From the NCBI GenBank assembly GCA_038208905.1, contig JBBQYG010000027.1:1-32753 (forward strand): 32,753 bases of DNA, written 5' to 3'. Under the pieces are notes generated by a model that saw nothing but the letters and a program-made list of their open reading frames with translations, was not told the origin of the DNA and did not search any database. The stretch is from Candidatus Sumerlaeia bacterium (GTDB lineage Bacteria; Sumerlaeota; Sumerlaeia; SLMS01). Below are positions 1 to 32,753 of this stretch, piece after piece; positions within the stretch are counted from its first letter, which is position 1, and each line of letters begins with the position of its first letter. The position numbers and the translations under genes are program-made.

Positions 1-324
1 GATGTAAAGTGGGATCATCAGGATGAAAAAGATGAACCCGATCAGGATGATGGAAAGGCATACGCCCAGCACTGCCAGCACGAACATCAGGACGCAGAAC
101 GCGCTGGAGACCACCAGCGCCTTACGCGAGTGCATGGCGACGAAGGGAGACTCGTCCTTCTTCATCAGGTAGATGACCAGGAGGGCGATAAAGCTGGTCA
201 GGATGGCCCCCACATGGGCAAACATGGCGAAGTTCTTCTCGTCCTTGGTTGGCGTACCGGAAAAAGTGGCAGCCACAGGGGAAAACGGAGGCAGTTCCGG
301 GGGAGGCGGGGGAGGGATATCCAT
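1..324 (-). CDS. DUF4870/Tic20-like membrane protein (runs off window start)
   Basis: Not in the ORF track. Manual translation from ATG at 324 is open to base 1: MDIPPPPPPELPPF...PTKDEKNFAMFAHVGAILTSFIALLVIYLMKKDESPFVAMHSRKAL...LSIILIGFIFFILMIPLYI. 'DEKxxAMxAH' and 'KKDESPFV..H' are typical of DUF4870. Confidence 0.8.
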   Translation of the reverse strand, partial: MDIPPPPPPELPPFSPVAATFSGTPTKDEKNFAMFAHVGAILTSFIALLVIYLMKKDESPFVAMHSRKALVVSSAFCVLMFVLAVLGVCLSIILIGFIFFILMIPLYI

Positions 325-464
325 GAGGGGGCCTCTTTGATTCAGTTGAATGCACTGTGTCGGCCAGTTGGCAGGAGTGGCAATGGCAACCCGCTCCACG
401 GGCAAGAAATCAGGACTGCAAGTCTCTGTTCCCGATTCCCTCTTCCCCGTTCCCGGGCATTCCC

Positions 465-866
465 CTACATGCGCTCGTCGATGTCCTTTACGGCGTCGCG
501 GGCGCGGGTCTGCCAGTCGCCGGGGCGGCCCTTTTCCTCGGACTCGGGATAGACGATGGCTTGATCGATGATCTCGCGGGCGCGCTTGAGGAGGTCCTCG
601 TCGCGGCGGCGCTGGCCGCGGAGCTTGTCGATCTCAAGGCGATAGACTCGGGTGCGGTCGCCGCTCTTGAGCCAGAGGAACTCCGCGATCATCACAAGGG
701 CGATCAGCCCGGGGACGGGATGATAGACGAGGGCAAAGATGTCGGCAAGGCTGTAATTATACAGCAGGACCGCCGAAACGCAGACCAGCAGAACAATCAC
801 AATGTCGCCGACGCGGACCCGCGAGCGGCGACTGCGACGAGTCGAGCCGCCCGGGGCCGCAGCCAT
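465..866 (-). CDS. Small hypothetical membrane protein (2 TM helices plus a charged helical C-terminus)
   Basis: 133-aa ORF starting 2 bp after the greA stop. Basic N-terminus, two hydrophobic segments, coiled-coil-like tail. Confidence 0.7.
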   Translation of the reverse strand: MAAAPGGSTRRSRRSRVRVGDIVIVLLVCVSAVLLYNYSLADIFALVYHPVPGLIALVMIAEFLWLKSGDRTRVYRLEIDKLRGQRRRDEDLLKRAREIIDQAIVYPESEEKGRPGDWQTRARDAVKDIDERM

Positions 867-868
867 CG

Positions 869-3127
869 TCAGTTACCCGGGCCTTCCGCCAGCATCGCCG
901 ACGCCAGGCCAAGGACTTCGTACTCGGTCTCCCGGCCATCGGGGGTGACGGCGACGAAGGTCTCGCCCACGCGGCGCCCCATCAACTGGGAGCCGAAGGG
1001 GGTCAGGTAGGAGATGATGTTGTTTTCCAAGTCTGCTTCCCACATGCCCATCAGGGTCATCTCGCGTTCCGCGCTGTTGGAAGTTTCGCGGAGGCGGATG
1101 CGCGTGCCGAATCCGCTGGCCTCGGGCTGGGAGCCCTTGAGTTCCACCACACGGGCGCGCGCGATAAGGTCCTCGAGTTCCGCCGCCTGCTGCATGAGCA
1201 GCTTCTGGCGGTCCTTGGCGGCATGGTACTCGGCGTTTTCCTTGAGATCGCCTAGCTCGCGGGCCGTCTCGATGACCTTGGCCATCGCGGGAATATCGTG
1301 AGAGATGAGCTGGGAAAGGTGGCTGCGCTTCTCGTCCAGCGACGCTGACAGGGCGTAGTGGTGCGAGGGCTTCTTGCGCTCCTCGTCCTCCTCCATGCGC
1401 GATGTCTGGCGAAGCTCGATGTGGCGATCGACGAGGATGTCCTCCAGCGAGCGCTTGAGCTGGTGCGAGAGGGCATTGTGCAGGCGGATCGCGTGAAGGG
1501 TCCGGCGCCCTTCCTCCACGGTGGAGGCGACGACGGCGAGCTTGAAGAGCTTGCTGTTGGACTCGTTCAGGAGCGCGCGGACCTTGGTGGCGGAGTTCTT
1601 GGCGGCGACGCCTTCGGCAAGGTTGCGCGACTCGAACTTCTCCTCCAGTTCGGCCAGAACAGAGAGAAGCTCCTCGATGATCATCATCGGTGGCAGGCTC
1701 TCGCGCAGGTGGGGCCATGTGCCGTCGAGGACGTTCTTGGCGGCCCAGACAAAAAGCTCCGGATTTTGATCGGGCTTTGCGAAGATGGTCTCGATGGCGG
1801 CCAGGCGCTCGCCCTCCAGCTTGCGCCCGATCAGTTCCTTCTCCATCCACGACGCGGTGCGCGAATCGAGGTGGATCGTCGATTGAACGAAGACGTCGGA
1901 CCAATCGTCGGGACGGACCTTTTCGACGTGCTCGAGGACAATGCGGCGGGAATCGGGGACTTCGAGGCCGGCGATCAGTTCCACCACATCGGGGCCTGTC
2001 AGCAATGTGTCCACGTTGACGGGATTCGCCTTACCCTCGAAGAGGTCGGAGTACTCAAGAAACAGCACACCGAGACGGAACTGGTCATCGCGGGAGGAGA
2101 GCTTGGCATCGGACACGGCCTTCTGGAAGAGGAGGTAGAGGGCCTCCACGTCGTCTGGCTTCATCTCGGCGTCGGAGCCGTGGCGGCGCACGTCGCGAAG
2201 AACATCGCGGCGCGCGGCGGAGTCCTTGGCCTTGAGGAAATTGGCGAAGATGTCGTCGAAGAAGCTGCGGGGGGCGTCGCGAAGGACGAGTTCGGCATGG
2301 ATGCCGGTGCCAACCTGCTCGATCCAGGGGTCCAGCTTGATGGCCTTGCGGGCGCGCTCCCAGAAGCTCTTGTACTCGTTTTCGGTCAGGAACCGGGCCG
2401 TCAGGACGCGCTTGAGATCGACGGCCTTCATGCGGCCCTTCTCGCCCTTGAGCGCGATACGCAGCACCTCGGCGGGCTTGCCGACGATCATTTCCTTGAG
2501 TGCGTCGGCATCCAGGGTCATGCGCGCGATCAGGTGATCCTTGTGGATCGGGCGCAGGAAATTCCTCACACCGTCCAAGGTCATGACTTGGCCCTTCTTG
2601 CCGGGAAAGTCGATGGTGACCTTCCCCTCGGCCATGTTCAGGTCGCGGACGACGCCGATTCCCCACATGCTGTGCTTGAAGACTTGGCCTTTGGTGGCGC
2701 CAAGGAGGTCGTTGAACCGCTGGTTGATCTTGGCAAGGGGGACGGCGGGATCGCCGAAGCCGGCGCGCTCCATGAAGTCCGGGAGGAGCGCCCCCAACAC
2801 TTCCGTGTAGGCGACCTTGACCGCCTGCTGGTAATGATGGCGGAGGAAATCGTGAGACTCGTTCTGGGCGAGGATCTCTTCGATGATCGCGATGGCGGGC
2901 TCGCCCTTGCCCTTGGCGAGCATCGCATCCAGAAGGCCCTGATAGAGGTCAACAAAGTGCTGCGGCTGCTGCCTGCGGACGAGCTTGTCGATGATCGGCC
3001 CGTGGAAATCGAGCGAGAAGGACTCCGTTTCGATGACCTCCAGCCAGATTTCGTCAACCGTACTCCATCGCTTGGCTTGAATCGCCTGAAGGATTCTTTC
3101 CTGCTGGTCCAGATTCACAGACTCCAA
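869..3127 (-). CDS. greA: Extended GreA/GreB-family transcription elongation factor (~750 aa, Gre domain at the C-terminus)
   Basis: C-terminal ARELGDLKENAEYHAAKDRQ, FGTRIRL and ISYLTPFGSQLMG motifs. Start placed at TTG 3127 behind a GAGGAGGG RBS; the ORF-track start is 3277. Confidence 0.88.
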   Translation of the reverse strand: MESVNLDQQERILQAIQAKRWSTVDEIWLEVIETESFSLDFHGPIIDKLVRRQQPQHFVDLYQGLLDAMLAKGKGEPAIAIIEEILAQNESHDFLRHHYQQAVKVAYTEVLGALLPDFMERAGFGDPAVPLAKINQRFNDLLGATKGQVFKHSMWGIGVVRDLNMAEGKVTIDFPGKKGQVMTLDGVRNFLRPIHKDHLIARMTLDADALKEMIVGKPAEVLRIALKGEKGRMKAVDLKRVLTARFLTENEYKSFWERARKAIKLDPWIEQVGTGIHAELVLRDAPRSFFDDIFANFLKAKDSAARRDVLRDVRRHGSDAEMKPDDVEALYLLFQKAVSDAKLSSRDDQFRLGVLFLEYSDLFEGKANPVNVDTLLTGPDVVELIAGLEVPDSRRIVLEHVEKVRPDDWSDVFVQSTIHLDSRTASWMEKELIGRKLEGERLAAIETIFAKPDQNPELFVWAAKNVLDGTWPHLRESLPPMMIIEELLSVLAELEEKFESRNLAEGVAAKNSATKVRALLNESNSKLFKLAVVASTVEEGRRTLHAIRLHNALSHQLKRSLEDILVDRHIELRQTSRMEEDEERKKPSHHYALSASLDEKRSHLSQLISHDIPAMAKVIETARELGDLKENAEYHAAKDRQKLLMQQAAELEDLIARARVVELKGSQPEASGFGTRIRLRETSNSAEREMTLMGMWEADLENNIISYLTPFGSQLMGRRVGETFVAVTPDGRETEYEVLGLASAMLAEGPGN

Positions 3128-3723
3128 AGACAGTCCCTCCTCGGCGGCTGGGGGGCCCGGGGAAAAGCACCGGGCTCGATTGAGCGCCCAAATGGTGGAG
3201 GCGGGCTCCTCCCGGAGACAAGGCGAAAGACGCCGCTCTTCGATATGCATTCGCGCCGCTGCCTCAGAAGGCTTCACGTAGGCGCGAGGCTTGATTTCGC
3301 AACTCGGAAGCTACCCTGAGTCCTCACAAGATGGGGCAGGTTCCAATGCGGGATGTCGCGACCTTGGCTTCGAGGCGGCATCAAGTTCCTCTTCGGTGAA
3401 CGGGTTGCCGGACTGGGTGGCGGTAATCGTTCCGCCAGATCGGGATCGGAAGAAGCGACTCCATAGAAAGCGATTTATTCGCCGTGTTCCGTCGTTATCC
3501 AGCTTGCGTGGCCATCGGCGCTTGCTGTTGAAAAAAGGCTGCTTATGGAATGAATCGGAAAAGTTCGCGGTAGGGCGAACCCGCTACGCACTTTGTGCCG
3601 ATCAATCAAGGATTCGGCGGTGGTTCTCTAGTTGATGCTTGCGACGTCCGGAAATCGCATGCATCCACTGTCCCGATTTACTCAATCATTCGGCAATCAA
3701 TGGCCCGGGACGGAGTGCCTCAC

Positions 3724-5526
3724 ATGGAGAACCGCAGTCAATCGGTTGTGCTTATCGCAGCGGTTTGCGTGGCGATCGGATCGGAGCCGATGCCGCTTCA
3801 TGCCATGACGCTGGGAGCCGTCGGCGTCGAGGTGTCGGAGGACTTCGATTCGATGGAAACGGCCGATTCCACAGCCGCGATTCCAGGTGGGTTTCGTGTG
3901 GGCGCTGGGGCGAGCCCGACCTATGTGGGGGGATTGAGCGAGACGACTCAATACACCGGGACTGTGTTGCCAAATATCATTTCCAGCATGGCGAGCGGCG
4001 GCACTTACAACTTTGGGAATGGTAATCGGAATTCCTCGACCGAGCGTGCGCTTGGGTTCGTCAACTCGGGGGCATTTTCGTCTCCGCGATCGATCATGGT
4101 CGAGATCGTGAACAATACAGGTTCTGAATTGGCGCAGCTTGATGTGGCTTGGGACTACGAGAAGTACCGCTCGGGAACGCGTCAGTATGACTGGACGTTT
4201 TTCGTTTCGACGGACGGAAACGGGTGGGCAGCGAACACCATCGGCGACCAGATCAACACAGTGGATGCAGACATCGCCACGGTCTATCATCCGCCGGAGT
4301 CCGCCGCGAAATCCCTGTCGATCACAGGGCTTTCCATCGCCAACGGTGCGAGCTACTTCCTGCGCTGGAATTTGACTGGAGTAGGTGGATCGACGAACGC
4401 ACAGGCCCGCGCAATCGACAACTTCAGGGTAACTGGAGTCGCAGCGGTACCCCCCGACACGACGCCCCCCACGGTCGCGTCCATCGTGCGCCAGTCGCCG
4501 GGAAGTTCTCCGACCAACGCGGACGATGTGACATGGCGCGTGTCCTTCGACGAGGCGATCAACGCGGGAACCGTGGCACCGGACGATTTCACGCTGACGC
4601 CGACGGCGGGTGTCCTGGGCGGCGCGGCGATTTCGGGTGTGGGCATTGTGAGCGCGACGACGTTCGATGTGACCGCGAGCACGGGGACCGGGAACAAGAC
4701 GCTCCGCCTTGACGTGCTTCCCGCGGCAACCATCGCGGACGCGGCGGGGAATGACTACGCCGCGACGTTCAATTCCGGCCAGACCTATCAGATCGACAGG
4801 ACGGAGCCGACCTCGTCCGCCTCCACGCCAGCTTCGCAGGTCGGCGGCGCCATCACCGTCACCTCCACCCCCAACGGCACGGGCTCCGCCCTTGCGAGCG
4901 CGACGCTCTACGCAAGGGAGGCGTCGGGCACTTGGGCCTCCGTGGGGAGCATCGCGGGAGGTACAGCTATCTATACACCCCCGGCGAGCGGGCTTTACTA
5001 CTTCCAGACCGTTGCGACCGACACGGCGGGGAACTCCGAGCCAATCCCCTCTGGCACGATGGGAACGGGAGACGATTCGACCGTGTACAATTCCAACGCG
5101 AACGCGGCCCTGGCGCTCGATGTCCCGGCGGGCGCGCTTCGGTACTTCCCGATGACCTCAACGGCTGGCGTCACGATCGACTTCTCCGCGGCGACCCCAT
5201 CGACACTGGTGACGGTTTCTCGCGCGACGGGCGATTTGGCGCCTGGGACGCTGGCCGCCGCCAAGCTAATCGACGAATCGATTTCCATCGCGGGGACTTT
5301 CTCCGGCACCGCCAACATCGTGTGGACCTTCGACGTGGCAGCCACATCGCCGCTCGACGCGGTGTTCCGCGACAACGCGGGCACAGTCACGGAATTCGCC
5401 CCCATAGGCCTTGTTGGAAGTACCATCACGATCAATGGAGTACTGGGCTTTTCGACCTGGTACGCGGGGGACGCGACAGCCGATGTCCCAGTGTCCAGCA
5501 TCGGGGATTGGATGCTAATGTATTGA
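3724..5526 (+). CDS. Secreted multi-domain surface protein (N-terminal beta-sandwich-like domain, bacterial Ig-like domains, C-terminal SSIGDWMLMY)
   Basis: GGAG RBS before ATG 3724; signal-peptide-like N-terminus; Ser/Thr/Gly-rich; Ig-like entries DTTPPTVASIVRQSP..TNADDVTWRVSFDEA and IDRTEPTSSA..YYFQTVATDTAGNSE. Confidence 0.8.
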   Translation: MENRSQSVVLIAAVCVAIGSEPMPLHAMTLGAVGVEVSEDFDSMETADSTAAIPGGFRVGAGASPTYVGGLSETTQYTGTVLPNIISSMASGGTYNFGNGNRNSSTERALGFVNSGAFSSPRSIMVEIVNNTGSELAQLDVAWDYEKYRSGTRQYDWTFFVSTDGNGWAANTIGDQINTVDADIATVYHPPESAAKSLSITGLSIANGASYFLRWNLTGVGGSTNAQARAIDNFRVTGVAAVPPDTTPPTVASIVRQSPGSSPTNADDVTWRVSFDEAINAGTVAPDDFTLTPTAGVLGGAAISGVGIVSATTFDVTASTGTGNKTLRLDVLPAATIADAAGNDYAATFNSGQTYQIDRTEPTSSASTPASQVGGAITVTSTPNGTGSALASATLYAREASGTWASVGSIAGGTAIYTPPASGLYYFQTVATDTAGNSEPIPSGTMGTGDDSTVYNSNANAALALDVPAGALRYFPMTSTAGVTIDFSAATPSTLVTVSRATGDLAPGTLAAAKLIDESISIAGTFSGTANIVWTFDVAATSPLDAVFRDNAGTVTEFAPIGLVGSTITINGVLGFSTWYAGDATADVPVSSIGDWMLMY

Positions 5527-5699
5527 TCCGTTTCGGATGGCCAGGATGCTGTTCCTGCCGAATGCCCCAATATGCCGACATCTTTCTTGCCTCGCCCCAT
5601 GACAGCCTGCTCCCATCGACAGACACAGCCGATTGAAGCTCCGGCGAGCGAAATTTCGGTGTCTTTGGCGAGGCCAGATTCACCGACAGGGGTTCGAGA

Positions 5700-8222
5700 A
5701 TGTCAGCAGGCGCCATCGAAGAGGAAATCAGCGTTCACGCTGGCGAGGAAGACAGCCGCGGGCGGCGAGTAAGCCCGTGGGCGTGGATGAACACCGTTTA
5801 TTTTGCGCAGGGCCTTCAATACGCCATCGTCACCCAGCTCTTCGTCATCGTGTTCTTCACGATGGGCATCGGCCAGGGCGACATCCTGTTCTGGATCGGC
5901 CTGCTGACGCTGCCTTGGACGATCAAGCCGTTGTGGGGGCCGATCGTCGATCGCTACTGGACTAAGCGCTCGTGGACCTGGTCGATGCAGATCATCGTGG
6001 GGCTATGCTTTCTCGGCACCGCTGCCGCGCTGCTGATTCCCGGGACGCAGGCACTGATTCCCAAGATCGCCCTTCAACCTCCGTTTTTCTACGGCTGTCT
6101 GATATTCCTTTTCATCCTCGCCATCGCCGGCGCCACGCACGACATCGCGTGCGACGGCTTCTACATGATGGCGCTTAACCAGAAGCAGCAGGCGTTCTTC
6201 GTCGGGGTGCGCAGCACTGTCTTCCGCATCGCGCTAATCTTTGCCAACGGCATCCTGATCTGGATGGCGGGGCTCGTGCAGTCGGGAACCGGTCTGCCAG
6301 CCGGCCAGGTTGAGATTACCGCGCTTCCCAAGGAGAGCGCCCTTGTCGCTTCCTCCGATCAGATTTTCGCGGGGGAAGTTTGGCAGGCCAGCTCCGAGCA
6401 AGCGCTGCTGATTCGCCCCGGGAAACTTGAGATACGCGGCGGAGAAGAAGAGTTCGTGACACTCCGCCTCGCCCAGCCGCCTGAGAATGGCAGCCAGATC
6501 GTCGTGCTGCGATTCACCTCGCGCAATTCGAAGGGACTATCGATCCCCAAAAGTTCCGAGCGCCTCGAGTTCACCAGCGCCAATTGGCGGAAGGGTATCG
6601 ATGTCCCCGTTACCGCCGACGCCAAGACCGCTTCCGCGGCATCCGATGTCCTGCGCATTCAGTCGGGAAACATCCCCCTAAGCTGGTCATTCGTCTGCGT
6701 CCTTTGCGGCGCGTCGTTCTTCATGCTGGGCGTGTTGCATCGCTTCATTCTGCCCTATCCAATCACAGACAAGTCCGATGCTGTGGGGCGCCCGAACATC
6801 CTGATCCCGCTTGGGGCGCTGGCGCTGACCATCGGAATTCCGTGGGCATTGGGCTACAGCATCTTCTATTCGGCGGGACGCTTTCGGGATGCGGCACGCG
6901 ATGTGACGGTGGGTGTGCTGCCCAAGGACGAGAAAGTCGCGGGGGCGCTTCAGGGCCTGCGCGCCACGGTGGATGCCCAGAACCCCGATGTCCAGCAGGC
7001 CTTTGCCGGGCGCCTCTTCGCGCTGCTGGGCAGCTTGGGCACCAATGGGCTGCCGGAGACTCCAACGGAACTGGACCAAACCGTGACGCTTCGCGACACG
7101 CTCGCGAGGTATGGCCTCATCGACGATGCTGCCCTTGCCGACCGTCTATACACGGGCATCGAGGCCGAACGCGCCAATCCCGATTTCGCCGCGAGCCACC
7201 AGCTTCGGCGGTTACTTGCCCAAGTCAAGAAGCTGAATGGCGACAAGCCGCCCGCGAGTCGCGAGAAGGTGGAGGCTCTCGTGGCGGAACTGCGCCTTCC
7301 GGCGCTGGTTGCCATCGAGGCCGACGTGCGGGCCCTCGCCAAGCCGCTCGCCAACGTCCGGGCCGCGTCGGGCGGAAAGCTCCCCGCGGATCAGGCCCGC
7401 ATCCAGGCCGTGCTGGACAGAGCGCGCACAACGCCTTCGGTGCTCGAAATGAAGGGATTCACTTTCTTCTTCACCGCGTCGCGCCTCATCCTCGTCATCG
7501 GAATCGGGCTGCTATTCATCTATACGCCAGTGAGCGTCCCCGCGGGAAAGGCGGTGTGGGCCCTGTCGGACCTGAGCCGAATCGGATTCGCGGAGGTGTT
7601 CAGTACCTTCTTCTCCAAGCCGGGCGTCACCGTCGTGATCGGTTTCATCCTAACTTTCCGGCTCGGGGAAATCCAACTTTCCCAAGTGAAGAACATCTTC
7701 CTTCTGGATAGCACGTCCAATAGCGGGCTCGCGATGTCGATCAGCCAACTGGCGTTCACCAACACCGCCGTCTATCTTGTGGCGCTCTCTATCGGGGGCA
7801 TCCTTGGCGGCTGGCTGGTTTCTGCCTACGGCCTCAAGAAGGTGATTTGGCCGATGGTAGCAGCGGTGCATCTTCCGAACCTGCTGTACTACTGGATGGC
7901 GGTCGCAAAGCCGGATTCCATTTCCTGGATCAACCTTGTCGTGGGCATCGAATCCTTTGGCTACGGATTCGGCCTCTCGGCCTTCCTTCTCGTGATGATC
8001 ATCGCGGCGGAGGGCCCGTACAAGACTGCGCACTATGCCCTATGCACCGGATTCATGTCGCTGGGAGCAATGCTCCCCGGCATGTGGTCCGGGTATCTTT
8101 CGGAGCTTGTCGGCTACCAGACGTTCTTCCTCCTCGTCATGCTGTTTTGCGTCCCCGGCGTTCTCTTTATTCCGTTCCTGCCGATTCCCGCCGACTTTGG
8201 GATGAAGGCCAAGAAGACATGA
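5700..8222 (+). CDS. ampG: AmpG-family MFS muropeptide transporter with two large insertions
   Basis: SPWAWMNTVYFAQGLQY, LPWTIKPLWGPIVD, ATHDIACDGFYM, FFVGVRSTVFRIA, FRLGE and YKTAHYALCTGFM match the AmpG subfamily. It is 840 aa against the usual ~430. Confidence 0.85.
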   Translation: MSAGAIEEEISVHAGEEDSRGRRVSPWAWMNTVYFAQGLQYAIVTQLFVIVFFTMGIGQGDILFWIGLLTLPWTIKPLWGPIVDRYWTKRSWTWSMQIIVGLCFLGTAAALLIPGTQALIPKIALQPPFFYGCLIFLFILAIAGATHDIACDGFYMMALNQKQQAFFVGVRSTVFRIALIFANGILIWMAGLVQSGTGLPAGQVEITALPKESALVASSDQIFAGEVWQASSEQALLIRPGKLEIRGGEEEFVTLRLAQPPENGSQIVVLRFTSRNSKGLSIPKSSERLEFTSANWRKGIDVPVTADAKTASAASDVLRIQSGNIPLSWSFVCVLCGASFFMLGVLHRFILPYPITDKSDAVGRPNILIPLGALALTIGIPWALGYSIFYSAGRFRDAARDVTVGVLPKDEKVAGALQGLRATVDAQNPDVQQAFAGRLFALLGSLGTNGLPETPTELDQTVTLRDTLARYGLIDDAALADRLYTGIEAERANPDFAASHQLRRLLAQVKKLNGDKPPASREKVEALVAELRLPALVAIEADVRALAKPLANVRAASGGKLPADQARIQAVLDRARTTPSVLEMKGFTFFFTASRLILVIGIGLLFIYTPVSVPAGKAVWALSDLSRIGFAEVFSTFFSKPGVTVVIGFILTFRLGEIQLSQVKNIFLLDSTSNSGLAMSISQLAFTNTAVYLVALSIGGILGGWLVSAYGLKKVIWPMVAAVHLPNLLYYWMAVAKPDSISWINLVVGIESFGYGFGLSAFLLVMIIAAEGPYKTAHYALCTGFMSLGAMLPGMWSGYLSELVGYQTFFLLVMLFCVPGVLFIPFLPIPADFGMKAKKT

Positions 8223-9862
8223 TCACTGCAACCATTCCCCTTCGGAGAGATCGTATGCTGTCAACTGTGTCCAAGTGCCTCGCCGGTGTAGCCGTCTTCT
8301 GCATCGGCGGAATCCTTCCCGCGGTGGCCTCGGCCCAGCCTGCGGAAAAACTCCCCGTCGTGCAGCGAGAGTTCCGCGCGGCTTGGGTCGCCACCGTGGC
8401 CAACATCGACTGGCCCTCCAAGCCCGGCCTCTCCACCGCCGATCAGCAGGCCGAGGCGATCAAGATCCTCGACACGGCGCGAGAGATCAACATGAACGCC
8501 ATCGTGTTTCAGGTCCGCCCCCACTGCGACGCGATGTACAAGTCCGACATAGAGCCGTGGTCCTCCTACATCACGGGCATTCAGGGACAGGCCCCCGATC
8601 CCTACTACGATCCGCTGGAGTTCTGGGTAAAGGAATCCCACGCGCGCGGCATGGAACTGCACTGCTGGTTCAACCCCTACCGCGCCAATCACTCCAGCAA
8701 CCGCGGCCCCGAGGGCACCACGCCGGAGGAGCGCCTGGTCGATAGCCACGTCGTGAAGACCCATCCCGACTGGGTCAAGAAGCTCGGCACCAAGGGCTAC
8801 TACTGGCTCGATCCCGCAAAGAAGGAAGTGCAGGACCTCACCACCGCCGTGGTGATGGACGTGGTGCGTCGCTATGATGTGGACGGCATCCACTTCGACG
8901 ACTACTTCTATCCCTATCCCGACTACAACGATGGGAAGGACTTTCCCGACGACGACACGTGGGCGGCGTACCAGGCGAGCGGCGGCAAGCTCTCCCGCGG
9001 CGACTTCCGCCGCGACGGCGTGAACAAGTTGATGGAGAGCCTCTACGCCGCGATCAAGAAGGAGAAGAAGCACGTCAAGTTTGGCCTGAGCCCCTTCGGC
9101 ATCGGCAAGCCCGGCGAGCCCGCGAGCATCGCCGGCTTCAACCAGTACGAAACGCTCTATGCCGACGCACAACTCTGGCTCAACGAGGGCTGGGTGGACT
9201 ACTACACGCCCCAGTTGTATTGGAAGATCGAAAAGATCCCCCAGAGCTATCCGATCCTTCTCGGCTGGTGGATTTCCCAGAACCACCACAACCGCAACAT
9301 CTGGCCGGGCCTCTATACAAGCCGCTATGGCAACGCCCGCGACGAGCAGGCCGACGCGGAGGAGATCCCGCGCCAGATCCTGGTGACGCGCGGCATGGCG
9401 GGCGCGTCTGGCCATGTGCATTTCAGCATGAAGGCGTTGCTGAACAACCGGGAGACGCTGACCGACAAGCTCAAGACCGGGCTCTACGCCGCGCCCGCGC
9501 TCATCCCGCCTTCGCCGTGGCTGGACGACAAGGCGCCCGCGACGCCGTCGATCAAATCCACCGGCGCCGAAGGCAACTCGGTGTCGCTGGCCCTTGAGGC
9601 AAAGGATGCCGGGGACGTCTTTGTCTGGGTGCTCTATGCCAAGCGCGGTAGCAAGTGGACCACCGAGATCCTCCCCGCTGCCACAACGGCGCATGACTTG
9701 AGCATCCGGCTCGAAACCACGACGACGACCGCCACCAATCAGGGCCTGGAAACCAAGGAAACCAAGACCACCGGCGAGCCACTCAGCCTTGTGGCGCTCA
9801 CCGCTGTTGATCGCGTCGGCAACGAGAGCGAGCCGGTCTATCTGGAGATTGGCGCGAAGTAG
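8219..9862 (+). CDS. Glycoside hydrolase family 10-like (GHL10, DigH/YddW-type) secreted hydrolase with a C-terminal FN3-like domain
   Basis: REFRAAWVATVANIDWPS, FQVRP, HCWFNPYR, YDVDGIHFDDYFYPY, FGLSPFGI and DYYTPQLYW. ATG 8219 overlaps the ampG stop (ATGA); alternative start at 8255. Signal peptide ends ...AVASA. Confidence 0.9.
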   Translation: MITATIPLRRDRMLSTVSKCLAGVAVFCIGGILPAVASAQPAEKLPVVQREFRAAWVATVANIDWPSKPGLSTADQQAEAIKILDTAREINMNAIVFQVRPHCDAMYKSDIEPWSSYITGIQGQAPDPYYDPLEFWVKESHARGMELHCWFNPYRANHSSNRGPEGTTPEERLVDSHVVKTHPDWVKKLGTKGYYWLDPAKKEVQDLTTAVVMDVVRRYDVDGIHFDDYFYPYPDYNDGKDFPDDDTWAAYQASGGKLSRGDFRRDGVNKLMESLYAAIKKEKKHVKFGLSPFGIGKPGEPASIAGFNQYETLYADAQLWLNEGWVDYYTPQLYWKIEKIPQSYPILLGWWISQNHHNRNIWPGLYTSRYGNARDEQADAEEIPRQILVTRGMAGASGHVHFSMKALLNNRETLTDKLKTGLYAAPALIPPSPWLDDKAPATPSIKSTGAEGNSVSLALEAKDAGDVFVWVLYAKRGSKWTTEILPAATTAHDLSIRLETTTTTATNQGLETKETKTTGEPLSLVALTAVDRVGNESEPVYLEIGAK

Positions 9863-9890
9863 CATCAGCTACACCACCACCGAATGCGCC

Positions 9891-9931
9891 AGCGGCGCGG
9901 ATCCCAACCGGGTCCGCGCCGCTCGCGTTTT
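9891..9931 (+). terminator. Probable intrinsic terminator of the ampG-GHL10 unit
   Basis: 14-bp stem AGCGGCGCGGATCC / GGGTCCGCGCCGCT (one G-U), 5-nt loop, followed by CGCGTTTT, about 30 bp after the stop codon. Confidence 0.65.
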
Positions 9932-10010
9932 GAGGGCGCCGTCCCATCCCCCCTCGCTGGGTCCACAACTTGCACAGGCATTTGGGATCACACGTCAACG
10001 GAGCAAACAA

Positions 10011-11063
10011 ATGCCACAAGTTCTCTCCTACGCGGCGCAGGGGCCCAAGACGCCCCTCGCCCCCTACACTCTGGACCGTCGCGACCCGGGACCAACCGAC
10101 GTGCAGATCGAAATCCTTCACTGCGGGGTGTGCCATTCCGACCTGCACACCGCGCGGGGCGAGTGGGAAGGCTCGGTCTTCCCCGTTGTGCCGGGGCACG
10201 AGATCGTCGGGCGCATCACCAAGGTCGGCTCCTCGGTCAAAAAGTTCAAGGAAGGCCAGATCGCGGCTGTCGGATGCTTGGTGGATTCATGCCGAACCTG
10301 TCCCAGTTGCGGGGAGGGGCTGGAGCAGTTCTGCGACAACGGGATGACCTTCACCTACAACAGCCCCGACGCCCACCTCCCCGGCAAGATGACCTACGGC
10401 GGATATTCCAAGCAGGTCGTGGTGGACGAGGCATTCGTGCTCCGCTTATCGGAGAAGGGCGACCTCGCAGCGACGGCTCCGCTTCTCTGCGCGGGAATCA
10501 CCACCTACTCTCCCCTGCGCCATTGGAAGATGGGCAAGGGACACAAGGTGGGCATCGTTGGCCTGGGTGGCCTGGGCCACATGGGCGTGAAGTTCTCCCA
10601 CGCGTTCGGTGCCCATACGGTTCTGTTCACCACGTCGCCGGGGAAGGTGGAGGATGGCAAGCGCCTTGGTGCCGACGAAGTCGTCATCTCCAAGAACCCC
10701 GACGAGATGAACGCCCACGCGGGAAGCTTTGACTTCATTCTCAACACCGTTGCCGCTTCCCACAATCTCGACCCGTTCATCAACCTACTGAAGCGCGATG
10801 GCACCCTCTGCCTGGTGGGCGCTCCCGAGCATCCGCACCCCTCGCCCTCGATCATGCCGTTGATCTTTCGTCGGCGGTCCATCGCGGGTTCTCTGATCGG
10901 TGGCATCGCGGAGACTCAGGAGATGCTGGATTTTTGCGCCGAGCGCGACATCGTGTCCGATATCGAGCCGATCGCCATGGATCAGATCGAAACCGCCTAT
11001 GCCCGGATGCTGAAGGGCGACGTAAAGTACCGGTTTGTCATCGATATGGCGACACTGCAATAG
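10011..11063 (+). CDS. NAD(P)-dependent Zn alcohol dehydrogenase (cinnamyl-ADH/YahK/AdhC family)
   Basis: CGVCHSDLH, VPGHEIVG, structural-Zn cysteines CRTCPSC...C, APLLCAGITTYSPL, GLGGLGHMG and DVKYRFVID. GGAG RBS before ATG 10011. Confidence 0.95.
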   Translation: MPQVLSYAAQGPKTPLAPYTLDRRDPGPTDVQIEILHCGVCHSDLHTARGEWEGSVFPVVPGHEIVGRITKVGSSVKKFKEGQIAAVGCLVDSCRTCPSCGEGLEQFCDNGMTFTYNSPDAHLPGKMTYGGYSKQVVVDEAFVLRLSEKGDLAATAPLLCAGITTYSPLRHWKMGKGHKVGIVGLGGLGHMGVKFSHAFGAHTVLFTTSPGKVEDGKRLGADEVVISKNPDEMNAHAGSFDFILNTVAASHNLDPFINLLKRDGTLCLVGAPEHPHPSPSIMPLIFRRRSIAGSLIGGIAETQEMLDFCAERDIVSDIEPIAMDQIETAYARMLKGDVKYRFVIDMATLQ

Positions 11064-11068
11064 CCCCA

Positions 11069-11107
11069 AAGGGCCGGCTCGGGTGAAATCCGCCCGACCC
11101 GGCCCTT
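11069..11107 (+). terminator. Strong hairpin after the ADH gene (putative terminator)
   Basis: 17-bp imperfect stem AAGGGCCGGCTCGGGTG / CGCCCGACCCGGCCCTT with loop AAATC. The U tract is weak. Confidence 0.5.
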
Positions 11108-11134
11108 GACACGCCCCCGGCCCTCCGCGACGTT
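11106..11134 (+). promoter_or_regulatory. Putative sigma70 promoter of the his operon
   Basis: TTGACA-17 bp-GACGTT, about 40 bp upstream of the hisG start. Confidence 0.4.
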
Positions 11135-11172
11135 TTCACGCCCTTGCAGGGGCTCCGTCGAAAGGAAGACCG

Positions 11173-12048
11173 TTGTCCACTCCCGCCTCCTCCAGCGATC
11201 TCCGCCTCGCCCTTCCCAAGGGCCGGATGCAGGAACAGGTCTTCAAGCTCCTCGCCGACGCAGGCATTCGGCTGACCACGGGAAGCCGCAGCTATCGCCC
11301 GGTGATTTCGCTCCCGGGCTTCGAAACCAAGATTCTCAAGCCCCAGAATATTGTGGAGATGCTGGACCTTGGCTCTCGCGATGTCGGCTTCGCCGGCGCC
11401 GACTGGGTGGCCGAGCTGAAGGCCAATGTGATCGAGGTGGTGGACACCGGCCTTGATCCCGTCCGCATCGTCGCGGCCATCCCGACCGAGTATTTGGTGA
11501 ACGGCGAGCTGCCCAAGCGCCCCCTGATCGTGGCCTCGGAGTACGAGACGCTGGCCCGCGACTGGATCGCCGCGCGCGGCCAGGGCGACAAGTTTGTCCG
11601 CAGCTACGGCGCCACGGAGGTCTTCCCGCCGGAGGACGCCGACGTGATCATCGACAACACGGCGACGGGTTCGACCCTGCGCGCCAACGGGCTCGAGATC
11701 GTCGCCACGCTGATGACTTCCTCCACGCGGATGTATGTGAATCCGCGCGTGATGGACGACAAGGTTCGGCGCCCCGCGCTGGACCGCCTTGTGCTGCTTC
11801 TGAATTCCGTCCTCGAGGCGCGCCGCCGCGTCATGATCGAGGTCAACGTCGGCGCCGACTTTCTGGAGGCCGTCGCCAAGGTGCTCCCCTCCATGCGCGA
11901 GCACACGATCTCCCAGCTCCATCACGGCGCGGGCTTTGCGCTCAAGTCTGCGGTACTGCGCAAGGACCTGCCCCATGTGATCCCGCAGCTAAAGGCAGCC
12001 GGTGGAACCGATATCGTCGTTACCGATATCGCACAGATCGTCCCCTGA
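11173..12048 (+). CDS. hisG: ATP phosphoribosyltransferase, long form with C-terminal regulatory domain
   Basis: LALPKGRM, DVGFAGADW, SYGATE and DNTATGSTLRANGL, plus the C-terminal HisG_C domain. TTG start after AAAGGAAG. Confidence 0.95.
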   Translation: MSTPASSSDLRLALPKGRMQEQVFKLLADAGIRLTTGSRSYRPVISLPGFETKILKPQNIVEMLDLGSRDVGFAGADWVAELKANVIEVVDTGLDPVRIVAAIPTEYLVNGELPKRPLIVASEYETLARDWIAARGQGDKFVRSYGATEVFPPEDADVIIDNTATGSTLRANGLEIVATLMTSSTRMYVNPRVMDDKVRRPALDRLVLLLNSVLEARRRVMIEVNVGADFLEAVAKVLPSMREHTISQLHHGAGFALKSAVLRKDLPHVIPQLKAAGGTDIVVTDIAQIVP

Positions 12049-12068
12049 CCCGAAAGCAGGTCCAGCCC

Positions 12069-13409
12069 GTGGAAAACCCAAGTGCCCAGGGAGTCGCCCC
12101 CTCGCCCGGCGTGGCGGGCGTTGTTGCCTACAGCGTGCCGAAACATGGCGCGCCGATTGACCTAAAGCTGGACGCCAACGAGGGCGAAGCCCCCGCGGAG
12201 GACATCCTTCGCCGCATCATCGAACTCGGCCCCGACGTGATGCGCCGCTATCCCGACGCCAGCGCATTGCAGGCGTTGTTGGCCGCGCGATTCGGCGCCG
12301 ATCCCGCGCGACTGATCGTGACCGCCGGGGCCGACGACGCGCTTGATCGCCTGTGCCGCGCGGTGCTGGCGCCGGGGCGCCGGCTGCTGCTGACGAATCC
12401 GTCCTTCGAAATGCTGCCGCGCTATGCACGCATCGCCGGAGCCGAGGTGGACGAGGTCCCGTGGTGGAGCGGCCCGTTCCCCACCGCCGCGTTCATCGCC
12501 GCGATCCAGCCAAGCACCACGCTCGTTGCGATGGTGACGCCGAACAATCCGACGGGGACGGTGGCGAAGCTCGCGGACTTGGAGGCGCTTTCCGCCGCGG
12601 CGCCGAATGCCATCGTGCTTCTCGATCACGCCTACGTGGAATTTGCCGACGAGGACTTTACAAAGCGCGCGCTCGCGATGCCCAACGTGGTGATCGCGCG
12701 GACGCTCAGCAAGGCGTGGGGCCTCGCGGGACTGCGCGTGGGCTATGCCATCGGGCCCGCGCCGGTGATCGGATGGATGCGCGCGTCGGGAGGGCCCTAT
12801 GCCGTGTCGCGTCCGTCGATCGCGCTGGCCGCGGCGCGTATCGAGGCCGACCGCGGAAGCGAGCGGCGCTTCGTCGCGCAGGTCCGCGCCGACCGCGCGC
12901 TGATCCACGCCACGCTGGACGAACTCGGCGTGCCTCACACCGCGTCGGAGGCGAACTTCGCCTTCGTCACGGATCCGCGCGCGCTCTGGATTCGCGATGC
13001 GCTGGCGGGCCTTGGCATTGCGATTCGCGCGTATCCCGGTCATCCGGAATTGGGGCAGTCGCTCCGCATCACCTGCCCCGGCAACGCGGAGCAGGCCGCG
13101 AGATTGGAGCAGGGCATCCGCGCCGCCATCCGGCCAGAGACGATCGTTGTCGCCTTTGCCCCATCCGACGACTGGCGCGATGCCTCGCCGATCCCGGCGG
13201 TGCGATTCCCCACCCCCGGCGACCACATCACGACCACCGGACCCGCGTGGCTGGTGTCTGACGATCCCAGCAAGCTTTCCGCCGCGCGCGCCGCGGGCAT
13301 GGTTCCCATCGGATACGATCCCGAAGGGAACAAAGCGAAGGAATTGACGGCATCGGGCGCCGCGCGCGTCCTTTCCCGTGCCAGCGACCTCAAGGAGATC
13401 CTCCCATGA
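12069..13409 (+). CDS. hisC: Histidinol-phosphate aminotransferase with a degenerate HAD-like C-terminal extension
   Basis: KLDANE, RYPD, TAGADDA, PNNPTG, DHAYVEF and [16 protein letters not shown] (PLP Lys). About 90 extra C-terminal residues. Confidence 0.93.
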
Positions 13410-13993
13410 CGCCACGTTCCGCGCGCATCGAACGCAATACGTTGGAGACGCGTATCACCCTCACGCTGACGCTCGACGGCACCGGTCAGGCGAACGTCTC
13501 CACGGGGATCGGGTTCCTCGATCACATGATCGGCGCGCTGGCCAAGCACGCGCGCTTCGATCTGGAACTGAAGTGCGATGGCGACCTGCACGTGGACGAT
13601 CACCACACGGCGGAGGATTGCGCCATCGCCCTCGGCCAGGCGCTGGACAAGGCTCTGGGAGAGCGGCGCGGCATCGCGCGCTTTGCGTCTGCCCACGCGC
13701 CGCTGGACGAATCGCTGGCCCGCGTCGTCGTGGACCTGAGCGGTCGCCCATGCGCCGTGGTGGACCTCGCACTGCGCCGCCCCAAGATCGGCGACCTGGC
13801 GTGCGAGAATATCACCCACTTCTTCGCGTCGCTTGCCACGGCATCGCGGTCGGCCATTCACGCCCATGTGCTGCATGGCGAGAACGACCACCACAAGGCC
13901 GAGGCCGCGTTCAAGGCGCTGGCACTCGCGCTGCGCGACGCGGTCAAGCGCGACGGTGGCACCGACGTGCCCAGCACGAAGGGAGTTCTCTGA
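13406..13993 (+). CDS. hisB: Imidazoleglycerol-phosphate dehydratase (monofunctional)
   Basis: [35 protein letters not shown] and PSTKGVL. No N-terminal phosphatase domain. Confidence 0.96.
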
Positions 13994-14611
13994 ATGAGCG
14001 CTCCTAGAATTGCCGTCGTCAAGACGGGGCTTGCGAATCTGGCGTCGGTGCTCGCGGGTCTCCGCCGCGCCGGGGCGGAGCCATTCGCCACCGAGGAACC
14101 GTCCGAGGTCGCCGCCGCCTCCCATGTCATGCTTCCGGGTGTGGGGGCGTTCGGCGCCGCGATGGAGACGCTTAACGCGCGCGGCCTGACCGCCGTGCTG
14201 CGCGAGCGCGTCGCCGGGGGACGCCCCACCATGGCGATTTGCCTGGGGCTTCAACTCCTCGCGAAAGAGAGCGAGGAAACCCCCGGCATCGAGGGCCTCG
14301 CGTGCATAGACAAATCCATCGGCCGCCTTCCCGATGGTGTGCGCGTCCCCCAGCTTGGCTGGAACCACGTTGAGCCGGTAGCGGGTTGTCGCCTCCTGCG
14401 CCCGGGCTTCGCATACTTCGCCAATAGCTACTGCCTCCCCGCCGCGCCGGAGGGCTGGTCGCCTGCCTACGTCGAGCATGGCATCCGCTTCGTCGCCGCG
14501 ATGGAGAAGGGGAGTCTGCTGGCCTGCCAGTTCCACCCGGAACTGAGCGGCGCCTGGGGCCTGTCGCTCCTTAAGCGCTGGCTCGGAACCGCCACGGGGG
14601 AGGACGCCTGA
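13994..14611 (+). CDS. hisH: Imidazole glycerol phosphate synthase, glutaminase subunit
   Basis: [28 protein letters not shown] and QFHPE. Confidence 0.95.
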
Positions 14612-15372
14612 TGCTGACACGACGAATCATTCCATGCCTAGATTGCCGCGATGGCCGCGTGGTAAAGGGGATCAAGTTCCAGGGCCTCCGCGACGCGGGC
14701 GATCCCGTGGAGCTTTCGCGCGCCTATGAATTGCAGGGCGCCGACGAGCTTGTGCTCCTGGACGTTTCCGCCACGCCGGAGGGCCGCGGGAATCACCTGG
14801 ATACTGTCCGCCGCGTGCGGGAGATGTTGTCTATACCTCTCACTGTGGGCGGGGGAGTGCGCACTGCTGAGAACGCGCGCGCCCTTCTGGAGGCTGGGGC
14901 AGACAAGGTTGGCGTCAACACCGCCGCCGTCACGAATCCCCAAGTCATCCGCGACATCGCGCGGAACTTTGGCAGCCAGTGCGCCGTCGTCGCCATCGAC
15001 GCGGCGCATCGCCTCGATGGGCCCGGTTGGGAGATCGTCGTGATGAGCGGACGCGAGCGCACGGGCATCGACGCCATCGAGTGGGCCCGCAAGGTCGTCC
15101 ACGAATACGAGGCTGGCGAAATCCTCCTTACAAGCTGGGATCGCGACGGCACGCGCTCGGGCTACGATCTGCCGCTCCTCACGGCAGTCTCCAGCGCCGT
15201 CAACATTCCCGTCATCGCCTCCGGCGGCGCGGCGACGCCCGCGCACCTGCTTGAGGCCATCGAGGCTGGCGCCGACGCCGTGCTGGCAGCCTCGATTTTC
15301 CACGATGGCGAATACAACGTCGGCAGCCTGAAATCCTACCTGAGCGAACGTGGAGTCGCCATCCGCCCATGA
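14611..15372 (+). CDS. hisF: Imidazole glycerol phosphate synthase, cyclase subunit
   Basis: [53 protein letters not shown] and VIASGG. Confidence 0.96.
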
Positions 15373-16640
15373 TTATTCCATCGATCGACCTCATGGACGG
15401 CCAGTCCGTCCAGCTTGTGGGCGGCAAGGCCGAGTCCCGCAGCCAGGAGCGCGAGTACGGCGATCCCTTACCGCTGCTGCGCAAGTTCAGCATCGCGGGG
15501 GAGGTGGCCGTCATCGACCTCGACCGCGCGCTCGGCAAGGGCTCCAACGAGGATGTAATTCGCCGCCTCGTCAAGCAGGCGCCCTGCCGCGTGGGTGGTG
15601 GCATCCGCAGCCTGGAAGCCGCCGTGGCATGGCTCGATGCGGGCGCCGCCAAGATCATTCTGGGCACGGCGGCGAAGCCGGAGATTCTCCGCGAGCTTCC
15701 CGCCGGGCGCGTGATCGCCGCGCTGGATGCCTTCAACAACGACGTGGTGGTGGAGGGCTGGACCAAGAGCACCGGCGTCACGATCATGGATCGCCTGCGC
15801 GAGCTGCGCGAGGACGTTGGCGGATTCCTCGTCACCTTCGTGGAGCGCGAGGGCCGCCTTGGCGGAACCAACATGGAACTAGCCAGGGAGATCGTCGCCG
15901 CCGCCGGCAAGGCGCGCGTCACCTTTGCCGGCGGCATCACCACCGCTGAGGAAATCGCGGAGCTCGACAAGCTCGGCGCAGATTCCCAGGTCGGTATGGC
16001 AATATATACGGGGAGGCTCGACTTCGGCGACGCGATCTCGGCGCCGCTGGTGTCGGATCGCCCCGATGGGCTCTTTCCCACGATCGTCGCCGACGAATCG
16101 GGCGTTGTGCTTGGCATGGCCTATTCGAGCCGAGAGAGCATCCGCGCCGCCGTCGCCCGCCAGTTGGGCATCTACCAGTCGCGCAAGCGCGGCCTGTGGG
16201 TGAAGGGCGAGACCTCCGGCGCGACGCAGGAGCTCTTCGGCATCGCGCTCGACTGTGACCGCGACGCGCTGAGGTTCATCGTGCGCCAGAATGGATCGGG
16301 CTACTGCCACCTCGACCAGTTCACCTGCTTCGGCGATATCAAGGGACTAGCCCGACTCCAGCAGACGACGCAGGAACGGCGCGAGAATGCACCCTCCGGA
16401 TCCTATACCAAGCGCCTATTCGACGACGCGGCGCTGCTGCGCTCGAAGCTGGTGGAGGAGGCCGGCGAGCTCGCCGACGCCGCCACCGCCGAGGACGTGG
16501 CTTGGGAGGCCGCCGACTTGCTCTACTTCGCCTTCGTCGCCATGGCCAAGGCGGGCGTCTCCATCGCCGACGTGGAGCGCCAGCTTGACCTCCGCGCGCT
16601 GAAACTGACCCGCCGCCCCGGCAACGCAAAGGCACCGTGA
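15369..16640 (+). CDS. hisIE: Fused HisA-like isomerase / PR-AMP cyclohydrolase (HisI) / PR-ATP pyrophosphatase (HisE)
   Basis: N-terminal [29 protein letters not shown] and ILGTAA (HisA). Middle [14 protein letters not shown] and CH..TCF (HisI). C-terminal [15 protein letters not shown] and WEAADLLY (HisE). Confidence 0.92.
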
Positions 16641-17896
16641 TGCTCCGCAAGGTTACCGCCGCCGAAGTCCCTTCGCTCCTCCGCGATCCCGTTGACGCGC
16701 CGACGCTGGAAGCCGCGCGCGCCATCGTGGACGACGTCAGGCACAATGGCGAATCCGTCATGCGTCTCTACGCGGAGCGCTTCGGCGAAGTCGAACCCCG
16801 CGCGCCGCTCGTGATCGGCAAGGACACGCTCCGCGCGGCATTCGAGGCGCTTCCCACCAAGGACAAGAACCTTCTTCTTCGCGTTCACGACCGCATCCGC
16901 AAGTTCGCCGAGGCCCAACGCGCGGCGATGAAGGACATCGTGGTGGAACTCCCCGGCGGTAGGGCCGGGCACTTCGTCGCGCCGGTGGAGGTCGCGGGGT
17001 GCTACGCTCCCGGCGGCGGATTTCCGCTCCCGTCTTCCGTCCTGATGACCGCCGTCACCGCGCGCGCGGCGGGCGTGCGGACGGTGATCGTCGCCAGCCC
17101 CAGGCCGCTTCCGATTGTTCGTGCAGCGGCCCACGTCGCGGGTGCCGACATGCTCCTCGCCGTGGGCGGCGCCCACGCCATCGCCGCGATGGCGTTTGGC
17201 GCGGGCGTGCCGCGATGCGATGTCATTGTCGGACCCGGGAGCAAGTGGGTCACCGCCGCCAAGCAGATCGTCTCCGGCCGCGTTGCCATCGACATGCTTG
17301 CCGGTCCGTCCGAACTCGTGGTCCTTGCCGACGATTCCGCAGATCCGTCGATCATCGCCGCGGACTTGTTGGCCCAGGCTGAGCACGGCTTCGATTCGCT
17401 TCCGATCCTCGTCACCACCAGCGCCGACCTGATCGACCGCGTGAACGCAGAGATCGCCGCACAGCTTGAATCCCTTCCCACGCGGGAAACCGCCATCGCT
17501 TCGGTTGGTGGCGGCTATGCCGTGCTCGCATCCACGCTGGACGAGGCCGTTGCCGTGGTGGATGGCATCGCGCCCGAGCACTTGGAACTCCTGATGGAGA
17601 ACGCGTCTTCGGTCGCCACGCGGCTGCGTCACTACGGCGGGCTGTTCGTTGGCGCTGGCGCGGCGGAGGTGCTGGGCGACTATGGCGCCGGGCCGAATCA
17701 CACGCTTCCCACGGGCGGCACCGCGCGATTCACCGGCGGGCTGTCGGTCTTCAACTTCCTGCGCGTTCGAACTTGGATGCGAATCGACGATCTGTGGGCT
17801 GCTCGGGAACTGGTCGAGGACGCGCGCGACCTCGCGCGTCACGAACTGCTGGAGGGCCACGCGCGCTCCGCCGAGAAGAGGCTCGTCAGGCCGTAG
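16637..17896 (+). CDS. hisD: Histidinol dehydrogenase
   Basis: GCYAPGG, VGGAHAIAA, IDMLAGPSE, LAQAEH, APEHLEL, GDYGAGPNHTLPT and EGHARS. Start overlaps the upstream stop (GTGATG). Confidence 0.96.
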   Translation: MMLRKVTAAEVPSLLRDPVDAPTLEAARAIVDDVRHNGESVMRLYAERFGEVEPRAPLVIGKDTLRAAFEALPTKDKNLLLRVHDRIRKFAEAQRAAMKDIVVELPGGRAGHFVAPVEVAGCYAPGGGFPLPSSVLMTAVTARAAGVRTVIVASPRPLPIVRAAAHVAGADMLLAVGGAHAIAAMAFGAGVPRCDVIVGPGSKWVTAAKQIVSGRVAIDMLAGPSELVVLADDSADPSIIAADLLAQAEHGFDSLPILVTTSADLIDRVNAEIAAQLESLPTRETAIASVGGGYAVLASTLDEAVAVVDGIAPEHLELLMENASSVATRLRHYGGLFVGAGAAEVLGDYGAGPNHTLPTGGTARFTGGLSVFNFLRVRTWMRIDDLWAARELVEDARDLARHELLEGHARSAEKRLVRP

Positions 17897-17911
17897 CCGA
17901 TTCTGCCGAGC

Positions 17912-18631
17912 TCAATTCTCGACGCGCCGCAGCAATCCCATCGGCGTGCATTCGCTTCCCTGGCCGAGCGGGTTGTCCTTCAGCGACGCCTCGACCAGCT
18001 TGCGGTTCACGCCCGCGCTCGCGCCCAGGACCCAGCTACCTCCGATGTCGTTCACGTCCACGATGGCGCACTCGAGTCCGGTGTGGCGGAGGACATCCGA
18101 CGCGACCTTGTCGGGATTCTTGGGGCCTAGAATCACGCAATCGGGCTGGAGCGGCGATGTTGTCGCCGCGTCGATCGTCGCTGCCTGGGGACCGGCGACG
18201 CGATAGAAGTCGCCCTTACGACCAACCATTTTGCCAAGCGCGCCCACAATCGCCGCCAGCCAGATGCGCGCGGCGCCGCACTCGTTCACGGCGCACTGCA
18301 TCGAGGACGGACGACGGAGCCCGATGCCGTAGGGCACTTTCCCGACGCAGCGCCACAGGATCCGCGCCGTCAGTCCGATCTTGATTTCCGACTCGGGGAT
18401 CGCGCGGCCCTGGGTTACGGCCACGGCCTTCTCCGAGATGAACAGCACGTCGCCGGGCTTCGCATGGGGGACGGCAAACTGGGTGATCGTCGCGATCAGG
18501 TCCGTGGAACGAACCAGCACCGGGGTCCGGATCGGCAGCCGGGCAAAGCTCCCTTCGGGGAGTTGGGTGCACAGGCGGCGGTTGGGATTCGCTTCGAAGG
18601 AGAGAGGAAGGGCGGGGGCGGCGGCGCTCAT
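17912..18631 (-). CDS. Coenzyme F420-0:gamma-glutamyl ligase (CofE)-like family protein
   Basis: LPIRTPVL, GDVLFISEKAVAVTQGR, FYRVAG..AATID, AIVDVNDIG and DNPLGQGSECTP. Start estimated at ATG 18631. Confidence 0.75.
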   Translation of the reverse strand: MSAAAPALPLSFEANPNRRLCTQLPEGSFARLPIRTPVLVRSTDLIATITQFAVPHAKPGDVLFISEKAVAVTQGRAIPESEIKIGLTARILWRCVGKVPYGIGLRRPSSMQCAVNECGAARIWLAAIVGALGKMVGRKGDFYRVAGPQAATIDAATTSPLQPDCVILGPKNPDKVASDVLRHTGLECAIVDVNDIGGSWVLGASAGVNRKLVEASLKDNPLGQGSECTPMGLLRRVEN

Positions 18632-18843
18632 CGGGAAGGGGCATCCTCGGGAGAATCTGAATCGAGGCGAGACCACATCCCGTGGCAGCACACCGTCAAC
18701 ATCAACCGCCAGAAAATGCATCAGTATCCAGTTTGGCCCTCCCGATGTTGTTTCTGGTCGTTTTTCCCCTGTGCTCTCCCCGCCCCGATAGTGAAGGCTT
18801 TTCTTGTTCGTCGGGAATCTGGCCATCAGGAGTCACCCCTATT

Positions 18844-19791
18844 GTGAGCACCGCGCCCTCAAGCGATTTCGCCGCCCTCTCAGAGGCCATCGTCGCCAGC
18901 TACGAGATCGAACCCTGCACGCGGCACATCGACATCGGTCCCCTCCCAAACCACGACGCCGTGGTGGGCGTAATCCACTTGCTGCGCGAGCTGCTGCTGC
19001 CGGGCTACTTCGGGCGTCAGAACCTGGCGTCCAAGACGCTGACGTATCACGTGGGAAGCCTTCTGGCCGATATTCATGACAAGCTGCTGGGCCAGGTGCG
19101 GGACGCGCTCCGCCACGATTGCACGCGAGGCAATGGCGAGCCGACGCCTAGCGCGGAGGAGGCGGAGGAGATCGTCCGCGATTTCCTCGGCACAATTCCG
19201 CAGCTTCGCGCGATCCTTGCCACCGACGCACGCGCTGCCTTCGAGGGCGACCCCGCCGCGCGTAGCATCGGGGAGATCATCTTCTCCTACCCGGGTTTCT
19301 TTGCGGTGCTCGTCTTCCGCATCGCCCACGAGCTGCACCTGCGCCGTGTCCCCCTGATCCCGCGCATCATGACCGAGCACGCACACAGCCTGACGGGAAT
19401 CGACATTCATCCCGGAGCCACCATCGACGAGCACTTCTTTATCGACCACGGCACCGGTGTCGTCATTGGGGAGACCACCGTCATCGGCAAGCGCGTAAAG
19501 ATTTATCAGGGCGTCACCCTCGGCGCGCTCTCCACCCGCGGGGGCCAGTCGCTTCGCGGCGTCCGCCGCCACCCGACCCTTGAGGACGATGTGACCGTGT
19601 ATTCCGGGGCCTCTATCCTTGGCGGAGAAACGGTTGTCGGCAACGGAGCCGTCATCAGCGGCAACGTCTTCGTCACCAAGTCCGTCCCCCCCAACACCCG
19701 CGTCACGGTCAAGAACCCCGAACTCCAGTATCGCGACCAGAAGCCTTCGGAGTTCCGGCAGGATATTCCGCAGGGCGATTGGGTGATCTAG
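18844..19791 (+). CDS. cysE: Serine O-acetyltransferase (long EpsC/CysE type)
   Basis: GDPAARS, YPG, TGIDIHPGA, FFIDHGTGVVIGET, IYQGVTLGA and RHPTLED. GTG 18844 follows an AGGAG RBS. Confidence 0.92.
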   Translation: MSTAPSSDFAALSEAIVASYEIEPCTRHIDIGPLPNHDAVVGVIHLLRELLLPGYFGRQNLASKTLTYHVGSLLADIHDKLLGQVRDALRHDCTRGNGEPTPSAEEAEEIVRDFLGTIPQLRAILATDARAAFEGDPAARSIGEIIFSYPGFFAVLVFRIAHELHLRRVPLIPRIMTEHAHSLTGIDIHPGATIDEHFFIDHGTGVVIGETTVIGKRVKIYQGVTLGALSTRGGQSLRGVRRHPTLEDDVTVYSGASILGGETVVGNGAVISGNVFVTKSVPPNTRVTVKNPELQYRDQKPSEFRQDIPQGDWVI

Positions 19792-19857
19792 GCTGGAATC
19801 GCAGCGCCCAACCGGGAACCTTGGGATCAGCCGGATTGTCGGAACGGGGGCGTGCTC

Positions 19858-19886
19858 TTGACACGGGGCGGGCGAGGCCAAAGCCT
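19858..19886 (+). promoter_or_regulatory. Putative sigma70 promoter of the beta-helix gene
   Basis: TTGACA-17 bp-AAGCCT, about 30 bp upstream of ATG 19919. Confidence 0.4.
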
Positions 19887-19918
19887 GCCTCTGGAGACGG
19901 TCCCCGGGGGAGACAGGA

Positions 19919-22411
19919 ATGAGGAGATTCAGCGTGAAATCAACGATGATGGCGCTCTGGCTGGCGGCGATCCTATTCGCCGGGCTTTCGGTTGTACCTG
20001 CCCAGATCCACGTCGCCGTGGCCGGCAACGACCAGACGGGAAACGGGACAGCGGCCAGCCCCTTCGCCTCTCTGAAGCGCGCCCTTCAGGCGAGCGGGAA
20101 CCTGATCCTGATCGAATCCGGGCAGTACGTGTTGGCGGAACCCCTTGTGATTGGGCCGGGCCGGACGGTGGAGGGCGGCTTCAAGATCATCCCCTTCGCC
20201 TCAACCGGCGGCCTCGCCTATGCCGCCGATGGTGCGCCCACGGTGCTGCTTGCGGTGGGCGTCCCCGGGTCCCCCGCGCTGAGGGTGGACACGGCCGCCC
20301 TCCTGAGGGGCGTTTCGATCTTCGGCGGATTCTACAGCGTGGAGCTACTCCCCGGCGGGCGAATTTTCGAGGTTGAGTTCGGCGGGGGACAATTCGCCTC
20401 CATCATGATCCGAACGGCGGGGGGAGCCAATCCGGCCTATGTCGAACGCTGCCGTATTCTTGGCGGCGGAACCGGCATCCGCGTCGATGGCGCCGCAAGG
20501 GCCTCGATCCTCGAAACCATGATCCGAGACGTCCAGTCGGGCGGCATCGCGCTAAGTGGCACCGGCACCGTCACCATTCTGAACTCTGTGATTCAGGGCG
20601 CCCTCGGCGACGGGATTACTATCACCGGCAACAACAACGCGGGGATCCAGAACTGCGTCGTGCGCCGGTGCTCCGGGGACGGAATCCGCATCTCTCGCGC
20701 CGCGCCGCTTGTTCGCGGCTGCCTTGTCGAGCAAAACCGCTTCGGCATCCGGATCAGCGACTCCACGAATCCACAAGTCTCCCACTGCACGATCGTCGGC
20801 AACCGCGAGTCCGGCGTGTATATGCGTCTGGCGAATCCCAATCTCGATGGCAACATCATCGCCAACAACGGGAAGTTCGGCGTTCAGGAGGATAACCCGG
20901 GCTCCATCACCGAGACCGATCCCGACGGAAATCCCATCCAGATTCCCGCCCCCACGCACGGTGGGTTCGTGGTTCGCAATATCCTATGGCAAAACTCGAG
21001 TGGACAATACCTCGACGAGAATTCCACAATCATCGCATCGCAGGCGGACCTCGATTCAGCAATCGTCAACACCGGCGAGGTCAGCGCCAACACCATCGCC
21101 GATCCGCTTTTCCTGGACGTTGCTAACAAGAACTATCGCCTTTCCGCGACGTCTCCCGCCATCGACGCGGCCCCGATTCCCGGGCTTATTCCGGAGGATC
21201 TGGAGGGAAACTCCCGTACCATCGACATACCGGGCGTTGGCGACGATGGGCCCACGGCCAACGTGGCCGATCTCGGAGCCTACGAGCTTCAGAATGAGTA
21301 CAGCATCGCCTTCGCGACCATCACTTCCGACAATTCCAAGGTCCCCGACCCGACATATCCCGGACAGCAGACCAACTACAAGCGGACGTCCGAATGGGAG
21401 TACCTCGAGAACTTCCCCGGATCGCGACCCGTTGTTGATTTCCTTCCCGGCCGCATTCGCCTCAAGGCCCCCGGCAACGAGGCGCTTGGCATTGTTGCCC
21501 GCCATCGCGCGGACATCTTCCAGGACTCAGACAAGATCCTGATCATCGACACCGAACTGGCGGCCCTGGCGCCGAGTGGTCGCCCCGGAATCCGCATGCG
21601 ACTCGGCGAGGCCAGCAACTTCGATATCGCCTCAACATTTGGCGTCTGGGGCGACGCCCCTTTCAGCGCGGAAACCGACGAGAAGCCGTACCCCCTCATC
21701 GTTGACCTCGTGCAGGGAGGCTATCGTCGGCTCGGCGCAAGCCTGCCCGAAAGGTTCAACACGGGATTCTTTATCGACTACGTGGACTTCTTCAACCAGT
21801 CGCTCCACACGGGAATGGACGTCAGGGGAGTTCGCGTGCGACACATAGACCGCGCCATTTTCGACGCTCAGTTCGACAGGCAGATCGCGTTCGATTCCTT
21901 CAACCCCGGCGATCCGATCGTCTGGACCAATGGCGGCGTCGGGCCGCCTGTGAACACGCCGCGATTCCGCTACGATGCGATCCGCGGGGGGCTGGAGATC
22001 CGCCAGCTCGCCGACTTCTCCTTTGGCACGTGGGCATCGCCTCCGGTTCCCATCGCGAGGGGCACCCGCTTCAAGGTGGACTTCAAGGTCTCCACTCAGC
22101 AGTCCGGCGCGGCCGCACCCGCCTTCCGCCTCCGCATTATGAGCCTCGCCTACCCGTTCATTCAGGAGATGATCGTTCTCCCCACTGCCAACGGCTCGTC
22201 CACCCCGCCTTCCGATGGCGAGCGGTACACGATGTATGGCTACATGCCGAACGTGGACTACCCGACTCCGTATCCGGCGCAAACCGGCGACATTCCCGAG
22301 TTGACCGTCTTCTTCGACCTGATGGGATTTTCCTACGACAATCGTTCTCCCACAGGGTCGGTTCTGCTCGAGGAAGTCAGAATCACCGCCGCGACCAATC
22401 CCCTCTACTGA
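19919..22411 (+). CDS. Secreted right-handed parallel beta-helix (pectin-lyase-like) protein with two uncharacterised C-terminal domains
   Basis: Signal peptide; HVAVAGND..GTAASPFASL (DUF1565-like start); repeated GIxI...NCxIxxN rungs; NYRLSATSPAID..DLEGNSR..DLGAYE beta-helix cap. Confidence 0.85.
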   Translation: MRRFSVKSTMMALWLAAILFAGLSVVPAQIHVAVAGNDQTGNGTAASPFASLKRALQASGNLILIESGQYVLAEPLVIGPGRTVEGGFKIIPFASTGGLAYAADGAPTVLLAVGVPGSPALRVDTAALLRGVSIFGGFYSVELLPGGRIFEVEFGGGQFASIMIRTAGGANPAYVERCRILGGGTGIRVDGAARASILETMIRDVQSGGIALSGTGTVTILNSVIQGALGDGITITGNNNAGIQNCVVRRCSGDGIRISRAAPLVRGCLVEQNRFGIRISDSTNPQVSHCTIVGNRESGVYMRLANPNLDGNIIANNGKFGVQEDNPGSITETDPDGNPIQIPAPTHGGFVVRNILWQNSSGQYLDENSTIIASQADLDSAIVNTGEVSANTIADPLFLDVANKNYRLSATSPAIDAAPIPGLIPEDLEGNSRTIDIPGVGDDGPTANVADLGAYELQNEYSIAFATITSDNSKVPDPTYPGQQTNYKRTSEWEYLENFPGSRPVVDFLPGRIRLKAPGNEALGIVARHRADIFQDSDKILIIDTELAALAPSGRPGIRMRLGEASNFDIASTFGVWGDAPFSAETDEKPYPLIVDLVQGGYRRLGASLPERFNTGFFIDYVDFFNQSLHTGMDVRGVRVRHIDRAIFDAQFDRQIAFDSFNPGDPIVWTNGGVGPPVNTPRFRYDAIRGGLEIRQLADFSFGTWASPPVPIARGTRFKVDFKVSTQQSGAAAPAFRLRIMSLAYPFIQEMIVLPTANGSSTPPSDGERYTMYGYMPNVDYPTPYPAQTGDIPELTVFFDLMGFSYDNRSPTGSVLLEEVRITAATNPLY

Positions 22412-22428
22412 AGGACGCCGCCCGCCCA

Positions 22429-24093
22429 ATGACCAGCGACCTCGGGGAGGTCTTCGCCCCCCAGCCACCCCCCGGCCACCGGGATTGGTATGCCTTCGAG
22501 GCCATCCGCGCGATCCCGCGCATCGTCCTGATGGTGGACAAGAATCCGTATAGCAAGACATACGGCTGCTTCGATCGCAGCTTCTGGCACTACCGCACGA
22601 TGGACTTCCCCTGCGGCATGAATCAGGAGTTCGTGCTCCCCCTCGCGCTTGCCTACAAGTACAACATGCCCCACAACCGGTATCGCGGTGCGGAGCGCCT
22701 CCGCGAGCTGGCGATGGCGGGGATCGAGTATGCCCGCGTCTCCTCCTATCCCAATGGCACCACGGACGACTATTTCCCCTTCGAGCGCGCGATGGGCGCC
22801 CTGGTCTTTTCGCTCTATGCCATGACCGAGAGCTGCCTTGAGCTGGACGACTGCCCCGATCGCTTCCTGGACTTTTTCGCGAAGCGCGGCGACTGGCTGC
22901 TGAAGCACAACGAGACCGGCAAGCTCGCCAACCACCAGGCGTTCGCGGCGCTCGCGCTCTACAATGTCTATTTGCTCACGAAGGACGAGAAATACCGCCG
23001 AGGCTCCGATCGGTTTCGCGACCTTACAATGAGTTGGCGCAATCCGGAGGGATGGTTTCAGGAGTACGAAGGCGCCGATCAGGGCTACCATTCCTGCACG
23101 ATCGCCTTCTTCGCCAAGCTCTGGCAGAAGTCCGGCGACGAGTCGCTCTTCAAGCCCCTCGTCGAGGCCGCCGAATTCGCCCACTGGTTCATGCACCCCG
23201 ACGGCTCCTATGCCGGCGAGTATGGCAGCAGGAACACCTATCATTTCTATCCGCATGGTTTCGAGGTGTTGGCGCCGTTCTCCCGCCACGCGGCGGAGAT
23301 TGCCGACTCGTTCCTTCACCGCGCGGCGCCGATGCGGAAGCGCTACTTCAACGACGACGACCGCATGGCCGCGCACTATGTCTATGACTGGATGCACGCG
23401 TGGCGCGACCACTGGGACGGGGACCGGCCCGGGCCCGTGGAGTTGCCCAACGGCGTCGAGACGCGCTGGTTCCCCAACGCCAAGGTCTTCGTCATCCGCA
23501 CGCCCGCCTACCATGCCGTGGTGAACGCCTCGAAAGGGGGCGCATGGAAGGCTGTTTCGCGCGATGGCGCATTTGCGGGCGACACCGGCCTGATCGGCGA
23601 GATGGACGATAAGACCGTGGTGGTGACCCACTTGGTCGCGAAGAACAAAGTGAAGGTGGACCAGGACGCCCGCGAGCTCGACATCGCCGGGGTATTTCAG
23701 CGCCGCAAGCAGCTCCTGCCCACTCCCTTCAAGCAGGTGCTCTTTCGCCTGTTCCTTCTGACTGCTGGGCGGTTCAACGCCAACTTCGTGCGGTCTGCCT
23801 TGCAGAAAGTTCTGATCGTCCAGAAGCATCCACTGAAGACGAAATTCCGTCGCCGCTTCAAGTTTCACGCCGGCTGGCTGGAGGCGGAGGACCACGTGAC
23901 GCTCGCCAAGGGAGAGAGGATGCGTCGCATCTCCGCCGGGACCGACGCGACCAGCATCTACGTGGCGAATTCCAACACCTTCCAGGAGAGCGTCCTTCTG
24001 CCGTGGACGCACTTTACCCCCGACGAAATCCGCGAACTGAATCGAAAGCGCACCGTCACAAAGAAGCGCCTGCTCCGGCCATCCAAATCTTAG
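22429..24093 (+). CDS. Conserved hypothetical (alpha/alpha)-toroid, lyase/heparinase-like protein
   Basis: Strong coding bias; YGCFDRSFWHY, ANHQAFAA, EGWFQEYEGADQGYH and MHPDGS. No signal peptide. ATG at 22429. Confidence 0.7.
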   Translation: MTSDLGEVFAPQPPPGHRDWYAFEAIRAIPRIVLMVDKNPYSKTYGCFDRSFWHYRTMDFPCGMNQEFVLPLALAYKYNMPHNRYRGAERLRELAMAGIEYARVSSYPNGTTDDYFPFERAMGALVFSLYAMTESCLELDDCPDRFLDFFAKRGDWLLKHNETGKLANHQAFAALALYNVYLLTKDEKYRRGSDRFRDLTMSWRNPEGWFQEYEGADQGYHSCTIAFFAKLWQKSGDESLFKPLVEAAEFAHWFMHPDGSYAGEYGSRNTYHFYPHGFEVLAPFSRHAAEIADSFLHRAAPMRKRYFNDDDRMAAHYVYDWMHAWRDHWDGDRPGPVELPNGVETRWFPNAKVFVIRTPAYHAVVNASKGGAWKAVSRDGAFAGDTGLIGEMDDKTVVVTHLVAKNKVKVDQDARELDIAGVFQRRKQLLPTPFKQVLFRLFLLTAGRFNANFVRSALQKVLIVQKHPLKTKFRRRFKFHAGWLEAEDHVTLAKGERMRRISAGTDATSIYVANSNTFQESVLLPWTHFTPDEIRELNRKRTVTKKRLLRPSKS

Positions 24094-24182
24094 GGGTTGC
24101 CATCCCCCCGGGGGGGCCTCGAATTTCCCCCGTCGCCCGGAGCCGGGCCGCGCCATCCCGCCGGGTCGGAGTTCCAACCCAC

Positions 24183-24860
24183 TTGAGCCAGCCCAAAGTC
24201 AACCGCAGCAAAAGCCGGGAAACCGCGCTCCACATCTTGTTCTGCCAGCAGTTCAGCGAGAACGACTTCCTGGGTTCCGTCGCTGCCGTCGAGGCGACCC
24301 AGACCCTGGAGACGCTGCAGGAGACGATGGCCGCGATCCGCCAGCTTACGGACGCCAGCGAGGCCGCCATGCGGTCGCTCGTTCAAGCGCGTGAGTCCCT
24401 CGCCGAGGCCGTCAAGCCCCCCGACCAGCGCGGCAAGTGGAAGAAGGGGACCGAGGGCACCGTGAACACGCGCCTTCACCTCGACGATGCACGAAGCGAG
24501 GCCATCGCTGCGGCCAAGGGACTGGTGCAGACCCTTGAGGGAGCGTCCGGCCTCTTCGATGACAAGGGCTATGCCGTCCGATTGCTCCGCACATTTGACC
24601 GCTCGCGGGAGAAGGTGATCTCCGTGCTCGAGCGCTCGCTCGAGGGATGGTCCGTGCGTCGCCTCACGGCGGAGGATGGATCGGTCCTCAAGCTCGGCAT
24701 TACCGAACTGCTCTTCTTCGACGACGTGCCGCCGCGCGTCGCCATCAACGAATACATCGAACTGTCCAAGCGCTATGGCGACAACGATTCGCCCAAGCTT
24801 GTGAACGGCGTTCTCGACCGCGTACTGAGGGACAATCCCCGCGGCGAAGAGAAGGACTGA
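24183..24860 (+). CDS. nusB: Transcription antitermination factor NusB with a helical insertion
   Basis: N-terminal RSKSRETALHILF; C-terminal WSVRRL...ELLFFDDVPPRVAINEYIELSKRYG..DSPKLVNGVLD. TTG start estimated. Confidence 0.88.
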   Translation: MSQPKVNRSKSRETALHILFCQQFSENDFLGSVAAVEATQTLETLQETMAAIRQLTDASEAAMRSLVQARESLAEAVKPPDQRGKWKKGTEGTVNTRLHLDDARSEAIAAAKGLVQTLEGASGLFDDKGYAVRLLRTFDRSREKVISVLERSLEGWSVRRLTAEDGSVLKLGITELLFFDDVPPRVAINEYIELSKRYGDNDSPKLVNGVLDRVLRDNPRGEEKD

Positions 24861-24899
24861 TCCGCCATCGTGATGCGCCGAGCGCCGGGTAAGCAATCG

Positions 24900-25793
24900 A
24901 TGCCGCCCTCGCGCATCCTCCTCGGCGCAGCGCTCTCCGTGCTGCTCCTTTCAGCGTGCGTTTCGACCGGCGCGAAGGGAAAAGCGGAAGACACCCCGCT
25001 CTCCACCGGCACCGCCCCCATCGAAAGCGAGCTGACCGCGCCCGGCGCCCAGCGCCGCATCGTGCCGTGGGATTCGGTGGTGCTGGAATCGGAGGTGCGA
25101 TACGGCCTGACCCCGCGCGAGAACGCCACAGTTCCCAGTGGATATACGCCGGGCCTGCTTGCGGCGGAGTCCCGCCTGGAGGCGCGCCGCCGCGCCATCG
25201 AGGACCTCGCCAACCGACTCGGTCGGCTTCCCGCGTCCGAGCCTCCGCCGGGCGAAAGCGTCCGCCCCACGGTGGCCGACCTCGCCGCGCGCCGCCCCGC
25301 GCTTGCCGCTGCAATTCGGCAACTGTTGACCGGCGGGTGGACGGAGGAAGCGCAGCGTCCCGAGGGCTCCGACGAGGTGCTGATCCGGCTTACCCTTCCC
25401 ATCAAGGAACTTGCCGGCGTCGTGCTCGATCAGGGCGGGGGCTTCTCTCCCACGGACACCGTGGCGGAGGAGCTGAGCGCGCGCGCACGTGCGCAGAATG
25501 CAGCGATGGAGGCTGCGCGGCGCCAGCTCCTGCAAAAGCTGCTGGAAACACGGGCGAGCGGCAAACTCACGGTTAAGGAGTGGGCTATCTTCTCGCCGGT
25601 TCAGGCGCAATGGCTCAATCAATACGTCCGCAGTGCCAAGGTGCTCCGAAGCGAGGCGCGCCCCATTGCGAGCGGGGGAGAGGAGTGGCTGGTTGAACTC
25701 GAAATCGACTCGCAGCCCCTTCGCGAGCAGGTGGCAAAGGACGAGAGCGACATTCGCAAGCTGATGGAAGCTTCGGCCGCGGCCAGGAAATGA
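24900..25793 (+). CDS. Lipoprotein with two LPP20-like repeats
   Basis: Lipobox LLSA-C; repeated helices EARRRAIEDLA and AAMEAARRQLL, each followed by TVxD/E and a terminal beta strand. Confidence 0.7.
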   Translation: MPPSRILLGAALSVLLLSACVSTGAKGKAEDTPLSTGTAPIESELTAPGAQRRIVPWDSVVLESEVRYGLTPRENATVPSGYTPGLLAAESRLEARRRAIEDLANRLGRLPASEPPPGESVRPTVADLAARRPALAAAIRQLLTGGWTEEAQRPEGSDEVLIRLTLPIKELAGVVLDQGGGFSPTDTVAEELSARARAQNAAMEAARRQLLQKLLETRASGKLTVKEWAIFSPVQAQWLNQYVRSAKVLRSEARPIASGGEEWLVELEIDSQPLREQVAKDESDIRKLMEASAAARK

Positions 25794-26401
25794 CGCCAAT
25801 TATTCTTGCCTCCGCGTCGCCGCGCCGCCGCGAACTGCTGATCGCGATGGGTATCCCCCACGACGTCGCGCCGAGCACGGTGGACGAGTCTCTCATCGCC
25901 GCCGATCACCCGCGGACGTTTGCGCTGCGCGCCGCGTATGCGAAGGCGATGGACGTGGCGCGCGCCAGCGAGGAGGGCCGATGGGTCCTCGCCGCGGATA
26001 CCGTGGTAACGATGAACCTCATCCTCTATGGCAAGCCCGTGGATCGCGACCACGCGCGCCAGATCCTCCGAGTGCTTTCGGGCCAGCGTCACGACGTCAT
26101 TACCGCCGTCGCCCTGACTTGCGCCGGTTCGCCCACCGCCTACCTGCGCGCCGAAACCACGCGCGTCGTCTTTCGCGAGTTGACCGAAGCAGAAATCGAC
26201 ACATACGTTGCCACGGGCGAGCCGATGGACAAGGCGGGCGCCTATGGCATCCAAGGCGCGGGCGGCGAACTCGTCTCCGCCATCGAGGGCGACTACTACA
26301 ACGTGGTTGGCTTACCTTGCCGCGTGGTGGCGGAGTTGCTTGAGGAGGCGGCACTCGATCTGAAGACGACGCTGCCACCCCCGCCTGAGCGCTGGCGATA
26401 A
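25790..26401 (+). CDS. maf: Maf/YhdE-type nucleoside triphosphate pyrophosphatase
   Basis: IILASASPRRRELL, ADTVV, GKP, EPMDKAGAYGIQG and GDYYNVVGLP. Confidence 0.95.
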   Translation: MTPIILASASPRRRELLIAMGIPHDVAPSTVDESLIAADHPRTFALRAAYAKAMDVARASEEGRWVLAADTVVTMNLILYGKPVDRDHARQILRVLSGQRHDVITAVALTCAGSPTAYLRAETTRVVFRELTEAEIDTYVATGEPMDKAGAYGIQGAGGELVSAIEGDYYNVVGLPCRVVAELLEEAALDLKTTLPPPPERWR

Positions 26402-26402
26402 C

Positions 26403-28751
26403 CTATCGCGACGCGGCGCCGCCCGGTGCCTCGCCGGATTTAGCCGGTCCCGCTTCCGACGCTTCTCTCATATCCGCGGCTTCGCTTCCGCGACTGACCC
26501 GCCGCATGACTTCCAGATACTCCGCCGCAAAACGGTCGCGCGACTGGCGCGCCATCACGAAGGCCGCGCCGTTGTTGCCGAGTGCCTCCGCCAGTTCGCG
26601 GTTTCCCGCAAGGCGCTGCGCCACCAGAGCCAGCTCTGCATCGTCCTCCGGCGGAAAACAGAGCCCCGCGTTGGCCGTCGCCAGCAATTCCGCCGCGTCT
26701 CCGCGCACGCCCAATAGCACCGGGCGCGCGACGCCCATCGCTTCGAAGAGCTTCGATGGCATCACGGTCTCGAACAATTCCTCGCGGCGCAGATGCACCA
26801 GGCATGCATCGGATTCCGCGAGCAGGATGGGGATCTGTTCCTTCGGGAGGAGGCCAAGAAACAGGACGCGATCAAGCCCCAGCCGCGCTGCCTCCCGCTC
26901 CAGATGGGCGCGTTCGGCCCCGTCGCCCGCCAGCACAAAGACGATGTCGCGCCGCGCCGCAAGGCGATGCGCCGCGCGCAGGACAACTTCCAGCCCGTGC
27001 GCCATTCCGAGGGTTCCCGCATACGTCACCACGAACTCATCCGCGATGCCATGCTTCGCGAGGAGTACCCGTCGGCGAGCGCCTTCCGGAGGGTGGAACA
27101 AATCGAAGTCGATGCCATTCGGTATCACCGCAATCCGGGCGGCTTCGATAGCCCCGGACTCCAGGAGCTTTCCCCTGTAACCATCGCCCACTGTCACCAC
27201 CAGCCGCGCGCGTCTATACATCCAGCGCGCCATGCCTTGCAGGATGCGATAGGCCGTGCTTCGCCGACCAGCCCCCACCGCGACGATGGACTCGGGCCAG
27301 ATGTCGCGGATCTCCAGAATGAACGGCTCCTTGCGGAACAGCGATCCCACGGCCCCCGCCATGCCGCAAAAGAACTGCGGCGATGTTGCCACCATCACGT
27401 CGTGCCTCCTCAGCAACAGGAGCGCCACCTGTGCCGACGCGAAGTAGGAAAGGTAGTTCAGCATCCGCCGATAGCGGCCCTTGTTGGCGGCGACGAAGCT
27501 CCACACGCGGATTGTGCGTATTCCATCCACGTTCTCCTCGCGCCAGAACGCCGTTGAGTAGCCCGCATAGGGCCAGCCATGGGGGGCGCTGGGGATGTTG
27601 GTGATCACGGTCACCTCGTGCCCGGCGCGGGTCCAGCGCCGCGCGTGCTCGTAGAGACGCGACGCGGGTGCATTCACCTCGGGATGGAAATAGTGGGAGA
27701 GAAACAGTATACGCAGCCGAAGCGGATCGCGCGCTCGCTCCATGCGCTCGCCAAACCGAGCCAGCAGCAGCAGGCCAAACGCATAGAGCGCCAGCAGGCT
27801 TCCGCCGCCGGCAAAGGCTATCAGAAGCGACTCCGTCGCATAGACGACATTGACCAGCACGCCCACCTGCAACACCACGATCCAGATCGCAAAAACGACC
27901 CACCGTTCCGTGAAGCCGGCCTCCAGCATCAACGACCGCAGGTGCCCCGTTCCATCGAACTGCTTCCCAGTGCTCAGGCGCACGAGTCCCGTATAGACAC
28001 GGTCGAACATCGGCACCGCCACCGCCATGAGCGTGATAAGGAACATGCCGAGCGTGAAGCCCCACGTGCGTGAGGAGATCGTGGTGGAGGCGAGCAGAAT
28101 CGCCAGCATGAACTGGCCCGCAATGCCCAGGCGAAGCCGGTCCTGCCACTGGTTCAAGAGCAGATGCCCCAGGCACGTTCCCGAGATCGCCATGAGGATC
28201 ACCGGCGCGCCGCCGCTCGACCAGTTGAGGACGAGGCCGGTTAGCGTGAGTCCGATGATAAGCGTGACCCCAGTCGCGAGACCGCGAAGACGGTCGAAGA
28301 TGTTGAGGCTCGTCATCAATCCCGCGTGGAAGAGCACCGTCACGAAGTAGTCGAGAAGCAGGCCGCCCAGTCCCTCCGGATCGCCTCCCACCGGTCCGAT
28401 GCGAAACCGGAATCCGAGAAGGAACCAGGCGCTCGCGAGAACGAATCGGGCCGCGATGGTGATCTGCGTGGGCGGGCGGAGGAGTTGCTCGCCAATGCCC
28501 ACCGCCGCCGCGAGGACCAGCGCCGCCGCAAGCGGCAGCAGCGAGATCGCTGAATCCAGCATTGGAATCATCGGCAGCAGACAGAGAAACGTGGCGAGGA
28601 GCGCGAGCCCACCCGCCAGAACCGCGCCTTCGGATTCCTCGCGATTCGGCGCAATCATGGCAACCGCCCGGCGCAGCGGCCAGAACATGATCGGCGGCAG
28701 CAGCGCCGCCAGCGCGAGGAAGAGGACGATGTCCTGGGTGGACGACATCAT
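26403..28751 (-). CDS. Fusion of a degenerate WecA/MraY-like membrane domain and a GT4 (WbuB-like) glycosyltransferase
   Basis: N-terminal ~340-aa polytopic domain laid out like a WecA/MraY-family (PNPT) membrane enzyme. C-terminal RILFLSHYFHPE, ATSPQFF, EIRDIWPES, YAGTLGMAHGL and PSKLFEAM. Confidence 0.88.
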   Translation of the reverse strand: MMSSTQDIVLFLALAALLPPIMFWPLRRAVAMIAPNREESEGAVLAGGLALLATFLCLLPMIPMLDSAISLLPLAAALVLAAAVGIGEQLLRPPTQITIAARFVLASAWFLLGFRFRIGPVGGDPEGLGGLLLDYFVTVLFHAGLMTSLNIFDRLRGLATGVTLIIGLTLTGLVLNWSSGGAPVILMAISGTCLGHLLLNQWQDRLRLGIAGQFMLAILLASTTISSRTWGFTLGMFLITLMAVAVPMFDRVYTGLVRLSTGKQFDGTGHLRSLMLEAGFTERWVVFAIWIVVLQVGVLVNVVYATESLLIAFAGGGSLLALYAFGLLLLARFGERMERARDPLRLRILFLSHYFHPEVNAPASRLYEHARRWTRAGHEVTVITNIPSAPHGWPYAGYSTAFWREENVDGIRTIRVWSFVAANKGRYRRMLNYLSYFASAQVALLLLRRHDVMVATSPQFFCGMAGAVGSLFRKEPFILEIRDIWPESIVAVGAGRRSTAYRILQGMARWMYRRARLVVTVGDGYRGKLLESGAIEAARIAVIPNGIDFDLFHPPEGARRRVLLAKHGIADEFVVTYAGTLGMAHGLEVVLRAAHRLAARRDIVFVLAGDGAERAHLEREAARLGLDRVLFLGLLPKEQIPILLAESDACLVHLRREELFETVMPSKLFEAMGVARPVLLGVRGDAAELLATANAGLCFPPEDDAELALVAQRLAGNRELAEALGNNGAAFVMARQSRDRFAAEYLEVMRRVSRGSEAADMREASEAGPAKSGEAPGGAASR

Positions 28752-28779
28752 GGCTACGGCTCTCCGAAGGCGGCACCGG

Positions 28780-30573
28780 TCAGAGCGGCTGGATCCTGAC
28801 AACCAGCGGGATCCCGGGGCGGAGCATCGTCGTCGCGCGGATCACGGGGCGCTCGCGGGCGACGCCGAACTGCTCGTATTGCCAGCCATTGATCACGTCA
28901 ACCTCCAGCGATGGCAACCCGCATTCCACCTGAAGGCGCGCCAGATGCGGATGGTCGGATGCGCCGATCATGAAGGAGGCGGGCCCCTCGCGGGATACGA
29001 TCATACCGCGATGGAGCGGAAGAAAGCATTCCACGCGGCGCGGCCTTGCTGGTTCCTTTCCGCGAATGGGTACCAGCGTATCGGTGATTGTATAGACACG
29101 CGAGGAGGCGTCGATTTCGATGACTCGCTCGTGAAGGACTCCCGCCGGAGCGTGCCCGTCGTGCAGGCCGCGGATGCGAAAAGACTCGGGGCCGAGGGGC
29201 GACGCATCGAGCTCCAAGGGATGCCCGCGACGCCCCATGCGAAAGCTCTTCCACGGCGACGCGCATTCGACGGAATCCACGCGCAGGACCGCGTGCTCGC
29301 GCGCGGCGCGCAGCCGACGCCGCGACGGCCCCGCCACATAGATTCCCCCGCCGCCGTCGGAGATGAATCGCCGCCCCGAGAGGGTCAGCTCATAGCCCAT
29401 CAGATCCGCGTGCATGTGAGCCCCAAGATGGTCGGGCCCAAGCGCCGCGCCGTCGAAAATGAGGAAGTCGCCATGCTCCAGATCGCGAAAGACCACATGA
29501 CCATCCCGCGTGCCGAAGCGCAGCGTGCCTCCCCGCGAGTCGGGCTTCGGCGCGATCCGAACGTCCTCGCGCTCGAGGATCCGCGCGCCGGGATCGCGTG
29601 GGGCCAGAACCGAATCCCCCAACAGCGGCAAGCCCCCGTCGGGATGCAGCACAAAGACAAGCAGGGCGGCCATGCGGCCCACCGTGTCCTCCAGCTGACG
29701 CGTCAGATCGCTCCCGTCCCCCCGCCGCAGGATGAGCAGATCGCAGAGCCGCTCCAGCAACTCCGCATGATACATCGGCGAGAACTCGTGATGGAATCCG
29801 CCCGGCGAAATCTGTTCTTCGAGTTGCTTCGCGAGCAGGCGCTCGTGCCGCGTGCGCCGCTTGGCACCTGTTCCGACAAACGCATCCGCGATGTTGAGCG
29901 CGATCAAGTTCTCCAGCAGGTGATTCCCTCGATGTTCCCACTCGATATGCGTGGAGAGAAAACGCGCCTGCTTTGCAATCGACCCCAGCAGCTCGCGCCG
30001 CGAGTCCCTGTCCAGTACGCCACTCCGCTCCAGCGTGGCATAGGCCGCGATCCAGTTGGGGAGGCGCCGGGAAATCGTGTAGGAATGCCACGGCCCCAGG
30101 AATCCTGCCGGCCCGCCAAGGCGGTTGCGGTCGATCCAGCTCCGCATAGCCATCAGGGCAAGATCCTCGCGGCGAGCCCCCAGCAGGTCGAATATCCAAT
30201 CGAAGTAGTGGAGATGGAAGAACCACAGGTGCGAATCGGCGCACTTTCCATCGACGGATATGTAATCCCAGCGCGGCGGGAATCCGAGCGGGATGCCCTG
30301 ACTCAGGAACGTCAGCGATTCGGGCCGGGCGGCGTCCCATGCGCCCGGTGGACGCGTCAGCCGGGCGGCGGCGAGCGGGCCATAGCGTTCGATCAGCGCG
30401 GCGCTGGGCTGCCGAATTCGCGGAGGGCGGGAGCTGGGGCGCCGGGCGCGCACGACGCCTCGACGGATGCGCTCTGCCACTCGCCACAGCAGTTGATCGG
30501 GACGAGTGTATAGAATGCTGTACAGATAGTTCGCCGACGTCCGGCCGATCAGGCGCGCCAGGCTGGCAATCAT
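28780..30573 (-). CDS. Heparinase II/III-family protein of a polysaccharide biosynthesis locus
   Basis: LWFFHLHYFD, PWHSYTISRRLPNW, GNHLLEN, HHEFSPMYH, HPDGGLPLLGDS and AHMHAD. ATG 30573 overlaps the wecB stop. Confidence 0.88.
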   Translation of the reverse strand: MIASLARLIGRTSANYLYSILYTRPDQLLWRVAERIRRGVVRARRPSSRPPRIRQPSAALIERYGPLAAARLTRPPGAWDAARPESLTFLSQGIPLGFPPRWDYISVDGKCADSHLWFFHLHYFDWIFDLLGARREDLALMAMRSWIDRNRLGGPAGFLGPWHSYTISRRLPNWIAAYATLERSGVLDRDSRRELLGSIAKQARFLSTHIEWEHRGNHLLENLIALNIADAFVGTGAKRRTRHERLLAKQLEEQISPGGFHHEFSPMYHAELLERLCDLLILRRGDGSDLTRQLEDTVGRMAALLVFVLHPDGGLPLLGDSVLAPRDPGARILEREDVRIAPKPDSRGGTLRFGTRDGHVVFRDLEHGDFLIFDGAALGPDHLGAHMHADLMGYELTLSGRRFISDGGGGIYVAGPSRRRLRAAREHAVLRVDSVECASPWKSFRMGRRGHPLELDASPLGPESFRIRGLHDGHAPAGVLHERVIEIDASSRVYTITDTLVPIRGKEPARPRRVECFLPLHRGMIVSREGPASFMIGASDHPHLARLQVECGLPSLEVDVINGWQYEQFGVARERPVIRATTMLRPGIPLVVRIQPL

Positions 30574-31757
30574 CGTGCGACTCCCGGCTCCGCAATTCCG
30601 ATGGGCGAATCCGCGTTCCGCGCAACAAGGGCTTCGACAATGCGGTGTGCCGCGGCTCCATCCCAGAGCGCGGGCCGAAACGGCTCGCGCCGCGCGGCGA
30701 GTGCCCGCGCCCACGCCGCGCGCAGTTCCGCGCCCCCGCCCGAAACCAGCTCGCTCGTGCCGCCATTCTCCCGCAGGGTTTCGGGGCGCTCCGTACTCGG
30801 GCGCAGCGTCAGGCACGGCGTCCCCAGCACGCACGCCTCCTCCTGAATGCCGCCGCTGTCCGTCAGTACCACGCGCGCGCGTAGTGTCAGCGCGAGGAGT
30901 TCCGTGTAGGTTAGCGGCTCCGTCAGTATGATGGACCGCGCCGAGGCGAGCTTCTCCCACAGGTTGAACTCAAGCAGCCGCGACCGCGTGCGCGGATGCA
31001 CCGGCATCACGATCGGCAACTCGCGAGAGAGTGATTCCAGCGCCGTCGCCAATTCGCCAAGGCGAGCCAGCGCGTCCACGTTGTGGGGCCGATGCAGCGT
31101 CGCCAGGGCGAAGTTTCGCGGCACCAGCGACGGCATCGTGGATGACGTGAGCAGTTTGGCCCCGCAGGCGGCCTCCGGTTCGATGCGCGCGGCGATGTCG
31201 CGGAAGCGCTCCAGCGAATCGATCATCACATTTCCCACGGCCACGATTCGGCGGCGTTCGGTCCCCTCTGCGAGGAGGTTGCCCGTCGCGGTCTCCCCCG
31301 TTGTCAGCAGCAGATCCGAAAGCCTGTCCGCCACGATTCGGTTGATCTCTTCCGGCATTGCCCAATCGTGGGAGCGCAGGCCCGCCTCTACGTGGGCGAC
31401 CTTTAGCTGGAGTTTCTTCGCCGCAAGCGCCGCCGCCACCGTCGCGTTCACGTCGCCGACCACGATGGTCCAGTCGGGTCGCTCCGAATCCAGCACTCGT
31501 TCCAGCGCAACCATCGACCGACCCACCTGTTCCGCGTGGGTTCCGCTGCCGACGCCAAGGCTCCACGCGGGCTCCGGCAATCCGAACTCGGCGAAGAACT
31601 GCTCGCTCATGGCGCTGTCGTAATGCTGCCCCGTGTGCGCCAGCGAGTGCTCGATCCGCCGCGTGGGGTGCGCCGCGTTCCACGCGACGATCGCGTGATG
31701 AAGCGGCGCCGCCTTGATCAGGTTGGGGCGCGTCCCGACGACGATGATGATCTTCAT
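30570..31757 (-). CDS. wecB: UDP-N-acetylglucosamine 2-epimerase (non-hydrolysing)
   Basis: VGTRPNLIK, HTGQHYD, HVEAGLRS, MPEEINR, GNVMID, TLHRP, TDSGGIQEE and TERPET. Confidence 0.93.
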   Translation of the reverse strand: MKIIIVVGTRPNLIKAAPLHHAIVAWNAAHPTRRIEHSLAHTGQHYDSAMSEQFFAEFGLPEPAWSLGVGSGTHAEQVGRSMVALERVLDSERPDWTIVVGDVNATVAAALAAKKLQLKVAHVEAGLRSHDWAMPEEINRIVADRLSDLLLTTGETATGNLLAEGTERRRIVAVGNVMIDSLERFRDIAARIEPEAACGAKLLTSSTMPSLVPRNFALATLHRPHNVDALARLGELATALESLSRELPIVMPVHPRTRSRLLEFNLWEKLASARSIILTEPLTYTELLALTLRARVVLTDSGGIQEEACVLGTPCLTLRPSTERPETLRENGGTSELVSGGGAELRAAWARALAARREPFRPALWDGAAAHRIVEALVARNADSPIGIAEPGVAR

Positions 31758-32752
31758 GCGTCGAGTGCCTTCCACCAGGTGGCCACGCGCTGCGCCTCAC
31801 CCGTGCGGAGCGACTCAATCGCCGCGAGAGTGACGAGGGATACTTCCAACAGCTCCTCCAGCGGTATGGGCGCCTCTCCGCCGCGGGCGACGGCGCCGAG
31901 AAACGCGCGGACTTCAGCGCGGTGGCCCTTGTCCTGGGCACTGTTGGCACGTTCCACCTTGCCGCCGCGATGCACCGTGAGGCGGCGGAAGTTCTCAAGT
32001 TCCACCGCCGCACCGCCGCCAATCGCGAGAAGGCGTTCCTTCGCCAGCGTCTTCGGTCCGCCAGACCAATACTGAATGGTGCCGATGCTTCCGTTGCGGA
32101 ATCCGAGCTGGATCGTGACGCGATCCTCGACCGGCTTGCCCGCGCCGTCGCGCGCGGAAATGGCGTACACCGAATCGCACGGCGCACCCGCAACCCATCG
32201 CAGCGTATCGGCGAAGTGGCAGGCTTCCCCGACCAGGCGCCCGCCGCCAGCCGCGATGTCGGCGGCCCAGTGTCCTTGCGGGAGCGTTCCCGCGTTCACC
32301 ACATAGTCGAATGCCACGCCGCTCGCGCTGCCGAGCTTCTCCCGCATCGTGCGAATCGTTGGTGCGAAGCGTCGGTTGTAGCCAACGTGAAGCAAGCCCT
32401 TGGCCCCCGTGGCCGCATCGCGGACGGCGCGAAGCTCTGACAAAGTGAGCGCGAGCGGCTTTTCGACAAAGACATTCTTTCCTGCCGCCAGCGCCTCGCA
32501 GGTCAGCGCCGCGTGGTCCGCGTGGCGCGTCGCAATCACAACGGTGCCTACGCCGGGATGTCGCAGCACCTCGCCGGGATCCGTTGTCGCCGCCGCGTTG
32601 GACTGCCTCCCCGCAAGCGCCGCCGACACGCCGCGTCGCGAGGCGAGGATGACGACGCGGGCGCCCTCTTTTTTCAGCAGCGGCAGCAGAACCCGCCGCG
32701 CAAAACTTCCCGTGCCGATGACTCCGACCCCATCGTCGGGCTGCGAACCCGA
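31754..32752 (-). CDS. Gfo/Idh/MocA oxidoreductase domain, probably the C-terminal half of a bi-domain oxidoreductase (runs off window end)
   Basis: Frame open to the window edge; GVIGTGSFA, VIATRHADHA, VFVEKPLA, VGYNRRFAP, GGRLVGEACHF and QDKGH. Confidence 0.88.
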   Translation of the reverse strand, partial: SGSQPDDGVGVIGTGSFARRVLLPLLKKEGARVVILASRRGVSAALAGRQSNAAATTDPGEVLRHPGVGTVVIATRHADHAALTCEALAAGKNVFVEKPLALTLSELRAVRDAATGAKGLLHVGYNRRFAPTIRTMREKLGSASGVAFDYVVNAGTLPQGHWAADIAAGGGRLVGEACHFADTLRWVAGAPCDSVYAISARDGAGKPVEDRVTIQLGFRNGSIGTIQYWSGGPKTLAKERLLAIGGGAAVELENFRRLTVHRGGKVERANSAQDKGHRAEVRAFLGAVARGGEAPIPLEELLEVSLVTLAAIESLRTGEAQRVATWWKALDA

Positions 32753-32753
32753 T

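Follow-up and report, generated by a model that had tools for sequence, protein, structure and literature searches.

Yeast geneticists know His4 as a classic marker, and the protein has been proposed as an antifungal target. In the part of their study that treats HIS4, Fani et al. (2007; PMC1963479) reported that the fungal protein, a HisI-HisE-HisD chain, begins with 160–220 residues having no detectable homologue or known function, and that a HIS4-like protein is absent from prokaryotes. Histidine enzymes fused on one chain are described in two other groups. Part of the report by Rice et al. (2018; PMC6029752) concerns an Acanthamoeba heptafunctional histidine protein of 1,682 aa. Sections of Witek et al. 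(2021; PMC8102479) place bacterial trifunctional PRA-PH / PRA-CH / ProFAR isomerase proteins in a sequence-similarity network, near plant and fungal sequences, and indicate Myxococcales-like sources.

The window analyzed here is a 32,753-nucleotide stretch of DNA from a Sumerlaeota-like bacterium (contig JBBQYG010000027.1). Its histidine genes form a tight operon in the order hisG-C-B-H-F-(A·IE)-D, with a fusion gene and hisD last:

11173..12048, + strand: hisG, long-form ATP phosphoribosyltransferase (PF01634 and PF08029)
12069..13409, + strand: hisC, histidinol-phosphate aminotransferase (PF00155 over residues 42–345, then a C-terminal extension of roughly 100 aa)
13406..13993, + strand: hisB, IGP dehydratase, named from sequence similarity and operon position
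13994..14611, + strand: hisH, glutamine amidotransferase subunit, an ORF matching hisH in 7/7 related loci (tblastn)
14611..15372, + strand: hisF (PF00977, 262.7 bits)
15369..16640, + strand: hisA-hisI-hisE fusion gene, 423 aa plus stop, one ORF with three Pfam domains
15369..16019, + strand: HisA (ProFAR isomerase) (beta/alpha)8 barrel, residues 1–217 (PF00977)
16020..16115, + strand: A-to-IE linker, residues 218–249, with a 13-residue segment immediately N-terminal to SDRPDGL
16116..16331, + strand: HisI (PR-AMP cyclohydrolase), residues 250–321 (PF01502, 78.6 bits)
16350..16592, + strand: HisE (PR-ATP pyrophosphohydrolase), residues 328–408 (PF01503, 70 bits)
16637/16640..17896, + strand: hisD, histidinol dehydrogenase (PF00815, 411 bits; TIGR00069, 395 bits, above cut-off)

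The genes are closely packed. The hisF stop overlaps the ATG of the fusion (ATGA), and the fusion/hisD junction reads ccGTGATGctc, with the stop TGA at 16638–16640 and hisD starting either at GTG 16637 (4-base overlap) or at ATG 16640 (1-base overlap). The order G-C-B-H-F-A·IE-D recurs in 4/5 loci of 56% identity or more; the remaining one lies on a short contig in which B-H-F-A·IE-D is visible. Across related loci hisB is conserved in 7/7 (46–71% identity, tblastn). The hisC product scores 211.6 bits against TIGR01141, under the cut-off of 276.55, and the final ~50 aa of its extension are similar to the HAD domain, at its C-terminal end, of eukaryotic A-I-E-D-C-HAD proteins (E = 1e-5 and 1e-4).

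An earlier note, made from the letters of this DNA, had described a 423-aa ORF carrying a HisA-type barrel, then HisI and HisE, with a stop overlapping the hisD start (GTGATG); the Pfam domains and the junction letters bear out both points. The HisA domain matches His_biosynth (PF00977) at 145.3 bits over profile positions 1–227 of 228, that is, at full length, and its top PDB sequence matches are HisA/PriA chains (E = 2.8e-26). HisI and HisE both score above their Pfam cut-offs, PRA-CH then PRA-PH on a single chain, and HisE also exceeds TIGR03188 (73.5 bits, cut-off 42.7). The HisA domain is below the NCBIfam equivalog cut-offs (TIGR00007, 149.8 vs 228.95 bits; NF010112, 151.8 vs 243), as is HisIE for NF002747 (129.9 vs 187), and fused-type HisA is a divergent HisA subgroup.

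The motifs expected of HisA are largely in place. Alignment with E. coli HisA shows that D7, VGGGIRS, ALDA, AGGI and GMAIY are kept, including the strand-1 Asp (D7, in MIIPSIDL) and both phosphate-binding glycine motifs (VGGGIRS and FAGGITT opposite E. coli VGGGVRS and SSGGIGD). In S. enterica HisA, D7 on strand 1 and D176 in the strand-6 loop are the catalytic acids, and PDB entry titles among our structure matches name the D7N and D176A mutants. The RDG loop of E. coli HisA is REG in the window, with Glu in place of the second catalytic Asp; Glu also occupies this position in the one unfused HisA of the alignment from Acidobacteriaceae. HisI carries three Cys (DCDRD...GYCH...FTCFG), which we take to be metal ligands. 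Bacterial A-IE fusions, eukaryotic polyproteins and fungal His4 (QINITDAFLAPVV) all conserve the linker segment before IE, and the C-terminal end of E. coli HisA is unlike it. Within the window's own genome, which is 93.9% complete, the only strong PF00977 matches are HisF (262 bits) and the HisA domain of the fusion (147 bits), two further matches scoring about 23 bits. This domain is thus probably the cell's only ProFAR isomerase.

The A-IE fusion itself is ordinary, and the window gene is one more member of a widespread, already annotated family. HisA stands directly before IE in 120/120 best near-length homologues (61–100% identity), which rules out an assembly or chance artefact, and also in 120/120 best longer homologues. 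Among these longer proteins 111/120 carry A-IE-D in order on one chain, 99 of them 823–950 aa long; the A-I-E-D polyprotein that the earlier note imagined arising by a small indel thus occurs naturally. Domain orders include H-F-A-I-E-D-G in the Acanthamoeba and Thecamonas polyproteins, A-I-E-D-C-HAD, A-I-E-G and H-F-A-I-E-B elsewhere, and A-I-E-D in one bacterial protein. Bacterial A-IE and A-IE-D proteins occur in Sumerlaeota, Myxococcota, Phycisphaerae, Gemmatimonadota and others, and many relatives are named 'phosphoribosyl-ATP diphosphatase' in public annotation. The window protein bears both family marks: HisA plus the segment before SDRPDGL, and an IE half in the fused clade.

The IE half links this family to fungal His4. 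Window IE is 55–58% identical to fungal His4 IE (235–267 bits) vs 33–36% to enterobacterial HisIE (72 bits to PDB 6j22). The window strings quoted earlier as resembling yeast His4 are all present in the ORF translation, and the likeness holds for fungal His4 generally: the consensus of four named fungal proteins reads SDRADGLFPTVV, GLVYSSRESV, SYTQRLFND and WEAADLLYF, with one further 10-residue segment. A careful IE tree recovers a 61-row clade (100/100, branch 1.02) of 29 bacterial fusions, 12 eukaryotes, 9 unnamed polyproteins and 11 fungi, the bacterial rows being drawn from the best matches to the window protein, which favours the window's own lineage. Relations within the clade are moderately supported (79–85): eukaryotes plus fungi form a 32-row clade (79/85) whose sister is Sumerlaeota plus two other bacteria (84/85), and at this level of support the nearest named bacteria to eukaryotic and fungal IE are Sumerlaeota, the window's lineage. 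The window IE itself sits in a 6-row Sumerlaeota group (100/98), and 14 stand-alone HisIE rows split from it at 100/99. Myxococcota A-IE and A-IE-D form a deeper-branching second lineage that the 61-row clade excludes; the 66 fused rows taken together receive 100/99. A 252-row A+IE FastTree gives the eukaryote-type clade a support of 98 and makes its 26-row group the sister of a 34-row clade containing the window (97 for the 60 rows together). A concatenated tree, from a quick search with two long-branched outgroups, also nests the eukaryotic clade among bacterial rows.

We find that the fungal His4 N-terminus is homologous to the HisA domain that occupies the same position in these fusions. 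Aligned with a bacterial HisA-domain profile (hhalign), 115 fungal N-termini give Prob 97.9 and E = 3.2e-13 over 127 colinear columns (query 51–186 to template 80–228), and E = 1.3e-10 when the last 16 residues, the segment abutting the IE motif, are removed. In contrast, reversal of the template raises E to 0.67, twenty templates with shuffled columns yield E of at least 0.25 (scores up to 14.5), and the HisF profile matches more weakly (E = 3e-5, score 39). Decay of the domain is graded from a choanoflagellate and Mortierellomycota to Basidiomycota and Ascomycota. The choanoflagellate Hartaetosiga has an 868-aa N*-IE-D protein in which the A domain is half decayed (E = 9.5e-5 and 2.1e-3, colinear) and HisD, of the A-IE-linked type, is 62% identical to that of Acanthamoeba. 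Mortierellomycota N-termini begin MIVPRINL, MIVPRIDL or MIIPSISL vs MIIPSIDL in the window. From the fungal barrel the phosphate sites GGG and AGG have disappeared together with the catalytic loop, and in most fungi also the first Asp. Ascomycete N-termini match other fungal N-termini at E = 3.3e-9; their link to HisA goes by transitivity and fold, because a two-sequence ascomycete profile reaches only E = 0.005 against the bacterial A domain and, in the ascomycetes Ascoidea and Xylaria, a simple HMM of that domain finds no match to His4 at E up to 10. The fungal N-terminus profile has HisA as its top match among PDB sequences, at a non-significant E of 0.092, and Pfam's precomputed annotation lists PF00977 on 0/120 fungal His4 proteins.

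AlphaFold models built from fungal-only alignments point the same way. The Mycena His4 N-terminus (pLDDT 89.3) has HisA 4gj1 at rank 1 of 48,161 PDB representatives (Z = 16.2, rmsd 2.6, 173/186 aligned) and HisAp at rank 2 (Z = 14.7), and S. enterica HisA fills its top 5 Foldseek places (E = 1.1e-5 to 1.9e-5). The S. japonicus His7 model (pLDDT 88.7, pTM 0.84) has eight strand-helix units in residues 1–200 and matches 4gj1 at Z = 16.1 (rmsd 2.7, 185 aligned over residues 1–202); all its matches other than HisIE/HisI among the 50 listed are HisA, HisF or HisF-derived. Both N-termini are modelled as beta/alpha barrels. In the Mycena search other ribulose-phosphate-binding barrels reach Z = 14.4–14.7, within 1.5–2 Z units of HisA, so the fold alone is insufficient to single out HisA. 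Together, the profile alignment and the modelled fold support the view, put forward in the earlier note, that the fungal His4 N-terminus is a decayed HisA-type barrel. Our literature searches found no paper stating this reading.

The HisD half of His4 has another history. Fungal His4 HisD is 34–37% identical to window HisD vs 43–48% to E. coli HisD; with Mycena His4 the bit scores are 481 for plant HDH and 384 for E. coli HisD, as against 206 and 217 with window HisD. The HisD tree, also from a quick search with two long-branched outgroups, groups 9 fungal rows with E. coli (100) and puts A-IE-linked plus non-fungal eukaryotic HisD in a separate 32-row clade that includes the window (99). Fungal His4 HisD therefore belongs to a different, plant/E. 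coli-like lineage, the window's lineage being the one that accompanies A-IE fusions and non-fungal eukaryotic polyproteins. IE halves of the same fungal proteins show the opposite pattern, which argues that fungal His4 is chimeric, joining two lineages of histidine genes, and no direct descendant of the A·IE-D arrangement. The kinship between this operon and His4 that the earlier note proposed thus stands for IE (clade 100/100) and fails for HisD, and the idea that the hisA·IE-hisD coupling was the precursor of the His4 IE-D junction is not supported.

We consider it probable that the 423-aa protein is an active trifunctional A-I-E enzyme and that fungal His4 is made of a HisA relic, an IE of the same lineage and another HisD. 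The bacterial protein would catalyze step 2 (HisE), step 3 (HisI) and step 4 (HisA), in chain order A-I-E, and its translation would take place from the operon hisG-C-B-H-F-(A·IE)-D, whose genes are tightly coupled in the Sumerlaeota-like bacterium. An early eukaryote would have received a member of the bacterial A-IE / A-IE-D family, and the polyproteins of Acanthamoeba and Thecamonas would each preserve the operon order H-F-A·IE-D on a single chain. Fungal His4 and Schizosaccharomyces His7 would retain the IE of that lineage with the HisA barrel ahead of it; stripped of catalytic and phosphate-binding motifs, the barrel may persist as a structural pseudo-enzyme domain. Because fungal HisD is of a different lineage, the fungal IE-D junction presumably arose separately or through replacement of D. 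A more specific scenario is tentative: the hisH-hisF-hisA·IE-hisD segment of a Sumerlaeota relative may have been taken up whole by an early eukaryote and welded into a polyprotein, still carried by Acanthamoeba and Thecamonas, of which fungal HIS7 (H-F) and HIS4 (A-relic-I-E) would be halves split between F and A, with HIS6 taking over the HisA step and the second HisD lineage replacing or joining the chain last. If so, the N-terminal domain of yeast His4 would be a molecular fossil of a transfer, close to the base of Amorphea, that turned an operon into a polyprotein.

Descent of His4 in one piece from an A-I-E-D polyprotein, its relic, IE and HisD sharing one history, is the architecture reading of the earlier note; it would account for the identical domain order, and chains of this kind exist both in eukaryotes and in bacteria (the 111/120 longer homologues above); Hartaetosiga joins a half-decayed A domain and an A-IE-linked HisD on 868 aa. 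Yet the fungal HisD halves resemble the E. coli and plant enzymes in identity, bit score and tree position, opposite to the IE halves of the same proteins, and we judge such descent unlikely. A eukaryotic source of the bacterial A-IE(-D) genes, the window's included, was an alternative raised in the earlier note, and we give it very little credence. The window protein is 51–60% identical over its full length to eukaryotic polyproteins, the eukaryotic and Sumerlaeota clades are close neighbours in the trees, and all tree roots depend on few outgroups. However, all eukaryotic rows fall into a single clade that is itself nested among bacterial fusions, with the deeper Myxococcota lineage outside, and this disfavours acquisition from a eukaryote; the fusion also occurs in several bacterial phyla, in operons of ordinary make-up whose genes overlap and whose G+C is 67%.

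Least probable of all is that the His4 N-terminus resembles HisA through generic TIM-barrel similarity or convergence, having come from another barrel or arisen independently. The small Z margin over other ribulose-phosphate-binding barrels (14.4–14.7 vs 16.2), the E of 0.092 in the profile-to-sequence PDB search, the non-significant HisA scores of ascomycete sequences alone and the missing PF00977 annotation would all fit. Against them, the profile-profile match at E = 3e-13 compares with E of at least 0.25 in 21 controls, HisA scores well above its paralogue HisF and comes first in two independent structure searches, the domain lies where intact HisA lies in the closest relatives of fungal IE, the short segment before the IE motif is common to His4 and the fusions, and the intermediates are graded.

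The value of the window gene, on the preferred explanation of a HisA relic joined to the same IE lineage and another HisD, is as a key to the old puzzle of the His4 front end. With respect to Fani et al. (2007), the N-terminus would be a HisA barrel that came with an A-IE fusion and then decayed, and A-I-E-D single chains do occur in prokaryotes. Amoebozoan and apusomonad polyproteins have their domains in the order of the operon's genes, and together with the His4 findings this suggests a concrete and testable path by which a bacterial operon could give rise to multifunctional enzymes of eukaryotes. If the first ~200 residues of His4 are a pseudo-enzyme barrel packed on IE, this may guide where constructs are cut and what deletions are expected to do.

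Compared with known systems, the window fusion is predicted to combine the same three activities on one chain as the bacterial proteins of Witek et al. (2021; PMC8102479), whose passages on these proteins name Gammaproteobacteria and Spirochaetia and leave Sumerlaeota, operon order and the His4 N-terminus undiscussed. E. coli hisGDCBHAFI shares the Pfam families and, as predicted for the window, the chemistry, but hisA and hisIE are separate there, the order is H-A-F-I, hisD is second in the operon, and E. coli-type IE (33–36% identical) is not part of the fused clade. Fungal His4 and Schizosaccharomyces His7 share with the window the IE (55–58% identical) and a HisA-type barrel with the short segment before IE. 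Their barrel is decayed (GGG, AGG and catalytic loop gone), whereas the window HisA motifs are intact, and fungal His4 IE is fused to a HisD of the other lineage, whereas the window hisD is a separate gene overlapping the fusion at its TGA. Acanthamoeba and Thecamonas are single polypeptides that include HisH, HisF and HisG, unlike the separate coupled genes of the window, where hisG comes first; they nevertheless carry an intact A-I-E-D block 51–57% identical to the entire window protein, a HisD of the window's lineage (54–56% identical), and a domain order, H-F-A-I-E-D, that is the window gene order hisH-hisF-hisA·IE-hisD.

The window carries a compact histidine operon in which HisA, HisI and HisE are encoded in a single frame ahead of hisD. 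The features in and directly past the operon are:

11173-17896, plus strand: histidine operon, in the order hisG, hisC, hisB, hisH, hisF, 423-aa fusion ORF, hisD
12069-13409, plus strand: hisC, with a C-terminal extension of ~100 residues at 13104-13406
15369-16640, plus strand: 423-aa fusion ORF with three Pfam families, all over their cut-offs: His_biosynth (HisA) at residues 1-217 (145 bits, profile positions 1-227 of 228), PRA-CH (HisI) at residues 250-321 and PRA-PH (HisE) at residues 328-408
16638-16640, plus strand: TGA stop of the fusion, overlapping either candidate hisD start (GTG at 16637 or ATG at 16640)
17912-18826, minus strand: F420-0:gamma-glutamyl ligase-like ORF, a weak match (30.5 bits)
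18682-19791, plus strand: serine-acetyltransferase-like hexapeptide ORF, overlapping the ligase-like ORF, as listed, by ~145 bases
19919-22411, plus strand: 830-aa ORF with repeated G-rich, beta-helix-like segments

The earlier note's account of the fusion ORF and its junction with hisD proved right in all checkable details (ORF, Pfam domains, junction sequence). The overlap of the hisF stop with the ATG of the fusion reads ATGA, and the other junctions are equally tight, with hisC and hisB overlapping, hisB and hisH abutting, and hisH and hisF sharing one base; the gene overlaps are ordinary translational coupling that runs through the entire operon. In two related Sumerlaeota loci the A-IE match (HisA followed by HisI and HisE) ends ~30 bases ahead of the hisD match, so the stop/start overlap is not conserved. 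The hisC extension is present in both of these loci. Over its final ~50 residues it is similar to the C-terminus of the HAD phosphatase domain located behind HisC in A-I-E-D-C-HAD proteins of eukaryotes (E 1e-5 and 1e-4), while the extension as a whole is shorter than that domain and has no Pfam match, and it may be a truncated histidinol-phosphatase relic.

The window fusion is genuine, but it is an unexceptional member of a fusion family that is already annotated and widely distributed. HisA stands directly before IE in 120/120 of the best near-length homologues (61-100% identity), and those with names come from Sumerlaeota (closest, 68-72%), Myxococcota/Bradymonadaceae, Phycisphaerae and Geminicoccaceae. 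In the bacterium's own genome (93.9% complete), the strong PF00977 matches are HisF and the fusion's HisA domain only, so the fusion is the sole source of ProFAR isomerase in the cell. An alignment with E. coli HisA shows that the domain retains MIIPSIDL, with the strand-1 Asp, as well as VGGGIRS, ALDA, AGGI and GMAIY. In place of RDG its loop has REG, which is shared throughout the fused family, and a Glu at this position also occurs in unfused Acidobacteriaceae HisA in the same alignment. Counting against function, both halves score below NCBIfam equivalog cut-offs (HisA half, TIGR00007, 149.8 vs 228.95; IE half, NF002747, 129.9 vs 187); the fusion belongs to a divergent subgroup. We infer that the fusion is catalytically active; its first, second and third domains would carry out pathway steps 4, 3 and 2, possibly with channelling between them. 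A eukaryotic HIS6-type identity for its HisA domain was ruled out, with 39.5 bits for TIGR02129 vs ~150 for bacterial HisA models.

Fusion extends in many lineages to HisD and beyond. The single A-I-E-D polyprotein that the earlier note had imagined exists both in eukaryotes and in 111/120 of the best longer matches, where A, IE and D follow in that order; 99 of these 111 chains measure 823-950 aa, with names from Gemmatimonadales, Phycisphaerales, Myxococcota and 'Deltaproteobacteria'. Two further homologues, P0173 (830 aa) and P0175 (828 aa), have all four families A, I, E and D listed, and the domain-order check gave no HisD match at E <= 1e-10 after IE; their order may differ, e.g., with D ahead of A-IE. 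A Bdellovibrionales contig (L010, 6001-7158) encodes HisA followed by the HisE part alone (IE profile positions 85-196), with an upstream hisD only 34% identical to window HisD and a separate 129-aa HisI encoded on a different contig (L013); this is apparently an A-E form of the fusion. Among eukaryotes, the order H-F-A-I-E-D-G occurs in Acanthamoeba (1,682 aa) and Thecamonas (1,720 aa), and other transcriptome or contig proteins read A-I-E-D-C-HAD, A-I-E-G or H-F-A-I-E-B. The Acanthamoeba heptafunctional protein was described and PCR-confirmed by Rice et al. 2018 (PMC6029752), and in the similarity network of Witek et al. (PMC8102479) bacterial trifunctional proteins lie close to those of plants and fungi.

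The IE half of the window protein groups with fungal His4 and apart from stand-alone HisIE. Scored against 1.84 billion cluster representatives, window positions 16044-16637 gave 4,547 matches at E <= 0.001, the best 150 at 47-66% identity. Exact look-ups among these 150 identified His4 of Mycena, Actinomortierella, Zancudomyces, Blastocladiella, Cladochytrium, Ascoidea and Xylaria, as well as Schizosaccharomyces japonicus His7, a choanoflagellate (Hartaetosiga) protein and an Arcella protein; none of the searches turned up His4 of S. cerevisiae. Window IE shares 55-58% identity with fungal IE, against 33-36% with E. coli HisIE. A careful maximum-likelihood analysis of 80 IE rows splits 14 rows of stand-alone HisIE (E. 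coli and 13 Myxococcota) from all 66 fused rows (100/99). It unites 29 bacterial A-IE or A-IE-D proteins, 12 named eukaryotes, nine unnamed polyproteins and 11 fungi in one clade (100/100), whose branch is 1.02 changes per site long. Within this clade the fungi form a single group (98/95), and the eukaryote-type rows form a 32-row clade of moderate support (79/85) whose sister (84/85) comprises six Sumerlaeota rows, including the window, and two other bacteria. A 252-row FastTree of A+IE from all homologues collected agrees: eight named eukaryotic rows group with 10 unnamed multi-domain proteins (support 98), and this clade joins eight further unnamed proteins (seven plain A-IE, one A-IE-aminotransferase fusion) in a 26-row group, sister to a 34-row clade of the window and all named Sumerlaeota (60 rows together, support 97). 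There is moderate support for the suggestion that the eukaryotic genes came from a source close to this operon type.

A second, deeper Myxococcota lineage of A-IE and A-IE-D proteins branches outside the main fused clade (divergent fusions at loci L026, L030, L032, L037 and L035, in genomes G063, G057, G014, G079 and G033). Because of this lineage and the nesting of eukaryotes among bacteria, transfer is favoured to have run from bacteria to eukaryotes, in trees that are rooted by few outgroups and whose bacterial rows are matches to the window protein. The divergent lineage includes one A-IE-D frame of 915 aa, and its HisA retains a DREG loop. A sample of the phylum gave a HisI match in 57/81 genomes, with stand-alone and long frames mixed.

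The boldest inference of the earlier note, a decayed HisA barrel at the N-terminus of His4, has good support from profile alignment with controls, predicted fold and position in the chain. In Fani et al. 2007 (PMC1963479), this fungal region of 160-220 residues is described as having neither a domain match nor a PSI-BLAST homologue, and its function as not known; precomputed Pfam annotation of all 120 retrieved fungal His4 proteins lists PRA-CH, PRA-PH and Histidinol_dh only. We cut 115/121 His4 proteins just ahead of SDRxDGL, dropping six without the exact motif, and compared the alignment of their N-termini with that of the bacterial A domain.

Comparison of fungal His4 N-termini with HisA, HisF and control templates
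Bacterial A domain: Prob 97.9%, E 3.2e-13, score 87.4; 127 colinear columns, fungal 51-186 / HisA 80-228
Bacterial A domain, final 16 residues off both sides: E 1.3e-10
Size-matched 20-sequence HisA-domain profile: E 3e-13
20-sequence HisF profile: E 3e-5, score 39
E. coli HisA alone: E 8e-4
Reversed template: E 0.67
20 column-shuffled templates: E >= 0.25, score <= 14.5 (real 87.4)

Catalytic motifs are eroded in the fungal domain: the catalytic loop FVEREG has been deleted, SSS or PAG stands in place of AGGI, and the GGGIR site, which lies just ahead of the aligned block, has no fungal counterpart. Mortierellomycota N-termini start MIVPRIDL, MIVPRINL or MIIPSISL (window MIIPSIDL), those of Basidiomycota start MSVFLPLL, and the choanoflagellate protein gives two colinear HMM matches (E 9.5e-5 and 2.1e-3); decay of the HisA domain is thus graded. 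Ascomycete N-termini (S. japonicus, Ascoidea) are homologous to other fungal N-termini (E 3.3e-9) and match the bacterial A domain weakly in the same register (E 0.005). Three other searches gave weak results: a plain bacterial A-domain HMM, of value just as a lead, gave many weak, colinear and individually nonsignificant matches among 150 representatives and none up to E 10 for Ascoidea or Xylaria, a single S. japonicus N-terminus reached E 0.33 against the bacterial A profile, and HisA came first, at a nonsignificant E of 0.092, in a profile-to-sequence search of PDB sequences with the fungal N-terminus. In P0248, an Ascoidea rubescens protein of 1,414 aa, the His4 unit begins at ~residue 560 behind >500 unrelated residues, and this is probably a merged gene model rather than a new fusion.

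Folds were predicted from fungal-only alignments to keep intact HisA from imprinting the result. The S. japonicus His7 model (414 aa, 82 sequences; pLDDT 88.7, pTM 0.84) has eight alternating strands and helices at residues 1-200. With this two-domain model Foldseek gave HisF as the best barrel (E 4e-6) with generic TIM barrels close behind, and we therefore folded and searched the N-terminal domain alone. In a VIA comparison of the two-domain S. japonicus model with Foldseek's top 1,000 chains, all of the 50 entries listed that come after HisIE and HisI are HisA, HisF or HisF-derived designs, with HisA 4gj1 at Z 16.1 (rmsd 2.7 Å, 185 residues aligned across 1-202). For the Mycena N-terminus alone (186 aa, 27 sequences, pLDDT 89.3), exhaustive VIA comparison with 48,161 PDB representatives ranked HisA 4gj1 first (Z 16.2, rmsd 2.6 Å, 173 of 186 aligned) and HisAp 4wd0 second (Z 14.7), followed by other ribulose-phosphate-binding barrels (Z 14.7-14.4); the five best Foldseek matches are S. 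enterica HisA without exception (E 1.1e-5 to 1.9e-5). By itself, the predicted fold places the domain among barrels of the appropriate superfamily, HisA ranking first, and descent from HisA rests on the sequence profile and chain position. A paper on Medicago HDH is silent on HIS4 evolution, and we found no report of a HisA origin for this region in the searchable literature, whose coverage stops short of subscription journals and supplements.

The HisD half of fungal His4 belongs to a second lineage. Fungal HisD is 34-37% identical to window HisD and 43-48% to E. coli HisD, in proteins whose IE stands at 55-58%. In the HisD tree nine fungal rows join E. coli (100*), and a separate clade (99*) holds bacterial A-IE-linked HisD, fused bacterial A-IE-D and all nonfungal eukaryotic polyproteins, including the choanoflagellate; this tree and the concatenated one are quick searches with two long outgroup branches. 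Against PDB sequences, Mycena His4 scores 481 bits with plant chloroplast HDH vs 384 with E. coli HisD, and window HisD scores 206 and 217. A concatenated A+IE+D tree put fungi near the outgroups because fungal HisD is a different lineage, as the HisD-only tree and identity tables indicate, and we set it aside for placing fungi. The two HisD lineages, together with an IE inside the A-IE clade, indicate that fungal His4 is a chimera, with relic barrel and IE from the A-IE lineage and HisD from another. Either the fungal IE-D junction formed independently or the original D was replaced. The earlier note's idea that hisD coupling in the window foreshadows His4 is thus not supported.

The complete order G-C-B-H-F-A·IE-D (A·IE being the fused gene) is present in 4/5 related bacterial loci of >=56% identity (two Sumerlaeota, two Phycisphaeraceae), and the fifth, on a short Myxococcales contig, reads B-H-F-A·IE-D; the contig scan covered seven loci with search patterns that fit close relatives only. 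E. coli differs, with G-D-C-B-H-A-F-I. The domain order H-F-A-IE-D of eukaryotic polyproteins is the gene order of the window's operon type, and the relatives of the window's hisA·IE-hisD coupling are the proteins of amoebozoans, apusomonads and choanoflagellates rather than the fungal IE-D junction.

What the first reader, a model, noticed from the sequence alone, without database searches (positions are those of the whole stretch)
26403..28751. WecA/MraY-like pseudoenzyme fused to a WbuB-like GT4 glycosyltransferase
Seen: the N-terminal membrane domain (~27720-28751) follows the PNPT (WecA) layout, but the catalytic motifs are eroded. GxxDD reads GIGEQ, NxxDGxDG reads NIFDRLRG, FMGDxG reads RLGIAG and HxHH reads HLRS. 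The GT4 domain looks intact. Known: those Asp/His residues bind Mg2+ and the sugar nucleotide in WecA. Inference: the dead domain is retained as a membrane anchor or undecaprenyl-PP-sugar presenting module that channels acceptor to the second-step transferase. I do not know this architecture as described.
Basis: partly seen in the sequence, partly recalled or inferred. Interest (0 to 1): 0.72.

Follow-up and report, generated by a model that had tools for sequence, protein, structure and literature searches.

The report
Dead MraY/WecA-like domain fused to glycosyltransferase
A membrane domain that descends from the enzymes that start bacterial cell-surface sugar chains has lost its metal- and nucleotide-binding residues, yet is kept intact and permanently fused to a working sugar-adding enzyme in one small group of uncultured bacteria, probably as an anchor that holds the lipid-linked sugar for the next step.

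Summary
ORF 26403..28751 (-), 782 aa, is a real single gene: a 12-helix PNPT-fold (MraY/WecA/DPAGT1) domain (res 1-345) joined by a ~5-residue linker to an intact WcaI/WbuB-type GT4 domain. PNPT ancestry is firm (a profile of 29 intact PNPTs gives E 4.7e-38; 37 Foldseek hits, all MraY/DPAGT1), although Pfam PF00953 scores below its cut-off (21.6 vs 27 bits). In 25 clade members against 33 intact PNPTs, the Mg-binding Asp (MraY D265) is acidic in 0/25, the uracil-stacking Phe (F262) is present in 0/25 and D196 in 0/25 (R/K/H in 23), and the His triplet is gone. D193 is kept in 25/25 and the lipid-phosphate contact D117 is Glu in 24/25. The domain is not decaying: dN/dS is about 0.07-0.14, equal to the GT4 half. 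The fusion occurs in 10 of 75 genomes of the phylum (one order), always fused, and contigs from three studies cross the junction. The genome has MraY, three WecA-like PNPTs and three monotopic PGTs elsewhere. The same GT4 subfamily was independently fused to an intact PNPT (~955-aa class) and neighbours intact PNPTs in 11 of 80 loci. Best reading: a non-catalytic anchor and lipid-carrier-binding module. Loss of the key residues is shown; the function is inferred. A new variant of a known kind, of moderate interest.

The parts
26403..28751 (-). Whole gene: PNPT-like pseudo-domain fused to GT4 glycosyltransferase, 782 aa plus stop
   Evidence: start supported and by homolog N-termini
28760..28765 (-). 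Shine-Dalgarno-like GGAGAG, 8 nt upstream of the ATG at 28751
   Evidence: read directly from the sequence
27717..28751 (-). PNPT-fold membrane domain, residues 1-345, 12 predicted helices
28485..28499 (-). Former DD motif, G85-I-G-E88-Q89 (MraY D117/D118 columns): Glu in 24/25 clade members at the first position, variable second position
28281..28304 (-). Former loop-C motif, N150-IFD153-R154-L-R156-G157: D153 (MraY D193) invariant; G194 column is R in 16/25; D196 column is R/K/H in 23/25
   Evidence: residue roles from PMC6606608
28113..28133 (-). Former loop-D Mg site, R207-L-G209-I210-A-G212-Q213: F262 column is never Phe; D265 column is never acidic and is hypervariable
   Evidence: residue roles from PMC6606608
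27933..27944 (-). Former loop-E His motif, H270-L-R-S273: first His kept in 16/25, third His in 0/25
27729..27827 (-). Last membrane helix (res 309-341), which returns the chain to the cytoplasmic side and runs into GT4 strand 1 (res 347-351)
26454..27716 (-). GT4 (GT-B) glycosyltransferase domain, WcaI/WbuB type, res 346-766
26406..26453 (-). Low-confidence C-terminal tail (res 767-782; pLDDT below 50 for res 771-782)
28780..30960 (-). Upstream gene: heparinase II/III-like protein. True start uncertain, because the longest ORF overlaps wecB; Pfam matches begin at residue 290
30570..31775 (-). WecB-type non-hydrolysing UDP-GlcNAc 2-epimerase
   Evidence: TIGR00236, 284.4 bits, above its cut-off
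31754..32752 (-). GFO/IDH/MocA oxidoreductase, cut by the contig end

Best explanation
The gene encodes a two-domain inner-membrane protein. The C-terminal half is a working GT4 (GT-B) glycosyltransferase of the WcaI/WbuB type, a kind that adds a sugar to a lipid-diphosphate-linked sugar. The N-terminal half descends from a polyprenyl-phosphate N-acetylhexosamine-1-phosphate transferase (MraY/WecA/DPAGT1 fold), but it has lost the Mg2+-binding Asp, the uracil pocket, the loop-A motif and the His cluster. It therefore can no longer bind a UDP-sugar or transfer a phospho-sugar (inferred from residues, not assayed). It is kept under purifying selection as a non-catalytic module. It fixes the GT4 domain rigidly at the cytoplasmic membrane face through a ~5-residue linker. 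Most likely it also still binds the polyprenyl-(di)phosphate end of the acceptor, through the retained acidic residue at the lipid-phosphate site (E88), the invariant D153 and the new Arg/Lys/His residues that fill the former metal and nucleotide site. The initiating step would be done in trans by one of the genome's intact WecA-like PNPTs or monotopic PGTs. The donor sugar probably comes from the co-transcribed WecB epimerase, GFO-type oxidoreductase and heparinase II/III-like module. Shown: gene, fusion, fold, residue losses, conservation, distribution, initiators in trans. Inferred: loss of activity, lipid binding, order of steps.
For: Real fusion: one ORF; long open frames of 659-847 aa in 10 genomes (the shortest is at a locus end); 22 further ~770-813-aa relatives; contigs from 3 of 4 runs, from 3 studies, bridge the junction with no indels or joints. 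PNPT origin; fold. Residue losses in 25 clade members against 33 intact PNPTs: D265 column acidic in 0/25 vs D in 33/33; F262 column Phe in 0/25 vs 33/33; D196 column D in 0/25 (R17, K3, H3) vs D in 31/33; N187 column N in 0/25; N190 column N in 4/25; third loop-E His in 0/25 vs 31/33; loop-A DxPxxRKxH absent. Residue roles come from passages of PMC6606608 (D117/D118/D265 are critical, D265 coordinates Mg2+, and K70/G194/L195/D196/F262 form the uracil pocket) and PMC5039524 (D117 binds or deprotonates C55-P). Retained: D193 column D in 25/25; D117 column E in 24/25; D250 acidic in 25/25; R258 in 22/25. Selection: dN/dS for the N-domain vs GT4 is 0.135 vs 0.150 (L011/L012) and 0.067 vs 0.090 (L016/L018); 23 columns of the N-domain are invariant in 23 sequences. 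Rigid coupling: the full-length model has pLDDT 91.3 and pTM 0.85, and helix 309-341 leads into strand 347-351. Initiators in trans: MraY plus three WecA-like PNPTs and three Bac_transf proteins; there are none in the 142.5 kb of window plus 7 related loci. Functional link of this GT4 subfamily to PNPTs: an independent fusion to an intact PNPT, and an intact PNPT within 7 kb in 11 of 80 GT4 loci. Precedent for physical association between a PNPT and the second-step GT: MraY-MurG and Alg7-Alg13/14 (PMC8993221, passage).
Against: No assay: inactivity and lipid binding are both inferred. E88 and D153, plus Glu at the second DD position in 10/25 members, leave an acidic cluster that might support some chemistry. 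Two of the genome's own strong PF00953 paralogs also carry N at the D196 column, so that single loss is not diagnostic by itself. The structural models used alignments containing intact PNPTs, which could pull the fold toward PNPT. No coordinates were available, so I could not show that the Arg residues cluster or that they face the GT4 acceptor cleft. dS of about 1.2-1.4 is near saturation, so the dN/dS values are rough, and they come from only 2 usable pairs. The gene cluster is cut by the contig end at 32753, so a cognate initiator just beyond it cannot be excluded for this genome.
Confidence: 0.55

Rival explanations
1. Plain membrane anchor: the PNPT remnant only tethers the GT4 to the membrane and binds nothing.
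For: The catalytic, metal and nucleotide residues are gone. The N-domain evolves faster than the GT4 domain over long distances: mean pairwise identity 39.8% vs 57.0% over 253 pairs. Many relatives of this GT4 work without any membrane domain: 79 standalone proteins in the tree.
Against: A tether does not need 12 helices, nor invariant or near-invariant polar residues at the old active-site loops (D153 25/25, E88 24/25, Q213 23/25, R258 22/25, D250 acidic 25/25). Between close relatives, purifying selection on the N-domain equals that on the enzyme half.
Confidence: 0.2
2. Scaffold pseudoenzyme: the dead PNPT domain pairs with one of the intact WecA-like PNPTs and so brings the GT4 to the initiator's product.
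For: The genome has three WecA-like PNPT paralogs. MurG and Alg13/14 associate with MraY and Alg7 (PMC8993221, passage). That solved PNPTs are dimers is my recollection, not a result of any call.
Against: Nothing here tests pairing. No intact PNPT gene is linked to the fusion in 142.5 kb of window plus 7 related loci.
Confidence: 0.1
3. Still an enzyme: the domain catalyses phospho-sugar transfer or another reaction on the lipid carrier, using E88, D153, D250 and the new basic residues in place of Mg2+.
For: An acidic residue is kept at the D117 column (24/25), D193 column (25/25) and D250 (25/25). Conserved new residues (R156-type 23/25, Q213 23/25) suggest a remodelled site and not a random one. 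No initiator is encoded in the available flanks.
Against: All three elements that the literature marks as needed for nucleotide-sugar use are absent in 25/25: the Mg-binding Asp, the uracil-stacking Phe and D196. The D265 column is hypervariable (9 different residues), which is not what a replacement catalytic residue looks like.
Confidence: 0.1
4. Artefact: an assembly chimera or a mis-called ORF joining two genes.
For: None found.
Against: The same continuous frame occurs in 10 genomes and in 22 further proteins from several sources. Junction-spanning contigs come from 3 studies, without indels. GC3 of 0.79 is typical of the window's genes.
Confidence: 0.01

Closest known systems
PNPT / polytopic phosphoglycosyl transferases (MraY, WecA, DPAGT1; Pfam PF00953)
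   Same: Fold (Foldseek TM 0.57-0.66 to MraY and DPAGT1), helix order, position of the cytoplasmic loops, and the retained D193, G197, G264, P247, D250 and R258 columns.
   Different: Lacks the Mg-binding Asp, second DD Asp, both loop-C Asn, D196, F262, the loop-A motif and the His cluster. Falls below Pfam's cut-off on the called protein. Carries a C-terminal GT4 domain.
Intact PNPT-GT4 fusions (~955 aa; P0024-P0036)
   Same: Same order of domains and the same GT4 subfamily: about 50% identity in the GT4 domain, and the WcaI-family model is the best NCBIfam match for both.
   Different: Their PNPT domain keeps every catalytic motif (PF00953 at 135.6 bits), and they have a ~160-residue middle segment. 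On the GT4 tree they are a separate clade nested among standalone GT4s; a single origin is rejected on a 41-row subsample (p-AU 7e-5, grouping chosen post hoc).
Bifunctional monotopic PGTs ('BiPGT' class)
   Same: An initiating-transferase domain covalently joined to a downstream glycosyltransferase (PMC11626204, passage read).
   Different: A different, unrelated PGT superfamily (monotopic Bac_transf), and there both domains are catalytic.
MraY-MurG and Alg7-Alg13/Alg14 assemblies
   Same: A PNPT membrane protein physically associated with the GT-B enzyme of the next step (PMC8993221, passage read).
   Different: Those are non-covalent, the PNPT is active, and the GT is GT28-type, not GT4.
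WcaI / WbuB-type GT4 glycosyltransferases
   Same: Best NCBIfam match is NF007640, the WcaI family, at E 1.7e-49 over residues 347-750. Conserved motifs are shared with standalone relatives.
   Different: The score of 168.9 bits is below that model's 276-bit cut-off. WbuB itself was not compared. Donor and acceptor are unknown. That WcaI and WbuB act on the initiator's product is recalled, not tested here.

Membership tests
PNPT / polyPGT (PF00953) | Sequence homology to the family | tested here: met
   Pfam gives 21.6 bits, below the GA of 27, on the called protein, but 28.2 bits in the six-frame search. phmmer finds 1,895 hits, and 24 of 24 scanned are PF00953. My profile of 29 intact PNPTs gives E 4.7e-38.
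PNPT / polyPGT (PF00953) | Multi-helix PNPT fold with cytoplasmic loops carrying the active site | tested here: met
   AF2 pLDDT 89.1, pTM 0.88. 37 Foldseek hits at E<=0.001, all MraY or DPAGT1. Caveat: the alignment used for folding contained intact PNPTs.
PNPT / polyPGT (PF00953) | DDD motif (MraY D117, D118, D265), with D265 binding Mg2+ | tested here: not met
   E88, Q89 and I210 in the window protein. In the clade: E in 24/25; E10/Q7/T5/S2/I1; acidic in 0/25. Residue roles.
PNPT / polyPGT (PF00953) | Uridine pocket (loop C G194-L195-D196 and loop D F262) | tested here: not met
   R154-L155-R156 and R207 in the window protein. D196 column D in 0/25 and F262 column F in 0/25.
PNPT / polyPGT (PF00953) | Loop-E His motif | tested here: not met
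   H270-L-R-S273. First His in 16/25, second in 10/25, third in 0/25.
PNPT / polyPGT (PF00953) | Phospho-sugar transfer to polyprenyl phosphate | not testable with these tools
   Needs an enzyme assay or complementation.
GT4 (GT-B) glycosyltransferase | Both Rossmann-like halves recognised by the Pfam models | tested here: met
   PF13579 66.2, PF13439 48.2, PF00534 71.7 and PF13692 67.5 bits, all above their cut-offs. The model shows alternating strand-helix units in res 347-766.
GT4 (GT-B) glycosyltransferase | Conserved family motifs retained | tested here: met
   SHYFHPEVNAPASR, ATSPQFFCG, RDIWPES, GTLGMAHGL, GDGA and PSKLFEA are present and invariant or nearly so in the clade, and match the consensus with standalone GT4s.
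WcaI family (NF007640) | Score above NCBI's curated cut-off | tested here: not met
   168.9 bits against a cut-off of 276; it is the best hit, but only family-like.
Bifunctional PGT-GT enzyme | Both the PGT domain and the GT domain catalytically competent | tested here: not met
   The PGT-domain residues required for catalysis are absent. This is judged from residues, not from an assay.

The most novel reading that the evidence does not exclude
The old PNPT active site has been rebuilt from a Mg2+/UDP-sugar site into a metal-free, Arg-rich receptor for the diphosphate of a polyprenyl-PP-sugar (R154, R156 and R207 replacing G194, D196 and F262, with E88 and D153 kept). On this reading the domain is a dedicated product-capture module that takes the initiator's lipid-linked product and hands it to the fused GT4. 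It would be the first described pseudoenzyme of the polytopic PGT superfamily, and a natural example of substrate channelling by a dead enzyme domain.
Probability: 0.3. Interest if true: 0.7.

Novelty: new variant of a known kind. Interest (0 to 1): 0.55.

Why it matters
PNPTs (MraY, WecA, DPAGT1) are antibiotic targets and the gatekeepers of cell-surface glycan synthesis. How their lipid-linked products are handed to the next enzyme is still poorly understood. A natural PNPT domain that has shed nucleotide and metal binding, yet is conserved and welded to the next-step transferase, would separate the lipid-carrier-binding part of the fold from its catalytic part. It would also offer a simple system for studying hand-over of lipid-linked intermediates. 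It further shows that 'glycosyltransferase' annotations of these ~780-aa proteins hide a PNPT-derived domain that standard Pfam thresholds miss (it is flagged in only 5 of 22 relatives). The limits are real: the clade is small (one order of an uncultured phylum) and the function is inferred.

Tried and rejected
(1) phmmer of the N-domain against PDB sequences found nothing at E<=10; the fold search was needed instead. (2) complex prediction with the N-domain and the GT4 domain as two chains returned 'no answer' (score 0.02), so it counts neither for nor against docking. (3) The AU test on the full 119-row GT4 alignment did not finish in two 300-s runs, so I ran it on a 41-row subsample. (4) The dN/dS pair L013/L014 is unusable because my script picked the wrong ORF in L014; four more distant pairs had saturated dS. 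(5) No RNA holder was listed for the junction stretch, which says nothing about expression. X4's contigs did not bridge the junction, which is not evidence of a break. (6) Literature searches for a described polytopic-PGT pseudoenzyme or PNPT-GT fusion and for the heparinase-like/WbuB/epimerase module found no such description in the held library; subscription journals are not covered. (8) The idea that the degenerate clade descends from the intact ~955-aa fusions is rejected on the GT4 tree, and none of the ~955-aa class is among the 150 best N-domain hits. (9) In one search, P0026 was listed by mistake in both groups; it was removed before the counts.
Full report
THE OBJECT. On the minus strand, one open frame runs 26403..28802. 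The likely start is the ATG at 28751. It lies 8 nt after GGAGAG and 28 nt after the TGA of the upstream gene, and the resulting N-terminus lines up with those of relatives. The product (782 aa, P0001) has two parts. Residues ~346-766 match four Pfam GT4-type models above their cut-offs (PF00534 71.7 bits, PF13692 67.5, PF13579 66.2, PF13439 48.2). The best NCBIfam match is the WcaI family (E 1.7e-49, 168.9 bits, below the 276-bit cut-off). Residues 75-226 match PF00953, the PNPT family, over profile positions 5-158 of 160, but at only 21.6 bits against a cut-off of 27.

IS THE N-TERMINAL DOMAIN REALLY A PNPT? Yes.
- Sequence: phmmer with residues 1-345 against 1.84 billion representatives gave 1,895 hits at E<=0.001, 40 at <=1e-10 and 4 at <=1e-30. 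The four are its own clade. Of the next hits I scanned 24, and all 24 are strong PF00953 proteins (94.9-147.2 bits).
- Profile: a profile I built from 29 intact PNPT domains scores the window protein at E 4.7e-38.
- Structure: an AlphaFold2 model of residues 1-345 (98-row alignment) has mean pLDDT 89.1 and pTM 0.88, with 12 helices. Foldseek against the PDB gave 37 matches at E<=0.001, every one a MraY or human DPAGT1 chain (TM 0.57-0.66), and then a drop to E>0.3. Caveat: the alignment contained intact PNPTs.
- A sequence-only PDB search found nothing.

ARE THE CATALYTIC MOTIFS ERODED? I aligned 25 members of the clade with 12 intact PNPT-GT4 fusions, 17 standalone PNPTs and the genome's own 4 PNPTs, giving 33 intact sequences. 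Residue roles are taken from passages of PMC6606608 and PMC5039524. In Aquifex MraY numbering, intact versus clade:
- D117 (lipid-phosphate contact): D in 32/33; clade E24, I1.
- D118: D in 33/33; clade E10, Q7, T5, S2, I1.
- N187: N in 33/33; clade N in 0/25.
- N190: N in 33/33; clade N in 4/25.
- D193: D in 33/33; clade D in 25/25.
- G194: G in 29/33; clade R16, S7, A1, N1.
- D196 (uracil pocket): D in 31/33; clade R17, K3, H3, P1, A1.
- F262 (uracil stacking): F in 33/33; clade R11, H5, Q3, K2, S2, M1, T1.
- D265 (binds Mg2+): D in 33/33; clade S8, V4, T3, R3, I2, A2, L1, N1, P1, so never acidic.
- Loop-E His triplet: H in 32, 28 and 31 of 33; clade H in 16, 10 and 0 of 25.
- The loop-A DxPxxRKxH motif of intact PNPTs is absent from the clade members displayed.
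The refinement is that the loss is selective. The nucleotide and metal side is dismantled and largely replaced by basic residues. An acidic residue at the lipid-phosphate contact and the D193 Asp are kept.

IS IT DECAYING OR MAINTAINED? Maintained.
- The clade alignment of 23 sequences has 23 invariant columns within residues 1-345, among them D153, G157, G209, S227-R228, W230 and P247.
- In the two usable same-genus pairs, dN/dS of the N-domain equals that of the GT4 domain: 0.135 vs 0.150, and 0.067 vs 0.090. dS is about 1.2-1.4, so the values are rough.
- Over the whole clade the N-domain is more divergent: mean pairwise identity 39.8% vs 57.0% over 253 pairs.

IS THE FUSION REAL, AND HOW WIDE IS IT? 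A search of 75 genomes of the phylum found the degenerate domain in 10, including this one. All ten are in two families of one order: 7 of 10 other genomes in the window's family, 2 of 11 in a second family, and 0 of 53 elsewhere. Each hit lies in a long open frame of 659-847 aa; the shortest sits at a locus end. The protein database holds 22 further ~770-813-aa relatives at 46-57% identity. Two carry Sumerlaeota/Sumerlaeia names and are annotated only as 'glycosyltransferase'. PF00953 is pre-flagged in 5 of the 22. No standalone copy of the degenerate domain appears among the best hits; P0026 (470 aa) breaks off within the GT4 domain. Contigs from 3 of 4 public runs (3 studies) cross the domain boundary near 27717 with no indels or joints. 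One of those runs may be the window's own source.

ARCHITECTURE. The full-length model (121-row alignment) has pLDDT 91.3 and pTM 0.85. The last membrane helix (309-341) runs into the first GT4 strand (347-351). The helix count and the positions of the old cytoplasmic loops place the C-terminus, and hence the GT4 domain, on the cytoplasmic side. This is an inference from the MraY topology. A two-chain docking job gave no answer.

CONTEXT. In the window the gene is last in a minus-strand run: GFO/IDH/MocA oxidoreductase (cut by the contig end), WecB-type 2-epimerase (TIGR00236, 284.4 bits), a heparinase II/III-like protein, then the fusion. Across the window plus 7 related loci:
- A heparinase-like gene lies directly upstream of the fusion in 6 of 8. 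In L020 it was not found, and L024 is too short to tell.
- WecB is present in 6 of 8.
- The GFO-type oxidoreductase is present in 5 of 8.
- In these 142.5 kb, no intact PNPT and no monotopic PGT is encoded.
Elsewhere the genome has MraY (TIGR00445, 357.3 bits), three WecA-like PNPTs and three Bac_transf PGTs.

THE WIDER GT4 SUBFAMILY. The same GT4 subfamily is widespread as a standalone ~430-480-aa protein. In 80 loci from many phyla (flanks up to 7 kb), its neighbours are a heparinase-like gene in 59, WecB in 39, a GFO-type oxidoreductase in 37, an intact PNPT in 11 and a monotopic PGT in 6. In L075 and L076 the intact PNPT gene is directly adjacent to the GT4 gene; in L033 and L063 one ORF lies between them. 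A ~955-aa class (13 clusters) fuses an intact PNPT, carrying all four motifs, to this GT4. On a tree of 119 GT4 domains the degenerate class (24 rows) and the intact class (13 rows) are each one clade (SH-aLRT 99), and the intact class is nested among standalone GT4s. Holding the two classes together costs 94.5 lnL units on a 41-row subsample (p-AU 7e-5; the grouping was named after seeing the tree). PNPT-GT4 fusion therefore arose at least twice, which argues that this GT4 works directly downstream of a PNPT.

INTERPRETATION. The most economical reading is a pseudoenzyme domain. It cannot bind Mg2+ or a UDP-sugar, is held under selection, and is rigidly coupled to the next-step transferase. 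It probably still engages the polyprenyl-(di)phosphate end of the acceptor. The precedents are the non-covalent MraY-MurG and Alg7-Alg13/14 associations (PMC8993221, passage) and the covalent bifunctional monotopic PGTs (PMC11626204, passage). I found no description of a degenerate polytopic PGT, or of a PNPT-GT4 fusion, in four searches of the held library. Inactivity, lipid binding and the order of steps remain to be shown by experiment.

VERDICT. Observation confirmed; interpretation partly supported. This is a new variant of a known kind, of moderate interest (0.55).

Noticed in passing
window 28780-30960 (-); loci L026-L105; proteins P0038, P0083, P0089: A heparinase II/III-like gene accompanies this GT4 subfamily in 59 of 80 loci from many phyla. 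It is fused C-terminally to the GT4 in three proteins that sit at three separate places on the GT4 tree. A 'lyase-like' protein so tightly tied to a biosynthetic GT, a WecB epimerase and a GFO oxidoreductase suggests a sugar-modifying role and not a degradative one; its function is unknown.
   Followed up: partly
L021:3327-6212, L022:14419-16536, L025:10779-13028: Large bi-domain oxidoreductases (ADH_zinc_N plus GFO_IDH_MocA, 705-962 aa) recur in the same clusters. The window's copy is cut by the contig end at 32752.
   Followed up: no
own genome, L002 (G000:C100) and L004 (G000:C163): Two of the genome's strong PF00953 paralogs carry Asn at the MraY D196 column (DNMNGL, DGINGI), and L004 has an altered loop-E His motif (HLYQRH), while both keep DD and the Mg-binding Asp. 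Partial motif variation therefore exists in otherwise canonical PNPTs.
   Followed up: no
L035 (a Candidatus Sumerlaeota MAG): Another Sumerlaeota genome has a standalone GT4 of this subfamily with an intact PNPT gene about 3.3 kb upstream. This may be the unfused, active arrangement within the same phylum.
   Followed up: no
proteins P0110, P0111, P0063: Further fusions of this GT4 subfamily: to DUF3485 (P0110, scanned; P0111 by precomputed Pfam) and to 4Fe-4S dicluster domains (P0063).
   Followed up: no
window 15369-16640 (+): A single 423-aa ORF combines a His_biosynth barrel (HisA/HisF type) with PRA-CH and PRA-PH (HisI and HisE) domains, inside a his cluster (HisG 11173-12048, aminotransferase 12069-13409, HisF-like 14611-15372, HisD 16637-17896).
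   Followed up: no
window 869-3277 (-): An 802-aa ORF has GreA/GreB domains only at residues 646-789. This is either a long unexplained N-terminal extension or an over-extended ORF call.
   Followed up: no
intact ~955-aa fusions (e.g. P0024 residues ~340-500): A ~160-residue segment between the PNPT and GT4 domains has no Pfam match.
   Followed up: no
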